A stretch of 60,607 nucleotides of DNA, filler included. It is 6 parts of 6 records of this genome, joined end to end, with 100 filler letters (N's around TTAATTAATTAA, not from the genome) between each part and the next. Parts side by side here need not be neighbours in the genome. Positions count along the whole stretch, not along the records: positions 23,719 to 38,817 come from DRR723986_669; 5 more parts are not named here. One strand, written 5' to 3'. The notes under the pieces are model-generated. The model worked only from the letters and a program-made list of their open reading frames with translations. It did not search any database and was not told where the DNA came from. Shown here one piece after another: positions 1-60,607 of this stretch. The translations under genes and the position numbers were made by a program. The stretch's first letter is position 1, and each line of letters opens with the position of its first letter.

Positions 1-558
1 CGTCCACATGAAGATCAGCGCGAACATCAGAACGGATTCGACCGACACGCCACCGGTCGCCACGGCCCATCCGATCATCGGAGGGAACGCGCCCGCGGCC
101 CCGCCAATGACGATGTTCTGCGGTGTCCAGCGTTTCAGCCAGACCGTGTAGACGACGGCATAGAAGAAGATGGTGAAGGCAAGGAACGCGGCAGCAAACC
201 AGTTTGCCGCAAGACCCAGCATCACCACGGACAGCGCAGACAGCCAAAGGCCAAGGCTCAGCGCCTCGCCCGCGCCGACACGACCCGAGGGGATCGGACG
301 AGACTTGGTGCGCTTCATCACCTGGTCGATATCGCGGTCATACCACATGTTCAGCGCGCCAGAGGCACCGCCGCCAAGGGCAATGAACAGGATCGCCGTG
401 AAGGCATCGACCGGCGGCACCGAACCCGGCGCGACCATCAGGCCCACGAAAGCCGTGAACACGACAAGCGACATCACGCGCGGCTTCAGCAGGGCGACGT
501 AATCGCCGAACTGCGCCTCTTGCGGGGTGCTGCTGGTATTCGCGGTGAAATCGCTCAT
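1..558 (-). CDS. ctaB: Protoheme IX farnesyltransferase (heme o synthase), 3' end cut by window edge
   Basis: Manual translation from ATG at 558: MSDFTANT...[16 protein letters not shown]...[26 protein letters not shown]...[24 protein letters not shown]. Lies directly downstream of coxB. Confidence 0.95.
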
Positions 559-627
559 TTCGGGCCTGTATCGCTGGAAGGATCAAGGCCGTGGGCGGGG
601 ACAGGTCCGCCCACGGTCAGATGTGTT

Positions 628-1515
628 TTAGTTCTCGACCGCGGCCAATTCGATATCGCCAGAGATGGACCCATCCATCAGCGAGGCGAAATCGGTGCCG
701 CCGCCTGCAAGCCAGGCTTCGTATTCTTCGGTGGTCACGGCCATCACGGTGATCGGCATGAAGGAATGGTTCAGGCCGCACAGTTCGGAACACTGGCCGA
801 AATAGATGCCCTCGTTGCCTTCATCGACCTCGAACCAGAGTTCCGCCAGACGGCCGGGAACGCCATCCTGTTTCACACCGAAGGAGGGGATGGTCCAGCT
901 GTGGATCACGTCCGATGCCGTCACCTGCATCACGACGGTCTGGCCGGTCGGCACCACAACGGCAGTGTCGGTGGCCAGCAGGTATTCATCCTGGCTGTAG
1001 CCATGCGCTTCCAGTTCGTCGCGGGCCAGCATGTAGCTGGCGAAGTCGATATCGGTGCCGGGGTATTCATAGCTCCAGTACCACTGGTGGCCGGTGGCCT
1101 TGATCACAACGTCGCCTTCCGGAATCTCCTGCTGGTTGAACAGAACCGGCAGCGAGAAGGCGCCGATAAACACCAGGATGCCAAGCGGCACCAGCGTCCA
1201 GGTCACCTCGATCGGGGTGTTGTGGCTGAAGGTCGCCGGGGTCGGGTTGGACCGCGCGTTGTAGCGCAGGATGACCCAGACCAGCAGGGCCAGCACGAAG
1301 ATACAGATTGCGGCGATGATGTAGAGCAGCATGCCGTTCAGGAAATGGATCTGTTCCGCCAGGCTGGTGGCGGCAGGTTGCCAACCGATGCCCGCCGGTT
1401 CCGGCGCGCCGATGATTTCCAGTCCCTCGGGTGCGGTTTGCGCGGCAGCCATGCCAGCGGCGAGAGTTGCACCAATACCGGCCCAGAGGCCGTTCAGCTT
1501 CTTGAGAAGTTGCAT
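628..1515 (-). CDS. coxB: Cytochrome c oxidase subunit II
   Basis: C-terminal part of ORF 628..3051 from MQLLKKL: signal peptide, two TM helices, GHQWYWSYEY, DVIHSW and CuA motif CSELCGLNHSFM. Confidence 0.96.
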   Translation of the reverse strand: MQLLKKLNGLWAGIGATLAAGMAAAQTAPEGLEIIGAPEPAGIGWQPAATSLAEQIHFLNGMLLYIIAAICIFVLALLVWVILRYNARSNPTPATFSHNTPIEVTWTLVPLGILVFIGAFSLPVLFNQQEIPEGDVVIKATGHQWYWSYEYPGTDIDFASYMLARDELEAHGYSQDEYLLATDTAVVVPTGQTVVMQVTASDVIHSWTIPSFGVKQDGVPGRLAELWFEVDEGNEGIYFGQCSELCGLNHSFMPITVMAVTTEEYEAWLAGGGTDFASLMDGSISGDIELAAVEN

Positions 1516-1698
1516 TCTTGTCGTCCTGTCCTTGCGGGGATCGGCCGGATCGGCCACGCTCACCCCCGTTGCGTCTATCTGGTGTAGAACCATATAGATG
1601 GGATCGTGACAAGACAGTGGTGAAAAATGTCTCACCTCATCAATTGTCCGGTTTTGGTTGACACAGATCATTTTCGGCTTGGAAAGGCTCCCTCCCCC

Positions 1699-3123
1699 AT
1701 GACCCAAAGCGCTGCTTTCCGCCCCTTCGAGACCCAGCTTGACAAGGACGCGGCCCTGTCCATTCTGCGCGCTGCCACCGACGGGGCCGACGACGGAGAG
1801 CTGTTTCTGGAGCGCAAACGCTCGGAAATGCTGTTGTTCGACGATGGTCGGGTAAAAACCGCAAGCTATGACGCGTCCGAAGGCTTCGGCCTGCGCGCCG
1901 TGCGGGGCGAGGTGGCGGGCTACGCCCATTCCACCGAAATCTCCGAGGCGGCGCTGATCCGCGCCAGTGAAACGGCGCGGCTTGCCGTAGGTGATGGCGG
2001 CGGCACCTGGGCCGATGCGCCGCAGGCTACGAATCGCCGTCTCTATACCGATGCGGACCCGATGGCGGGGGCGGGATTCGGGGCCAAGCTGGATATTCTG
2101 AAAGAGGTCGACGCGTATGCGCGCGGTCTGGACCCCCGCGTTGTGCAGGTGTCCGTCAGCCTTGCCGCCTCTCATCAGGAGGTCGAGATCCTGCGCCCCG
2201 ACGCGGTGCATGTCTCGGACGCGCGCCCGATGATCCGGGTGAATGTCTCGGTCATCGTCGAGGAAAACGGCCGCCGCGAATCCGGCAATGCCGGTGGTGG
2301 GGGCCGGGTGGAACTTGGCGACTGGCTGGACCTGACCAACTGGCAGTCCCTGGCGCGCGAAGCGCTGCGGATCGCGGTGGTCAATCTGGGCGCTGTCCCC
2401 GCCCCTGCGGGCATCATGGATGTGGTGCTTGGACCGGGCTGGCCGGGCATCCTGCTGCACGAGGCCGTGGGTCATGGGCTGGAGGGCGACTTCAACCGCA
2501 AGAAGAGTTCCGCCTTCGCCGGTCTGATGGGTAAACGGGTCGCCTCCGAGGGCGTGACTGTACTGGATGACGGCACCATCCCCGACCGACGCGGGTCGAT
2601 CACCGTGGATGACGAGGGCACGCCGTCCTCCAAAACCACGCTGATCGAGGATGGCATCCTCGTGGGCTTCATGCAGGACCGGCAGAATGCGCGTCTGATG
2701 GGCGTTCCGCCAACCGGCAATGGCCGCCGCGAAAGCCATTCGCACGCGCCGATGCCGCGCATGACAAACACCTATATGCTCGGCGGTGACACCGACCCCG
2801 GCGATATCGTGGCAAGCCTCAAGGATGGCATCTACGCCGTGGGGTTCGGCGGCGGCCAGGTCGATATCACCAACGGCAAGTTCGTGTTTTCCTGCACCGA
2901 GGCGTACCGGGTCGAAAACGGCAAGGTTGGCGCGCCGGTCAAGGGTGCAACGCTGATCGGCGACGGGGCCACGGCGCTCAATCAGATCCGCGCAATCGGC
3001 AATGACATGGCGCTCGATCCCGGCATGGGAACCTGCGGCAAAGCGGGCCAATGGGTGCCTGTCGGTGTCGGACAGCCCACCGTTCTGATCGGCGGGTTGA
3101 CCGTGGGTGGCTCGGCCGCATGA
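1699..3123 (+). CDS. tldD: Metalloprotease TldD
   Basis: LLHEAVGHGLEGDFNRK, PMPRMTNT and CGKAGQWVPVGVGQPT motifs. Likely start ATG 1699. Confidence 0.96.
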   Translation: MTQSAAFRPFETQLDKDAALSILRAATDGADDGELFLERKRSEMLLFDDGRVKTASYDASEGFGLRAVRGEVAGYAHSTEISEAALIRASETARLAVGDGGGTWADAPQATNRRLYTDADPMAGAGFGAKLDILKEVDAYARGLDPRVVQVSVSLAASHQEVEILRPDAVHVSDARPMIRVNVSVIVEENGRRESGNAGGGGRVELGDWLDLTNWQSLAREALRIAVVNLGAVPAPAGIMDVVLGPGWPGILLHEAVGHGLEGDFNRKKSSAFAGLMGKRVASEGVTVLDDGTIPDRRGSITVDDEGTPSSKTTLIEDGILVGFMQDRQNARLMGVPPTGNGRRESHSHAPMPRMTNTYMLGGDTDPGDIVASLKDGIYAVGFGGGQVDITNGKFVFSCTEAYRVENGKVGAPVKGATLIGDGATALNQIRAIGNDMALDPGMGTCGKAGQWVPVGVGQPTVLIGGLTVGGSAA

Positions 3124-3614
3124 GGCCCTATGCGGGCGGCATAAGGCGGGCCGTCCCGCAGGACTACCCGGCGCTGGCGCGGCTGTGGCACGAAGCCTGG
3201 CATGACGGCCACGCCCTTGCGGTTCCCGCAGACCTGCTGCGCCACCGGGGGCCTGACTTTTTCACCGCTGAGATGCAGCGCATAGGCCCGGCCTGCCATG
3301 TTTGGGAAGGTCTCTATGGCGCCGAGGGGTTCGTGACGACCACAGGCCGCTGGATTGACCGGCTGTTCGTGTCCCAGCCCGCGCGGGGTGGTGGCATCGC
3401 CGGGCGGCTGATGGCCCATGCGGAAGATCTTTTGCGCGCCAATGGCCATGCAGAGGGCTGGACAGATGCGCTTGTGGGCAATGACCGTGCGCTTCGGTTT
3501 TATCAGCGGCAGGGCTGGCAGCAGGATCGGATCGAAGAGATAGACGTTCCGACCCCCGACGGCCCCATCCCCCTGCGCACACGTATCCTGCGAAAAGGCC
3601 TGACTGACGAATGA
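3120..3614 (+). CDS. GNAT family N-acetyltransferase
   Basis: IDRLFVSQPARGGGIAGRLM acetyl-CoA motif and NDRALRFYQRQGW. ATGA overlap with tldD. Confidence 0.85.
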   Translation: MRPYAGGIRRAVPQDYPALARLWHEAWHDGHALAVPADLLRHRGPDFFTAEMQRIGPACHVWEGLYGAEGFVTTTGRWIDRLFVSQPARGGGIAGRLMAHAEDLLRANGHAEGWTDALVGNDRALRFYQRQGWQQDRIEEIDVPTPDGPIPLRTRILRKGLTDE

Positions 3615-4102
3615 CCCCGCATCCTTTGCTTCGCCCGGCACGGTCCGAGGACATTCCTGCCCTGGCCTCTCTTTGGCACGCGGGCTGGCACGAGGCCCAT
3701 GCCGCCTATACGCCGCCCGCCCTGACAGCCCTCCGAACGGAGCAGGATTTCGCCCGGCGTCTTGTTGCCTTGCTGCCTGACACGGTCATGGCGGGCGATG
3801 GTCCTGCACTTGGGTTCTGTTCGATCCGCGATGATGAGATCTATCAGCTATACGTAGCGCCGGAAGCCCGTTCGAACGGGCTTGCCAGCCGTCTGCTCTC
3901 TGATGGCGAGGCCCGGCTGGCGGCGCGCGGGGTCGGGCTGGCACGGCTTGATGTCGGGGTCGAGAACAACCGTGCCGCGCGGTTTTATGCCCGGCAAGGC
4001 TGGGAAGAAACCGGCAGCGGAGAGGCGACGGTCGACAGCTCCGCCGGTCCATTCCGCCTGCGATTGCGGTTCTTCGTCAAGCAGGTCTCTCTCGACCCGT
4101 AA
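3611..4102 (+). CDS. GNAT family N-acetyltransferase
   Basis: IYQLYVAPEARSNGLASRLL and NNRAARFYARQGW. ATGA overlap with the previous GNAT. Confidence 0.88.
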   Translation: MTPHPLLRPARSEDIPALASLWHAGWHEAHAAYTPPALTALRTEQDFARRLVALLPDTVMAGDGPALGFCSIRDDEIYQLYVAPEARSNGLASRLLSDGEARLAARGVGLARLDVGVENNRAARFYARQGWEETGSGEATVDSSAGPFRLRLRFFVKQVSLDP

Positions 4103-4140
4103 ACCCCCTGTTAACTCTCCTTCGCCTAGCCTTTCGACTC

Positions 4141-5340
4141 ATGTGGATGGACAGCGACACAGGTTTCTTCGAGGCGGCGACCGCCTATCACCCCGCCCCC
4201 CCGGCGGATAATGCCGACCGGCTGGCGCGGCTACGCCTGATCCGGTCGCGCCGGGTGGGGCCCGCTACTTTCCGGCGGCTGCTGGCGGAACATGGCAGCG
4301 CTGAGGCGGCACTTGCGGCCCTGCCGGACGTCGCGAAAAACGCGGGCGTCGCGGCCTACGAGGTCTGTTCTGACGCCGCCGCAATGGCCGAGGTCAAAGC
4401 CGCCCGCCGTCTCGGGGCGCGGATGCTCAGCCTCGGCGATCCCGGCTATCCCGCCCATTTGGCCGATTGCGCCGATGCGCCGCCGGTCCTCTGGGCGTTT
4501 GGCGACACCAGCCTGTTGGCCCGGCCGATGCTGGCCATGGTCGGCACCCGCAACGCATCATCCCTTGGCGCTCGGATGGCACGAAAACTGGCAGGGGAAT
4601 TGTCGGAGGCGGGGTTTGTCATCGTTTCGGGCCTCGCGCGCGGCATCGACGCGCTTGCCCATCACGCGGCCCTATCGAAAGGCACGGTCGCGGTACAGGC
4701 AGGCGGGCTAGACGTGATCTACCCCGCGGAAAACACCGATCTGGCCCATGACATTGCCAAAAAGGGCCTGCGCCTGTCCGAACAGCCCTTTGGCCTTGAC
4801 CCGCAGGCGCGCCATTTTCCGCAACGCAACCGCATCGTGTCCGGTCTTGCCCGTGCCGTCATCGTGGTCGAGGCGGCGGCGCGGTCGGGGTCACTGATCA
4901 CCGCCCGCAATGCGCTCGATCAGGGGCGCGAGGTGCTGGCCGTACCCGGCCACCCGATGGACACCCGCGCCTCTGGCTGCAACATGCTGTTGCGCGACGG
5001 GGCCACTTTGGTGCGCGGCGCAGAAGATGTGATCGAAGCCATCGGTCCCGCCCTCACCGCCCGTCAGTCAGAACTGCCACTGGCAAAGGCTCCGGACATC
5101 CCGCAACAGCCCGAACGCGACTGGCGGGATCGGGCGGCGTTGAATTCCCGCATTCTGTCGCAACTTGGCCCGGCCCCCGTTTCAGAGGATCAGCTGTTGC
5201 GTGATCTGGGGATGAGCCCGGCGGAAGCCGCCGGGGAACTGGCGCGGATGGAACTGGAAGGCGCGGTCCATCGCCAGCCCGGCGGGCTGATTTCACTGGC
5301 TGCCGGTCAGCAAAGCGGCTCGGGGAAGAAATCCCCATAG
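4141..5340 (+). CDS. dprA: DNA-processing protein DprA
   Basis: AMVGTRNAS, IVSGLARGID, HFPQRNRIVSGL, VVEAAARSGSLITA and a C-terminal winged helix. Lies upstream of topA. Confidence 0.96.
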   Translation: MWMDSDTGFFEAATAYHPAPPADNADRLARLRLIRSRRVGPATFRRLLAEHGSAEAALAALPDVAKNAGVAAYEVCSDAAAMAEVKAARRLGARMLSLGDPGYPAHLADCADAPPVLWAFGDTSLLARPMLAMVGTRNASSLGARMARKLAGELSEAGFVIVSGLARGIDALAHHAALSKGTVAVQAGGLDVIYPAENTDLAHDIAKKGLRLSEQPFGLDPQARHFPQRNRIVSGLARAVIVVEAAARSGSLITARNALDQGREVLAVPGHPMDTRASGCNMLLRDGATLVRGAEDVIEAIGPALTARQSELPLAKAPDIPQQPERDWRDRAALNSRILSQLGPAPVSEDQLLRDLGMSPAEAAGELARMELEGAVHRQPGGLISLAAGQQSGSGKKSP

Positions 5341-5738
5341 TTGCGGCAGTCCCATCCCCACCACCACGCATCCGTGGCGCCAATGGAATATTCCACGATC
5401 TGCCAATAGGTGCCGGGGCGGTACAGGTAGGCCTGCACCGTCGGGCCGTCGATCAGGTCGCGCGGGATACCTTCGACAGTGACCAGCGGCGTGTCCTCCA
5501 GCACAATGGCCGCACCACCGGGGCGTTGCGCGGTCAGATTGGCAATGGCCCGCCGGTCCTGAACCAGAAGCGTGTCCACCACGAACTCCACCGGTCCGCC
5601 GAAACGCGGTTCCACATCTCGGCGGATCGTGTCCAGCAACTCGGCACGCAGCGCGCTGCCACGGGGCGGTTCGACCGGCTCGGCATGGGCGAGGGTCGAG
5701 AGACACAGGCCGAGGGCGAGGAAAAGAAGAAATCTCAT
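5307..5738 (-). CDS. Secreted hypothetical protein
   Basis: MRFLLFLALGLCLSTLAHA signal peptide, then PPRGSALRAELLDTIR...WQIVEYSIGATDAWW...C...C. AAGGA RBS upstream. Confidence 0.75.
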   Translation of the reverse strand: MRFLLFLALGLCLSTLAHAEPVEPPRGSALRAELLDTIRRDVEPRFGGPVEFVVDTLLVQDRRAIANLTAQRPGGAAIVLEDTPLVTVEGIPRDLIDGPTVQAYLYRPGTYWQIVEYSIGATDAWWWGWDCRNYGDFFPEPLC

Positions 5739-5859
5739 AGGCGAAATCCTTGCGGTTGAATGGCCGCATTGTCTTTTTCCGATAGCGCATTGACAAGCCC
5801 TGCCAGAGCGACACATGTTCCCGCGCCACCCGTCATCCGTTGCCCAGAGGTCATTCTGA

Positions 5860-6111
5860 ATGCCAGTCGTCGTCGTCGAATCCCCGGCTAAAGCCAAGAC
5901 AATCAACAAATATCTCGGGGATAACTTCACCGTTCTGGCCTCTTACGGGCATGTGCGCGACCTGCCTCCGAAAGATGGGTCGGTCGATCCCGACCAGGAT
6001 TTCGAGATGCTTTGGGAGGTCGGCAACGACAGTAAAAAGCATGTGAAGGCCATCGCCGACGCGCTGAAAACCGACGATACGCTGATCCTCGCGACCGACC
6101 CCGACCGCGAG
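5860..6111 (+). CDS. topA: DNA topoisomerase I, 5' fragment
   Basis: [20 protein letters not shown]...ASYGHVRDL...LATDPDRE (TOPRIM domain). Cut by the spacer. Confidence 0.97.
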
Positions 6112-6211
6112 NNNNNNNNNNNNNNNNNNNNNNNNNNNNNNNNNNNNNNNNNNNNTTAATTAATTAANNNNNNNNNNNNNNNNNNNNNNNNNNNNNNNNN
6201 NNNNNNNNNNN
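6112..6211. other. Artificial contig spacer (N44-TTAATTAATTAA-N44)
   Basis: N runs around a linker with stops in all six frames. Genes on both sides are truncated. Confidence 0.97.
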
Positions 6212-6301
6212 GTCATAGCCGCGATATTCAAGCCGTTTGAGGGCTTCAACAAGGATTGGCGCTGCTTCGTGGTTGCCGAGAACCCCTACAATTCCGCACA
6301 T
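6212..6301 (-). CDS. glmS: Glutamine-fructose-6-phosphate transaminase, 5' fragment
   Basis: Manual translation [30 protein letters not shown]. Starts 2 nt after the glmU stop. Confidence 0.95.
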
Positions 6302-6303
6302 TT

Positions 6304-7656
6304 TTAGCTGCCTCTCTGCATTTTCGCCTGTTTGGCTTTTAACATTTCGAACAATTTACGTGCCATGCCCGGTTTTTCGACCTGCGGTGCGCGGGCCAGC
6401 GCCAGCGCCTCCGGTTCCACGTCCGAGGTGATCACAGAGCCGCTGCCGGTCATCGCGCCATCCCCGATAGAGACCGGCGCGACCAGCATGGTGTTCGATC
6501 CGATGAAAGCGTTCTCGCCGATGTGGGTGTGATGCTTCATCACGCCGTCATAGTTGCAGGTGATCGTACCCGCGCCGATGTTGGTTTTGCGGCCCACAGA
6601 GGCATCGCCGATATAGCTCAGGTGGTTGACCTTGGCCCCTTCGGCAAGCTGCGCGTTCTTGACCTCGACAAAGTTGCCGATGCGCACGTCTTCGGCCAGT
6701 TCCGCGCCGGGGCGCAGGCGGGCGTATGGCCCGACGATCGCGCCGCGGGACACATGGCACCCCTCCAGATGGGAAAACGCACGGATGGTTGTACCGGATT
6801 CGACCGTTACGCCGGGGCCAAAGACCACATTCGGTTCAATCACAGTGTCGCGGCCAATAACGGTATCACGGCTCACATAGACGGTTTCGGGGGCCATCAG
6901 GGTGACACCGTCCTCCATCAAGGTCTGGCGGGCGCGGGCCTGAAATGCGGCGTCAGCGGCGGCCAGATCGGCGCGCGAATTGACGCCCATGGTTTCCTTT
7001 TCGGCGCAGGTCACTGCGGTAGCAGACAAGCCCCGCGCACGGGCAATTTCAACAATGTCAGTAAGGTAATATTCGCCAGCCGCATTGTCATTTCCAACGG
7101 CATCAATCAGATCAAAGAGCAGGTCCGACTTGCAGGCAACAACACCGCTATTACAGAGCGTTATTGCGCGTTCTTCATCTGATGCATCTTTGTATTCGAC
7201 GATCCGGTCCAGGTGATCCCCTTGCAGGATCAACCGCCCATAGCGGGCCGGATCAGCCGCTTCAAAGCCCAAGATAACCAAATCATGCCGGGTCAGCGCG
7301 TCCTGCATTTTCTCAAGCGTTTCGGCCTGAACAAAAGGCGTATCGCCATAAAGCACCAGCGCCGTGCCATCGAACCCATCCAGCGCCTTACGGGCCTGCG
7401 CCACCGCATGGGCGGTGCCCAGCTGTTCGTCCTGGGTGACAACGGTGACGTCCGGGTCATATTCCAATGCGGCGGTTTCCACCTGCGCGGCCCCATGTCC
7501 GGCGACGATCACGGTGCATTCCGGCGCCAGCGCCGCACCGGAGGCCATGGCATGCACGAGCATCGGTTCTCCCGCGATTGGGTGCAGTACTTTTGGTTTT
7601 TCCGAATTCATCCGCGTGCCTTTACCTGCGGCAAGGATGATCAGTCCAGTTTTCAT
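6304..7656 (-). CDS. glmU: Bifunctional UDP-GlcNAc pyrophosphorylase / GlcN-1-P acetyltransferase
   Basis: [17 protein letters not shown], hexapeptide repeats, NHLSYIGDA and [11 protein letters not shown]. Confidence 0.98.
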
Positions 7657-7785
7657 GTCTGTCTCTTTATTCTGATACTTGCTTTCTCTTTACGCCCTTC
7701 GCACAAAGGCGCAAGGCTACGCGGCATCAAACAAGGTTGCGGGTTGCAACATGTACGGGCGGGGTTCCGCTTAGCAGAGGTTTTC

Positions 7786-8460
7786 ATGAAGACAGTTGTT
7801 TTTGATCTCGACGGCACTTTGGCGGACACCAGCGGTGATCTGATAGCGGCCGCAAATGCCTGTTTCCGGCAGATGGGTGAGGGCGATCTGTTGGATGCGT
7901 CCCGCGATGCTGGCACGGCACTGCGGGGCGGGCGGGCGATGCTGACCCTCGGGATGGAGCGTTTGGGCCGTCCGCTTGATGATGCCGTGATTGATGTGTT
8001 CTATCCCAAGCTGCTTGAGGCCTATGCGCAGGACATCGACAGCCGGACCTATCTGTACCCCGGCGCGATGGACGCGGTTGAGACCCTGAAATCAAGCGGT
8101 TACCGGGTGGCGATCTGCACAAACAAGCCCGAGGCGCTGGCCGATCAATTGCTGCGGCGCTTGGGGGTGCGGGACATTTGGCAATCCATGCTGGGGGCCG
8201 ACAGCCTTGCTGTGCGCAAGCCCGATCCTGAGCATTTGCGCGAAACCACCCGGCGGGCGGGCGGTGATCCGGCGCAATCGATGTTGATCGGGGATTCGAT
8301 CACGGACCGTAAGACGGCGCAGGCCGCAGGGGTGCCTTGTGTGCTGGTGACCTTTGGTCCGGCGGGCGGGGATATGTCGGCGCTGGAACCTGAGGCGCTT
8401 TTGCACGATTATGCCGACCTGCCGGGCATTGTCGCGGATCTGATCGGGAAGGCGGCGTGA
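7786..8460 (+). CDS. gph: HAD-family hydrolase (phosphoglycolate phosphatase-like)
   Basis: FDLDGTLADT, CTNKP, KPDP and IGDS motifs. GAGG RBS. Divergent from glmU. Confidence 0.85.
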   Translation: MKTVVFDLDGTLADTSGDLIAAANACFRQMGEGDLLDASRDAGTALRGGRAMLTLGMERLGRPLDDAVIDVFYPKLLEAYAQDIDSRTYLYPGAMDAVETLKSSGYRVAICTNKPEALADQLLRRLGVRDIWQSMLGADSLAVRKPDPEHLRETTRRAGGDPAQSMLIGDSITDRKTAQAAGVPCVLVTFGPAGGDMSALEPEALLHDYADLPGIVADLIGKAA

Positions 8461-9656
8461 TGGCGGAGGTGTTCAAAGGCAGCTTTACCCAGCAAGAGCC
8501 CATTCCCGAGGCCGGGATTGAGGCCGCCGTCGCCGTGATGCGCCATGGGCGTTTGCACCGCTATAACACTGTCGCGGGCGAGGTCGCACAAACCGCGCTG
8601 TTGGAACAGGAATTTGCCGCGCAGGTTGGCGCGAAATACTGTCTTGCGGTGGCATCGGGCGGTTATGCGATGGCCACGGCGATGCGGGCCGTCGGGGTGA
8701 AACCCGGCGACAAGGTTTTGACCAATACCTTTACTTTAGCCCCGGTTCCGGGGGCGATTGCGGCCTTGGGGGCTGTGCCTGTGTTTGTGGGGGTCACGGA
8801 CCAGTTGGTCATTGATCTAGATGATCTTGCCGCCAAGGCCGATCAGGCCGATGTTCTGCTGCTGAGCCATATGCGCGGCCATTTGGCAGATATGACCGCG
8901 CTGATGGCGATTTGTGATGCGGCAGGGATCACCGTGATCGAGGATTGCGCCCATACCATGGGTGCGGCCTGGGGCGGGGTGCCATCGGGCACGCAGGGCA
9001 AGGTCGGATGTTATTCATGCCAGACCTATAAACACGTCAACTCGGGCGAGGGCGGATTGCTCGTCACCGACGATGCCGAAGTTGCGGCGCGGGCGATCAT
9101 GCTGTCGGGGTCTTACATGTTGTATGAGCGCCATGCAGCGGGTCCGCCGAAAGAGGCGTTTGAGACCATTCGCTATGAGACTCCTAACATTTCTGGCCGG
9201 ATGGACAATTTGCGGGCGGCGATCCTGCGCCCGCAGCTGCGCGATCTGGACCGGCAGGTGGCACGCTGGAACGAGCGGTATTTCGTGATCGAAGCGGGGC
9301 TGCGCAACACGCCCGGCCTGACGGTGATCGACCGCCCCGAAAAAGAGAGTATTGTCGGATCGTCCATTCAATTCCTGCTGTCCGGTTGGAGCGAGGCCTC
9401 TGTTCACGAAGTACAGAAAAGCTGCGCGGCACGTGGGGTGGAGCTGAAATGGTTCGGCGGGGCAGAGCCGGTTGGCTTTACCAGCCGGTACGATTCATGG
9501 CGCTACGTCGATGCGCCGCCAATGCCCGAAAGTGATGCGGTGCTGGCCGGGATCATGGATATGCGGGTGCCGCTGACGTTTTCCCTTGAGGACTGCGCCT
9601 TGATTGCGCGGATCATCCGGTCCGAGGTTGGCCGCGTCTATCAAGCAGCAAAGTAA
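8457..9656 (+). CDS. DegT/DnrJ/EryC1/StrS family PLP aminotransferase
   Basis: IEDCAHTMGA and SCQTYKHVNSGEGG (PLP lysine). Confidence 0.9.
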   Translation: MMAEVFKGSFTQQEPIPEAGIEAAVAVMRHGRLHRYNTVAGEVAQTALLEQEFAAQVGAKYCLAVASGGYAMATAMRAVGVKPGDKVLTNTFTLAPVPGAIAALGAVPVFVGVTDQLVIDLDDLAAKADQADVLLLSHMRGHLADMTALMAICDAAGITVIEDCAHTMGAAWGGVPSGTQGKVGCYSCQTYKHVNSGEGGLLVTDDAEVAARAIMLSGSYMLYERHAAGPPKEAFETIRYETPNISGRMDNLRAAILRPQLRDLDRQVARWNERYFVIEAGLRNTPGLTVIDRPEKESIVGSSIQFLLSGWSEASVHEVQKSCAARGVELKWFGGAEPVGFTSRYDSWRYVDAPPMPESDAVLAGIMDMRVPLTFSLEDCALIARIIRSEVGRVYQAAK

Positions 9657-9682
9657 AACGCCCCCTCCGTTGGGAGAGGGCG
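9655..9682 (-). terminator. Intrinsic terminator-like hairpin between convergent genes
   Basis: Minus strand reads CGCCCTCTCC-CAAC-GGAGGGGGCG followed by TTTT. Confidence 0.6.
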
Positions 9683-9692
9683 CGCCATTGAT

Positions 9693-10169
9693 TTAGAAGC
9701 GAACCGTACCGTGCTGGCCAACATCGGGTTGTTGGTCCGTTAGATGCGCCTTGGCCACCTCGAACAGGAACTTGATGCTGCCATCGGTCAGCCAGACCTC
9801 GGCCTGTTTCAGATCCATCCGCAGCAGTTGCACATCACTGTCGTGTTGTCCGCCGTCGAACCAGACATCGGCCATCACATTCCAGATCCGGTCAAGCTGT
9901 GCGGGGTCATTGACCGCCTGCACATGACCATCGATGCGAGCGTAAAGATGTTCATCCGTGGTTGAGACGATATATTGTGCATTTGCTCCGCTGTTTGCGG
10001 CCTCTGCCAGCGCGGTGCCTTTGGCCGTGATGAACCACAAGAATGGCGCGGTGCTGTCGTCCTCAATGAAATGGCTCATCGGCACGGCGGGGGCTGATCC
10101 CGCGGCCAACATGCCTGTGCGCGTATCTTCCAAACGGTCCCAGAATTCCTTTTTCAAACTGTCGGTCAT
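9693..10169 (-). CDS. General stress protein, FMN-binding split barrel (pyridoxamine oxidase-like)
   Basis: MTDSLKKEFWDRLEDTRTGML...PMSHF...LWFIT...IWNVMADVWFDGG...AEVW. Purine-rich RBS and an EcfG-type promoter upstream. Confidence 0.85.
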   Translation of the reverse strand: MTDSLKKEFWDRLEDTRTGMLAAGSAPAVPMSHFIEDDSTAPFLWFITAKGTALAEAANSGANAQYIVSTTDEHLYARIDGHVQAVNDPAQLDRIWNVMADVWFDGGQHDSDVQLLRMDLKQAEVWLTDGSIKFLFEVAKAHLTDQQPDVGQHGTVRF

Positions 10170-10209
10170 GATCTCTCTCTTTCCATTGAAATTGCGTTGC
10201 TGTGGGACC

Positions 10210-10234
10210 AACGGGCAGCGCGGCAATTGGTTCC
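10210..10234 (-). promoter_or_regulatory. Sigma-EcfG (ECF15) general stress promoter
   Basis: Minus strand GGAAC-caattgccgcgctgcc(16 nt)-CGTT, about 40 nt upstream of the stress-protein ATG. Matches the alphaproteobacterial consensus. Confidence 0.8.
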
Positions 10235-10249
10235 ACCTTGCCAAGACGC

Positions 10250-10293
10250 TTGACCGGTGGGTGTTTGATCTGTAGGTAATGAACAAGTGTTCA
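10250..10293 (+). promoter_or_regulatory. Putative ivd promoter with palindromic operator
   Basis: TTGACC-N17-TAGGTA followed by the palindrome TGAACA-AG-TGTTCA (10280-10293). Confidence 0.5.
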
Positions 10294-10310
10294 ATAAACG
10301 GGAGAGAACC

Positions 10311-11474
10311 ATGTTCAACGCCAGTATGCAGTTTGATCTGGGTGAAGATGTTGGCGCATTGCGCGAGATGGTACATCGCTGGGCGCAGGAGCGGGTCAAG
10401 CCGATGGCGGCGGATATTGATACCAACAATGAGTTCCCGGCCGAGCTTTGGACCGAAATGGGCGAGCTGGGCCTGCTTGGCATGACCGTTGACGAGGAAT
10501 TTGGCGGCACCGGCATGGGCTATGTGGCGCATACGGTCGCGGTTGAGGAAATCGCCCGCGCCTCGGCCTCGGTTTCGCTGTCCTATGGGGCGCATTCGAA
10601 CCTGTGTTTGAACCAGATCAAGCTGAACGGCACGCAGGAGCAGAAAGAGAAATACCTGCCCAAGCTGTGTTCCGGCGAACATGTCGGCGCGTTGGCGATG
10701 TCTGAACCCTCCGCAGGCAGTGACGTGGTCAGCATGAAGCTGCGCGCCGAAAAGCGGAACGATCATTACCGCCTGTCGGGCAACAAATACTGGATCACCA
10801 ACGGCCCGGATGCGGAAACGCTGGTGGTTTACGCCAAAACGGACCCCGATGCCGGCTCCAAGGGGATCACCGCATTCCTGATTGAAAAGTCGATGAAGGG
10901 TTTCACCACCAGCCCGCATTTTGACAAGCTGGGGATGCGCGGGTCCAACACGGCAGAGCTGATCTTTGACGACGTCGAAGTGCCGTTTGAGAACGTGCTG
11001 GGCGAAGAGGGCAAAGGCGTGCGCGTTCTGATGTCCGGTCTGGATTACGAACGTGTGGTGCTGGCCGGTATCGGTCTTGGCATCATGGCGGCCTGTCTGG
11101 ACGAGATCATGCCTTACATGGCCGAGCGCAAGCAATTCGGCCAGCCGATTGGCAACTTCCAGCTGATGCAGGGCAAGATGGCGGATATGTACACCGCAAT
11201 GAATTCGGCGCGTGCCTATGTCTATTCGGTGGCGCAGGCCTGTGATCGTGGCACAGTGACCCGTCAGGATGCGGCGGCTTGCTGTCTTTATGCGTCCGAG
11301 CAGGCGATGGTGCAGGCGCATCAGGCCGTGCAGGCCATGGGCGGCGCGGGCTATTTGTCGGACAACCCGGTGGGCCGGATTTTCCGCGATGCCAAACTGA
11401 TGGAAATCGGCGCGGGTACTTCGGAAATCCGCCGGATGCTGGTGGGCCGCGAGATGATGGCCTCAATGGGTTGA
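10311..11474 (+). CDS. ivd: Isovaleryl-CoA dehydrogenase
   Basis: [36 protein letters not shown] and [17 protein letters not shown]. Confidence 0.95.
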
Positions 11475-11478
11475 GTCA

Positions 11479-11826
11479 ATGCCGCGCTGGCTTTGGTGGG
11501 CGCCCTTGGCGGCGCTGACCTGTCTAGGTGCGGCAATGGTATTCCGGCTGGGCTGGATCGCGGCCACGCTGGAGCAAAGCGACGTGATCGCGCGGTATGC
11601 CGCGCTTTATCTGCAAGAGGCCGGGACAGGGGCCAAACCAACCGATTGCGCGGCATATCCCGCGCCGGATTGGCCCGGAATTTGGATCGTTGTGCGGTGT
11701 AGACCGATGGGGGAAACTGGCGTGTCGGAGGGTGTGTACTACGTAAACAGGTTCGGCGGCCGCGTTGCGGCACCCTTGCCAGTGGCGGGGGCATCGCCCT
11801 TTCCAGAACTGGAGCCTGACACATGA
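11479..11826 (+). CDS. Small membrane-anchored hypothetical protein
   Basis: N-terminal hydrophobic helix and DCAAYP...WIVVRC. Tightly packed between ivd and the flavodoxin gene. Confidence 0.65.
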   Translation: MPRWLWWAPLAALTCLGAAMVFRLGWIAATLEQSDVIARYAALYLQEAGTGAKPTDCAAYPAPDWPGIWIVVRCRPMGETGVSEGVYYVNRFGGRVAAPLPVAGASPFPELEPDT

Positions 11827-12536
11827 CCTCCCCCCTCAAAGCCCTGTTTATCAACACGTCGCTCAAGAAAGAGCCGTCTGAAAGCCATACCAAGCTTTTG
11901 ATGAATGCCAGCGCCGCCATCATGGAGGGCGAGGGCATCGAGGTCGAACATTTGCATTTGCTCAGTTATCAGGTGCCGCCCGGTGTCTATCCTGACATGA
12001 CCGAACACGGCTGGGCGCAGGACGACTGGCCCAAGCTGTGGGAAAAGGTGCTGGCTGCCGATATCCTGATCATCGGCACGCCCTTGTGGCTGGGCGAGGA
12101 ATCTTCGGTCTGCCGCATCCTGATTGAACGGCTTTACGCGATGAGCGGGGAGCTGAACAACAAGGGGCAATCGGTGTTCTATGGCAAGGTTGCCGCCTGT
12201 GTGATCACCGGCAATGAGGATGGCATCAAACACACCGCCATGACCCTTGGCTTTGCGATGAACCACTTGGGCTATACCATCCCGCCGCAGGCCGATTGCG
12301 GCTGGATCGGCGAGGCGGGGCCGGGGCCGTCTTATGGCGATGCGCTGGAGGATGGCAGCCGCGCTGGTCTGGACAATGAATTTACCCAGCGCAACACCAC
12401 AATCATGACCTGGAACGCCATGCATCTGGCGCGAATGCTGAATGCGGCAGGCGGCTATCCCAATCAGGGCAACGATCGCAAGGCCTGGGATGCAGGCGCC
12501 CGCTTTGGCTATGAAAACCCGGAATATCGCAGCTGA
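11823..12536 (+). CDS. Flavodoxin family protein (NADPH-dependent FMN reductase-like)
   Basis: INTSLKK..SHT, ADILIIGTPLWLGEESS and ITGNEDGIKH. Confidence 0.85.
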   Translation: MTSPLKALFINTSLKKEPSESHTKLLMNASAAIMEGEGIEVEHLHLLSYQVPPGVYPDMTEHGWAQDDWPKLWEKVLAADILIIGTPLWLGEESSVCRILIERLYAMSGELNNKGQSVFYGKVAACVITGNEDGIKHTAMTLGFAMNHLGYTIPPQADCGWIGEAGPGPSYGDALEDGSRAGLDNEFTQRNTTIMTWNAMHLARMLNAAGGYPNQGNDRKAWDAGARFGYENPEYRS

Positions 12537-13042
12537 TGAACTTGCCTGGCCTGCATAATGATCACAGTTGGGACATTCCCGCGCGGCTGAACATGGCCGC
12601 GCAATGCCTGTCGCAGCCGGACGGGTCCACGGCAATCATTGATCTGACCGGTCCGCAGCGGCGCGATGTCAGCTTTGGCCAGTTGCATAGCATGGCCGAT
12701 GATCTGGCCCGCGCCTTGTTGCAAAGGGTGCAGGCCGGCGACCGTGTGGGCGTGTTGCTCAGCCAAAGCCCGTGGTGCGCGGCGGCACATCTGGCGATCT
12801 GGAAAATAGGTGCGATTTCAGTGCCTTTGTTCAAACTTTTCAAGCATGATGCCCTGGCCAGCCGGGTCGGGGATGCAGGCTGTGCCATTGTGTTGACGGA
12901 CGATGAAGGGGCGGCACTGCTGGGCGATCTGGCAGAAGCGTGGATTGCTGAAAGCGCTGGCCTTGCCGGTGACCCCGTAGGTTTTTCCGACACGGCCGCG
13001 GATGATCCTGCCGTGCTGATTTACACCTCCGGCACCACCGGC
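12536..13042 (+). CDS. AMP-binding acyl-CoA synthetase, 5' fragment
   Basis: GDRVGVLLSQ and LIYTSGTTG AMP-binding motif. Cut by the spacer. Confidence 0.88.
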
Positions 13043-13142
13043 NNNNNNNNNNNNNNNNNNNNNNNNNNNNNNNNNNNNNNNNNNNNTTAATTAATTAANN
13101 NNNNNNNNNNNNNNNNNNNNNNNNNNNNNNNNNNNNNNNNNN
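13043..13142. other. Artificial contig spacer
   Basis: N44-TTAATTAATTAA-N44. Confidence 0.97.
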
Positions 13143-13881
13143 CATCAACCGCGTGCGCAAGGTGATGGCGCCCCGCAATGGCTTTGCCGATTGGGAAGTC
13201 ACGCAACTGCTGGCCAATGCCATGGGCGCGGGCTGGCACTACACCCACCCGGCGCAGATCATGGAAGAGATCGCGGCGACCACGCCCTCTTTCGCCAATG
13301 TGACCTACGATCTGCTGGAGGAAAAAGGCTCGATCCAGTGGCCCTGCAACGACGCGAACCCTGATGGCACGCCGCTTATGCATGTTGACGGCTTCGTGCG
13401 CGGCAAGGGGCGGTTCATTGTCACCGAATATGTGGCGACCGACGAAAAGACCGGCCCGCGCTTCCCGCTTCTGCTGACCACCGGGCGCATCCTGTCCCAG
13501 TACAATGTGGGCGCGCAGACCCGGCGGACCGACAATGTCGTGTGGCATGAAGAAGACGTGCTGGAGGTTCACCCCCATGACGCGGAAAACCGCGGCCTGA
13601 AGGATGGTGATTGGGTGCGGCTGGCCTCGCGGTCGGGTGAAACCACGCTGCGCGCGAAGATCACCGACCGGGTCAGCCCCGGCGTGGTCTACACCACCTT
13701 CCACCATCCCGACACGCAGGCCAACGTCATCACCACCGATTTCTCGGACTGGGCCACCAACTGCCCGGAATACAAGGTGACGGCGGTGCAGATCGCGCCT
13801 TCGAACGGGCCGTCGGAATGGCAGGAGGACTACAACGCGCAGGCGGCTCAATCCCGCCGTATCCTGCCAGCGGCGGAGTAA
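13143..13881 (+). CDS. fdsA: NAD-dependent formate dehydrogenase alpha subunit, 3' fragment
   Basis: PLLLTTGRILSQYNVGAQTRR and SDWATNCPEYKVTAVQ (molybdopterin dinucleotide-binding domain). Followed by fdhD and fdsD. Confidence 0.92.
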
Positions 13882-13886
13882 AGCCG

Positions 13887-14705
13887 GTGGCCTTGCCCCT
13901 GTCACGATCCTTGGCGGGCCTTTCGGTCCAGGCAGACGGCCAACTGGCCGTCCGCCGCAACCTGCCCGAAGAGGTGCCGGTTGCGATGGTCTATGATGGC
14001 TCCACCCAGGCGGTGATGATGGCAACACCTGGCGACATCGCCGATTTCGCCCATGGCTTTTCGCTGACGGAAGGCTTTGTCACCCGGCTTGACCAGATTG
14101 AAAGCTTCGAAGTGGTCGAACATGAGGCCGGGATCGAAGCGCGCTTCTGGCTGGTGGGTGACCGCTCACAGGCGCTGGAAACGCGGCGTCGCCGGATGAT
14201 GGGGCCCGTGGGCTGTGGCCTGTGCGGCATCGACAGCCTGGAGGAAGCGACCCGCGCGCTGCCGGTGGTGCAATCGGATCTCCGGTTTAACGCCGGGGAA
14301 GTTGCGGGTGCAACCGACGCGCTGCGCGGCCTTCAGCCCTTGCATGACCAGACCCATGCCGTTCACGCGGCGGGGTTCCTGATGCCTGGGCAGGGGATTG
14401 TTCTGGCCCGCGAGGATGTGGGCCGGCACAACGCGCTCGACAAACTCATCGGCGCGCTTGCCTTGCAAGGTATCGACCCCGCAGCCGGGGCTTTTGTTCT
14501 GACCAGCCGCATTTCGGTCGAACTGGTGCAGAAGGCCGCCATGGCCGGTTGCCCCATGCTGATCGCCGTCTCTGCCCCCACGGCCCATGCCCTGACGCTT
14601 GCCGACGCCGCTGGCATTACCGTTGCCGCCTTCGTCCGTGGCGGCGGCTTTGATCTCTATTCCCATCCGCACCGCATCATCCCCGAGGCCCACGATGTCC
14701 CCTGA
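13887..14705 (+). CDS. fdhD: Formate dehydrogenase accessory sulfurtransferase
   Basis: EEVPVA, GCGLCG, EDVGRHNALDKL and SAPT. GTG start at 13887 after GGAG. Confidence 0.94.
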   Translation: MALPLSRSLAGLSVQADGQLAVRRNLPEEVPVAMVYDGSTQAVMMATPGDIADFAHGFSLTEGFVTRLDQIESFEVVEHEAGIEARFWLVGDRSQALETRRRRMMGPVGCGLCGIDSLEEATRALPVVQSDLRFNAGEVAGATDALRGLQPLHDQTHAVHAAGFLMPGQGIVLAREDVGRHNALDKLIGALALQGIDPAAGAFVLTSRISVELVQKAAMAGCPMLIAVSAPTAHALTLADAAGITVAAFVRGGGFDLYSHPHRIIPEAHDVP

Positions 14706-14898
14706 AAAAATGGTCACAATGGCCAACCAGATCGCCACGTTCTTCAAGACCCAACCGGGCACCGATCAGGCCGACCGGATTGCCGCGCATCTTAGCGATT
14801 TCTGGGATCCCCGCATGCGGTCGCAGCTTCAATCCTATGTGTCCGAAGGCGGCAAGGGGCTGGATGCTCTGGTGTTGGACGCCGCGCGCAAGATCTGA
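14695..14898 (+). CDS. fdsD: Formate dehydrogenase delta subunit
   Basis: MSPEKMVTMANQIATFF...HLSDFWDPRMR. Confidence 0.92.
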   Translation: MSPEKMVTMANQIATFFKTQPGTDQADRIAAHLSDFWDPRMRSQLQSYVSEGGKGLDALVLDAARKI

Positions 14899-15044
14899 CA
14901 TTTTCGACGCCTATCGGCATCATTTTATCCCGCAAGGGCAGGGGTTTAACCCCCTGCGGCCTTGCAATGGCTTGAAGCTGCCCACACGTCATGACAGAAG
15001 GCGCCACCCGATCCGTGCAGGGGGTCGTCACCCGGAGGGCTGAG

Positions 15045-16097
15045 ATGCTCGATATCACTGCCATGCGCGAAAGCCTGTCAGAGGCCTATGACCTCGCGCC
15101 CAATGCAGACCTGGCCGAGGAACTGGCCCCGATTTACGCCAGAATGGACCGCGTGGTTACGCCCGTGGACTGGGTGCGTCACGCGCCCTATGTGGCCGCA
15201 ATCAACCGGCTGAAGAGGGAACGGAACGCGGTCATTCTGGCGCATAACTACATGACGCCCGACATCTACCACGGCATTTCCGATTTCGTCGGTGACAGCC
15301 TGCAACTGGCGATCGAGGCGACCCGCACCGATGCCGAGGTGATCGTGCAATGCGGTGTGCATTTCATGGCTGAAACGTCGAAGATCCTCAGCCCTGAAAA
15401 GCGCGTACTGATGCCGGATATGGAGGCAGGATGCTCGCTGGCGGAATCGATCACCGCCGCCGGTATCGCGGAAATGCGCGCCAAGTATCCCGGCGCGCCG
15501 GTCGTGTCCTATGTGAACACGACGGCCGAGGTGAAAGCCGCCTCTGACATCTGCTGCACGTCCTCGAACGCCGCCCAGATCGTGGCCGCGATGGACAGCG
15601 ACACGGTGATCATGACGCCCGACCAGTATCTGGCCCAGAACGTCGCCCGCGATGTGCCGCAAAAGAACGTGGTCTGGTGGGAAGGCTCGTGCATCGTCCA
15701 CGAACAGTTCACCGCCGAGGACATCATGGATTTCCGTGAATGGAACCCCGGCACCCGGATCATTGCGCATCCCGAATGCCCGCCCTCTGTGGTGGATGTG
15801 TCCGATTTCTCGGGGTCGACCAAGGGCATCATCGACTACGTGTCGCGTGAAAAGCCCAAGAACGCGATGCTGCTGACGGAATGCTCGATGGCGTCCAACA
15901 TCGCCGACGCGCTGCCAGAGGTGGAATTCGTCGGCCCCTGCAACATGTGCCCCTACATGAAAAAGATCACTCTGGAAAAGGTGCTCTGGTCGCTGCACAC
16001 CATGTCGCCCGAGGTGCATGTGGATGAGGAAATCGCCGTGAAGGCACGCCTTGCAGTGCAGCGGATGATCGACCTCAGCCGACAGTTGGGGATCTGA
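15045..16097 (+). CDS. nadA: Quinolinate synthase
   Basis: ILAHNY, CGVHFMAE, AGCSLA, YVNT, HPEC and CPYMK. GGAGG RBS before ATG 15045. Confidence 0.97.
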   Translation: MLDITAMRESLSEAYDLAPNADLAEELAPIYARMDRVVTPVDWVRHAPYVAAINRLKRERNAVILAHNYMTPDIYHGISDFVGDSLQLAIEATRTDAEVIVQCGVHFMAETSKILSPEKRVLMPDMEAGCSLAESITAAGIAEMRAKYPGAPVVSYVNTTAEVKAASDICCTSSNAAQIVAAMDSDTVIMTPDQYLAQNVARDVPQKNVVWWEGSCIVHEQFTAEDIMDFREWNPGTRIIAHPECPPSVVDVSDFSGSTKGIIDYVSREKPKNAMLLTECSMASNIADALPEVEFVGPCNMCPYMKKITLEKVLWSLHTMSPEVHVDEEIAVKARLAVQRMIDLSRQLGI

Positions 16098-16101
16098 CAC
16101 G

Positions 16102-17658
16102 GTGATCCGCACCGAGCGTATCGTGATCGTCGGCGCGGGCCTTGGCGCGCTTTATGCGGCGCTGGAACTGGCCCCGCGCCCGGTCCTGATGATCTCGCCC
16201 GAGGCGCTTGGCGATGGCGCGTCCAGCGCTTGGGCGCAAGGTGGCGTTGCTGCCGCAATGGCCGCCAGCGACAGCCCCGAGGCCCATGCCGCCGATACGG
16301 TGAAGGCCGGGGCAGGGACCGTGGACGCAGAGGTCGCCGCCATGGTGACCCGCGTGGCGCGGGACCATATCCTTGACCTGACCGCGCTTGGCACCCCCTT
16401 CGACCGCTCTGCCGATGGCGGCTATGTCATGAGCCGCGAGGCCGCCCATTCCGCGCCCCGTGTGGTGCGGGTGCAGGGCGATCAGGCGGGGAAGCAGATC
16501 ATGGAGACGCTGATTGCCGCATTGCGCGCAACGCCATCGGCGCAGGTGATCGAAGGCGCGCTTGCCACGCGGCTGGAAACCGAAGGTGACAGGGTGACGG
16601 GCGTCTGGATCAACTCAGCGGGCGATCCGTCGGGCGAGATCTTGGTATCCGCGCCCGCCGTATTGCTGGCTGGCGGAGGCTCGGGCGGGCTTTACGCCCA
16701 CACCACCAACCCACCGCGCATTCGCGGGCAGGTGATCGGCATGGCCGCGCGCGCCGGTGCGCTGATGGCTGACCCCGAGTTCGTGCAGTTCCACCCCACC
16801 GGTTTCGACATTGGCGAAGACCCCGCACCGCTCGCGACCGAGGCCCTGCGCGGCGAAGGCGCGACGCTGATCAACCGCCACGGGGATCGCTTCATGCTGG
16901 ATGTCCATCCCGACGCCGAACTGGCCCCCCGCGATATCGTCGCCCGCGCGATCTTTGCCGAAACGCAGGCCGGAAACCGCCCGATGCTGGACACCCGCGC
17001 GGCCCTCGGGGCCGAGGTGCTGACCATGTTCCCATCGGTCGCCGAAACCTGCGCGCGCGCCGGAATAGATCCGGTCGCAGACCCGATCCCGGTGGCCGTC
17101 GCCGCCCATTACCACATGGGCGGTATCGCGGCGGACCCTGCGGGCCGGACCAGCCTTGCGGGGCTCTGGGTCTGTGGCGAGGCGTCTTCAACGGGCTTGC
17201 ATGGCGCCAACCGCCTGGCCTCCAACGGGTTGCTGGAGGCACTGGTCTATGCCCGCAACGCAGCCGCCGATATTGCTGACAGCGTAGCACTGGCAGATGC
17301 CGCGCCTGTCGCTATCCGATTCCCCGACGGGGGCAGCGCCCCGGACCCTGCGGCCGTGGCAGAGTTGCGCCAGACGATGACGGCCCATGTCGGCATGCGC
17401 CGGACGGGTTCAGGTCTGCGCACCGCATTGCGAACCATCGCCCGGTTGGAGGCCGACCACACGGGTGATCCCTCCTTCCTCAACATGACTGCCACCGCCA
17501 CGCTTATCGCGGCGGCCGCGCTGACCCGCGAGGAAAGCCGGGGCGGGCATTGGCGCGATGATTTTCCCACACAGAACCCCGATCTCGCGCATCGCACCCT
17601 GATCACCCTGCCGGACGCCATGGCGATCCGCGATGCCGCCGCAAAGGACACCGAGTAA
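16102..17658 (+). CDS. nadB: L-aspartate oxidase
   Basis: GAGLGAL, SAWAQGG, EFVQFHPT, HYHMGGI and GLHGANRLASNGLLE. Confidence 0.96.
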   Translation: MIRTERIVIVGAGLGALYAALELAPRPVLMISPEALGDGASSAWAQGGVAAAMAASDSPEAHAADTVKAGAGTVDAEVAAMVTRVARDHILDLTALGTPFDRSADGGYVMSREAAHSAPRVVRVQGDQAGKQIMETLIAALRATPSAQVIEGALATRLETEGDRVTGVWINSAGDPSGEILVSAPAVLLAGGGSGGLYAHTTNPPRIRGQVIGMAARAGALMADPEFVQFHPTGFDIGEDPAPLATEALRGEGATLINRHGDRFMLDVHPDAELAPRDIVARAIFAETQAGNRPMLDTRAALGAEVLTMFPSVAETCARAGIDPVADPIPVAVAAHYHMGGIAADPAGRTSLAGLWVCGEASSTGLHGANRLASNGLLEALVYARNAAADIADSVALADAAPVAIRFPDGGSAPDPAAVAELRQTMTAHVGMRRTGSGLRTALRTIARLEADHTGDPSFLNMTATATLIAAAALTREESRGGHWRDDFPTQNPDLAHRTLITLPDAMAIRDAAAKDTE

Positions 17659-18506
17659 TGCAGCATGCCAACCTGCCCGACCTGATCCTGGAGCCGCTGG
17701 TGCGGTCTGCCCTGATGGAAGACCTTGGCACCTATGGCGACGTGACAACCCGCGCCGTGATCCCGGCTGAGGTGACCTATGACGCACGGCTCAATGCCCG
17801 GCAGGCGGGTGTCGTGTCGGGAATGCAGATCGCGCGGCTGGCGTTTCATCTGGTGGACCCGGCGCTGGAGGTGGACACCCTGCGCCCCGACGGCGCGCCA
17901 TGCGCCCCCGGCGATACGCTGATGACGATCCGGGGCAGTGCCGCCTCGATCCTGTCGGGCGAACGCGTGGCGCTGAACTTCGCGGGTCGTTTGTCCGGCA
18001 TCGCAACGATGACATCGCAATTCGTCAAGGAAACTGCGGGAACGGCCACGCGCATCACCTGCACCCGCAAAACCACGCCGGGACTGCGCCTGGTCGAAAA
18101 ACAGGCGGTGCTGCATGGCGGCGGCTTCAACCACCGCTACAGCCTGTCCGATGCCATCCTGATCAAGGACAATCACATCGCCGCAGCAGGCGGCGTTCGC
18201 GCGGTGCTGGAGGCAGCGAAAGCATGTGCCTCACATATGATGCGGATCGAGATCGAAGTCGATACGCTCGACCAGCTGGCCGAAGTGCTGGAGGTTGGTG
18301 GGGCTGACGTGGTGTTGCTGGATAACATGGATACCCCGACGCTGACCAAAGCCGTTTCGATGGTTGCGGGGCGAATGGTGACGGAAGCCTCTGGAAACAT
18401 GGCCCTGCCGCGCATCGCCGAAGTGGCCGCGACGGGCGTGAACTACATCTCGTCGGGGGCTTTGACCCACTCGGCCAGGACACTCGATCTGGGTCTTGAT
18501 TTCTGA
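17658..18506 (+). CDS. nadC: Nicotinate-nucleotide pyrophosphorylase (carboxylating)
   Basis: TRKTTPGLR, LIKDNHI, IEVDTL, LLDNM and SGALTHS. Confidence 0.97.
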   Translation: MQHANLPDLILEPLVRSALMEDLGTYGDVTTRAVIPAEVTYDARLNARQAGVVSGMQIARLAFHLVDPALEVDTLRPDGAPCAPGDTLMTIRGSAASILSGERVALNFAGRLSGIATMTSQFVKETAGTATRITCTRKTTPGLRLVEKQAVLHGGGFNHRYSLSDAILIKDNHIAAAGGVRAVLEAAKACASHMMRIEIEVDTLDQLAEVLEVGGADVVLLDNMDTPTLTKAVSMVAGRMVTEASGNMALPRIAEVAATGVNYISSGALTHSARTLDLGLDF

Positions 18507-18512
18507 ACGCTG

Positions 18513-18605
18513 AAAAAGTTTTGTCCAAAACTTTTCGCGGGTTTCAGAAAAATCTTGAACCAAGATTTTTCCCTGCCCCACAAAAATCTTGTCTCAAGAT
18601 TTTTG
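18513..18605. repeat. Three tandem AT-rich palindromes with a 34-bp period
   Basis: AAAAGTTTTG-TC-CAAAACTTTT (18514-35), GAAAAATCTTG-AAC-CAAGATTTTTC (18547-71) and CAAAAATCTTG-TCT-CAAGATTTTTG (18581-605). Confidence 0.9.
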
Positions 18606-18609
18606 GGCG

Positions 18610-19572
18610 TCAGGGGTCATAGACCAGCCTGAACCCTTGATGCGGCGTCGCTGTATCAGGCGCATTCCCATGGCGGGCGGCGATGCGATAGCGGTAGCAG
18701 TAAGAGATATGGCACAGGAACGATCCGCCTTTCTGTAGCTTGTATCCGTCCTTTCCCCGATGGGCCGCTTGTGTGGACTTTTTCAGCGATTTCACCCGGA
18801 ACGGCTCTGACGTCCACTCCCAGACATTGCCGACCATGTTGTAAAGCCCGTAGCCGTTTGGCTCGAATGACCGGGCAGGGGCGGTGGCGATATAGCCGTC
18901 CGCGCCGGTGTTGCGGTGCGGAAAGCTGCCTTGCCAGATATTGCATGGCAGGACGCGTGTATCATCCGGTTCCTCATCGCCCCAGGGAAAGCGCACATCC
19001 CCAAGCCCGCCGCGCGCGGCGTGTTCCCACTCGGCCTCGGTTGGCAGCCGCCCTCCAGCCCAGGTTGCAAAGGCTATCGCATCGTTCCAGCTGACTTGCA
19101 CGACCGGGTGATCGTCGTGATAGGCCGCAGGCACATCCGGCCCGTGGGGCAGCCGCCAATTTGCCCCGTCCACCATGCGCCACCATTCGGATCCGACCAC
19201 GCCTTGGGTTGGAGGGCTGTCGGGCGGCAGAAAGCTGAAGAACACGAAGGAATTTCCAAATCGTTCGGCTTCGGTGACGTAGCCGGTTTCTGCCACGAAA
19301 CGGGCAAACCGGGCATTGGTGACAGGGGTGGCGTCGATGGCAAAGGGCTTGACCCGCCGGTGTTTCAGCGGGCTTTCACCATCCATCGGCAGGCCGGGGT
19401 GGCCGGTGCCCAACAGAGCGGTGCCGCCGGGGATGCGGATCGCCTCGGCCCTGCCGCAATCGCCAGTGCTTCTTTGCACAGCCTTGGCAGGGGGCGCCTC
19501 CCCCGCGCGGGCCGGGGCGCAGCAGGATTTCGGGGCGTCTTGATCGGTCATCGGGGCACTCGGGGCTGTCAT
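18610..19572 (-). CDS. Formylglycine-generating enzyme (SUMF1 family)
   Basis: HPVVQVSWNDA, RLPTEAEWE, NGYGLYNMVGNVWEW and GGSFLCHISYCYRYR with the catalytic Cys pair. Confidence 0.92.
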   Translation of the reverse strand: MTAPSAPMTDQDAPKSCCAPARAGEAPPAKAVQRSTGDCGRAEAIRIPGGTALLGTGHPGLPMDGESPLKHRRVKPFAIDATPVTNARFARFVAETGYVTEAERFGNSFVFFSFLPPDSPPTQGVVGSEWWRMVDGANWRLPHGPDVPAAYHDDHPVVQVSWNDAIAFATWAGGRLPTEAEWEHAARGGLGDVRFPWGDEEPDDTRVLPCNIWQGSFPHRNTGADGYIATAPARSFEPNGYGLYNMVGNVWEWTSEPFRVKSLKKSTQAAHRGKDGYKLQKGGSFLCHISYCYRYRIAARHGNAPDTATPHQGFRLVYDP

Positions 19573-19619
19573 GCCAAAGTCATGCCGGGAATCATCGGCA
19601 GCGTCCAGCCCAACGGCCC

Positions 19620-20087
19620 CTAGCGTTTGTCGCGCGGGGCCAGTGGGGCGCGGCTTTTGTCATTGCCAGCGTCCGTGGTTTTCTTCAGCAGCGCCAGCAG
19701 CTGCGCAGTCTCGGCCTCGTCCAGCCCTGACAGGATATCGCTTTGCAAGTCGCGCACCACCGGTCGCACCTGCGCCAGCAGGGCTTGCCCGGCACCGGTC
19801 ACGGTCAGAACCCGTGCGCGCCGGTCCGTCGGGCTGACCTCTCGCGCGACGAAGCCCTTCTGTTCCAGCCGGTCAATGACGCCCCCAAGCGTTGTCTGAT
19901 CATAGGCAATCGCGCCCGCCAGTGCCGCTTGCGCGATGCCGGGACGGGCGTCGATGGCCGATAGCGCCGCGAATTGCACCGGCGTCAGTTCCACACCAGC
20001 CGCCGCCATTCGGTCTGCAAAAATCGCCACCGCGATCTGGTTCAGCCTGCGCACCAGATGCCCTGCCATATTGTAAATTTCGACCAT
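19620..20087 (-). CDS. MarR family regulator (gentisate cluster)
   Basis: GHLVRRLNQ, LTPVQFAAL, GGVIDRLEQKG and DRRAR. Divergent from the gentisate dioxygenase. Confidence 0.92.
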   Translation of the reverse strand: MVEIYNMAGHLVRRLNQIAVAIFADRMAAAGVELTPVQFAALSAIDARPGIAQAALAGAIAYDQTTLGGVIDRLEQKGFVAREVSPTDRRARVLTVTGAGQALLAQVRPVVRDLQSDILSGLDEAETAQLLALLKKTTDAGNDKSRAPLAPRDKR

Positions 20088-20133
20088 TCCGGCCTCCTGC
20101 GTCCGGCCTCAGGATAGGCGAAGCGCGCAGGAA

Positions 20134-20168
20134 TTGACAAGCACACTAATAATCAGCATACTTACTAT
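20134..20168 (+). promoter_or_regulatory. Sigma70 promoter with overlapping MarR-type operator
   Basis: TTGACA-N17-CATACT. The imperfect palindrome ATAATCAG-CATA-CTTACTAT (20149-20168) covers the -10 box. Confidence 0.7.
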
Positions 20169-20190
20169 ATCGAATCTGAGGGAGGACGCC

Positions 20191-21228
20191 ATGGGCGAGC
20201 AATTGGGCACGTTGGAAGAGCTGCCACAGGACTATCGCGATGACATGACGGCAGCGGGGGTCGCGCCGCTGTGGCCGATGATGCGTAACGTGCTGCCGCA
20301 TGGGGCACCCAACCCCGTCACCAAGCCGGGTCACTGGAGCTATGGCGCCGTCCGACCGCTGCTGCTGCGCGCGGGTGATCTGACGCCGGTGGAAAAAGCC
20401 GAACGTCGGGTTCTGGTCCTCTCTGATCCCGGTCGCGGGGCAGGGGCCATGCAGGCGACCTCCTCGATCTATCTGGGGATGCAGCTGCTTTTGCCCGGTG
20501 AAACCGCACCGGCCCATGTTCACACGCCATCCGCCGTGCGGATCGTGGTAGAGGGCACCGGCGGCTATACCGTGGTGGACGGGGAAAAGCTGCCGATGGA
20601 GGAGGGCGATCTTGTCCTGACCCCCGGCGGCGAATGGCACGATCACGGGCATGAGGGGACGGAACCCGTGGTCTGGCTCGACGCGCTCGACCTGCCGCTT
20701 TTCGTTTATCTCGAGGGCTCCTACGCCACCGAAGGCCCGCTTCAGGCGCAGCGCAATCGCCCCGATGCCAGCCAGGTGGAATATCTGTCCTCCGGTCTTG
20801 CCCCAAGCCGCAAACTGGGTGCGGGCACCCGGCGCTACCCGATGATGCGCTACCCTTGGGGTCGGACCGAGGCCGCGCTGAATGAAATGGCCGCCTATAC
20901 CGATGGCGACTGCGCGGAACTGGACTATGTGAACCCTGAAACCGGGGCGGATGTGCTGCCAACCATGGGCTTTACCGCGATGCGGATCGGGGCGGGTCAG
21001 CGTCATGCGCCGCCGCTAAGGTCTTCCTCTGCCGCCTTCCACGTCGTGAAGGGGCGGGGTAAAACCACCATCAATGGCGAAGTGATCGAATGGGGCCCGA
21101 AAGATACCTTTACCGCCCCTGTCTTTGCTGAAATCACCCATGAAGTGGGCGAAGACGCCTATCTGGTGCGCGTCCATGACCGCCCGCTTCAGGACAAGCT
21201 AGGCTATTACGAGGAACGCGCACGATGA
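20191..21228 (+). CDS. Gentisate 1,2-dioxygenase-like cupin
   Basis: AERRVLVL, PGETAPAHVHT and GDLVLTPGGEWHDH. GGAGG RBS. Confidence 0.9.
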   Translation: MGEQLGTLEELPQDYRDDMTAAGVAPLWPMMRNVLPHGAPNPVTKPGHWSYGAVRPLLLRAGDLTPVEKAERRVLVLSDPGRGAGAMQATSSIYLGMQLLLPGETAPAHVHTPSAVRIVVEGTGGYTVVDGEKLPMEEGDLVLTPGGEWHDHGHEGTEPVVWLDALDLPLFVYLEGSYATEGPLQAQRNRPDASQVEYLSSGLAPSRKLGAGTRRYPMMRYPWGRTEAALNEMAAYTDGDCAELDYVNPETGADVLPTMGFTAMRIGAGQRHAPPLRSSSAAFHVVKGRGKTTINGEVIEWGPKDTFTAPVFAEITHEVGEDAYLVRVHDRPLQDKLGYYEERAR

Positions 21229-21923
21229 CCGACTATCTGTTCGACACCCCCAAGGTGCAGTCCATCCCCGTCAAGGGGGAAGCTGCCGCATACCCGGTGC
21301 ACCGCATCTTCTGCGTGGGCCGCAACTATGCCGCGCACGCCGCGGAAATGGGGGTGGAGGTCGACCGAGAGGCGCCCTTCTATTTCACCAAATCGACGCA
21401 AGCGGTGCTGGCCAGCGGATCGACGCTGCCCTACCCGCCGGGGACCGAGAACTTCCACTATGAAATGGAACTGGTGCTGGTCATCGGCAAGCCGGTTTTT
21501 CGCGCTTCGGTCTTGGACGCGGCGGGTGCGATCTATGCCTATGGCTGCGGTCTCGACATGACGCGCCGCGATCTGCAACTTGCGGCCCGCGCCAAGCAAC
21601 GGCCGTGGGATCTGGGCAAGGATGTAGAAGGCTCTGCGGTGCTGACCGGCCTGACCAAAGCGGGCGACATAGGCGAGATCGGTCCGCAGCGCATTCATCT
21701 GGAGGTGAATGGCGAGGTCCGGCAGGATGCGACCCTGAACGACCTCATCCATGGCGTGGCAGAAATCGTGGCGGACCTGTCCAAGTTCTACCACCTTGCC
21801 CCCGGCGACGTGATCATGACCGGAACGCCCGCGGGGGTCGGCCCGGTTGTGGCGGGCGACGTGATCACCGGTGGCGTTGACGGGCTCGATCCGATCAGCC
21901 TGACCATCGGCGCGCCGGAATGA
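21225..21923 (+). CDS. Fumarylpyruvate hydrolase (FAH family)
   Basis: RIFCVGRNYAAHAAEMG, HYEMEL and GDVIMTGTPAGVG. Confidence 0.9.
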   Translation: MTDYLFDTPKVQSIPVKGEAAAYPVHRIFCVGRNYAAHAAEMGVEVDREAPFYFTKSTQAVLASGSTLPYPPGTENFHYEMELVLVIGKPVFRASVLDAAGAIYAYGCGLDMTRRDLQLAARAKQRPWDLGKDVEGSAVLTGLTKAGDIGEIGPQRIHLEVNGEVRQDATLNDLIHGVAEIVADLSKFYHLAPGDVIMTGTPAGVGPVVAGDVITGGVDGLDPISLTIGAPE

Positions 21924-22570
21924 TCCACGTCCACGGATATTTCCGCAGCTCCTCTGCCTATCGGGTGCGCATTGCGCTCAATCTCAAGGGCGTGGCGCAT
22001 GACTTTACCTCGGTGCATCTGCGCCGGGGGGGCGGGGAACAGAAAAGCCCCGCGTTTCGGGCGCTGAACCCGCAGGCACTGGTGCCCGCGCTGGAGGCGG
22101 ATGGTCTTGTTCTGACGCAGTCGCTGGCCATCGTCGAATGGCTGGAAGAGACCTATCCGGATCCCGCGCTGCTTCCCGCCGACAAAGACCTTCGTGCGCA
22201 GGTCCGGGCTTTCGCGCAGGTCATCGCCTGCGACGTGCATCCGCTGCAAAACCTGCGTGTGCTGGACTATCTGGAACAGCAGTTTGGCGCAGATCAGGCG
22301 GTGAAAGATGCCTGGTGCCAGCGCTGGATCGGGGATGGGCTGGAGGCGTGCGAGGCGCTGCTGGCCAAGCAGACCCATGGTGGCGCGTTCTGCTTTGGCG
22401 ACATGCCGGGTCTGGCCGATATCTGTCTTGTTCCGCAGGTCTTCTCGGCGGCGCGCTTCAAGCTTGATATCGGCCACCTGACACGGGTGAACGCGGTCTA
22501 TGACGCCTGTCAGGCGCTGCCCGCTTTCGCCGACGCGGCCCCCGGCCTGCAACCCGACGCGGAACCGTAG
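21920..22570 (+). CDS. maiA: Maleylpyruvate/maleylacetoacetate isomerase (GST zeta)
   Basis: YFRSSSAYRVRIALNLKG, NPQALVP, IACDVHPLQNLRVL and QPDAE. Confidence 0.93.
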   Translation: MIHVHGYFRSSSAYRVRIALNLKGVAHDFTSVHLRRGGGEQKSPAFRALNPQALVPALEADGLVLTQSLAIVEWLEETYPDPALLPADKDLRAQVRAFAQVIACDVHPLQNLRVLDYLEQQFGADQAVKDAWCQRWIGDGLEACEALLAKQTHGGAFCFGDMPGLADICLVPQVFSAARFKLDIGHLTRVNAVYDACQALPAFADAAPGLQPDAEP

Positions 22571-22676
22571 CGTACCGCAAGACAGCTTATTCAGTTTCCC
22601 GAACCGGAAACGCCCCGCCCACGTGTCGGTCACGCGGGCGATCAGGACAGTCATGCTTCGAGAAGGAGTACACCAA

Positions 22677-23618
22677 ATGACGCAAGACAGGATTATCATT
22701 GCAGGCGGCGGCATTGGCGGGCTGGCGACAGCCATCGGCCTTGCGCAAAAGGGCATCCGCTCGCTGGTGCTGGAAAAAGCCCCGGAACTGGGTGAAATCG
22801 GTGCGGGCATTCAGCTTGGCCCCAATGCGTTTCATGCCTTTGACTATCTGGGTGTAGGCGATGCGGCCCGGAATATGGCGGTCTATATCGACAACCTGCG
22901 CCTGATGGATGCCATGAGCGGCCATGAAATCACCCGCATCCCGCTGGACGACGCCTTTCGCACCCGCTTCGGCAACCCTTATGCGGTGGTCCATCGCGGC
23001 GATCTGCACGGGGTGTTTCTGCGCGCCTGCCGGGATCATGACCTGGTAGAGCTGCGCACCAGTGCAGGTGTTGCGGACTACGATCAGGATGACGCCAGCG
23101 CGACAGCCATCCTTGAAAGCGGCGAACGGGTGACGGGCCGGGCGTTGATCGGGGCGGACGGGCTTTGGTCCAATATCCGCAAGCGCGTCGTCGGTGACGG
23201 CAAGCCGCGCGTGTCGGGTCACACCACCTATCGCAGCGTGATCCCGGTCGAGGACATGCCCGAGGATCTGCGCTGGAACGCGGCCACCCTGTGGGCCGGG
23301 CCGAAATGCCATATCGTGCATTATCCGCTATCGGGCTGGAAGCTCTTTAATCTCGTGGTGACCTATCACAACGATGCGGCGGAGCCGGTGGCGGGCAAAC
23401 CTGTCAGCCATGACGAGGTGCGCCGGGGGTTCGAACATGTGAACCCGGTCGCCCGGCAGATCATCGAAAAGGGCAAGGACTGGAAACTGTGGGTGCTGTG
23501 TGACCGTGACCCGGTGATGAACTGGCAGGACGGGCGCGTGGTGCTGCTTGGCGATGCCGCACATCCGCAGTTGCAGTATTTCGCGCAAGGCGCCTGCATG
23601 GCGATGGAGGACGCGGTG
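22677..23618 (+). CDS. 3-hydroxybenzoate 6-monooxygenase-like flavoprotein, 3' truncated
   Basis: GGGIGGLA, EIGAGIQLGPNA, GADG and GDAAHPQLQYFAQGACMAMED. AAGGAG RBS. Confidence 0.88.
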
Positions 23619-23718
23619 NNNNNNNNNNNNNNNNNNNNNNNNNNNNNNNNNNNNNNNNNNNNTTAATTAATTAANNNNNNNNNNNNNNNNNNNNNNNNNN
23701 NNNNNNNNNNNNNNNNNN
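23619..23718. other. Artificial contig spacer
   Basis: N44-TTAATTAATTAA-N44. Confidence 0.97.
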
Positions 23719-23974
23719 CTGGTGCTGGGGCTTTGGCTGGGGCGATGACGCGATCGACCCCAAGACGCGCAGCATGATGAACCTCGCCATGATCGGGGCC
23801 TTGGGCAAGATGCACGAATGGGAATTGCATTGCCGGGGGGCGCTGAACAATGGCGTCTCGAAAGAGGAAATCCGCGCCATCATCCATGTGGTGGCGATCT
23901 ATTGCGGCGTTCCGCAAGCGCTGGAATGCTTTCGCGCCGCCCGCAAGGTTCTGGAAGAGGCCGGCGAACTTTAG
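23719..23974 (+). CDS. Carboxymuconolactone decarboxylase family protein, 3' fragment
   Basis: KTRSMMNLAM...HCRGALNNGVSKEEI...VAIYCGVP. Confidence 0.85.
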
Positions 23975-24900
23975 GCGCGATAGCGGGTGGAGTCCTCGGT
24001 CAGGCGGATCAGGTCGGTGACGATCCGGTTGGCTGGGGTCGGGATGCCAAGCCGCTCGCCGATGCGCACCACCGCGCCGTTCAATGCGTCGATCTCGGTG
24101 CGTCGTCCGGCCATCCGGTCCTGCAACATCGACGGCTCATGATGCAAATGGTGGGCAAAGGCGTGCTCCATCATCGTGGTGACCTTGCCCTGCGAGGCGT
24201 TGACACCAGAGGCTTTCGCCACGGCAATCGCCTCGGCCGCCACCAAAGCTGCCAGCCTGCGACCTGCTTCTGACGCGCCGACCGATCCGGGTGTGCCGCC
24301 GGTCAGGGCGCAAACCGGGTTCAAAGCACAGTTGAACGTGGCCTTTTCCCAGATCGCCACGTCGATATCGGGTTCCAGCCGTGCGGTGATGCCGCCCTTG
24401 TCCATCAGTGCCGCAATCTTATGAAAGATCGGCAGATCCCGTCCGCTGGCACTGTAAAGGTCGGTCGTGGCCGCGCCGTGGGACGCCACCCGACCGGGGC
24501 CAAGGTATTCGGCGGGTGTCATCGTCATGCCCACGAGAATCCGCTCGCGGTCCACATGCGCGGCGATCCGGTCCACATTGCCGACGCCGTTTTGCAGGGA
24601 CAGCACATGCGCCCCGACCAGCAGCGATTTGACCGCCGTCAAAGCCGCATCGGTGTGAAACACCTTGGTGAACAGCAGCACCAGATCGGCGGGGCCTTGA
24701 AACGCCTCGGGCCGCATCGCGGGAAGGTGGTGGGTGCTGTCGCCTTCATCCAGCGCCACATGCAGCCCGCCCGCGTTGATCGCCGCGATATGGGCGTCAT
24801 TCACGTCGAGCAACGTCACCTCCGCCCCGGCCCGCGCCAGCCGCGCACCATAGACGGACCCCATGGCCCCGGCCCCCAGAACAGCGATCCGCATTGTCAT
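23971..24900 (-). CDS. Ketopantoate reductase (PanE/ApbA) family 2-oxoacid reductase
   Basis: VLGAGAMGS, SLQNG, WEK..N...N and SMLQD..AGRRTEIDALNG. Confidence 0.9.
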   Translation of the reverse strand: MTMRIAVLGAGAMGSVYGARLARAGAEVTLLDVNDAHIAAINAGGLHVALDEGDSTHHLPAMRPEAFQGPADLVLLFTKVFHTDAALTAVKSLLVGAHVLSLQNGVGNVDRIAAHVDRERILVGMTMTPAEYLGPGRVASHGAATTDLYSASGRDLPIFHKIAALMDKGGITARLEPDIDVAIWEKATFNCALNPVCALTGGTPGSVGASEAGRRLAALVAAEAIAVAKASGVNASQGKVTTMMEHAFAHHLHHEPSMLQDRMAGRRTEIDALNGAVVRIGERLGIPTPANRIVTDLIRLTEDSTRYRA

Positions 24901-25316
24901 CCTCCTGAGGCACCAAAGAGCGCCCGAACCTCGTCCGGCACCGGGCAGGAGGTGATCCCGCCGCCCTCCTTGCGGCGCACCAGAACCCGTTTTTCAAACC
25001 CTTCCACCGCCAGCACATCGCCGCGCATCAGCCGGTGTTCCACGTCAAAGCTGGACCGGCCAAAGCCGGTGATGGTGGTTTCGATCATCACTTCGTCGCC
25101 GTAGCTCGATGGCACGTGGAATGTCGCGCGTGTATCGACCATCGGAAAGCCAACCACCTGAAAACGGCGGACAAGCTCTGGCTTGGGCAGGCCAGCGGCC
25201 TTGAAATGATGTGCGGTCGAGGCGTCGAACCATGCGAAATAGCGCGGGTAGAAGACGATATCGGCCGGATCGCAATCGCCCCATTCGATCTGCACGTTGC
25301 GGTGACTTGTCAGCAT
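24897..25316 (-). CDS. 4-hydroxybenzoyl-CoA-type acyl-CoA thioesterase
   Basis: IEWGDCDPADIVFYPRYFAWFD and GRSSF. Confidence 0.9.
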   Translation of the reverse strand: MLTSHRNVQIEWGDCDPADIVFYPRYFAWFDASTAHHFKAAGLPKPELVRRFQVVGFPMVDTRATFHVPSSYGDEVMIETTITGFGRSSFDVEHRLMRGDVLAVEGFEKRVLVRRKEGGGITSCPVPDEVRALFGASGG

Positions 25317-25337
25317 CGGTTCGGTCCTTTCCTTGGG

Positions 25338-26813
25338 TCAGGCGCTGCGCAGGTTTGGGATGGCGGGCTCCGCCCCAAGGGCCTCGTCCAGTTTGGTGTG
25401 GCTGTCATCGGCCAGCGCCGCCGCGATAGCGCGACGCAAGGTGGGGGCCGCGTCGGTCATCTGACCACTGGCAAGGGCGGGGCGCACCACGCCCGCCATG
25501 ATCCGCGCATAGGCCGCTTTGCCCCGCATCAGCGTATCGGAATAGCCTTTCAGAACACGGGGCAGTTCGGCCAGGGCCTCAGCAAATTCAGGCGCGCGGG
25601 GCAGGGCGGATTCCATCGCTTCCAGCCATTCCGCAATTGCCGCCTGTTCCTGCGCGAAACGGTAGGACCGGCGTCGGATGCGGCCAAGACCCGCCATCAG
25701 GCGCAGCATCCAATAGCCCACGATACCGTTGGACCGGACATGGATACCGCGACCCATGAAGGGCAGACCCTTGCCCGCCTCCACCCGTGCCATGATCCGC
25801 GTGCCAAGGCGAACGGGCAGGATATCGGCGATCTCTTCGGCGCGGGGTTTCAGATATTCCGTCACCGTCATCACCTGTCCGGGCTGCATCTGCGCCTCGG
25901 ACCGGATGCGGGCGAAACGCTCGGGCCTTGTTTTCAGATTGGCCACGCGGGCCACATCCTCGTAGGCCATCCACAGGGCCAGACGGCGGCTGGCTTCCTT
26001 TACCGCATGGGCGGCACTTGGGATGGACAGGTCCGCCGCCGCAATCAACCGGTCGGCATGGGCGCGGAAGGTCTGACCATAGGCCGCGTCCTGATAGTCG
26101 GTACAGCGTTCCACCCCGAGGCGGATCACCTCGGCGATATCTGCGGGCAGGTCAGACGCGGCGGGCGCGGCCACGGGCGCGGGTGCGTCGCGCAAGCCCT
26201 GCACCGCTTGGGCGGCGGCATCAAAGCCTGCGCGGCTGGCTGTTGCGGACCGGCCTTCCCCCAGAACCGCGCGAGACCCCGCAATGTCCCAGGGCAACAC
26301 ACCGCTGCCCGCCAAGGCCCCGAACATGGTGGCACTGACGAAAGTGGCGCTGTCATCGGCGATCTGGCCCAGATCCAGCAGATAGCTGTCACGCGCCAAC
26401 GCCTCGGCCGTGCGCCGCACGTTGTCTTCGCTATAGCGCCCGTCGCCCAACTGGATCTTTTCCGCCGTCGAATAGGTGCGCGCGGTCGAGGATATGAGCG
26501 TCGTCAGCCTGGGTGAGACAAAGCCCGCCGCCATTACCCGCGCCGTTTCCACCAGTTCAGAGGATACCACGACATCGACCCGCCCCGGCATCGGCACGAG
26601 GCTGAGGACAGAGCCAGCCGCATCCTTGCCCGCGATCTCGATATAGTAGCTGGTCGATCCGGTGCGCTGTGCCACGCCCGGCACAGAAGTGGCTTGCGCA
26701 ACCAGCCCGGCATCCCGTGCCGCCTGCACAATCCAGTTCATCAACACGCCGCCGCCTTCGCCGCCAAGGGCCGCCAGCAGGATGCGCAGGGGGGGATGTT
26801 CCGCGCGCGTCAT
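25338..26813 (-). CDS. iorB: Indolepyruvate:ferredoxin oxidoreductase beta-family subunit
   Basis: AALGGEGGGVL, TSVPGVAQRTGST and LALWMAYED. ATGA overlap with iorA. Confidence 0.88.
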   Translation of the reverse strand: MTRAEHPPLRILLAALGGEGGGVLMNWIVQAARDAGLVAQATSVPGVAQRTGSTSYYIEIAGKDAAGSVLSLVPMPGRVDVVVSSELVETARVMAAGFVSPRLTTLISSTARTYSTAEKIQLGDGRYSEDNVRRTAEALARDSYLLDLGQIADDSATFVSATMFGALAGSGVLPWDIAGSRAVLGEGRSATASRAGFDAAAQAVQGLRDAPAPVAAPAASDLPADIAEVIRLGVERCTDYQDAAYGQTFRAHADRLIAAADLSIPSAAHAVKEASRRLALWMAYEDVARVANLKTRPERFARIRSEAQMQPGQVMTVTEYLKPRAEEIADILPVRLGTRIMARVEAGKGLPFMGRGIHVRSNGIVGYWMLRLMAGLGRIRRRSYRFAQEQAAIAEWLEAMESALPRAPEFAEALAELPRVLKGYSDTLMRGKAAYARIMAGVVRPALASGQMTDAAPTLRRAIAAALADDSHTKLDEALGAEPAIPNLRSA

Positions 26814-28957
26814 GCCACCGCCCCCAAGGTGAACAGTCTGCGCAACCGGCTGCACGTTTTGTCCCACCAACCGGGATTGCTGATCACCTCGGCCCGCCAG
26901 AAGGATGGGCAGAGCGTCGCCGCATGGGCGACCTCGCCGCACAGCCCGCAGCCGACGCAGCCATTGGTGACATGCGCGACCGGATCGGTTTTCAGCGGGT
27001 CGGTCGCGGTTTTCACGGTCAGGGTCGGGCAGCCTGACAGGCGGATGCAGGAATGATCGCCCGTGCAGGTGTCTTCATCGACGCCATACCGCGTTCGCAC
27101 CACCCGTTCGCCAGCGGCCAGCGCCTTGGCCCGGATGGGCTTTATCCGGCGTTGGCGTTCCAGCTGGCATTCCCCCTCGGCCACGATGACCTTCAGCCCG
27201 TTGAACTTGGTCGAAAACGCCTCGCGCAGCGTGTCGCGCATTTGCGAGACCTTGTAAGTATGCACCGTGCGCAGCCATTTGACGCCGACGCCCTTCAGCG
27301 CGTCCTCGATCGTGGTTTCGCCATGCGTCGCGCTTTGTTCCGCTGCCGCCAGTTTCATTGCGGGATCGGGCGAGGAGATGACCTCCTGCGTGCCGGTGGC
27401 CGAGGTGTAGCCGTTCTTCATGATCACAAGTACCCCGTCGCCGCCATTCAATAGCCGAGAGGTCACGCCCGACAGCAAGCCGTTGTGCCAGAAGCCGCCA
27501 TCGCCCATCACGGCGAGCGGGCGTTTTTGCTGAAAACTGGCGACCGAGGCGTTGGAGGCAAGGCTCATCCCATAGCCAAGAATGGAGTTGCCGAAGTTGA
27601 ACGGCGCGAAGGTCGCAAAAGCGTGGCAACCGATATCGGCGGAGTAGTGGACCGGCCCGATTTCCTGCTTGGTCAATTTCAGCGCGGCGAAGAAGGGCCG
27701 CTCCGGGCAGCCGGTGCAAAAGCTTGGCGGGCGCGGGGGGACTGGGGCGGCCAGTAACCGCTGTGCCTCTGCCCGGAGCGCCTCGATCTCCTCGGCATAG
27801 GCGGTGTCGCCCAACTGGTTGCCGATGCCCGGCAGGTGGTCGCGCAGGAAGGTGCCGACGCCTTTGGCCATGACCTCGGACGTGTATTCGCCCGCCAGGG
27901 GCAGAATGTCCTTGCCCGCCAGCACCACCGGCGATTTCGCGCGGCGCAGGATCGTCCCGATCTCATTCTCGATATATTCCGGCTGGCCCTCTTCCAGCAC
28001 CAGCACCGCGCGCTTGCCGTCCGTGAAGCCGATGATTTCCTCGGGCACCAGAGGATAGACGACATTCAGCGCCATGATTGGAAGGTCGCACTTGCCGGTC
28101 GCATCGGCCAGCCCCAGTTCTGACAGCGCCCGGATCAGCGCATTATAGAGCCCGCCCTGAACGATGATCCCCACTTCGCCCTGCGAGCCGTCAAAGACCT
28201 CGTTCAGGCGGTGTTCTTTGATAAATGCCCGCGCAGCGGCCATGCGCTCGCTGCTTTTCTTGCGCTCATGGCCGAAGGTCACAGGCGGGTGCGCCAGTTG
28301 TTCGTACTGATGCGGCGCGGGTTCCGCCAGCAACTGCCGCCCCGAAATCGCAGGTGCGACATTGTCCTTTGCCTCGAACGACCCCTGCACATGACAGGCA
28401 CGAATGCGCAGCTCCATCATCACCGGTGTGTTCGACGCCTCTGACAGCTCGAACGCCCGTTCAACGCAATTCACGATACTTGGCAGGTTCGGGCGCGGGT
28501 CCATCAGCCACAGGGTCGATTTCATCGCATAGGCATGGGTGCGTTCCTGAATGACGCTGGATCCTTCGCCGTAATCCTCGCCCACGATGATCAGCGCGCC
28601 GCCCATGACGCCGGGTGAGGCGAGGTTTGACAGCGCGTCAGCGGCCACATTGGTGCCGACAATGGATTTCCATGTCACCGCGCCGCGCACCGGGTACATG
28701 ATCGAGGCCCCCAGCATCGCCGCGGCGGATGCTTCGTTGGTGCAGGGTTCCACATGGACGCCCAGTTCCGCCATGTCCGGGGCGGCTTGCACCATCACGT
28801 CGATCAGATGCGATACCGGCGCGCCCTGATAGCCGCCCACATAGGACACGCCCGATTGCAGCAGGGCCTTGGTGACGGCGAGGATGCCTTCACCGTGAAA
28901 GGTTTCGCCCGCGCCGAGCTTCAGCTTTTCGATTTCCTTGGCGAATGAGACTTCCAT
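26810..28957 (-). CDS. iorA: Indolepyruvate:ferredoxin oxidoreductase alpha subunit
   Basis: GGYQGAP, FCTGCPERP, DIGCH, GDGGFWHNG (TPP-binding) and C-terminal ferredoxin motif CVGCGLC. GGAGG RBS. Confidence 0.92.
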   Translation of the reverse strand: MEVSFAKEIEKLKLGAGETFHGEGILAVTKALLQSGVSYVGGYQGAPVSHLIDVMVQAAPDMAELGVHVEPCTNEASAAAMLGASIMYPVRGAVTWKSIVGTNVAADALSNLASPGVMGGALIIVGEDYGEGSSVIQERTHAYAMKSTLWLMDPRPNLPSIVNCVERAFELSEASNTPVMMELRIRACHVQGSFEAKDNVAPAISGRQLLAEPAPHQYEQLAHPPVTFGHERKKSSERMAAARAFIKEHRLNEVFDGSQGEVGIIVQGGLYNALIRALSELGLADATGKCDLPIMALNVVYPLVPEEIIGFTDGKRAVLVLEEGQPEYIENEIGTILRRAKSPVVLAGKDILPLAGEYTSEVMAKGVGTFLRDHLPGIGNQLGDTAYAEEIEALRAEAQRLLAAPVPPRPPSFCTGCPERPFFAALKLTKQEIGPVHYSADIGCHAFATFAPFNFGNSILGYGMSLASNASVASFQQKRPLAVMGDGGFWHNGLLSGVTSRLLNGGDGVLVIMKNGYTSATGTQEVISSPDPAMKLAAAEQSATHGETTIEDALKGVGVKWLRTVHTYKVSQMRDTLREAFSTKFNGLKVIVAEGECQLERQRRIKPIRAKALAAGERVVRTRYGVDEDTCTGDHSCIRLSGCPTLTVKTATDPLKTDPVAHVTNGCVGCGLCGEVAHAATLCPSFWRAEVISNPGWWDKTCSRLRRLFTLGAVA

Positions 28958-29037
28958 GCGCGGCCCTCCCCGGATCGCGGTCAGCATCCGGTGCAAAGGC
29001 CCTTTCGTCAAACGGATACGCAGAATAGACTGCATTC

Positions 29038-29946
29038 ATGAAATCAATAAAGATACGCGCCCTTGACCTGAACCTGCTGCGGATGCTGGTGGCGCTGGAT
29101 GACACGCGGTCGGTGTCTCAGGCGGGCGAGAGGCTGGGCCTCAGCCAGCCTGCCGCAAGCAATGCGCTGTCCCGGCTGCGGCTGGCGCTTGACGACCCGC
29201 TGTTCCTGCGCAGCAAGGAGGGCATGATGCCCACGGGCTATGCCGAGACGATCCTGCCAGAAATCCGATCCCATCTGGCGGGCCTGTTCACCGCGCTGGA
29301 ACGCGGCACGCAGTTCGATCCCGCATCCAGCAGCCGGGTGTTCCGCCTGTCGCTGTCAGGTCTGGGCGAGGCGGTTTTTCTGCCCGGGCTGGCGGTTCGA
29401 CTGTTTCAGGCCGGGCCTGGCCTGCGGCTGGTCAACACCGCCACCCCGACCGAGGCTCTGGCAACAGCGCTGGAGCTCGGCGACGTGGATCTGGCGATCG
29501 GCATGGTCGCGCTGTCGGCACGCGGCGTTCGGTCTGAAACGCTGTTCAACGAGGATTACGTGGCTGTTACGGGGCCGGGGCTGGCGCAGCCGCCGCGCAG
29601 TCTGGACGATCTGCGTGACATGCAGCTTATGGTGCCAGCCCCGGCCACGACATTCGGCAGCGCCATCGACAGCGCGTTGCAGGCCATAGGATTGGCCGAC
29701 CGGGTCGTGCTGAGGTTGGGACATTTCGGGGCGTTACCGCAATTGCTGGCCCAGCTTGATCTGGTGGCTGTGGTGCCGCGCCAACTGGCCGACCAACTGG
29801 CCGGGGCCGGGCTGGCGCGGATTTTGCCCATCAGGATATCCGACACTGCCAGCCCGATCTGCATGATCTGGCATGACCGAACCGATACCGACCCGGCCGC
29901 GATCTGGTTGCGCGCCCTTGTTCGGGGCCTTTTCGGCCCGCAATGA
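29038..29946 (+). CDS. LysR family regulator (NahR/DntR-like)
   Basis: DLNLLRML...LSQPAASNALSRLR...DPLFLR. Divergent from iorA. Confidence 0.93.
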   Translation: MKSIKIRALDLNLLRMLVALDDTRSVSQAGERLGLSQPAASNALSRLRLALDDPLFLRSKEGMMPTGYAETILPEIRSHLAGLFTALERGTQFDPASSSRVFRLSLSGLGEAVFLPGLAVRLFQAGPGLRLVNTATPTEALATALELGDVDLAIGMVALSARGVRSETLFNEDYVAVTGPGLAQPPRSLDDLRDMQLMVPAPATTFGSAIDSALQAIGLADRVVLRLGHFGALPQLLAQLDLVAVVPRQLADQLAGAGLARILPIRISDTASPICMIWHDRTDTDPAAIWLRALVRGLFGPQ

Positions 29947-30020
29947 ACGCGGCTCTTTGAGGACTTGCGTCATCGGGCGCGGAAGAACGATAAGGAACAG
30001 GACGATGAAAAGGCCCGGCA

Positions 30021-30860
30021 ATGACGCAACCATCCCCTGACCTGCAAGACTGGATTGGCAAAAGCGAAACCGCCACCGACCTGTTGCGGGCGCAACCTGC
30101 GCGGTTCATGCAAGCCACCTTGGATCGCGCACCCAGCCTGTCAGACGGGGACTCAGTGCCGCCGCTTTGGCACTGGCTCTATTTCCTCGACGCCCGCCCC
30201 ACCAGCGAGCTTGGCCGCGATGCCCATCCGCGAAAGGGAGGGTTCCTGCCTCCGGTCGATCTGCCCCGGCGCATGTGGGCCGGCGGGCGGCTCCGGTTTC
30301 ACGCGCCGTTGGTTCTTGGTCAAGAGGCCGGCAAGTGCTCCACGATCCGATCCGTTGTCGAAAAGCAGGGCCGCAGCGGCAGGCTGTGTTTCGTGACCGT
30401 CGAACACGAGCTGTCCCAGAACGGGCAACTGGCCGTGACCGAGGAACATGACATCGTTTATCGCGACGATCCCGCGCCGGGCGATCCCGTGCCGGAGCCT
30501 GCCAAGGCCCCCGCCGAGGCGGAGATTTCTGAAAAGATCACCCCGTCCGAGGTCATGCTGTTCCGCTATTCGGCCCTGACCTTCAACGGTCATCGCATTC
30601 ACTATGATGCGGATTATGCCCGCAAGGTGGAAGGCTATGACGGGCTGGTCTTTCATGGCCCCCTGACAGCAACGCTTCTGGTAGACCTCGCCTGCCGTCT
30701 TCATCGACAGGTGCCCAAGACCTTTGCGTTCCGGGGAACTGCTCCGCTGGCCGGAATGGCACCTTTCCAGATCGAGGCGGCAAGCACCGACAGGGGACTC
30801 GCCCTTTGGGCCAAACGGCATGACGGGGCACTGGCCATGACCGCAACGGCAGAGTTCTGA
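30021..30860 (+). CDS. Double hot-dog acyl-CoA hydratase (itaconyl/mesaconyl-CoA hydratase-like)
   Basis: PPLWHWLYF, RRMWAGG, LFRYSALTFNGHRIHYD and HGPL. Confidence 0.88.
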   Translation: MTQPSPDLQDWIGKSETATDLLRAQPARFMQATLDRAPSLSDGDSVPPLWHWLYFLDARPTSELGRDAHPRKGGFLPPVDLPRRMWAGGRLRFHAPLVLGQEAGKCSTIRSVVEKQGRSGRLCFVTVEHELSQNGQLAVTEEHDIVYRDDPAPGDPVPEPAKAPAEAEISEKITPSEVMLFRYSALTFNGHRIHYDADYARKVEGYDGLVFHGPLTATLLVDLACRLHRQVPKTFAFRGTAPLAGMAPFQIEAASTDRGLALWAKRHDGALAMTATAEF

Positions 30861-31095
30861 ACAAAGGGCGGCCGTGACGGGGAAGGCCTGATCCGCTGGC
30901 GTCCGTCAGACCCGCCCCGGCGCGTGCCGGAACACCCGCGCAAGCATCGGACGCGGACCCGGTGTCAACCGGCAAGAAGCTTGCTTATAGTGGCCGAAAC
31001 CCGTTCGGCGAGTCGTCGAGAAGTGCCAAACCCGCGGTTGAAACCCGGTGTCAAACGGCATCATTGCGCCGCGATAGTCTGAAGATGCTAGTGAA

Positions 31096-32085
<990 letters not shown>

Positions 32086-32146
32086 GCCTGCTTTCCATTC
32101 CCGTTCGGCTCTGCTTAAGTCGCGCCGAACCGCGAGAGGACATGCC

Positions 32147-32971
32147 ATGGACGATTTCACCCAATACCTGCCGCTTTTGGGATTGATCCTGCTGATCGGG
32201 GGCTTCGCGGGCATCGTGGCGGGGCTGCTCGGGGTGGGTGGTGGCATCATCCTTGTCCCGGCCTTTTTCTTTGCGTTCTCCTCACTTGGCTATGACACGC
32301 CGGAACTGATGCAGATCTGTCTGGCGACGTCCTTGGCGACGATCGTTGTGACCTCGCTGCGATCTGTCATGGCGCATAACCGCAAAGGCGCGGTGGATTG
32401 GGAGATCCTGAAAGGCTGGGGTCCGGGCATTGCCATTGGCGCGGCACTTGGGGTGGCTGCGGCCTCGGGCCTCAGGAACGAGGTACTGATGGGTATTTTC
32501 GGGGTGCTGGGGCTGTGCGTCGGGCTTTACCTGGCTTTTGGCCGCCCCGATTGGCGGCTCGGAGATGAGATGCCGGGCGGGGCGGCACGGGCGGTTGTGT
32601 CCCCGGCGCTTGGCTTTCTGTCGGTGTTGATGGGCATAGGTGGCGGCAGTTTCGGCGTGCCGCTGATGACACTCTATGGTCTGCCCATCCACCGGGCTGT
32701 GGCCACGGCGGCGGGGTTCGGCGTAATCATCGCGGTGCCCTCGGTTCTGGGCTTTCTCTTTATCGGCGGCGCCACCGAGGGGCGCCCACCCTATACCGTC
32801 GGTCAGGTCAACCTGATTGCCTTCGTGGTGATCGTTGCGATGACGATGATCACAACACCCTGGGGCGTAAAGCTGGCCCATGCGATGGACCCCAAGCCGC
32901 TGAAGCGGTTCTTTGCGGTGTTCATCATGATCATGGCGGTGAACATGCTGCGAAAGGCGCTCGGATATTGA
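32147..32971 (+). CDS. Sulfite exporter TauE/SafE family protein
   Basis: GLLGVGGGIILVP, ATSL, GIGGGSFGVP and multiple TM helices. Confidence 0.9.
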   Translation: MDDFTQYLPLLGLILLIGGFAGIVAGLLGVGGGIILVPAFFFAFSSLGYDTPELMQICLATSLATIVVTSLRSVMAHNRKGAVDWEILKGWGPGIAIGAALGVAAASGLRNEVLMGIFGVLGLCVGLYLAFGRPDWRLGDEMPGGAARAVVSPALGFLSVLMGIGGGSFGVPLMTLYGLPIHRAVATAAGFGVIIAVPSVLGFLFIGGATEGRPPYTVGQVNLIAFVVIVAMTMITTPWGVKLAHAMDPKPLKRFFAVFIMIMAVNMLRKALGY

Positions 32972-33750
32972 GCTGGCTCGCCACCGGATATCAGGTCTTC
33001 GGGCCCGACCCGGAGGTGATGAATTGGCTGGCCAGCGCCGGGCCTGCGGCCTTGGCCACGGCACGTGATCCGGCGCTGCAAAAGGCGTGGCTGCGCCATG
33101 GCGGCACCTGGTTTGCCGGGGTCAACGTCCTGGACAATGACAGCGCAGGCCGGGTGGCCGGGGGAACGGCCTTGGGCGGCGCGGCGCTTGATGCGGCGCA
33201 GGCGGTGACGGGCGTGTTGCCGCTCGATCCCGGTCAGGTCTCGGTCACCTATCCCGGCTATCCCCGTCAGGACGAATGCGAAAGCGATGCCAACCACCGC
33301 TACCGCACGTCGCGCGACGCGGCGCATCTGGACGGGCTGCTGCCGGTCGGCCCGGACCGGCGGCGGATGATCAGGGAACCGCATGGCTGGATCCTCGGCC
33401 TGCCGGTGACGACGTGCGGGGCAGGGGCCGCGCCGCTGGTGGTGTGGGAGGGCAGCCACAAGATCATGCGCGCCCGGCTTGGTGCGGTGCTGGAACGCCA
33501 CGCCGAGTCGGACTGGCCCGAAGTGGATCTGACCGACGCCTATCACGCCGCGCGGCGTGAGGTGTTCGAGACCTGCAAGCGCATCGAGTTGCCCGCCCGA
33601 CGGGGAGAGGCGACGCTGCTGCACCGGCTGGTCCTGCACGGGGTCGCGCCCTGGGATGACTCGGCAGAGGCCCACTCCGATGGCCGCGCCATTGTCTATT
33701 TCCGCCCGCATCTGCCCGGTGGCATCGGCGATTGGCTGCGCCTGCCGTAA
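32968..33750 (+). CDS. Hypothetical protein, possible 2OG-Fe(II)/phytanoyl-CoA dioxygenase fold
   Basis: AHLDG (HxD), WEGSH, distal LHG and R..VYFR. TTG start overlapping the upstream stop. Confidence 0.65.
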   Translation: MSWLATGYQVFGPDPEVMNWLASAGPAALATARDPALQKAWLRHGGTWFAGVNVLDNDSAGRVAGGTALGGAALDAAQAVTGVLPLDPGQVSVTYPGYPRQDECESDANHRYRTSRDAAHLDGLLPVGPDRRRMIREPHGWILGLPVTTCGAGAAPLVVWEGSHKIMRARLGAVLERHAESDWPEVDLTDAYHAARREVFETCKRIELPARRGEATLLHRLVLHGVAPWDDSAEAHSDGRAIVYFRPHLPGGIGDWLRLP

Positions 33751-33755
33751 CCCAT

Positions 33756-33818
33756 GGGGGCGGGGGGCGGGGGGCGCGCCGTCGACGGCGCGCATAGGCT
33801 TTGCGTCGACGCAAAGCC
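33756..33818. repeat. G-tract plus two perfect GTCGAC-centred palindromes
   Basis: G5-C-G6-C-G6, then GCGCGCCGTCGACGGCGCGC (33774-93) and GGCTTTGCGTCGACGCAAAGCC (33797-818). Confidence 0.8.
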
Positions 33819-33826
33819 CACCCACC

Positions 33827-35134
33827 TCACCGTTCCGGGATCAGGCCCCTTGGGTTGAACCGCAGCATCAGCAGCAGGAACAGACCCATCGTCAGCAGGC
33901 GCATATGCGCGGCCGAATCGATCAGGTGCTGACGCAGCCCGTTATCCTCGGCCATGCCCGCCGTGATCGTCTGCATCAGCCACAGGCCAATCGGTTCCAC
34001 CATGATCCAAAGCCACCAGATCAGGAAGCCGCCCAGAACCGCGCCCCAATTGTTCCCCGATCCGCCGACGATCACCATAACCCAGATCAGGAAGGTGAAA
34101 CGCAGTGGGTTATAGGTGCCGGGCACCAGCTGGCCATCGAGCGTGGTCATCATCGCGCCCGCGATGCCGCAGACGGCCGATCCGATGATGAAGATCTGCA
34201 AATGCCGCCTGGTCACGTCCTTGCCCATGGCCTCCGACGATACCTCGTTGTCGCGGATCGCGCGCATCATCCGGCCCCAGGGCGATTTCAGCGCCATTTC
34301 GGACATCCAGATCAGCAGCAGCAGCACGGCCGCAAAGAGCCCCGCATAGCTCAGCTTGACCACCACGGACGAGGCGGTCACCGGATCCGCCCCGAACCGG
34401 TCTGCCAGCGACAGGAACCAGTCCGCCGCCTGCAATTCGACCTCGTAGGGCACCGGACGGGGCAGGCCGGTCACGTTTTTGACGCCACGCCCAAGCCAGT
34501 CCTCGTTCTTCAGGACCGCCAGAATGATCTCGGCAATGCCAAGCGTCGCGATCGCCAGATAGTCCGAGCGCAGCCCAAGCGCGGTCTTGCCGACGATCCA
34601 CGCCGCGCCCGCCGCAAACAGCCCACCCACGGGCCATGCCAGGATCACCGGCAGGCCAAGCCCGCCCAGATAGCCGGTCAGCGCCGGATCGACCGCCTCG
34701 ATCGCATCGCGGGCAGGATCAAAGATCGCCCGGTAGATCATGAACCCCGCGACCAGCACCGCCAGCATGATCACCAGACGCAGCAATCCGCGCGGCATCT
34801 TCTTGTAGATCATGACCGCCGCAAAGATCGACGCGGCCCCGGCGGCCAGGGCCAGCAGGATGCGCGGACCACCGGCGGCCCATGCCTCGGGCACCGGCGG
34901 CATTGCAACCAGAACGGCGGCCAGCCCGCCAAGCGCGGTAAAGCCAAGGATACCGACATTGAACAGCCCCGCGTATCCCCATTGCATGTTCACCCCAAGC
35001 GCCATGATGGCCGAGATCAGCCCCATGTTGAGGATCGTCAGCGTGGTGTTCCACGACTGCATGAAGCCGGTGACGATGAACAGCAGCGCCACCAGACCGA
35101 ACAGCAGCAGGTTCTTGGTGTTGATCTGCGTCAT
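33827..35134 (-). CDS. livM: Branched-chain amino acid ABC permease (LivM-type)
   Basis: LGVNMQWGYAGLFNVG, LRSDYLAIATLG, SPWGRMMRAIRDNE and IVGGSGN. Confidence 0.9.
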   Translation of the reverse strand: MTQINTKNLLLFGLVALLFIVTGFMQSWNTTLTILNMGLISAIMALGVNMQWGYAGLFNVGILGFTALGGLAAVLVAMPPVPEAWAAGGPRILLALAAGAASIFAAVMIYKKMPRGLLRLVIMLAVLVAGFMIYRAIFDPARDAIEAVDPALTGYLGGLGLPVILAWPVGGLFAAGAAWIVGKTALGLRSDYLAIATLGIAEIILAVLKNEDWLGRGVKNVTGLPRPVPYEVELQAADWFLSLADRFGADPVTASSVVVKLSYAGLFAAVLLLLIWMSEMALKSPWGRMMRAIRDNEVSSEAMGKDVTRRHLQIFIIGSAVCGIAGAMMTTLDGQLVPGTYNPLRFTFLIWVMVIVGGSGNNWGAVLGGFLIWWLWIMVEPIGLWLMQTITAGMAEDNGLRQHLIDSAAHMRLLTMGLFLLLMLRFNPRGLIPER

Positions 35135-36141
35135 ACCGATTTCCCCTTGAAGAGGCCCGTGGGCTTGAACAGAAGCACAATCAGCAGGATCGCGAAGCTG
35201 ACGGCGAATTTATAGTCGGTGGACAGAAGTTGCAGCAGCCCCTCGGGTTCCCACGCCTCCGGCAGCAGGTGGTTCACCACCCGGCGGAACGCATAGGTGA
35301 CGGTGATCTCAGAGAACGCAATCAGGAACCCGCCCGCGATGGCGCCCAGAGGATTGCCAAGACCGCCGACAATGGCCGAGGCGAAGATCGGCAGCAGCAG
35401 CTGGAAATAGGTGAAGGGCTTGAAGCTCTTGTCGAGCCCATAGAGCACCCCTGCCGTGGTCGCCAGCGCCGCCACGATGATCCAGGTGACCAGCACCACC
35501 TTTTCGGGGTTGATCCCCGACAGAAGCGCCAGATCCTCGTTGTCGGAAAAGGCGCGCATGGATTTGCCGGTGCGGGTCCGGTTCAGGAACCAGAACAGCA
35601 GCACCACGCAGATCAGCGCCACCACCACGGTGATCCCCTGGCTGGTGCGGATGGCAAGCCCTTCCTCCAGCCCGGTCATCTCGCGGAAGGTGCGGGCCGA
35701 GATGATGAACCGCTCGCCATCGGCAAAGCGTTGGTCATCCACCCCGATGATGAAGCGCACCAGCCCGTTCATGATGAACATGACGCCAAGCGAGGCGATC
35801 ACATAGATCACCGGCTTGGCCTTTTGCTGGCGGTAGAACTTGTAGACGACCTTGTCGGTCCCGATCAGCAGCAGCGCCGTGGCCGCGATGCCAATGGGCA
35901 GCGCCAGCAGCGCCGTTGGCAACGGCCCAAGCGAAATGCCCGCCGCCTGCAAGGCCCATGTCACAAGGATCGTCACCATGGCCCCGAAGGCCATCGTGTC
36001 GCCATGGGCGAAGTTCGAGAACCTCAGGATCCCGTAGATTAGCGTCACGCCAAGCGCGCCAAGCGCCAGCTGCGCGCCATAGGCGGTCGCTGGAACGATG
36101 ACGAAATTGGCAAGCACGACAATGGCGTTCAGGACATCCAA
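35131..36141 (-). CDS. livH: Branched-chain amino acid ABC permease (LivH-type)
   Basis: GVTLIYGILRFSNFAHGD, TRTGKSMRA and IVGGLG. TTG start 7 nt after AAGGAG. Confidence 0.9.
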   Translation of the reverse strand: MDVLNAIVVLANFVIVPATAYGAQLALGALGVTLIYGILRFSNFAHGDTMAFGAMVTILVTWALQAAGISLGPLPTALLALPIGIAATALLLIGTDKVVYKFYRQQKAKPVIYVIASLGVMFIMNGLVRFIIGVDDQRFADGERFIISARTFREMTGLEEGLAIRTSQGITVVVALICVVLLFWFLNRTRTGKSMRAFSDNEDLALLSGINPEKVVLVTWIIVAALATTAGVLYGLDKSFKPFTYFQLLLPIFASAIVGGLGNPLGAIAGGFLIAFSEITVTYAFRRVVNHLLPEAWEPEGLLQLLSTDYKFAVSFAILLIVLLFKPTGLFKGKSV

Positions 36142-36204
36142 CTCATGTCTCCTTGACGGGGCCGGATCGGCGGGAAAGGGCGCGGTGTGTCGGGGCGGTT
36201 TGCA

Positions 36205-36588
36205 TCAGCTGATGCCCTCGCAAAACCCGTAACCGGTCGTCACATCGGTTGCGGAACTGACGTTGTGATTGCTGTAGACGGCGCGCCCGTTCGGATACAG
36301 CGTCATCATGATCGTGCTGAAAGCCGGATCATGCAGCACGAAGACCTGCACCTCGTCCCCGGGATCGGACAAGGCCCGGGCTTCGGCGCCACCCGATTCC
36401 GCGGTCAGGAAAATCCAGGCATCGCTGTTTTCGGAGCGGGCGATCTCGATCTCGGCATCGGACGGGTCGCAGCCCCCGGCGACGCAGGCCACGTCGAACC
36501 GGCATTGAAACCCGTCCTCTGCCCAGGCCGGGGCCGCCAACAGGCCCAGAACAATCATCGGGGCGACGATTAGGGCGGTTCGCCTCAT
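36205..36588 (-). CDS. Secreted four-cysteine protein, paralog 4
   Basis: Signal peptide ending APAWA, then CRFDVACVAGGC, TLYPNGRAVYS and GFCE. ATGA overlap with paralog 3. Confidence 0.8.
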   Translation of the reverse strand: MRRTALIVAPMIVLGLLAAPAWAEDGFQCRFDVACVAGGCDPSDAEIEIARSENSDAWIFLTAESGGAEARALSDPGDEVQVFVLHDPAFSTIMMTLYPNGRAVYSNHNVSSATDVTTGYGFCEGIS

Positions 36589-37025
36589 TCGCCGGCCTCC
36601 GAGCCCATGTCTTCGCCTGCCACGTCTTCGCACAGGCCGAAACCGGTCACGGACCGGGGCCGCGCCTGCGGCTGATGCAGGGTCACGACAACCTGACCGC
36701 TGTCGGCGATGCTGACCATCTGCACGGCCTGCGTGTCGTGATTGGCGAAAATCAGGCTGCGCAGGCGGGTGGGTTCAATCGACCCCTCGGGCGCAAGAAT
36801 ATCGGCGGCCAGCACGTAGTCCGAAGGCAGATCCTCCTCCCAAAGAACCCGCCAACTGCCATCCTCCTGCTCGGTGATGTTGATCTCCTGACCCCAGTCC
36901 TGACAGGGGTTCGATTCGATGCAGATCACAGCCATGTTGCAGACCCGCTCAACGGGAAGGTGCTGCGCCGCGACCGGCAGCGGGATCAGAAAGGGCAGGG
37001 CGGTCAGAACCGGACGGATGGACAT
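36585..37025 (-). CDS. Secreted four-cysteine protein, paralog 3
   Basis: Signal peptide ending PVAA, then CNMAVICIESNPC, SIADSGQVVVT and GLCE. TGATG overlap with paralog 2. Confidence 0.8.
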   Translation of the reverse strand: MSIRPVLTALPFLIPLPVAAQHLPVERVCNMAVICIESNPCQDWGQEINITEQEDGSWRVLWEEDLPSDYVLAADILAPEGSIEPTRLRSLIFANHDTQAVQMVSIADSGQVVVTLHQPQARPRSVTGFGLCEDVAGEDMGSEAGE

Positions 37026-37417
37026 CAAAGAGCCTCGCATTGGCCGAAGGCGGTGCGCTGAACGGGCCCGCGCCCCGGCTGGTAGAACTGGCGGTTGTGA
37101 ATGGCCTCGCCGGTGTCGAACATCGTCACCGCTTCGCGGTCGGCATGGCCAAGGGTGATATAGCTGCGGGTCATCGCATCTGTGGGCGTCACGTCGCGCA
37201 CCGGCGCGCTGATCCCGTCATAGGTGAACCACAGGCCCGCCTCGTGGTCGATCGGGGCAATCTCGATGGTGAAGGTGTCGGGCAGGCAGTCATCGTCCTG
37301 CCCGGCACAATCGGTCGTGAAGAGGCACAGAAGCGGCACGGTATCCGCCATGGCAGGAAGACCCGCCATGGCCAGCGTTGCCGCTGTCGCCCCGATGATG
37401 CCCCCGGCCCGTGTCAC
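37025..37417 (-). CDS. Secreted four-cysteine protein, paralog 2
   Basis: Signal peptide ending PAMA, then CLFTTDCAGQDDDC, TMFDTGEAIHN and GQCE. GTGA overlap with paralog 1. Confidence 0.8.
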   Translation of the reverse strand: MTRAGGIIGATAATLAMAGLPAMADTVPLLCLFTTDCAGQDDDCLPDTFTIEIAPIDHEAGLWFTYDGISAPVRDVTPTDAMTRSYITLGHADREAVTMFDTGEAIHNRQFYQPGRGPVQRTAFGQCEAL

Positions 37418-37815
37418 TTGCTGCCGCCACCCGCGCCGCCGGTGGTTTCCGTGCAGGTGCCGTTCAGCCGATAGTGGATCAGGTTGTCGCCAAGCGCCAT
37501 GTTGCCGGTGTAGATGATCCGGCCCGCATCGGTGATGGTGCCCAGTTCCACGCCTGCCGTATTCGAGAAGAAGAAGTGCATCGCGCCGTCGCTTTCAAAC
37601 ACTTCTCCATCGAAGAAGTTGCCCTCGCGCTGCTCCATCTCTCCGATGCCGGTGGTGGCGTTCAGAGTGAAGTTGTAGGGGATGTCCTCGGCAACGCAGC
37701 CGCCGCCATTTTGCCGGCAGGCCTCGTTCATCGTGCATTCATAGGTGCGGTCCTGCGCCATGGCCGGGGCCGCCATCAGGGTGGCCAGAGCGGCCGTTGT
37801 CAGAATGTGTTTCAT
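37414..37815 (-). CDS. Secreted four-cysteine protein, paralog 1
   Basis: Signal peptide ending PAMA, then CTMNEACRQNGGGC, TITDAGRIIYT and GTCTE. Strong AGGAGGT RBS formed by the last livF codons. Confidence 0.82.
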   Translation of the reverse strand: MKHILTTAALATLMAAPAMAQDRTYECTMNEACRQNGGGCVAEDIPYNFTLNATTGIGEMEQREGNFFDGEVFESDGAMHFFFSNTAGVELGTITDAGRIIYTGNMALGDNLIHYRLNGTCTETTGGAGGGSK

Positions 37816-37817
37816 AA

Positions 37818-38648
37818 TTAACCTCCTAGGAAAGACTTGCGAACTTCCGGGTCGGCCAACAATGCCTTGCCGGTATCTGTATAGGCGTTGCGCCCCTGTA
37901 CGAGCACATAGCCTTTATCTGCAATTTCAAGCGCTTGTCGGGCGTTTTGTTCCACCATCAAGATGGAAATCCCGGTGCGCGCGACCTCGATAATACGATC
38001 AAAAAGTTCATCCATGACGATGGGGGAAACGCCCGCCGTCGGTTCATCCAGCATCAACAGCTTGGGCTTGGTCATCAGCGCCCGGCCCACGGCCACCTGC
38101 TGACGCTGGCCACCCGAAAGCTCGCCCGCCGGTTGCAGGCGCTTTTCCTTGAGGATCGGGAACAGGTCATACACCTGCGCCATGGTGCCCTGAAAATCAT
38201 CGGTGCGGATGAAGGCGCCCATTTCGAGGTTCTCTTCGACCGTCATCGAGGTGAAGATGTTCGAGGTCTGGGGCACGAACCCCATCCCCTTGGCCACGCG
38301 CGCCTGCGGCGTCAGCTTGGTGATATCCTCACCATCCAGCACCACACGGCCCTGCCGCAGGTTCAGCATCCCGAAGACGGCCTTCATGCCGGTCGATTTG
38401 CCCGCGCCGTTGGGGCCGACGATGACCGCGATTTCACCCTTTTCGACGGCGATGGTGCAGTCGTGCAGAATGTCGGCACCCTTGCCATAGCCGCCGGTCA
38501 TGTTTTCGCCGATCAGAAACGGCTGCCCCGCTGCCGGACTGGTCTTCGTCCCCTGACCCTTGGCCGGGGTCAGCGTACCGATCCCGTCGGGGTTGCCAAT
38601 CGAGCGGTCCTTGTTGCCGCGATCGTCCTGATAGGGGTTGCCGGTCAT
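37818..38648 (-). CDS. livF: Branched-chain amino acid ABC ATPase
   Basis: GPNGAGKST, LSGGQRQ, LMLDEPTAG and VEQNA. Confidence 0.93.
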   Translation of the reverse strand: MTGNPYQDDRGNKDRSIGNPDGIGTLTPAKGQGTKTSPAAGQPFLIGENMTGGYGKGADILHDCTIAVEKGEIAVIVGPNGAGKSTGMKAVFGMLNLRQGRVVLDGEDITKLTPQARVAKGMGFVPQTSNIFTSMTVEENLEMGAFIRTDDFQGTMAQVYDLFPILKEKRLQPAGELSGGQRQQVAVGRALMTKPKLLMLDEPTAGVSPIVMDELFDRIIEVARTGISILMVEQNARQALEIADKGYVLVQGRNAYTDTGKALLADPEVRKSFLGG

Positions 38649-38817
38649 GCCTCCACCTTGTCCTTGTTCTTCAGGCCGGTGCCAAGATAGGCCTCGATCA
38701 CCTGTTCATTGGCCTTGATCTCATCCAGCGTGCCTTCCGCCAGCACCTTGCCCTCTGCCATGCAGATGACGGGGTCACAGATCTTGTCGATGAAATCCAT
38801 GTCGTGTTCGATCACGA
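38645..38817 (-). CDS. livG: Branched-chain amino acid ABC ATPase, 3' fragment
   Basis: Manual translation VIEHDMDFIDKICDPVICMAEGKVLAEGT...VIEAYLG. ATGA overlap with livF. Confidence 0.88.
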
Positions 38818-38917
38818 NNNNNNNNNNNNNNNNNNNNNNNNNNNNNNNNNNNNNNNNNNNNTTAATTAATTAANNNNNNNNNNNNNNNNNNNNNNNNNNN
38901 NNNNNNNNNNNNNNNNN
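38818..38917. other. Artificial contig spacer
   Basis: N44-TTAATTAATTAA-N44. Confidence 0.97.
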
Positions 38918-39720
38918 GTGTAGAGGATAAACAGCGGATCTTCGGCGCCCATCTCGGCCGGGGTAAATGTGTCAGAGGCCGATGCCATCAAGGCGTTGCA
39001 ATCATGGTCGCGGTCGGTCCAGGTGGTCTGGCTGCCTGTGCGTTTGACCACCAGACATTTCACACTGTCCTTGCAATGCAAAAGCGCGGTGTCGGTGTTG
39101 GATTTGAGCGGCGTTTCTCGACCACCTCGGGGGGCGTAATCCGCGGTGATGACAACTTTTGCGTCACAACCGTTGATACGCGCCCCCAAAGCGTCCGGGG
39201 AGAACCCTGCAAAAACAATAGAATGAATGGCCCCGATCCGGGCGCAGGCCAACATGGCGTAGGCGGCCTCTGGGATCATGGGAAGATAGATAACAACACG
39301 GTCGCCTTTGGACACACCCAGATCCGTCAGGACATTGGCCATCTTGCAGACCGATGTATGCAGATCCTTGTAGGTGATGTGCAAAGCCGCATCTTTGTTC
39401 GGATCGTCTGGCTCCCAGATGATTGCGGTCTGATCACCACGGGTTTCCAAATGGCGATCGATGCAATTGGCGCTGACGTTCAGCGTGCCGTCCTCAAACC
39501 AGCGGATATCCACGTTGCCCGGTGCGAAGGAGGTGTTTTTGACGGTCTGGAACGGTTTGATCCAATCAATCCGTTTGCCTTCCTGCGCCCAAAAGGCATC
39601 TGGATCGTTCACCGACTGTGCATACATACGCGCATAATCCTGAGCGTTTACATGGGGCGGGCGGGATGTGTCTTGGGTTGCCGACGGGTTGGCCGCGTTC
39701 AGCGGATCTGCGGTTGTCAT
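38918..39720 (-). CDS. acs: Acetyl-CoA synthetase, 5' part
   Basis: [37 protein letters not shown] and [18 protein letters not shown]. Confidence 0.96.
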
Positions 39721-40096
39721 GGTATCCTCCTCGTACTGCGCCGCCTGTCTTGCACTGCAAAACAGACAGCATCTGCCGTGGGAACATACTTAACTTTGTA
39801 AATAATCCGCGATTTCCATTGGCTTTATTGGCACTTTCTGTAAATTTTTTTCGCTTTCGGGAGGCGCGTTGTAAAGATTTTCTCAAATCGCGAGAAACGG
39901 CAGAGTTTACTGACCTATAGTCAACTGCCTCTTAAATTCGGTCAGCGCTAACAGTATACAAACGTATACCGGAACGCAGGCACAAGCCGTCAGATTGCAC
40001 TGCGACAAATCGTCAACAGGCGGTGGAATTGCCGCTGCATGAGGCGAATCGCACTGTTTTTAGACCGTTGAGAAAACTGTGACGTTCGGCATTTCT

Positions 40097-41143
40097 TCAA
40101 GCCGCGATTGTTTGGCCCCTTCCGGCACCCGATGACAAAGGCGCACTTGCGGCGCGCATTGCGCTGACCAGGAATTCCGCCTCACTGCACGTAAGCATCA
40201 TCCTCGCACTCTGTGCAGTTGCCGTCATCGGTGCTTGCCCGACCGAAGGGAAAATGCGCGAAATCTCGGTGATTGATTGTTTTGGCAAAACACCAAGCGC
40301 CGTGTCACCAAGGAAGAAGCTTTCGGTTGGCTGGTTCTCTGCCAAGAGCACCTCGTGCTGACCCAGCAAGATGTGATAGTAGGTTACCTCGCGGGCGCTT
40401 TGGTGAAAGATATCACGATGGTTGACCAGTGATTTTGCTGGCACCCAGACATCGGGTTGATCAAAATGCAAACTGGCCAATGGAGAGCTGACCATCACGC
40501 GGTGCTGCGGCGACAGGCAAAGCGGGCGTTCGTTGCTGAGAAAACCGGGGGTGATCACGACCGGCGCCGATGATCCGGTTGCAATCACCGTTCGTTTGCC
40601 AATCCACAAAATCTCTTGTGCGCTGTTATCAAGGGTTGTCACTTTGTCGCCCACCCGCAGCGTTTCCACCGGGACGTTTCCGCGCGGTGTCAGAATGTTG
40701 GTGCCGCCGGTAAAGCAGAGATAGCTAAAACTTTCGGAATCCTGATCACTGGTCCAGAAAGCATTGGGGTTGGATGGGCCACCGCCATTGCTCCAATACC
40801 ATTCCTCAAGATCATGGTTCGGTGTCCAGACCATCTGGACCAATTCGCCGGTGTTGGAGTTGATCCCTTCAAACACAATCGCGCCCTGCCCCGGCTGCAA
40901 ATAGTCAGAGCGGATGACAGTGGCATCCTCAATGTTACCGCCACCGAGACCCTGCCAAGAGATATCGTAGGTCTCGCCCGTTTCAAAATTACGCGGATCA
41001 GCGTCACCTGTGTTCGAGGTGACCGTCAGATTTGTGGCCGAACTTGGCGGATGGTCAAAATAACTGCGATCCGATTGCGCGTTCACATTTGACCCGCTCG
41101 CAACTGCGAATTCGTGATCAGGTGGCGTGAACGTCATAATCAT
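40097..41143 (-). CDS. Hint (BIL-B / Hint_2) domain protein
   Basis: CFTGGTNILTPRGNVPVETLRVGD, SPQHRV and YYHILLGQHEVLLAENQPTESF. GAAAGGA RBS before ATG 41143. Confidence 0.9.
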   Translation of the reverse strand: MIMTFTPPDHEFAVASGSNVNAQSDRSYFDHPPSSATNLTVTSNTGDADPRNFETGETYDISWQGLGGGNIEDATVIRSDYLQPGQGAIVFEGINSNTGELVQMVWTPNHDLEEWYWSNGGGPSNPNAFWTSDQDSESFSYLCFTGGTNILTPRGNVPVETLRVGDKVTTLDNSAQEILWIGKRTVIATGSSAPVVITPGFLSNERPLCLSPQHRVMVSSPLASLHFDQPDVWVPAKSLVNHRDIFHQSAREVTYYHILLGQHEVLLAENQPTESFFLGDTALGVLPKQSITEISRIFPSVGQAPMTATAQSARMMLTCSEAEFLVSAMRAASAPLSSGAGRGQTIAA

Positions 41144-41380
41144 CGGATCAATCCTTTCAGGGCCTCCGGCCTCCCTCGACCGGTGGCGTTGCAAGGGCGA
41201 TAAGCAGACGCTTTGGCCATTCCGTGATTGAAATGGGGCAGGAATGGGGCAACGTCTCTGGCAGGACCACAAAATCTTTAAATGTTTTGACAAAGGCAAA
41301 ACGTGCGAAAAGCAGATTTGAGGGGCTCACTGGCCAAAGAATGGTTTGGTGATCGGGGGCGCATTGGCTAGCGTGATCAA

Positions 41381-42523
41381 ATGACAGATGCCTTGCCCCC
41401 GTTTTATGCTTCCGTTCCGGTACAGGATGATTTTGCCGCCCTGTCGGACACTGAAAACTACACCTCTTTGCCAGAGGATTGGTGGGTCGGCACATCAGAC
41501 ATCGTTGGATCAACGCAAGCCGCCGCCGCAGGGAAATACAAAACCGTCAACATGGTTGGGGCGGCTGTGATTTCTGCCCAGATCAACGCACATGGCGGGG
41601 CGGCGTTTCCCTATATCTTTGGCGGCGACGGCGCTGGGTTTGCCGTTCCGCCCGAATGGAAAGACCGCGCGGCGCAGGCCCTGGCGGCGGTTCAGGTCTG
41701 GGCGGCGGAAGAGTTTGAGATGTCCCTGCGGATCGGCATGGTGCGCATCTCGGAGGTGCGGGCCGCGGGCCATGATGTGCGCATTGCCCGGTTTGGTGCG
41801 GCGGCAGGCGTCGATTACGCGATGTTCGCGGGCGGCGGGTTGGCTTGGGCAGAGGCGCGTATGAAGGATGGCGCAAACGGCCTGCCGCCCGCGCCGCCGG
41901 GCACACAACCTGACCTCACCGGATTGTCGTGCCGTTGGAGCCATATGCCAAGCCGCTATGGCGCGATCCTTTCGGTGGTGATCATGCCCGCCCGCAAGGC
42001 AGAAGACCCCGCCTTTGCAAAGCTGGCCAATCAGGTTGTTACCTTGGCAGGCGGCCTGGACCGGTCCGGCCATCCCGGCGACACCAGCGGCCCCGGCGTG
42101 GACTGGCCGCCTGCTGGCGCCCAGCTTGAAGCCCATGCACAACACGGTTCGGGATCGCTTGGCGCGGCGCGGCGCAAAGCGTTGTTTGAAAGTTTCGTTG
42201 CGTGGCTGTTGATCAAGACAGGTCTCAAGCTCGGCGGCTTCGACGCCCGCCGCTACCGCCGGGTCGTGGGGCAAAACGCCGATTTCCGTAAATTCGAAGA
42301 CGGGCTGAAGATGACCGTTGATTGCGACCCTGAAACAGAGGCCAATTTGCGTGCACTGCTGGACAAGGCTGCGGCGAAGGGGGTCGTCAGATATGGCATT
42401 CACGCCCAGTCAGAGGCGATGATGACCTGCATTGTGCCGTCCATTATGACAGATGATCACGTGCATTTTGTCGATGGTGCCTCGGGCGGCTATACCGTCG
42501 CCGCGCAAGCCATCAAGGGATGA
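41381..42523 (+). CDS. DUF3095 family protein (adenylate-cyclase-like N-terminus)
   Basis: SDIVGST...GKYKTVNMVGAA, FGGDGA, LTGLSCRW, DFRKFEDGL and HVHFVDGASGGY. Confidence 0.85.
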   Translation: MTDALPPFYASVPVQDDFAALSDTENYTSLPEDWWVGTSDIVGSTQAAAAGKYKTVNMVGAAVISAQINAHGGAAFPYIFGGDGAGFAVPPEWKDRAAQALAAVQVWAAEEFEMSLRIGMVRISEVRAAGHDVRIARFGAAAGVDYAMFAGGGLAWAEARMKDGANGLPPAPPGTQPDLTGLSCRWSHMPSRYGAILSVVIMPARKAEDPAFAKLANQVVTLAGGLDRSGHPGDTSGPGVDWPPAGAQLEAHAQHGSGSLGAARRKALFESFVAWLLIKTGLKLGGFDARRYRRVVGQNADFRKFEDGLKMTVDCDPETEANLRALLDKAAAKGVVRYGIHAQSEAMMTCIVPSIMTDDHVHFVDGASGGYTVAAQAIKG

Positions 42524-42556
42524 CCCGCGCAGCGAACTGAAATCTATGGCAGGCGA

Positions 42557-43855
42557 TCAGCCCTCAAACACCTTGGCGCCTTGCAGACGGAACATGGCCG
42601 CGCGCCTGTGACCTTCCATCTCTTCGGTCGCCGCTTGACGGCCCGCGGGTAGCGCCACGGTCTCAACGCCCCGATCTTCGAGCCATTGGTGGGTGCAGAT
42701 TTTTACAAATGAGCCAACCCAAAGCCCGCCCGTATAGCGCCCGGCCCCCATTGTCGGCAGGGTATGATTGGTGCCGCAGCATTTATCAGAATACACAACC
42801 GAGGCATTCTCGCCGATAAACAGCGACCCGTAGTGGCGCAGTTTCTGGCCAGTCGCCTTTGAATCGCGGGTGTGAACCTGCAAATGTTCGGCTGCGATGA
42901 TGTCGGAGTATGCGATCATCGCCTCTTCGGTTTCACAGACAACAATGGATCCGTAATCGCGCCATGCGGGGGCGGCAACTGCGGCTGTGGACAGATGGGT
43001 CAGCTGGGCTTCGACTTCCTTCAATGTGGCCTGCGCCAGCGCCGCGTCGGTGGTGATCAGCCCCACACGGGTGCGCACATCATGTTCGGCCTGTGCCAGC
43101 AGATCTGCAGCCACCATCACCGGATTGGCGGTCTCATCTGCAACAATGAAAATTTCGCTTGGGCCAGCCAATTGGTCAATTCCGACCGGACCAAACACCT
43201 GCCGCTTGGCTTCGTTCACGAAGGCATTGCCGGGGCCGACGATCTTGTCCACCGAAGGCACGGTCTGCGTGCCAAAGGCCATCGCCGCGATGGCCTGCGC
43301 CCCGCCGATGCGAAAAATCCGGTCAGCACCTGACAGATGGCACCCGGCGATCATCGCAGGGTGGGCGTTGGGCGGCAGGCAGGCTACCACCTCATCACAG
43401 CCCGCCACCTTGGCCGGAACAAGGCTCATGATCGGCGCTGATAACAGCGGGAACCGCCCGCCGGGCACATAGCAACCGACCCGTTCAATCGGGATGACGC
43501 GGTGCCCCAGATGAATACCGGGATGCAGTTCGACCTCAAGCGGCAAGATCGTGTCCATCTGTGCCTGCGCAAACCGCCGGACATTGTCGATGGCAAATTC
43601 GGTATCGGCACGGGTTTGTGGATCCAGTTGTGCCAGCGCCGCTTCGCGGTCTTTGGCACTGACTTCAAACGCCTCAAGGTCGGAGCCGTCAAACTTGCTG
43701 GCATATTTGGCCACCGCGGCGTCCCCATCCTTGCGGACGTCATCGAGGACCGTTTTGACCAGATTTTCAATTTCCGCAGTGTCTTTTTCAGCGCTGCGTT
43801 CCGGCGTTTTTACAAATGTCAGCTGGGCGTTCAGGGCGTCGTCGATATGGATCAT
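42557..43855 (-). CDS. Histidinol dehydrogenase-family protein, HpsN (sulfopropanediol dehydrogenase)-like
   Basis: GCYVPGG, GPGNAFV, AGPSE, QAEHD and EHL. Has DKCCGTNHTLPT...GRYTGGLWVG rather than the HisD GDY.AG.NH. Confidence 0.8.
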   Translation of the reverse strand: MIHIDDALNAQLTFVKTPERSAEKDTAEIENLVKTVLDDVRKDGDAAVAKYASKFDGSDLEAFEVSAKDREAALAQLDPQTRADTEFAIDNVRRFAQAQMDTILPLEVELHPGIHLGHRVIPIERVGCYVPGGRFPLLSAPIMSLVPAKVAGCDEVVACLPPNAHPAMIAGCHLSGADRIFRIGGAQAIAAMAFGTQTVPSVDKIVGPGNAFVNEAKRQVFGPVGIDQLAGPSEIFIVADETANPVMVAADLLAQAEHDVRTRVGLITTDAALAQATLKEVEAQLTHLSTAAVAAPAWRDYGSIVVCETEEAMIAYSDIIAAEHLQVHTRDSKATGQKLRHYGSLFIGENASVVYSDKCCGTNHTLPTMGAGRYTGGLWVGSFVKICTHQWLEDRGVETVALPAGRQAATEEMEGHRRAAMFRLQGAKVFEG

Positions 43856-43920
43856 GGGATTCGCTCTTTGGTGTGAGGGCATTTACCCCGGATCATCTTC
43901 GGTTGCTGTGCGCCAATCAA

Positions 43921-43953
43921 TTGACTTGTGACCAATGGTCAAGATAATGAACA
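43921..43953 (+). promoter_or_regulatory. Promoter with PuuR-type operator repeats
   Basis: TTGACT-N16-GATAAT. Overlapping palindromes TGACCA-A-TGGTCA (43929-41) and TGGTCA-AGATAA-TGAACA (43936-53). Confidence 0.6.
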
Positions 43954-43969
43954 TGGTAGGGAGACTTCG

Positions 43970-44518
43970 ATGGCCAAAGTAGGAAAACGCGTCGCCACGT
44001 TGCGGCAACGGCGGATGCTCACCGTGAGAGAGCTAGCAGTGCGATCAGGCATTGCGCACTCTACTATATCTTTGATTGAACGCGATAAAGTCAGCCCATC
44101 CGTTGACACCTTGGCCGCAATTGTCGATGCATTGGGCGCGACATTGACAGCATTTTTTGGCATTGAAGGTGTGCAGGAGGGCATTCACCCCTTTTACAGT
44201 GAGGCGGATTTGGTCGAAATAGGCTCCACTGAGCAGATTTCTTACCGGATGGTCGGAATGAACTTTTCCGAGCGGCAGATGCTGTTGATGATGGAAACCT
44301 ATCAGCCCGGCGCGGTATCGACCGAAGCGTTAAGCCATAAGGCCCAAGAAGGCGGGTTTGTTCTGCAAGGCGCGGTGCGGGTATCTGTGGGCGACGATGT
44401 GCGGGTGCTCAAAGCTGGGGACGGCTATTATTTTGACAGCCGCATCCCCCATTCATTTGAGAACCTGTCAGAGGGCGAAAGCAAGATTGTCAGCGCGGTC
44501 ACGCCGCCAAATTACTGA
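43970..44518 (+). CDS. XRE-cupin regulator (PuuR-like)
   Basis: LTVRELAVRSG..STISLIERDKVSPSV and cupin H..QEGG..GDGYYFDSRIPHSFEN. Confidence 0.9.
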   Translation: MAKVGKRVATLRQRRMLTVRELAVRSGIAHSTISLIERDKVSPSVDTLAAIVDALGATLTAFFGIEGVQEGIHPFYSEADLVEIGSTEQISYRMVGMNFSERQMLLMMETYQPGAVSTEALSHKAQEGGFVLQGAVRVSVGDDVRVLKAGDGYYFDSRIPHSFENLSEGESKIVSAVTPPNY

Positions 44519-45897
44519 GCCTCTGCCGCCATGTCCGCCGCGCGAAAGTCAGGTTTTTGGCAACAGTGATCAGTCGCGCGTTCAAACATCTGTGCCACCT
44601 GCAACACCTTCATGTCATCATGCCGCGCTCCGACGATCTGGAGCCCTAGGGGCATACCATCCTGCATCCCCACCGGAATAGAAATGGCAGGTTGGCCGCT
44701 CATGTTAAACGGGATGGTTCGCATCGGTGTCCATGTCGCCTTGCCATCTTCAAAGCTGTCAAACCGCATTGCGGGGCACAAGGTGGTAGGCAGGATCAAC
44801 ACGTCATAGTCCGCCATCGTTGCACCGGCTTGCCGGGCAAAGTCCTGCACCACGGCCAGTCCTTGCGCGTAAGTCTGATCGTTCACGGCACGCCCGGCTC
44901 GCATCGTATCAAGCAGCATTCGGCCAACCTGATCAGGGCTGCGCGAAATCTCTGACCAGTGATTGCGCACTTGCTCATGCAGCAACACGTCACAGGCCGC
45001 GTCCTCTAGCGGCGCATAATCGGGCAAGTCCACGAGGGTCACAGACGCCCCTGCCAAGCTGAGATCGGAGGCGGCTTTGTCGTAATACTGCACGGTCTGG
45101 GCATCACACCAATTGCGGACAAAACCCACACGCAGCTTTGCCGATTGCCCCTCTGGCGCCGGCATTCCGGCCATGGCCGTCATTGCAAATGCCGCATCTT
45201 CCGCGGTCTGTGTGAGCAGGCCAATGTGATCCAATGTTTGCGACAGTGGCATGACGCCCTCCATCGGGAACCTGTCAAAGGTGGGTTTGAACCCGACCGC
45301 ACCGCAAAAGGCCGCCGGGCTGCGCACAGACCCGCCCGTATCGGTGCCAAGCGCCAATGGCACCATTCCGCCCGCCACTGCCGCTGCTGAACCGGACGAC
45401 GATCCGCCAGTGATATGATCCGCATACCATGGGTTGCGTGGCTGGGCATAAAGGCTGCTTGGGTCCGGCCCAACGGTCGCCATCTCATAGGTGGCCACGA
45501 CCCCCACCAGCACAGCGCATTGCCCCCGCAGGATTTCAACGACCGGTGCATCCTGCGCCGCGATCCGATCCCCGCAGAGAGACGACCCCCAGCGTATCGG
45601 CCATCCCGCCACGTCGATCACATCTTTGATGGCAACAGGAATGCCTTGCAGCGGGCCATGGTCCAGACCTTCGGCAAACGCCGCATCCGCCGCCGCTGCC
45701 GCGGCAAGCGCTCCGTCCCGATCAACATGGACAAAGGCGCCAATCTGCGGATCGCGGTCGGCGATGCGGGTCAGAAACGCGCGAACAAGCGCCACGGAGG
45801 AAAGCTGCCCCGCCCGCAACGCCGCCGCCATTTGCGCCATGGTCAGATCGGCGGGGTTGCCATCGGTGCCTTCGGGAATGGCCTGCATTTTGGACAT
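44512..45897 (-). CDS. Amidase signature family protein
   Basis: [19 protein letters not shown] and [12 protein letters not shown]. Confidence 0.92.
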
Positions 45898-45898
45898 G

Positions 45899-46864
45899 TT
45901 ACCCCTGCCAGGTTGCACCCGCCGCATCATCTGTGGCGATGATGTGATACAGCGCTGCCTCGCCTGTCATGGAAGGCACCGCCCGGTGCTCCAGCCCTTC
46001 TGGAACCGACATCGTATCGCCCGGTGCCAGCGTGGCAGAGCCGCCCTCATAGTCGACACGCCAGTGGCCCTTGACCGGCATCAAAACCGAGGGCCGGTCA
46101 TGTTTGTGCATCTCGTCAGACGCGCAGGCGCGGGTGATAAAATCAATCTCGAAACCCGGCTTGTCACGAATGATGCCGGTCTCGCCAATCACCTTGACCG
46201 GTGCGTCCTCGGCCAGCGCGACCATATCCAGATAGCGTCGCACATAGCCGCCGATCACCTGCATGGCGCTGGGACAATCAACCTTGTCCAGCTCGGCCTG
46301 GGTCAACAGCGGCATCGGGGATACGCCATCAGGCAGGGTTTCGCCTTTCTTGCTGTCATACAGCTTGCCATTCTCGCCAAGGATTAGCCCATGCGCTTTG
46401 GCGTCTTCGATCACATGCGGGGCCCAGATCACGCCGCCGCCGGCATCATCACCGCCCAGAACCGCCATGATCATTCCATAGTCGGTGCCGATGTTTTCGA
46501 AACCGCGAAAGATGTTGGTGGGGATGTTAAAGATGTCGCCCTCTTCGAGAATGACCTCGCCCGCATCGCCATGTTCACCCCAGAAAAACCGCCAGCGGCC
46601 ACTGAGGATAAAGAACACCTCAGCGGTGCGGTGGTTATGCATGGAGTTCCGGCACTTGGGCGGCTGGCCTGCCGCGCCGATGTTGAACCCGTGCGGAATG
46701 CCGATGTGCACGTGCTGATCAGGGCTTTCGCTGACACCGCCACCGATGATCGTAAAGTTCTCCTTCTGATCGCTACCGGGGGTGTGGGCGTCAATGAACG
46801 CGGTCCGGCAAGGGCGCAAATCGCCATAGCGCACGATGCGGCTTTCGATCTCTTGAGGTGTCAT
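45899..46864 (-). CDS. Bicupin hypothetical protein
   Basis: NSMHNHRTAEVF...GDIFNIP..IFRGFEN plus a second cupin HKH...PGDTMSVPEGLEH. AAGGA RBS region. Confidence 0.82.
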   Translation of the reverse strand: MTPQEIESRIVRYGDLRPCRTAFIDAHTPGSDQKENFTIIGGGVSESPDQHVHIGIPHGFNIGAAGQPPKCRNSMHNHRTAEVFFILSGRWRFFWGEHGDAGEVILEEGDIFNIPTNIFRGFENIGTDYGMIMAVLGGDDAGGGVIWAPHVIEDAKAHGLILGENGKLYDSKKGETLPDGVSPMPLLTQAELDKVDCPSAMQVIGGYVRRYLDMVALAEDAPVKVIGETGIIRDKPGFEIDFITRACASDEMHKHDRPSVLMPVKGHWRVDYEGGSATLAPGDTMSVPEGLEHRAVPSMTGEAALYHIIATDDAAGATWQG

Positions 46865-46926
46865 CTTGTTGTCCTTTTCCTTTTGCGCACGCCTTGAGCG
46901 CGTCTTGTACTCTTTTGGGGCTTTGC

Positions 46927-47949
46927 TCAGCCTTGCCTTTGGCTGGGTCCGCCTGTTGATCCGCGCACGATCAGTTCGCCCTCAAGGCGCAGTTTGCGCG
47001 CCGGGATGTCGGCGTTGTCAATCTGCGCCAGCAGGACATCCACGGTCTGCGCCACCATCCGGTTGATGGGCTGGCGGTAGCTGGTCAAATCATAGGCTGG
47101 CCACGCCGCAATCGGCACGTCGTCAAACCCCGCGACCAACAGGTCTTCGGGGATGCGCATCCCGATCTTGTGGCGCACCGCATCGACAAAGGCGAAGGCC
47201 ATGTGATCATTGCAAACAAAGACCGCATCCGGTCGATCACGGCCAGCACAAAACTCCAAGGCGGCAGTGCGGGCCAACGGATATTCAAACCCGCCCACCT
47301 CGCGCATGGCAAGGGAAAGCCCCGCCTCTTCCAGCCCCTGCAAAAACCCTTTTTCACGGTCGATCTGTGTCGAGGCGCCTTCAAAGCCGGCAACATAGCC
47401 AACCCGCTGAGCGCCCTTTTCGGCAAAGTGCCGCGCGATGGCCCGTCCGCCTTCGATGTTGTCGGTGGTGACCGCGCTCATCCGCGCATCATCTTGATCG
47501 CGGTTAAACAGAACCACCGGAATGCCGTGGTCTTCACATTTGCTGGCAAGGCTTGAGGACATGGAGACCGAGGCCAGCACGATCCCATCAACCTGATAGT
47601 CAAGCAGTTGGCGCATCACATCGTCGGTGTCACCGATCGTGGGCGTCGCCATAAAGACCAGCGCATGATACCCCTGCTCTTGCAAGGCAACAGCCAGCCG
47701 TTCGATGGCTTCGGGATAAAACTGGTTGTCCAGATACGCCACGACAAGCCCGATGATCTGGCTGCGGCCCGTGGTCATGGCGCGGGCCAGAACGTTGGGG
47801 CTGTAGCCAAGGCTTTCGGCGGCCCGCATCACCTTTTCACGGGTCTTGTCCGACACGCTGCCGCCGGGGGTAAAAACCCGGCTGACGGCGGATTGACTGA
47901 CCCCCGCCTTGTGGGCCACCTGCATGGACGTCACTCTGGATTTGTTCAC
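46927..47949 (-). CDS. LacI family regulator (HpsR-like)
   Basis: VTSMQVAHKAGVSQSAVSRVF, LGYSPN, CNDHMA and GFDD. Start approximate (GTG 47949 or 47958). Confidence 0.9.
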   Translation of the reverse strand: MNKSRVTSMQVAHKAGVSQSAVSRVFTPGGSVSDKTREKVMRAAESLGYSPNVLARAMTTGRSQIIGLVVAYLDNQFYPEAIERLAVALQEQGYHALVFMATPTIGDTDDVMRQLLDYQVDGIVLASVSMSSSLASKCEDHGIPVVLFNRDQDDARMSAVTTDNIEGGRAIARHFAEKGAQRVGYVAGFEGASTQIDREKGFLQGLEEAGLSLAMREVGGFEYPLARTAALEFCAGRDRPDAVFVCNDHMAFAFVDAVRHKIGMRIPEDLLVAGFDDVPIAAWPAYDLTSYRQPINRMVAQTVDVLLAQIDNADIPARKLRLEGELIVRGSTGGPSQRQG

Positions 47950-48162
47950 TTTCCCCACCTTGCGCGGCCGCCTTGCAAGGGCAGATGTCGCCGCTGGCAA
48001 CATGTCGCCCCGGATGCCTTGGCTGGCATCTATCGGTCCGTAGCTCCGTGATAGAACAAAACCATCTCGGAGAGGAGTGCCCTGTCCAAATTCTTCGTCC
48101 AACGTGATTACTCCGCCGCGTCCTGCCACTGCGCCGCCTCGCCATATGGCACGTTCTGGCCG

Positions 48163-48262
48163 NNNNNNNNNNNNNNNNNNNNNNNNNNNNNNNNNNNNNN
48201 NNNNNNTTAATTAATTAANNNNNNNNNNNNNNNNNNNNNNNNNNNNNNNNNNNNNNNNNNNN
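48163..48262. other. Artificial contig spacer; the organism changes after it
   Basis: N44-TTAATTAATTAA-N44. Base composition and gene style differ downstream. Confidence 0.97.
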
Positions 48263-48555
48263 AGGGTCGAGCCCTTAGGGCTGGATCCCGTGATTTTTTT
48301 GAGCGCCCCTGATCCTCCAACAGCCAAATTATCAACCCCACAACCCTGCTTGTTACCCCCTAAATACAGCCGCAAAAACTCACTCCGTCTCAATCCTCAG
48401 CTGCAATCTCCACCACCCAAGACTCAACCCGCAATCCAAGCCCCCCCAATCCGCCGGCTGAAAAAAATCACATCCGTCCAGCGCAAATCTGACACACCAA
48501 CAACAGCCACACTGCCACATTCGCCCGACGCTCCACGCTCCACGCCCAAACGCTT

Positions 48556-48593
48556 TAAAATTCAAACGGCGGAATCGAAATTCGATTCCGCCG
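48556..48593 (-). terminator. Intrinsic terminator downstream of trxB
   Basis: 13-bp inverted repeat CGGCGGAATCGAA/TTCGATTCCGCCG, followed on the minus strand by TTTGAATTTT. Confidence 0.7.
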
Positions 48594-48730
48594 CTTCAAG
48601 TTGTACTGCAGGTTTCATTACTGCAGAATTCCGGCACAGTGACAAACAAGAAAATCAAACTGCTTGCCATGTCTGCATGAGCAAGCTTGTAAGCCAGGCC
48701 AACCCAAATCAATTCAACCCACGCCGGGAT

Positions 48731-49675
48731 TTAAGCTTCCTGGGCTTCCAGCCAGCGCTCAGCGTCAATTGCTGCCATACAACCGCTGCCGGCAGCCGTA
48801 ACTGCCTGACGGTACACCGAGTCCTGCACGTCACCACAGGCGAACATGCCGTCGATATTCGTGTAGGTCGAGTCGGGCTTGGTAATGATATAACCCGTCT
48901 CGTCCATGTCCAGCACGCCGGTGAACAGATCCGAGTTGGGACGGTGACCAATACCAATAAACACGCCGCCAATCGGATGTAAACGCGTCTCATTTGAGTT
49001 CATATCGCGCAGTTTGACAGCATCCAGATGGTTCATACCGTTCTTTTCGCTACCAACAAATTCATCGATAACCGTGTCAACCATGAATTCAATTTTGGGA
49101 TTGTTGCGCGCGCGGTCCAGCATAATTTTGGAGGCACGGAACTCCTTGCGGCGATGCACAATCGTTACTTTTGAGGCAAAACGCGTCAGGAATGTCGCTT
49201 CCTCCATGGCTGTGTCACCACCGCCAACGACCATGACTTCCTGGTCTTTGAAGAAGAAGCCGTCACATGTGGCACAGGCCGAAACGCCGTAGCCCATGTA
49301 CTTGTCCTCACCCTCAGCGCCGAGCAGCTTGGCCGTAGCACCCGTCGCGATTATCACGGCGTCAAAAGTGAACTCATTGCCCTTGTCGGTATGCAGCTGG
49401 AAGGGACGCTCAAAGGAGACCTTGTCAACAAATTCGTAGAGGCTCTTGGCGCCAAAGCGGTGCGCCTGCTTGCGGAAAATTTCCATCATTTCCGGCCCCA
49501 TAATGCCATCGGCATAGCCCGGATAGTTTTCGACGTCGGTCGTGATCATCAGCTGACCACCCGGCTGCATGCCTTCAAAAATTGTGACGTCAAAGTTGGC
49601 GCGCGCAGCGTAAAGTGCGGCGGTAAAACCCGCAGGACCTGAACCGATAATGGCTACTTTTAGATTCGATGACAT
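48731..49675 (-). CDS. trxB: Thioredoxin-disulfide reductase
   Basis: [34 protein letters not shown] and [10 protein letters not shown]. Confidence 0.97.
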
Positions 49676-49928
49676 GAAGTGTTCCCGTCAATTTCCGCTA
49701 GGGAGTTCTACAATTCCTGACTGTGCCAGAGCGGCAGTGCAGTCGATGAAGACCTGCAAACAGTGGAATTATTGTACTTGTTCCCACCGTGCAAAAATGG
49801 CGTGTAGATCGTAAAAATTCCGCTGCTTAACTGCTCAGGTTTTGGCTGAATCTTCAAAACATTTGGTAATGACTGTTCGCTTAAACTCATTGCGCAGGAT
49901 CATTGTTGAGGGGCACTATTGAGGGTCA

Positions 49929-51056
49929 CTATTGAGGGACTTGCCCACCAGCCGACGCCGCATCAAGATTAGCCGCTCCGCCGTCCGCGTCAGCCGCGAT
50001 AGCATTTAATGGCCGCCAATCCGCCACAACGCGCGCATTGCGCTGCAGTCCCGCCAGTTTGGCGCGTTTGAGTGGGCTTTTGCGGAATCGCATCGAAAAT
50101 TCGGTTTGTTCCAGCTGCGTGACCGCCTGTAGGTTTAGACTTGTCTCACCGGCGCGCGGCTGGAAGCGCGTTTCGTCACTCGGCTGTTGAAAGCGGTTCC
50201 AGGGGCAGACATCCTGGCAAATATCGCAGCCAAACATCCAGCCTTCCAGGTTTTTAGCTATGTCGTCGGGGATCGCACGGTCCGGCTTGGTTTCAATTGT
50301 CCAATAGGAAATGCAGCGTCCAGTATCAACTTTATAGGGTTCGTGGATCGCATCGGTTGGACATGCCTGCACACAGGCCGTACAGGTTCCGCAGTGGTCG
50401 TTTATTGGGCGGTCGTTGGCAAAGTCCAGGTCGCTGATAATAGTCGCGATAAAAAACCAGGAGCCGATTGTGCGGTTGATAATATTTGTGTGTTTCCCCT
50501 GCCAACCAATCCCGGCGCGGCGCGCCCACTGTTTTTCCAGCAAGGGGCCGGTGTCCGTATACACGCGGTAGTTCGAGCTTGGATGGGCACTGCGCAGCAA
50601 CTCTCCCAGAGCGCGCAGTTTGGGCGGAATTACGTCGTGGTAGTCATCACCCCAGGCATAACGCGAAATCTTGGCAGTCGCGGCGCTGTCAGAATGTGTG
50701 TGTGCCGTATAGTAGTTGTAGCCCAGCACAATCACTGAGCGCGCGCCCGGCAGGACGAGTTTAACATCCTGACGTTTGTCCAGATTGCGCTGCATGTATT
50801 CCAGATCGGCGTGGTGACCTTCCGCCAGCCATTCGCGGTACCGTTCAGCTTCGTGGTTAAGCGGCTCAGCTTCAGCGATTCCAACCAGATCAAATCCCAG
50901 TGCCCGTGCCGCTTGTTTAACTGCCGCCGCACGTATTGCTGCATCCGGGTCTCCCAGGCGGGACCGAATCTCAGGGTCAAACTCAAAACTGAAAATCTTG
51001 GCTCTGGCCGCCGCATTTTGTCTGGCAGGCACGGCAGTCTCCATACTCGCAGCCAC
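49929..51056 (-). CDS. queG: Epoxyqueuosine reductase
   Basis: SRYAWGDDYH, DTGPLLEK, CGTCTACVQACPT, CISYWTIE and GCDICQDVCPWN. Start at GTG 51056 or ATG 51044. Confidence 0.95.
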   Translation of the reverse strand: MAASMETAVPARQNAAARAKIFSFEFDPEIRSRLGDPDAAIRAAAVKQAARALGFDLVGIAEAEPLNHEAERYREWLAEGHHADLEYMQRNLDKRQDVKLVLPGARSVIVLGYNYYTAHTHSDSAATAKISRYAWGDDYHDVIPPKLRALGELLRSAHPSSNYRVYTDTGPLLEKQWARRAGIGWQGKHTNIINRTIGSWFFIATIISDLDFANDRPINDHCGTCTACVQACPTDAIHEPYKVDTGRCISYWTIETKPDRAIPDDIAKNLEGWMFGCDICQDVCPWNRFQQPSDETRFQPRAGETSLNLQAVTQLEQTEFSMRFRKSPLKRAKLAGLQRNARVVADWRPLNAIAADADGGAANLDAASAGGQVPQ

Positions 51057-51216
51057 TTTTCACGCCAACTTTAGCGTCCGTCACTGGCTGCATTTTTTAA
51101 CGTTTACCGGCAAAACTTGCGAACTCTCTCACTAGCATGGATTGGGCTTGAGCGGCTGGCCGCATGCGCGTCCGACCTCTTTAACAGCCGTTTCTTGTTA
51201 GTTGTTGTATTCCAAA

Positions 51217-51624
51217 CTAGAAGTCCATGATCCAGTCTGGCTCCACGCGTTTGGGTTTCTCCAGCCAGATGCGTCCATCCTCCTCAAAAACCCGATAGGT
51301 TTTGAGTTTAGCGCCGCCGCCCAGGGCTTTGCCATTTTCCAGCGAGTACATCCAGCCATGCAGCGGACATGTCACCGTCAGGTCGTCCAGCAGCCCCGTG
51401 GCCAGAATCGGCACATGTTGATGAGGGCAGATGTGTGAAACCGAGAAGAGTTTACCGTCTATCTTAAAGATTGCAATTTGGGTCTCATCGTCAAAAAAGA
51501 TGGCGCGGCCGGCCTTTTTAGGCAGATCTTCGACGCCACATACATTCAGGTACACAACACCGTCGCGCTCGCTCTCGGGGAAATCGACGCCTTCAAAATC
51601 GTCGGTCTGTGACTCGTCACTCAT
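51217..51624 (-). CDS. Rieske 2Fe-2S ferredoxin (NirD-like)
   Basis: CPHQ...CPLHGW. Confidence 0.9.
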   Translation of the reverse strand: MSDESQTDDFEGVDFPESERDGVVYLNVCGVEDLPKKAGRAIFFDDETQIAIFKIDGKLFSVSHICPHQHVPILATGLLDDLTVTCPLHGWMYSLENGKALGGGAKLKTYRVFEEDGRIWLEKPKRVEPDWIMDF

Positions 51625-52517
51625 GACTGCGGCCCTTCCTGCGCCGGCTGCTCAGCGGAATTCTGGTTGACTTTCACAAAGTCTCCCAGCGCAAAACCTT
51701 TGGGACCGTGTTGTAATGTCGCGGCTTCATGGAAAGCGTCATGCTGGAAAATGATGTTCCAGGCTTCTTCATAGGCCTGCGGCCACCACTTCTCTTTTTC
51801 CTGGATGCTTTTGAGCGGTTCGTTATCGTAGCCCATCACAAATGGAACGCGCACGTGGCCATGTGTGGGGCACAGATCCGAGCAAAACAACGCTGTTTTA
51901 CCCTGTCCGGATCCGACTTTGATCATCTGCAGGTGTGGCGTATGTCCGTCAACCGGAAGTACTTCGATGCTCGGCATGAACTCGCCGGGACCATCAAGGA
52001 CTTCCAGCAGGCCGTCGGCCGCCAGCGGCTCATAATTTTCCGGCAAATACGACGCGCGGTCTTTGGGGCTTGGCTTGCGTGCCCAATCCAGTTGCCTGGC
52101 CTGCACATAACATTTGGCATTTGGGAAACGCGGCGCAAGTTCAGCGGTCTTGGTTCGGCGTGTTAAACCACCGGCATGATCAAAATGCAGGTGAGTCACG
52201 AGGACTGCGTCGATATCTTCCGGACGCAGATTGTGCTGCGCAAGTGAGCGCTCCAGAGTGTGGACTGAGTTGTCAACATCATAAATTTTTGCAAATTTTT
52301 CGTCGAACTTGTCGCCGTTGCCACTATCAACCAGAATTGTTTTGTCCGGCGTGCGTAATAAGAGGGCGCGTGCGCTCATTGGAATTCGGTTGCTCTCATC
52401 GGCTGCGGCATAGGCCCGTGTCCACAGTGTTTTAGGCACTACACCGAACATGGCGCCGCCATCAAGGCCAAAGTTGCCGGTTTCCAACAGGTCGATTTTG
52501 ATAGTGTCCAGTTGCAT
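51621..52517 (-). CDS. MBL-fold metallo-hydrolase (YtnP-like)
   Basis: LDGGAMFGVVPKTLW, THLHFDHAGG, GHT and MGYD. Confidence 0.92.
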   Translation of the reverse strand: MQLDTIKIDLLETGNFGLDGGAMFGVVPKTLWTRAYAAADESNRIPMSARALLLRTPDKTILVDSGNGDKFDEKFAKIYDVDNSVHTLERSLAQHNLRPEDIDAVLVTHLHFDHAGGLTRRTKTAELAPRFPNAKCYVQARQLDWARKPSPKDRASYLPENYEPLAADGLLEVLDGPGEFMPSIEVLPVDGHTPHLQMIKVGSGQGKTALFCSDLCPTHGHVRVPFVMGYDNEPLKSIQEKEKWWPQAYEEAWNIIFQHDAFHEAATLQHGPKGFALGDFVKVNQNSAEQPAQEGPQS

Positions 52518-52745
52518 CTTCTACGCGTCTCCCAGGCTTTTTTTGGCCTTCGGCTCAAGTATTTCTGTCAGCTGATTAAAACAGGAATTGTAAAATAGCG
52601 GCCGCGGTCGTAATTTCGAAACTTGTCTTTTTGTGACTTATGCCCTTTTCAGGGTGCAGGCCGTGACTCGCAAGGGTCCACGACCTGTCCAGTGTAATAT
52701 TTGATTAGAACGAAGTTTACTGCTTGACAGAAGGAGCGCCCACCA

Positions 52746-54914
52746 ATGGCGACAATGAACAAAATCCGCGAGATGTCCCCCTGGGCTTTAGGAGGAATCG
52801 CGGTTCTCTTTATCGGTTTCATGGTAATGGCGGATGCAAATCCGGGCAGCTGGCAAGGTAGCCAGGATCCACGTACAACCGAAGTAGGCGTTATTAACGG
52901 TGAGCCTGTCTACCTCTTTGACTTTAATGTCATGGTAGAGAATGCCTCCAACAATGCGCAGCAAAATGCAATTCAACAAGGCCGTGAGCCAAATATTGAA
53001 GTACCGCGGATTCGCCAGCAAGTCTGGGACCAACTCGTCCGCAGTACTCTCCTGAGACAAACTGCGATTGAACTTGGCGTTGCCGTCACAGATCAGGAAA
53101 TCGCAGACCTTCTGCTGTATAACCCGCCACCGGTTCTGCAGAATATGTTCTCCGACACCGCTGGTGTATTTGACCAGAATCGCTACCTGGACGTTATGCA
53201 AAACCCGCGTTCACTTCTGGCCGGCGATAATCCAATCTCCGCACAGCAGTACGACCAATTTGAAGACTTCTTGCTCCAACTGGAAGACCAGTATCGCGAG
53301 CAGCTCATGGACGAAAAAGTTCGTACGGCTGTAGCCACTATGAACTCCGCCGCTCCTGAGAGTTACCTGCAATACAAGTACGCCGCTGCCGAAGGCTCGG
53401 CCGACGTAGAATATCTGGTTCTGCGCGCCGCTTCCATCGGCGATGGTGAAGTTGAGATTTCAGACGATGAAATCCGCAAGTACTACGATGAGCATCCAGG
53501 TGAATTTCAGCAGAAAGCTTCGCGCAAGCTGAAGTACATTTCCCTGCTGAACACGCCGTCAACTGCCGACAGTGCTGCCGCCAAGAAAAAAGAAAAACGC
53601 GTTCAGGATGCTGTGGCAAACGCCGCAACGCCGGCCGATAAAGCTGCAGAATTTGACCGTTTCCTGCGTGAATACTACGGAAGCAACTCCGAGTACACGA
53701 ACCTGGAGAACGTCGATCCACAGAAAAAACCTTATCTCCTGACGCTGTCCGTAAACGAAGTCATCGGACCAGTTTACCTGCCGACAGGCGCGCACTTCTT
53801 TAAACTTGCCGATCGCCGTGAAGCTGAAAGCCCAATGGCCAGTGCTTCACACATCCTGCTGAAGTTTACTGAAGACAACAAAGACAGCGTAGAACAGGTA
53901 GCCAAAGACCTGATGCAACGCATCAACGATGGTGAAGACCTTGCCGCGCTGGCGCTGCAGTTCTCAGAAGATCCGTCAGTTCAAAACAACCGTGGCGACA
54001 TGGGCTACTTTGAACGCGCACGCATGGTCCCTGAATTCTCCGACGCTGTCTTCGGTGCTGAAGTGGGTGATCTGGTTGGACCGGTTGAGTCTCAATTCGG
54101 TTTCCACATCATCAAAGTTCAAGGTTTCGCAGCCGAAGAAATTCGCTGGAGTGAAATTTCGATCAAACCGATCGTTTCACGCCGCACACTCACAAATGGC
54201 AATCGCCGTGCACGCCTCTTCCGCGAACGCGTTGTAGAAGAAGGCAAACAGTTTGACAGCGTCGCTGCTGAAATGGGACTGACGCCGCGTACAACCGGCC
54301 TCATCTTCGCCGATCAGCCGGCACTTGGTTCACGCGCACTTTCCTCCTTTGCTACCAAAGGCAAACTTGGTGACGTCAGCGAACCACTCGAAGTCAACGG
54401 TTATGGCAAGGTAGTTGCTGAGATTGTTGAGGACCGCAAAGATGGTGTTAAACCATTTGAAGAAGTTCGCCAGACGGCGCAGTCACGTGTCATGCTCGAA
54501 AAGAAACTCGACATCGCAATGCAGCGCATCGAAGGTCTTATCTCCGGCGTCAAGGCGGCTCCAAGCCTGACTGCTTTCCAGGTTCCGGATTCGACCATGC
54601 AGACCGGCGCAATCTCGGTTAAGAACGACGGTTCCGTTTCCGGTCTCGGTACGGACTTCGTCTTCACGGCTCTGGCCTTCAACTCAGAATTGAATCAGCT
54701 TGTAGGCCCAACGCGCGGCGAGCGCATGGCATTCTACCTGAAAGTCAACCGCCGTTCGATTCCAGGACCGGAGCAGTATGCTGCCAACCGCGACAGCCTA
54801 ATGACTGCATTCTCGCAGGTTCAGGCACGTCAGTCCTACTTCGCGTGGTTCACACATCTGCGTGACAATGCTGAGATCGTTGACAACCGTGCACAGCACT
54901 TCCCGAACGAATAA
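52746..54914 (+). CDS. ppiD: PpiD/SurA-type peptidylprolyl isomerase chaperone
   Basis: MNKIRE plus N-terminal TM anchor, SurA-N domain and parvulin motifs ASHILL...FSED...GDMGYF...GPVESQFGFHII. Confidence 0.85.
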   Translation: MATMNKIREMSPWALGGIAVLFIGFMVMADANPGSWQGSQDPRTTEVGVINGEPVYLFDFNVMVENASNNAQQNAIQQGREPNIEVPRIRQQVWDQLVRSTLLRQTAIELGVAVTDQEIADLLLYNPPPVLQNMFSDTAGVFDQNRYLDVMQNPRSLLAGDNPISAQQYDQFEDFLLQLEDQYREQLMDEKVRTAVATMNSAAPESYLQYKYAAAEGSADVEYLVLRAASIGDGEVEISDDEIRKYYDEHPGEFQQKASRKLKYISLLNTPSTADSAAAKKKEKRVQDAVANAATPADKAAEFDRFLREYYGSNSEYTNLENVDPQKKPYLLTLSVNEVIGPVYLPTGAHFFKLADRREAESPMASASHILLKFTEDNKDSVEQVAKDLMQRINDGEDLAALALQFSEDPSVQNNRGDMGYFERARMVPEFSDAVFGAEVGDLVGPVESQFGFHIIKVQGFAAEEIRWSEISIKPIVSRRTLTNGNRRARLFRERVVEEGKQFDSVAAEMGLTPRTTGLIFADQPALGSRALSSFATKGKLGDVSEPLEVNGYGKVVAEIVEDRKDGVKPFEEVRQTAQSRVMLEKKLDIAMQRIEGLISGVKAAPSLTAFQVPDSTMQTGAISVKNDGSVSGLGTDFVFTALAFNSELNQLVGPTRGERMAFYLKVNRRSIPGPEQYAANRDSLMTAFSQVQARQSYFAWFTHLRDNAEIVDNRAQHFPNE

Positions 54915-54987
54915 GGCCAGGCGAATTGCCTGAATCGTAGCGGAATGCCGGCAGATGTTCATGCCATTGCGATTTCGCATAAAATAC

Positions 54988-55021
54988 ACCCCTGCTTCCT
55001 TCGGGATTGCAGGGGTTTTTT
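54988..55021 (+). terminator. Intrinsic terminator after ppiD
   Basis: ACCCCTGC..TCC-TTCG-GGA..GCAGGGGT followed by TTTTT (cUUCGg loop). Confidence 0.75.
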
Positions 55022-56005
55022 ATGAGCCTTTATAGGTTTGATCCCCAGATTTCCATGAAATTCGACGCAGAAGAACTTCAAGAACTCGCCGGTCGTGATG
55101 GCGGCAAATTCGCAGTCAGGAACTGTGAGGAGGCCGAACAGTTTACGCGCAAACTGGCGCTGGGGCACTACGAGAACTTCCCGGTCGCCTCCTTCCTGCT
55201 GCCGGCAGCACAACGTCGCCACGTCTTTAATGTCTACGCCTTTGCGCGCATTGCCGATGACATTGCCGACGAGCCGCACGGAATTCAGACTGCGCAGCGT
55301 TTGTTCATGCTGGACAACCTGCTGGTGCTGCTCAAATCTCCGCAGCCGGACAGCAACCCGATCTTTATAGCTCTGGAACGCACGCGCCGCGAGCTGGACA
55401 TCCCGACGACGCCCTTTGAGCGACTGATTGCCGCCTTTAAGAGCGACGTCACCTTTGAAACGCCGCAAGACATGACCGCTCTGCTGGCCTACTGCCACAA
55501 TTCGGCAGATCCAATCGGTGAGCTGGTTCTACGCATCTTTGGCCTATGGCATCCCGTACGCGCCAAATATTCAGATATGATTTGCACTGCCCTGCAGTTG
55601 GCAAACTTCTGGCAGGACTTTTCGCGTGACCTGCGCAATGGGCGTGTCTATATTCCAAGCGATATATTGCGCCAGTACAATCTGGTTCCCGAACAAGTCA
55701 GGCGCGCGCGCCGGGCACGTGATTTGCCCGACTCATTCGTCGATTGCCTCGGCCATGTGTTTGCCGATGCAAGCGATCGTCTGGAGCGCGGCTCTTCGCT
55801 GCTGGATATGATTCCCAATACCAGATTGCGCATGGAATTAGCGTCAATTGTGAGTGGTGGACGAACTATTCTGGCTAAGTCGAAGCTTCTCGGTGCAGAT
55901 ATTGTCGAAAATCGCCCAAACTTGCGTACATTAGACTTCGCAAAAATAATTGCGAGTTCTTTGTTTCGCGTACGACCTGCAGGCATTCGACTGCAGGACT
56001 CCTGA
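55022..56005 (+). CDS. hpnC: Squalene synthase HpnC (hydroxysqualene synthase)
   Basis: HYENFPVASFLLP, YAFARIADDIADE, YCHNSADPIG and CTALQLANFWQD. Start at 55022 or 55055. Confidence 0.9.
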   Translation: MSLYRFDPQISMKFDAEELQELAGRDGGKFAVRNCEEAEQFTRKLALGHYENFPVASFLLPAAQRRHVFNVYAFARIADDIADEPHGIQTAQRLFMLDNLLVLLKSPQPDSNPIFIALERTRRELDIPTTPFERLIAAFKSDVTFETPQDMTALLAYCHNSADPIGELVLRIFGLWHPVRAKYSDMICTALQLANFWQDFSRDLRNGRVYIPSDILRQYNLVPEQVRRARRARDLPDSFVDCLGHVFADASDRLERGSSLLDMIPNTRLRMELASIVSGGRTILAKSKLLGADIVENRPNLRTLDFAKIIASSLFRVRPAGIRLQDS

Positions 56006-56108
56006 ATGCTCCCCTAGGGGAAAACGTGCCTGATCACACTGTCACGATCGGCACACACGTCAAACTCAGCCGGAATAAGCGCCGGAACCCAAAAGCTGGA
56101 CGACCTCC

Positions 56109-56996
56109 ATGAGTGATGTCTCAATGCCGGAGACCGAAGAATATCTGCCGCAGCAGCAGTCCACCAATTTCTTCTACTCTTTTTCCTTCCTTCCCAAAGC
56201 CGAGCGGGAAGCGATGCACACCGTCTATGCCTTTTGTCGTTACACCGACGATATTGTAGACTCTGAGCCTTCAAACTTTGAACCGCGTAACGTCGAGAAA
56301 AAACGAAAGAGTTTGCGCTGGTGGCGCAAAGAAGTCGATAAATGTTACGATGGTCAGTCACAACACCCCATCCTGCGCCCGCTCTCAGCCGTCGTGCGCC
56401 GCTTTGCCATTCCGCGCCAGTATTTGCACATCCTCATCGATGGCTGTGAACGCGACCTGGTCCAGGCGCGCTACCAGACTTTCGGCGACCTCAAGGATTA
56501 CTGCTACGGCGTGGCCAGCATCGTTGGCTTGATGTGTATTGAAATTTTTGGCTACAAGTACGACGAGACCAAAGAGTACGCCGTTAATCTGGGCTACGCC
56601 CTGCAGCTGACGAATATTCTGCGGGATATTAAACACGACGCCGGCCTTGGCCGTATCTACTTACCGCTCGAAGACCTGAATCGCTTTAATTATAGCGAAC
56701 AGGAATTGCTTGACGGCGTGTACGATGAGCGTTTTGTAGAATTAATGCGTTTTGAAGTCCGCCGCGCACGTGAATATTATCATCGTGCACGCGCCGCCCT
56801 GCGCCCCGACGAAAAGCGGACAATGTTTGCCGCAGAAATCATGGATGCGATTTATTATCGCCTGCTGGAAAAGATTGAGATGCGCAACTTTGACGTCTTC
56901 ACCAAACGCATCAGCGTCTCAACGCCACACAAAGTATTGATAGCGGCGCGCCTCTGGCTGAAAATGCGCGTCCTGTTCAGAGAAAAAACGCGCTAG
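56109..56996 (+). CDS. hpnD: Presqualene diphosphate synthase HpnD
   Basis: STNFFYSF, YAFCRYTDDIVD, YCYGVASIVG and ALQLTNILRD...GRIYLP. Follows hpnC. Confidence 0.88.
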   Translation: MSDVSMPETEEYLPQQQSTNFFYSFSFLPKAEREAMHTVYAFCRYTDDIVDSEPSNFEPRNVEKKRKSLRWWRKEVDKCYDGQSQHPILRPLSAVVRRFAIPRQYLHILIDGCERDLVQARYQTFGDLKDYCYGVASIVGLMCIEIFGYKYDETKEYAVNLGYALQLTNILRDIKHDAGLGRIYLPLEDLNRFNYSEQELLDGVYDERFVELMRFEVRRAREYYHRARAALRPDEKRTMFAAEIMDAIYYRLLEKIEMRNFDVFTKRISVSTPHKVLIAARLWLKMRVLFREKTR

Positions 56997-56997
56997 C

Positions 56998-57031
56998 TTT
57001 ACGCAATTGTGCCGCTTTTTGGTAAATTTGC
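56998..57031 (+). promoter_or_regulatory. Bacteroidota-type -33/-7 promoter for nuoE
   Basis: TTTA-N21-TAAATTTG(C) matches TTTG-N19-21-TAnnTTTG. No SD before the nuoE ATG. Confidence 0.6.
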
Positions 57032-57078
57032 AACCAGCATAAAAAGTTGTTGTGTTTTATTGACGGGTCGTCTCCAGT

Positions 57079-57558
57079 ATGGAAATCCAGTTCACTCCGG
57101 CAGAAATCGAAAAAGTCAAAGAACTGAAAGCCTTGTACCCCCACTCACAAGCCGCCGTCATGCCGGTTCTGTGGATGGCACAGAAGAAATTCGGTTGGTT
57201 GTCTGAAGACGTCATGAAACTCGTCGGCGAAGTCATGGAACTTCCCACTGCACACGTCATGGGCGTAGCTTCCTTCTACACCATGTACTTCAAAAAACCG
57301 ATGGGCAAATTCCACGTCCAGGTTTGCACAAACGTTTCGTGCATGCTGCGCGGTGGCGACAAAATTTACGACTTCGTCAAAGACAAGTACCAGATTGGGC
57401 ACAACGAAACAACTCCCGACGGCCGTATCTCACTCGAAGAAGTTGAGTGTATGGGCGCCTGCGGCGGAGCCCCAATGCTGGTTGTGAACGAAGACTATCA
57501 CGAGAATCTGAACATGGACAAGGTCAAGGCAATCCTGGCCGATCTGCCACAAGACTAA
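57079..57558 (+). CDS. nuoE: NADH-quinone oxidoreductase subunit E
   Basis: VASFYTMY, VCTNVSCMLRG and VECMGACGGAP (2Fe-2S N1a ligands). Confidence 0.93.
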   Translation: MEIQFTPAEIEKVKELKALYPHSQAAVMPVLWMAQKKFGWLSEDVMKLVGEVMELPTAHVMGVASFYTMYFKKPMGKFHVQVCTNVSCMLRGGDKIYDFVKDKYQIGHNETTPDGRISLEEVECMGACGGAPMLVVNEDYHENLNMDKVKAILADLPQD

Positions 57559-57619
57559 ACGGTCAAATCGTACAGTAAACACGCTGCGCCGGCCATCCCG
57601 ACACTCGCTCTAGAATTCA

Positions 57620-57656
57620 CAACGGACTTGCTCTCAAAGCAGGTCCGTTGCTGTTT
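57620..57656 (+). terminator. Terminator-like hairpin after nuoE
   Basis: CAACGGACTTGCT-CTCAA-AGCAGGTCCGTTG followed by CTGTTT. Confidence 0.55.
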
Positions 57657-57826
57657 AGGGCCAATTAGTTCCGCCAACACACCGCTCAGTGCCGGAACAG
57701 TTGCATCAAATTCGCGCTCAGTCGCATATGTTTAACATCTGGAAGAAACTTTTTTCGCTGCGACGTGTACTTGCAGCAAGCGGAAGGTACCTGCTAAAGT
57801 CGATTTGGAATCACACGAGTCATAGA

Positions 57827-59326
57827 ATGAATACTGCTGATCAACATCAATCCGGAAAGCCGAAATTTCAAAATAGTACGCGGCCAGGGCCCAAAGCCAT
57901 TAGCTTGCTTACAGTTCTTCTTGGCCTCATTTTTATCCTGCCTGCCTGCGATGATGTCGATACGCCTGTTGGTGGTAGCGATCTACTCGTAACGCCGTCC
58001 AGCCTGGACTTTGGACAGGTCAAAATCGGTGAGTCACGCACGCTTTCAGTACGTGTAAGTAATAACGGCTCTGAGAACATCACAATCGCTGCGCAGCTGC
58101 GTGGTGATGATCTGGCCGCCTTCAGTATCGAGGCGCAGCCTGGCGGCGTTCTGGCCCCTGGAGCTTCGGCTGATATCGAGATTGCCTTCTCGCCGAATGC
58201 CGAACGCACATTCACAGCATCGCTGCGCGCCGGCATTGAGGCAACAATCGATATTCCGCTTACAGGTGAAGGCGTCACTGAAGTCCAATCCAGCGGCCCA
58301 ACACTCGTTGCCGGACGTGTCGCCAAAGGCCCGGAGCTCGACGGTAGTGCCGCTGACGCTGTCTGGCAGGCGGCAACGCCACTTTCGCTGACGCTCTCGC
58401 AAGTTGAAAGTACACAGCCCAGCGGCAGTCATACTATGACGCTCAAGTCCGTGCACGACGGCAGTAAGGTTTTTTTCCTTGTTCAGGTACGGGATAACGA
58501 GCCACATCTTCTGCCCAGCAGCTGGCTGCTGCAGGGCTCCGATGCCTCCCGCGAGTCCGACTGGTCGCGCCGCACGCAGCTGGGTCAGGACGGCTTTAGT
58601 TTCATGTTCCCTATCTCAAGTAATGTCCAGGGAGACTCGCCTGAGGAAACGTTTGAAACAGTTGGGTGTAATACTGCCTGCCACGTTACTGAAGCGCTCG
58701 AAAACTACGAAGGTGGCATGTATCCAACCCGCGGATCTGTTGACATCTGGTACTGGAAAGCCGGCACAACAAATCCACAAGGATATGCCGATGATTACGT
58801 CGCTTCCGGTAGTGATGGCGGCGCTAATCGCAACGAACGCCGCGCTGATGCCGGACGCAGCTTCGCCCAGGAAAACTTCAGCTCAGTCGGACTCGGAATT
58901 CCATTGCGCGTCACTGGTGCTGACAACGGCGGACTCGACGCTACCAGGTACATCTGGAACGACAGCAGCACGCCAATTAACTTCGCGGAGAACCCTATGA
59001 CCAGCCGTGCCTGGGCGAATAATGATATCGTTCCCGGCTGGCTCCTGCGCACAGATCCAAATTCCGGCGTCAGTCGTCTTGATGTCCAGGCCGTCGGTAA
59101 TTATGACGGCAGAACTTCAACGTGGACGATCGAATTCAGCCGCGATCTCAATACACAAAATTCTGATGATATCAATTTCAGTGGCCTTGCCGGCACACCT
59201 TTCAGCGTTGCGTATTTCGATAATACGCGCAAGTACGCTAACTTTGAATATGCCAACTTGTCAAACGCGCCGCGGCCCTCACATTTTGGAACGCAAACAC
59301 GTAGTTTGACGTTAACGCTGCAATAG
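57827..59326 (+). CDS. Lipoprotein with Ig-like (ASH/choice-of-anchor D) domain and ethylbenzene-dehydrogenase-gamma/DOMON-like heme-binding domain
   Basis: Lipobox LPAC-DD, PSSLDFGQV..V.VSNNG..LAPG..FSP...IPLTGEG, ELDG...VW, GCNTACH, DIWYWKA and WTIEFSRDL. Confidence 0.75.
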   Translation: MNTADQHQSGKPKFQNSTRPGPKAISLLTVLLGLIFILPACDDVDTPVGGSDLLVTPSSLDFGQVKIGESRTLSVRVSNNGSENITIAAQLRGDDLAAFSIEAQPGGVLAPGASADIEIAFSPNAERTFTASLRAGIEATIDIPLTGEGVTEVQSSGPTLVAGRVAKGPELDGSAADAVWQAATPLSLTLSQVESTQPSGSHTMTLKSVHDGSKVFFLVQVRDNEPHLLPSSWLLQGSDASRESDWSRRTQLGQDGFSFMFPISSNVQGDSPEETFETVGCNTACHVTEALENYEGGMYPTRGSVDIWYWKAGTTNPQGYADDYVASGSDGGANRNERRADAGRSFAQENFSSVGLGIPLRVTGADNGGLDATRYIWNDSSTPINFAENPMTSRAWANNDIVPGWLLRTDPNSGVSRLDVQAVGNYDGRTSTWTIEFSRDLNTQNSDDINFSGLAGTPFSVAYFDNTRKYANFEYANLSNAPRPSHFGTQTRSLTLTLQ

Positions 59327-59337
59327 AAAAACGCACA

Positions 59338-60213
59338 ATGACCGACGAACGCACAACATCGCCCATTTCGCACAAACTCCTCCTGATTGTAGGTGGCCTT
59401 TTTGTGGTGGACAGCCTTACGGCCGGCCAGATGCGCATGCTCCTCGGTCACGATCCCACTGCCGTACTCAGCGGCGAAGTCTGGCGCCTGCTAACCTTCC
59501 CGCTCATAAGCAACAATCTGCATCATCTGATTCTGACAGCATTTACGCTCTACGCCGTATTCCCGCAACTGGAGAGTATGTTTGGCGTCAGGCGTTTCTA
59601 CGCCTACGGTGCTGTCTTGCTTTTGGGGGCCGGATTCCTGTTTACAGCGATGGGGCAATATGCCGGGCCGGCGATTCAACCTGGGATATTCCCCTTTGTG
59701 CTGGCCTCACTGGTCATATACGTCTACTTGTACCCGAGTTCGGAGATGTCCTTCTTTGGCATTGTCAGCCTCCCCAGTTGGCTTGCAATCACGCTCCTGG
59801 GTGGAACGGCAGTTCTGGTAGACCTGGTAGAAATGGTTGTTGACCCCGGCTTGTTCGGCGCATTCCTGGCAATTGATCTGTTTGGTGTGGGCACTGGTGT
59901 AGCTTTTGCTGTCACAGCTTTTGATAATAGTGCACCCATGCAGAAAAAGCGTAAAGACCTCGATGGTGGCGGCCGTAATACCGATCCCGACTACGCCCAA
60001 GTAGAAGAGGACGACGAAGATTTTTCATTCGCAGTACGTCCTGTACGCCGTCAGGAACGACGCGCCGATGACGCGCATTCCGATCAAAACGACCAGGATA
60101 CTTTTAGCGAGGAGCGCCTCAACGAGATTCTCGACAAGATCAGTTCACGCGGCGAAGCCGCACTTAGCCCTGCCGAGCGCCGTTTCTTACGCGATTACGC
60201 CGAGCGTCTTTAA
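59338..60213 (+). CDS. Rhomboid-family membrane protein (probably catalytically inactive) with DUF6576-like tail
   Basis: GEVWRLLTF, HHL, LE..FG.RRF and six TM segments. C-terminal RLNEILDKISSRGEAALSPAERRFL. Confidence 0.8.
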   Translation: MTDERTTSPISHKLLLIVGGLFVVDSLTAGQMRMLLGHDPTAVLSGEVWRLLTFPLISNNLHHLILTAFTLYAVFPQLESMFGVRRFYAYGAVLLLGAGFLFTAMGQYAGPAIQPGIFPFVLASLVIYVYLYPSSEMSFFGIVSLPSWLAITLLGGTAVLVDLVEMVVDPGLFGAFLAIDLFGVGTGVAFAVTAFDNSAPMQKKRKDLDGGGRNTDPDYAQVEEDDEDFSFAVRPVRRQERRADDAHSDQNDQDTFSEERLNEILDKISSRGEAALSPAERRFLRDYAERL

Positions 60214-60607
60214 GCACTGTTTTTCGTTGCCAGTATTATTCGATATTTCACTCCTCCCACTTCTATTTTCTACACGCCCGACTTCCAGCACATCGACATT
60301 AAGGTCTACAGAATCTCCCTCTGACTTTTCCAAGAGCGCTTCGCCCCCTCATTTCTTCGGTGGCTTACTTCTTTTTCTTTTGTTAGTTGGCGGGTCGCCA
60401 GTCAGGTGCAATTCAGTCTGTTTTGATCTCACAGCCTTCATCCTGAAATCTCAATGCAGGATTACTAGTTTCGACACCTGGTGGGTAACGCGGTTAATTT
60501 AGTAATTGATAGTTAGTCGGAATTCTGTCGCTACGGGATGCGACGCACTGTTCCGTAGGCAAAGATTGCACCTTGTATAGTCGGCGAGAAGCTCCACTGA
60601 TTTGTTA

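Follow-up and report, generated by a model that had tools for sequence, protein, structure and literature searches.

The window (the whole stretch of DNA analysed here, 60,607 nucleotides of joined contigs) carries on its minus strand four co-oriented and translationally coupled genes, A, B, C and D, between livF and livH (Table 1). These ORFs confirm the four-gene set that a first-pass annotation of the same DNA had placed at this site. The flanking genes are ordinary members of the canonical LIV/HAAT importers (LivJ/K-H-M-G-F). In the window, an N spacer containing ttaattaattaa (38819-38917) cuts livG, so the part of the operon upstream of the livG 3' end is absent. In the orthologous locus L001, livG is complete, carries BCA_ABC_TP_C and precedes livF. 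The operon order in the orthologous loci is livK-livG-livF-array-livH-livM, which places the array where the two ATPase genes meet the two permease genes, and the binding protein encoded in the orthologous locus has Leu/Ile/Val-binding proteins as its nearest relatives (E 2.5e-26). The NCBIfam matches of livF to LivF and UrtE score below their cut-offs, and the flanking genes miss every NCBIfam equivalog cut-off. The host operon is one orthologous LIV-type amino-acid ABC importer. No target, toxin, effector-like, secretion-system or mobile-element gene was found between livK and livM or in the examined flanks.

Table 1. Genes of the array and of the surrounding liv operon, with positions along the window
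Feature	Position	Strand	Description
livG (ATPase), 3' end	38645-38818	-	read from the sequence; cut by contig-join spacer; TGA overlaps livF ATG (ATGA)
livF (second ATPase)	37818-38648	-	276 aa, N-terminal extension of ~45 residues; Pfam ABC_tran E 3.1e-32
gene A (type T7)	37414-37815	-	133-aa precursor, 20-aa signal peptide, 4 Cys, Gly-rich C-terminal tail
gene B (type T5)	37025-37417	-	130-aa precursor, GTG start, 4 Cys; variable slot
gene C (type T2)	36585-37025	-	146-aa precursor from MSIRP (ATG 37023-37025), 4 Cys, acidic tail; conserved slot
gene D (type T1, livH-proximal)	36205-36588	-	127-aa precursor from MRRTAL (ATG 36586-36588), 4 Cys; hypervariable slot, rare allele
livH (permease)	35131-36141	-	336 aa, TTG start; Pfam BPD_transp_2 E 2.1e-40
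livM (permease)	33827-35134	-	435 aa, start overlaps livH stop; Pfam BPD_transp_2 E 1.3e-31

The 3' end of livF reads ...CTAGGAGGTTAA, followed by TT and then by the ATG of gene A, which places an AGGAGGT ribosome-binding site for gene A inside the end of livF. The stop of A and the start of B overlap as GTGA. Both signals stand as first described, but the TGATG overlap of B with C and the ATGA overlap of C with D, proposed along with them, hold only from the shorter starts of C and D. The longer alternatives begin at an ATG at 37040 for C (ORF 36585-37040, 151 aa) and at 36633 for D (ORF 36205-36633, 142 aa). D is uncoupled from livH in the window, 63 nt with a separate AAGGAGA lying between its stop and the TTG start of livH. 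Isolate RNA-seq contigs (two runs, one sample) span 36233-37821, 35898-36988 and 37239-37925, in data where DNA carry-over is possible and strand and transcript ends are not visible. A metatranscriptome run (X16) covers no more than parts of the array. A terminator and promoter scan of 33700-38818 returned four terminator-like sites, against 1.6 +/- 1.7 expected, and no promoter-like site, an uninformative outcome.

Family membership, cysteine pattern and predicted fold

All four precursors begin with a basic n-region that leads into a hydrophobic core and an A-x-A-type end; a lipobox cysteine is absent from each. The Sec signal peptides announced by the first-pass annotation are present in A, B, C and D, as are exactly four cysteines per protein, spaced C-x5-C-x6-C in A and B, C-x5-C-x5-C in C and C-x5-C-x4-C in D. 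Its C-terminal G-x-C-(x)-E motif takes the form G-T-C-T-E in A and G-x-C-E in the other three, and the four hairpin segments that it quoted agree with the family consensus L-T-x4-G-x-A. The mature proteins, domains of about 100 residues, are acidic (pI 4.05-4.31), again as described, and the low similarity expected outside this scaffold is reflected in weak pairwise BLASTP matches between the paralogs (E 3e-3, 2e-5 and 3e-5). An HMM built from the four proteins, as had been proposed, does recover forward-strand relatives in the orthologous gaps. Seeded with A-D and iterated on the stop-to-stop frames of 50 orthologous livF-livH gaps, it accepted 81 of 166 forward frames versus 3 of 178 reverse frames, so the kinship of A-D is not due to chance. 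The three reverse frames look like genuine reverse-oriented members. A-D are real genes and belong to one unnamed family that is nearly confined to Rhodobacterales.

Four cysteines are found in 66 of 84 relatives and two in 16, and the aligned two-cysteine members retain the first and the last. This fits a two-disulfide pattern in which C1-C4 would link the first strand to the last, closing the barrel, and C2-C3 would staple the first hairpin. All four cysteines are invariant in a 76-row alignment, whose rows were chosen as four-cysteine members. Column entropy is high nearly throughout, the exceptions being the cysteines and two glycines, and a conserved polar pocket motif was not seen. The predicted strands show a strict alternation of hydrophobic and polar residues. 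Signal peptides, cysteines and open frames are kept by 159 members.

A-D match no Pfam family at E <= 1, no NCBIfam family, and none of the PADLOC and PHROGs models (anti-phage defence and phage proteins) at E <= 0.1. The best result of a PDB sequence profile search is no better than E 0.03. Gene A has 14 homologs (66-93% identity), all unnamed, and a search of 5.8 billion clusters gave only two for gene D (99% and 65%). The family profile identifies 815 cluster representatives at E <= 1e-3. The small members seen are all named 'hypothetical protein', and the ESM Atlas likewise returns 'hypothetical protein' clusters only (score 0.90). Two representatives have a particular organization: P0115 is a natural two-domain tandem and P0112 carries a His/Asp-rich N-terminal extension. 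An alignment search for fused or longer forms (255-2000 aa) gave none at E <= 1e-5, which is weak evidence. Two giant proteins (2619 and 1963 aa), the top rows of a profile search of 1.84 billion proteins, align in 11-18 weak stretches and were rejected as compositional or repeat artefacts; one of them bears a gliding-motility or repeat-protein name. A 1239-aa 'tandem-95 repeat protein' from Bacteroidota was likewise treated as a repeat artefact and not as a relative. No match was obtained in plasmid and phage collections by tblastn with mature C and one high-scoring T1 member, single-sequence queries of limited reach. A full-text literature search, judged from its search results, returned nothing relevant.

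AlphaFold2 predicts an eight-stranded up-and-down beta-barrel for both A (pLDDT 90.8, pTM 0.81) and D (pLDDT 91.8, pTM 0.82). The two models agree in strand layout and give the same lists of structural matches. The proposal of small, disulfide-pinned beta-barrels is thus upheld by confident models for two of the four proteins and by a cysteine pattern that fits two disulfides. Foldseek finds nothing in the PDB at E <= 1e-3, and its best rows are soluble barrels. VIA-align ranks outer-membrane and designed barrels highest for both models, at Z about 10. PDB 5hal, a 103-aa Burkholderia protein, scores Z 10.3 and 9.2 (rmsd 2.6 and 2.3), and avidins score 8-9. PliC (4mir, Z 8.0) and PliC-St (3oe3, Z 7.8) lie within the generic-barrel background, and PhiA (7dpy) and ACP (6gq4) reach Z 6.4-7.9 and 6.4, respectively. 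The structural matches to these models are generic and do not rise above the small-barrel background. A complex prediction of LivH, LivM and mature C gave no answer (score 0.00), which counts neither for nor against binding.

MliC/PliC, PhiA and ACP resemble the A-D family in compartment, in size (about 85-100 residues mature) and, within the generic similarity of small barrels, in the predicted eight-stranded layout (77-85 residues aligned, Z 6.4-8.0). The MliC/PliC-like architecture suggested by the first-pass annotation holds as a generic small barrel (Z 7.8-8.0) but not as family membership. The Pfam MliC model (PF09864), which picks up genuine MliC in 43 of the 121 Rhodobacterales genomes, matches none of 88 family members at E <= 1. 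The motifs S-x-S-G-A-x-Y and W-x-T-K-G are carried by 25 genuine Rhodobacterales MliC sequences, whereas these blocks (SASGARY and WWTKG) were not seen by eye in the A-D translations or in the family consensus. Profile-profile comparison of the family (88 rows) with MliC (25 rows) using hhalign gives a probability of 0.24%, an E of 0.26 and 6 aligned columns. Membership was rejected on these three grounds: Pfam model, loop motifs and profiles. One N-terminal and one C-terminal cysteine are invariant in genuine Rhodobacterales MliC, analogous to the terminal pair of the A-D family. However, MliC has one cysteine pair and the A-D family two. Genuine MliC also occurs as single genes, one or two per genome, away from the liv locus where both are listed, in contrast to the liv array. 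Avidin, lipocalin, other calycin-type barrels and 5hal share the eight-stranded up-and-down barrel and a comparable size. Membership of the avidins or lipocalins was rejected, as there is no Pfam match, the similarity is at fold level only and a ligand-binding motif was not recognised.

Copy number, order and allele replacement

We surveyed 77 orthologous Rhodobacterales livF-livH loci. The gap between the two genes ranges from 5 to 2561 nt and contains 0-6 family genes; one hand-picked locus carries nine. Thirty of the 77 loci have no family gene and the gap is 70 nt or less in 26. LivH is nevertheless 77-92% identical. Zero-copy lineages are dispersed over the LivFHM tree and copy number differs between sister taxa. 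Among named isolates, Nioella nitratireducens carries 4 copies, Leisingera 1 and Ruegeria arenilitoris or atlantica 2-3.

The 159 members form 41 types at 35% identity. Type order is fixed across genera, only 2 of 75 ordered type pairs being found in both orders, and the D-type T1 adjoins livH in 32 of the 33 loci that carry it. All family matches in five whole genomes lie within the liv operon (5/5). An order-wide scan places livH immediately downstream in 29 of the best 30 loci. In 24 of 47 loci the final array gene and livH share 1 nt, stop overlapping start; in one lineage a further member lies between livH and livM and is coupled to both of them. The array is collinear, comprises 0 to 9 genes and is usually translationally coupled to its neighbours. 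Unrelated ORFs are found at the same junction in L015, L055 and L077. Distant two-cysteine relatives outside Rhodobacterales lie away from liv genes, one of them beside an integrase. The idea of a cassette array tied to the liv operon is therefore borne out, both by its varying copy number and sequence and by its linkage in all five genomes. The opposite case raised with that idea, an invariant and already characterised family with no liv link, does not describe what was found. Nor did the other one, structures that fail to match, arise for the two proteins modelled, A and D.

Three congeners whose LivF, LivH and LivM are 95-98% identical allow a closer comparison. Across livF, A, C, livH and livM, nucleotide identity to these congeners is ~0.8-0.97. 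For D it drops to 0.45-0.55 against every one of the three, and for B to 0.53-0.67 against two of them. Slot A is 87-95% identical in the three congeners and slot C 85-86% (42-57% across genera). Slot B is 48-70% identical to its congener counterpart and slot D 34-38%, whereas the slot D members of the congeners share 84-93% identity with one another. A and C are the conserved slots; alleles of B and D are swapped wholesale between close relatives.

Among the congeners, dN/dS is 0.01-0.10 for livF, livH and livM, 0.02-0.09 for slot C, 0.13-0.19 for slot A and 0.36-0.71 for slot D. By this measure slot C is under the same constraint as the transporter genes. Gene-wide values for the array genes (0.02-0.71) never exceed 1. 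The array had been called a diversifying cassette: variability in copy number and sequence is present, but positive selection is not indicated by these gene-wide values.

Possible roles of the array

Our tentative preference, held at somewhat less than an even chance, is for soluble periplasmic modules of binder/inhibitor or immunity type that would ride the operon and would not be obligate transporter subunits. The barrels would be made together with the transporter and remain soluble in the periplasm as binding modules. They might act like inhibitor or immunity proteins, on the pattern of PliC/MliC/PhiA-style small barrels or of orphan immunity arrays, each type neutralising a different periplasm-entering protein or harmful molecule. 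The operon junction would provide a permissive, well-expressed landing site, and its occupation by unrelated ORFs suggests that it is indeed permissive. The genes appear dispensable for transport, since 30 of the 77 loci lack them though LivH is highly conserved. The LIV/HAAT family is not known to have an extra periplasmic component, and an obligate subunit was rejected because the orthologous transporter occurs in those 30 loci with no family gene.

The number of types, their fixed order and the allele replacement at D and B argue for a binder or immunity-array function. So does the presence, among the fold matches, of periplasmic inhibitors of lysozyme and peptidoglycan hydrolases of the same size. 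Orphan immunity-gene arrays also consist of small and varied proteins matched to their compartment and set in an ordered layout, and close relatives differ in which genes and alleles they carry. However, the liv array lies inside a housekeeping ABC importer operon, to which it is translationally coupled, and effector, secretion-system and mobile-element genes are not adjacent. Known immunity arrays usually adjoin effector loci. The binder function is weakened by the absence of a toxin, effector or target gene in or beside the operon. It is also weakened by an operon linkage tighter than a hitch-hiker needs (five of five genomes, 29 of the best 30 loci and the livH-livM member), by dN/dS values that never exceed 1, by generic fold matches and by the missing sequence link to MliC. 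The slow evolution of slot C, on a par with that of the transporter, is in keeping with a conserved partner and counts against such binders.

It is possible, although doubtful, that the proteins are accessory periplasmic parts of the importer that contribute to substrate capture and hand-over, to LivK docking or to LivHM gating, the types tuning its substrate range. The exclusive association with one orthologous operon, the frequent translational coupling to livF and livH, the second insertion point between livH and livM in one lineage and the transporter-like purifying selection on slot C are all consistent with this. The fold matches also include calycin and avidin-like barrels, and small-ligand binding is common in such small barrels. 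However, the transporter is still highly conserved in the 30 operons that lack the genes, copy number runs from 0 to 9, and D and B are swapped wholesale beside nearly identical LivF, LivH and LivM. High entropy outside the cysteines and two glycines, with no conserved polar pocket motif seen, also speaks against substrate handling. Rather unlikely in our estimation is a related arrangement, that of exchangeable gate-keepers or guards working with LivK or LivHM and controlling the access of periplasmic molecules, toxins or phage proteins to the importer. Conserved slots would then dock and swapped slots would face a changing partner. If this were true, HAAT-family ABC importers would gain their first accessory periplasmic component, and a housekeeping operon would contain an arms-race locus.

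Pure guards or decoys, which would stop toxins, Trojan-horse antibiotics or phages from exploiting the importer or its binding protein for entry, are improbable. They would account for strict operon linkage together with allele turnover at D and B. However, an agent exploiting this transporter was not found in the full-text literature search, as judged from its results, and many relatives have the same transporter with no guard. We also give little credence to near-neutral hitch-hikers, descended from a gene that arose at a permissive junction, multiplied by duplication and then drifted, and that today would have hardly any function, if any. The unrelated ORFs at the junction, the frequent loss of the array and the high dN/dS at D and B would fit such an origin, but the 159 members retain signal peptides, cysteines and open frames, slots A and C are under constraint and type order is conserved across genera. 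Finally, miniature outer-membrane barrels of the OmpW/OmpA/OmpX type are very improbable: OmpW heads the VIA-align rows (Z 10.6 and 10.0, a 183-residue chain) with designed transmembrane barrels, OmpA, OprF, NspA and PagL, and the strands alternate strictly, but strands 3 and 4 of the D model have only 5 residues each, the mature domains of A-D (95-125 aa) are much shorter than the matched chains, the C-termini (K, L, E and S) lack an aromatic beta-signal, four conserved cysteines and many acidic residues are present, and the best Foldseek rows are soluble barrels.

This is a new protein family in an unusual and well-documented genomic setting, now defined by a confident predicted fold (models of A and D) and a clear cysteine signature. 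Its genomic behaviour is out of the ordinary: the genes form an ordered array that varies in length and swaps alleles, inside an ABC importer operon at the ATPase/permease junction. The proteins are small, soluble-looking and easy to express, and natural strains with 0, 1, 4 or 9 copies allow comparison. Rhodobacterales are major marine heterotrophs, and amino-acid importers belong to their core physiology. If the proteins are transporter partners, they would add a new type of component to a textbook transporter family. If they are protective binders, they would be a sign of antagonism directed at the periplasm, so far overlooked, among marine bacteria or their hosts.

Exported four-cysteine proteins between livF and livH

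The small genes A to D of the liv operon define a new family of exported barrel proteins. Their junctions read as in the first-pass annotation: the final stretch of livF contains AGGAGGT, two bases ahead of the ATG of gene A, A and B meet at GTGA, B and C at TGATG provided that C starts at MSIRP, and C and D at ATGA provided that D starts at MRRTAL. D is spaced 63 nt from livH, which has its own Shine-Dalgarno-like AAGGAGA. RNA-seq contigs from two libraries of one isolate sample bridge D-livH and A-livF (36233-37821, 1589 nt with 6 differences; 35898-36988; 37239-37925); they give no strand or transcript ends and may include DNA carry-over, and hint that the array is transcribed together with its neighbours.

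Coordinates of the liv operon and other features (window positions unless a locus is named)
Feature	Coordinates	Strand	Remark
livG 3' end	38645-38818	minus	cut by spacer
N run	38819-38917		artificial contig joint
livF	37818-38648	minus
gene A	37414-37815	minus	type T7
gene B	37025-37417	minus	type T5
gene C	36585-37025/37040	minus	type T2, two possible starts
gene D	36205-36588/36633	minus	type T1, two possible starts
livH	35131-36141	minus
livM	33827-35134	minus
260-aa ORF	32968-33750	plus
same-length ORF	L001:10405-11187
acetyl-CoA-synthetase-like ORF	38866-39720	minus	truncated
Hint_2 protein	40097-41299	minus	400 aa
DUF3095 protein	41381-42523	plus	full length
2-Cys members, Ruegeria	L049:6644-6907; L052:6515-6778; L080:6644-6907	minus
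2-Cys members away from liv genes	L112:1510-1890; L113:1501-1791	minus
livH-livM members	L031:9008-9373; L123:5126-5563
unrelated livF-livH ORFs	L015:7546-8001; L055:7568-7993; L077:7588-8001

The joint that cuts livG, with ttaattaattaa in its middle, is artificial, and genes beyond it are therefore not liv-operon neighbours. The acetyl-CoA-synthetase-like translation on its far side runs into X. Other genes on another contig of the window encode a Hint_2 protein (PF13403, E 1.2e-47), whose N-terminal half has no Pfam match, and a DUF3095 protein (E 1.1e-132). Ahead of its ABC domain, which in Pfam terms begins near residue 61, LivF is extended N-terminally by some 45 residues with much Gly, Asn, Asp and Pro; the LivF tblastn match begins only at residues 30-65 in many of the orthologous loci. 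The 260-aa ORF lying just past the livM end, on the other strand, has no match in Pfam or NCBIfam; the orthologous Nioella locus (L001) has an equally long ORF in this position, adjoining TauE and Dus genes.

All four precursors carry a Sec-type signal peptide that ends in A-x-A and lacks a lipobox. Each has four Cys, three of them close to the mature N-terminus in the pattern C-x5-C-x4/5/6-C and the fourth close to the C-terminus in the pattern G-x-C-(x)-E. The mature proteins are acidic (pI 4.05-4.31), again as first described. Similarity between the paralogs is weak (BLASTP E 3e-3 to 2e-5). Pfam gave no match at E <= 1, PADLOC and PHROGs nothing at E <= 0.1, and NCBIfam four weak matches far under the cut-offs (E 0.025-0.13, 11-13 bits), which we take as chance.

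Using LivH as query, 80 loci were retrieved, all from Paracoccaceae or Rhodobacteraceae; the closest named one is that of Nioella nitratireducens (92%). The HMM of the four proteins proposed in the first-pass annotation was built, iterated and run on stop-to-stop frames of the livF-livH gaps, where it took 81/166 forward versus 3/178 reverse frames. These three, from Ruegeria, look like genuine reverse-oriented members since they include signal peptides and the terminal Cys. One 2-Cys array member lies inside the operon, on the strand opposite the liv genes, in each of the Ruegeria loci L049, L052 and L080. Four Cys occur in 66 of 84 relatives and two Cys in 16. A 76-row alignment that admits only 4-Cys members keeps all four Cys in every row and the Gly of G-x-C in nearly all. 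Those 2-Cys members that were seen aligned retain the first and last Cys, a pattern suggesting that disulfides pair C1-C4 and C2-C3.

Searched with a profile built from 88 mature domains, 1.84 billion cluster representatives gave 815 matches at E <= 1e-3 (200 at E <= 1e-10), nearly all 105-165 aa long. All source names seen for small members were 'hypothetical protein' from Rhodobacteraceae or Paracoccaceae. The 88 members showed no recurring Pfam family, no match to PDB chain sequences was better than E 0.03, and the listings of full-text literature searches gave nothing on the family or its arrangement. Among metagenome representatives, P0115 carries two family domains in natural tandem in one 258-aa protein, and in P0112 a His/Asp-rich repeat (HGHGDGHVDGHEDGHDDG) separates signal peptide and barrel.

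Linkage to one importer operon, copy number and order

The family is tied to one importer operon, which in Nioella reads livK (Peripla_BP_6) - livG - livF - four small genes - livH - livM. Its binding protein most resembles Leu/Ile/Val-binding proteins (E 2.5e-26), and the transporter parts are all under NCBIfam equivalog cut-offs. In 5/5 whole genomes every family match lies in the liv locus. Matches at E <= 1e-5 occur in 122/401 genomes of an order-wide sample, where, among the rows listed, those of each genome are always grouped on one contig; in the best 30 loci livH is directly downstream in 29, and livF upstream in the 30th. The phylum-wide sample gave 8/401 genomes, all already in the order sample, and the class-wide sample 4/401, two of them shared with it. 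The other two have one 2-Cys member each, away from liv genes. In both (L112, L113) its immediate neighbour is another small exported ORF; in L113 it also adjoins a gene of the phage-integrase family and one for an HTH protein.

The last member's stop and the livH start have one base in common in 24/47 loci. One lineage (L031, L123), which includes Vannielia litorea, has an extra member between livH and livM that overlaps the stop of the former and the start of the latter; in the related locus L131 livH and livM overlap directly. The livF-livH junction is sometimes occupied by unrelated ORFs. Those of L015, L055 and L077, rejected by the family HMM, are a 151-aa ORF that lacks a signal peptide, one that resembles a lipoprotein (LVAGC) and has 3 Cys, and one that is rich in Lys/Ser and of foreign-looking composition.

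Copy number varies. Counting genes between livF and livH, as had been proposed, gave none in 30 of the 77 loci with both genes, one in 26, two in 12, three in 5, four in 2, and five and six in one each; a locus chosen for its multi-copy status, outside this count, has 9. The gap (5-2561 nt) is quantised in steps of about 350-450 nt. Single-linkage clustering at 35% identity placed 159 members in 41 types, whose order is conserved: just 2/75 ordered type pairs were seen in both orders. The window reads T7-T5-T2-T1, and T1 is last, adjoining livH, in 32/33 loci carrying it and also the commonest single-copy type (9/26). Lineages without any copy are dispersed over the LivF+H+M tree, and copy number or type varies between sister taxa.

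Allele replacement among congeners

Alleles are swapped between close relatives, as seen against three congeners.

Protein identity to three congeners and gene-wide dN/dS among congeners
Gene	Identity	dN/dS	Remark
livF	95-98%	0.01-0.04
livH	95-98%	0.02-0.03
livM	95-98%	0.04-0.10
A	87-95%	0.13-0.19	conserved
B	48, 70, 49%	0.27 (within one allele group)	two allele groups in genus
C	85-86%	0.02-0.09	conserved
D	34-38%	0.36-0.71	congeners' D mutually 84-93% alike

Nucleotide identity is about 0.8-0.97 in the flanks, A and C. For D it falls to 0.45-0.55 in 3/3 congeners, and for B, in two of them, to 0.53-0.67, with an internal break-point in one B allele. The D allele of the window has two relatives only (99% and 65%) among 5.8 billion clusters. 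These drops and the spread of dN/dS show that, at some slots, cassettes were replaced and proteins evolve faster. To this extent the array is the diversifying cassette first proposed; the gene-wide dN/dS values, at most 0.71, do not demonstrate positive selection.

Predicted fold and possible role

AlphaFold2 models built with the family alignment gave pLDDT 91.8 and pTM 0.82 for mature D (103 aa), and 90.8 and 0.81 for mature A (111 aa), in which the Gly-rich tail alone is disordered. Both predict eight strands in corresponding positions. Foldseek, also proposed earlier, was run here against the PDB and gave no match to these models at E <= 1e-3. VIA-align returned the same generic eight-stranded barrels for both: OmpW (Z 10.6 and 10.0), 5hal (10.3 and 9.2), designed barrels and avidins (8-9), the Cap15 barrel (8.9 and 8.6), PliC (8.0 and 7.8) and PhiA (6.4 and 7.9), Z values which by its own note are common for such folds. 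Three tests spoke against membership of MliC/PliC: the Pfam model, a by-eye reading of the motifs and a profile-profile comparison. Genuine MliC genes turned up in 43/121 genomes of the order, away from the liv locus wherever both were listed.

The proteins are presumably periplasmic and soluble. We tentatively favour binder or inhibitor-type proteins, because a third of the orthologous operons lack family genes, because type diversity and allele turnover resemble those of immunity or inhibitor repertoires, and because peptidoglycan-hydrolase inhibitors appear, from the models, to be the closest periplasmic structures of the same size. The absence of a toxin gene beside the array counts against this guess. 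It is one reason why a role associated with the importer, although unlikely, stays alive, together with the very tight operon linkage, the livH-livM junction included, and the strongly constrained evolution of slot C. The same points would suit a guard role, which we consider improbable. As binders or inhibitors, the barrels would be expressed into the periplasm from the livF-livH junction, which may serve as a permissive expression site.
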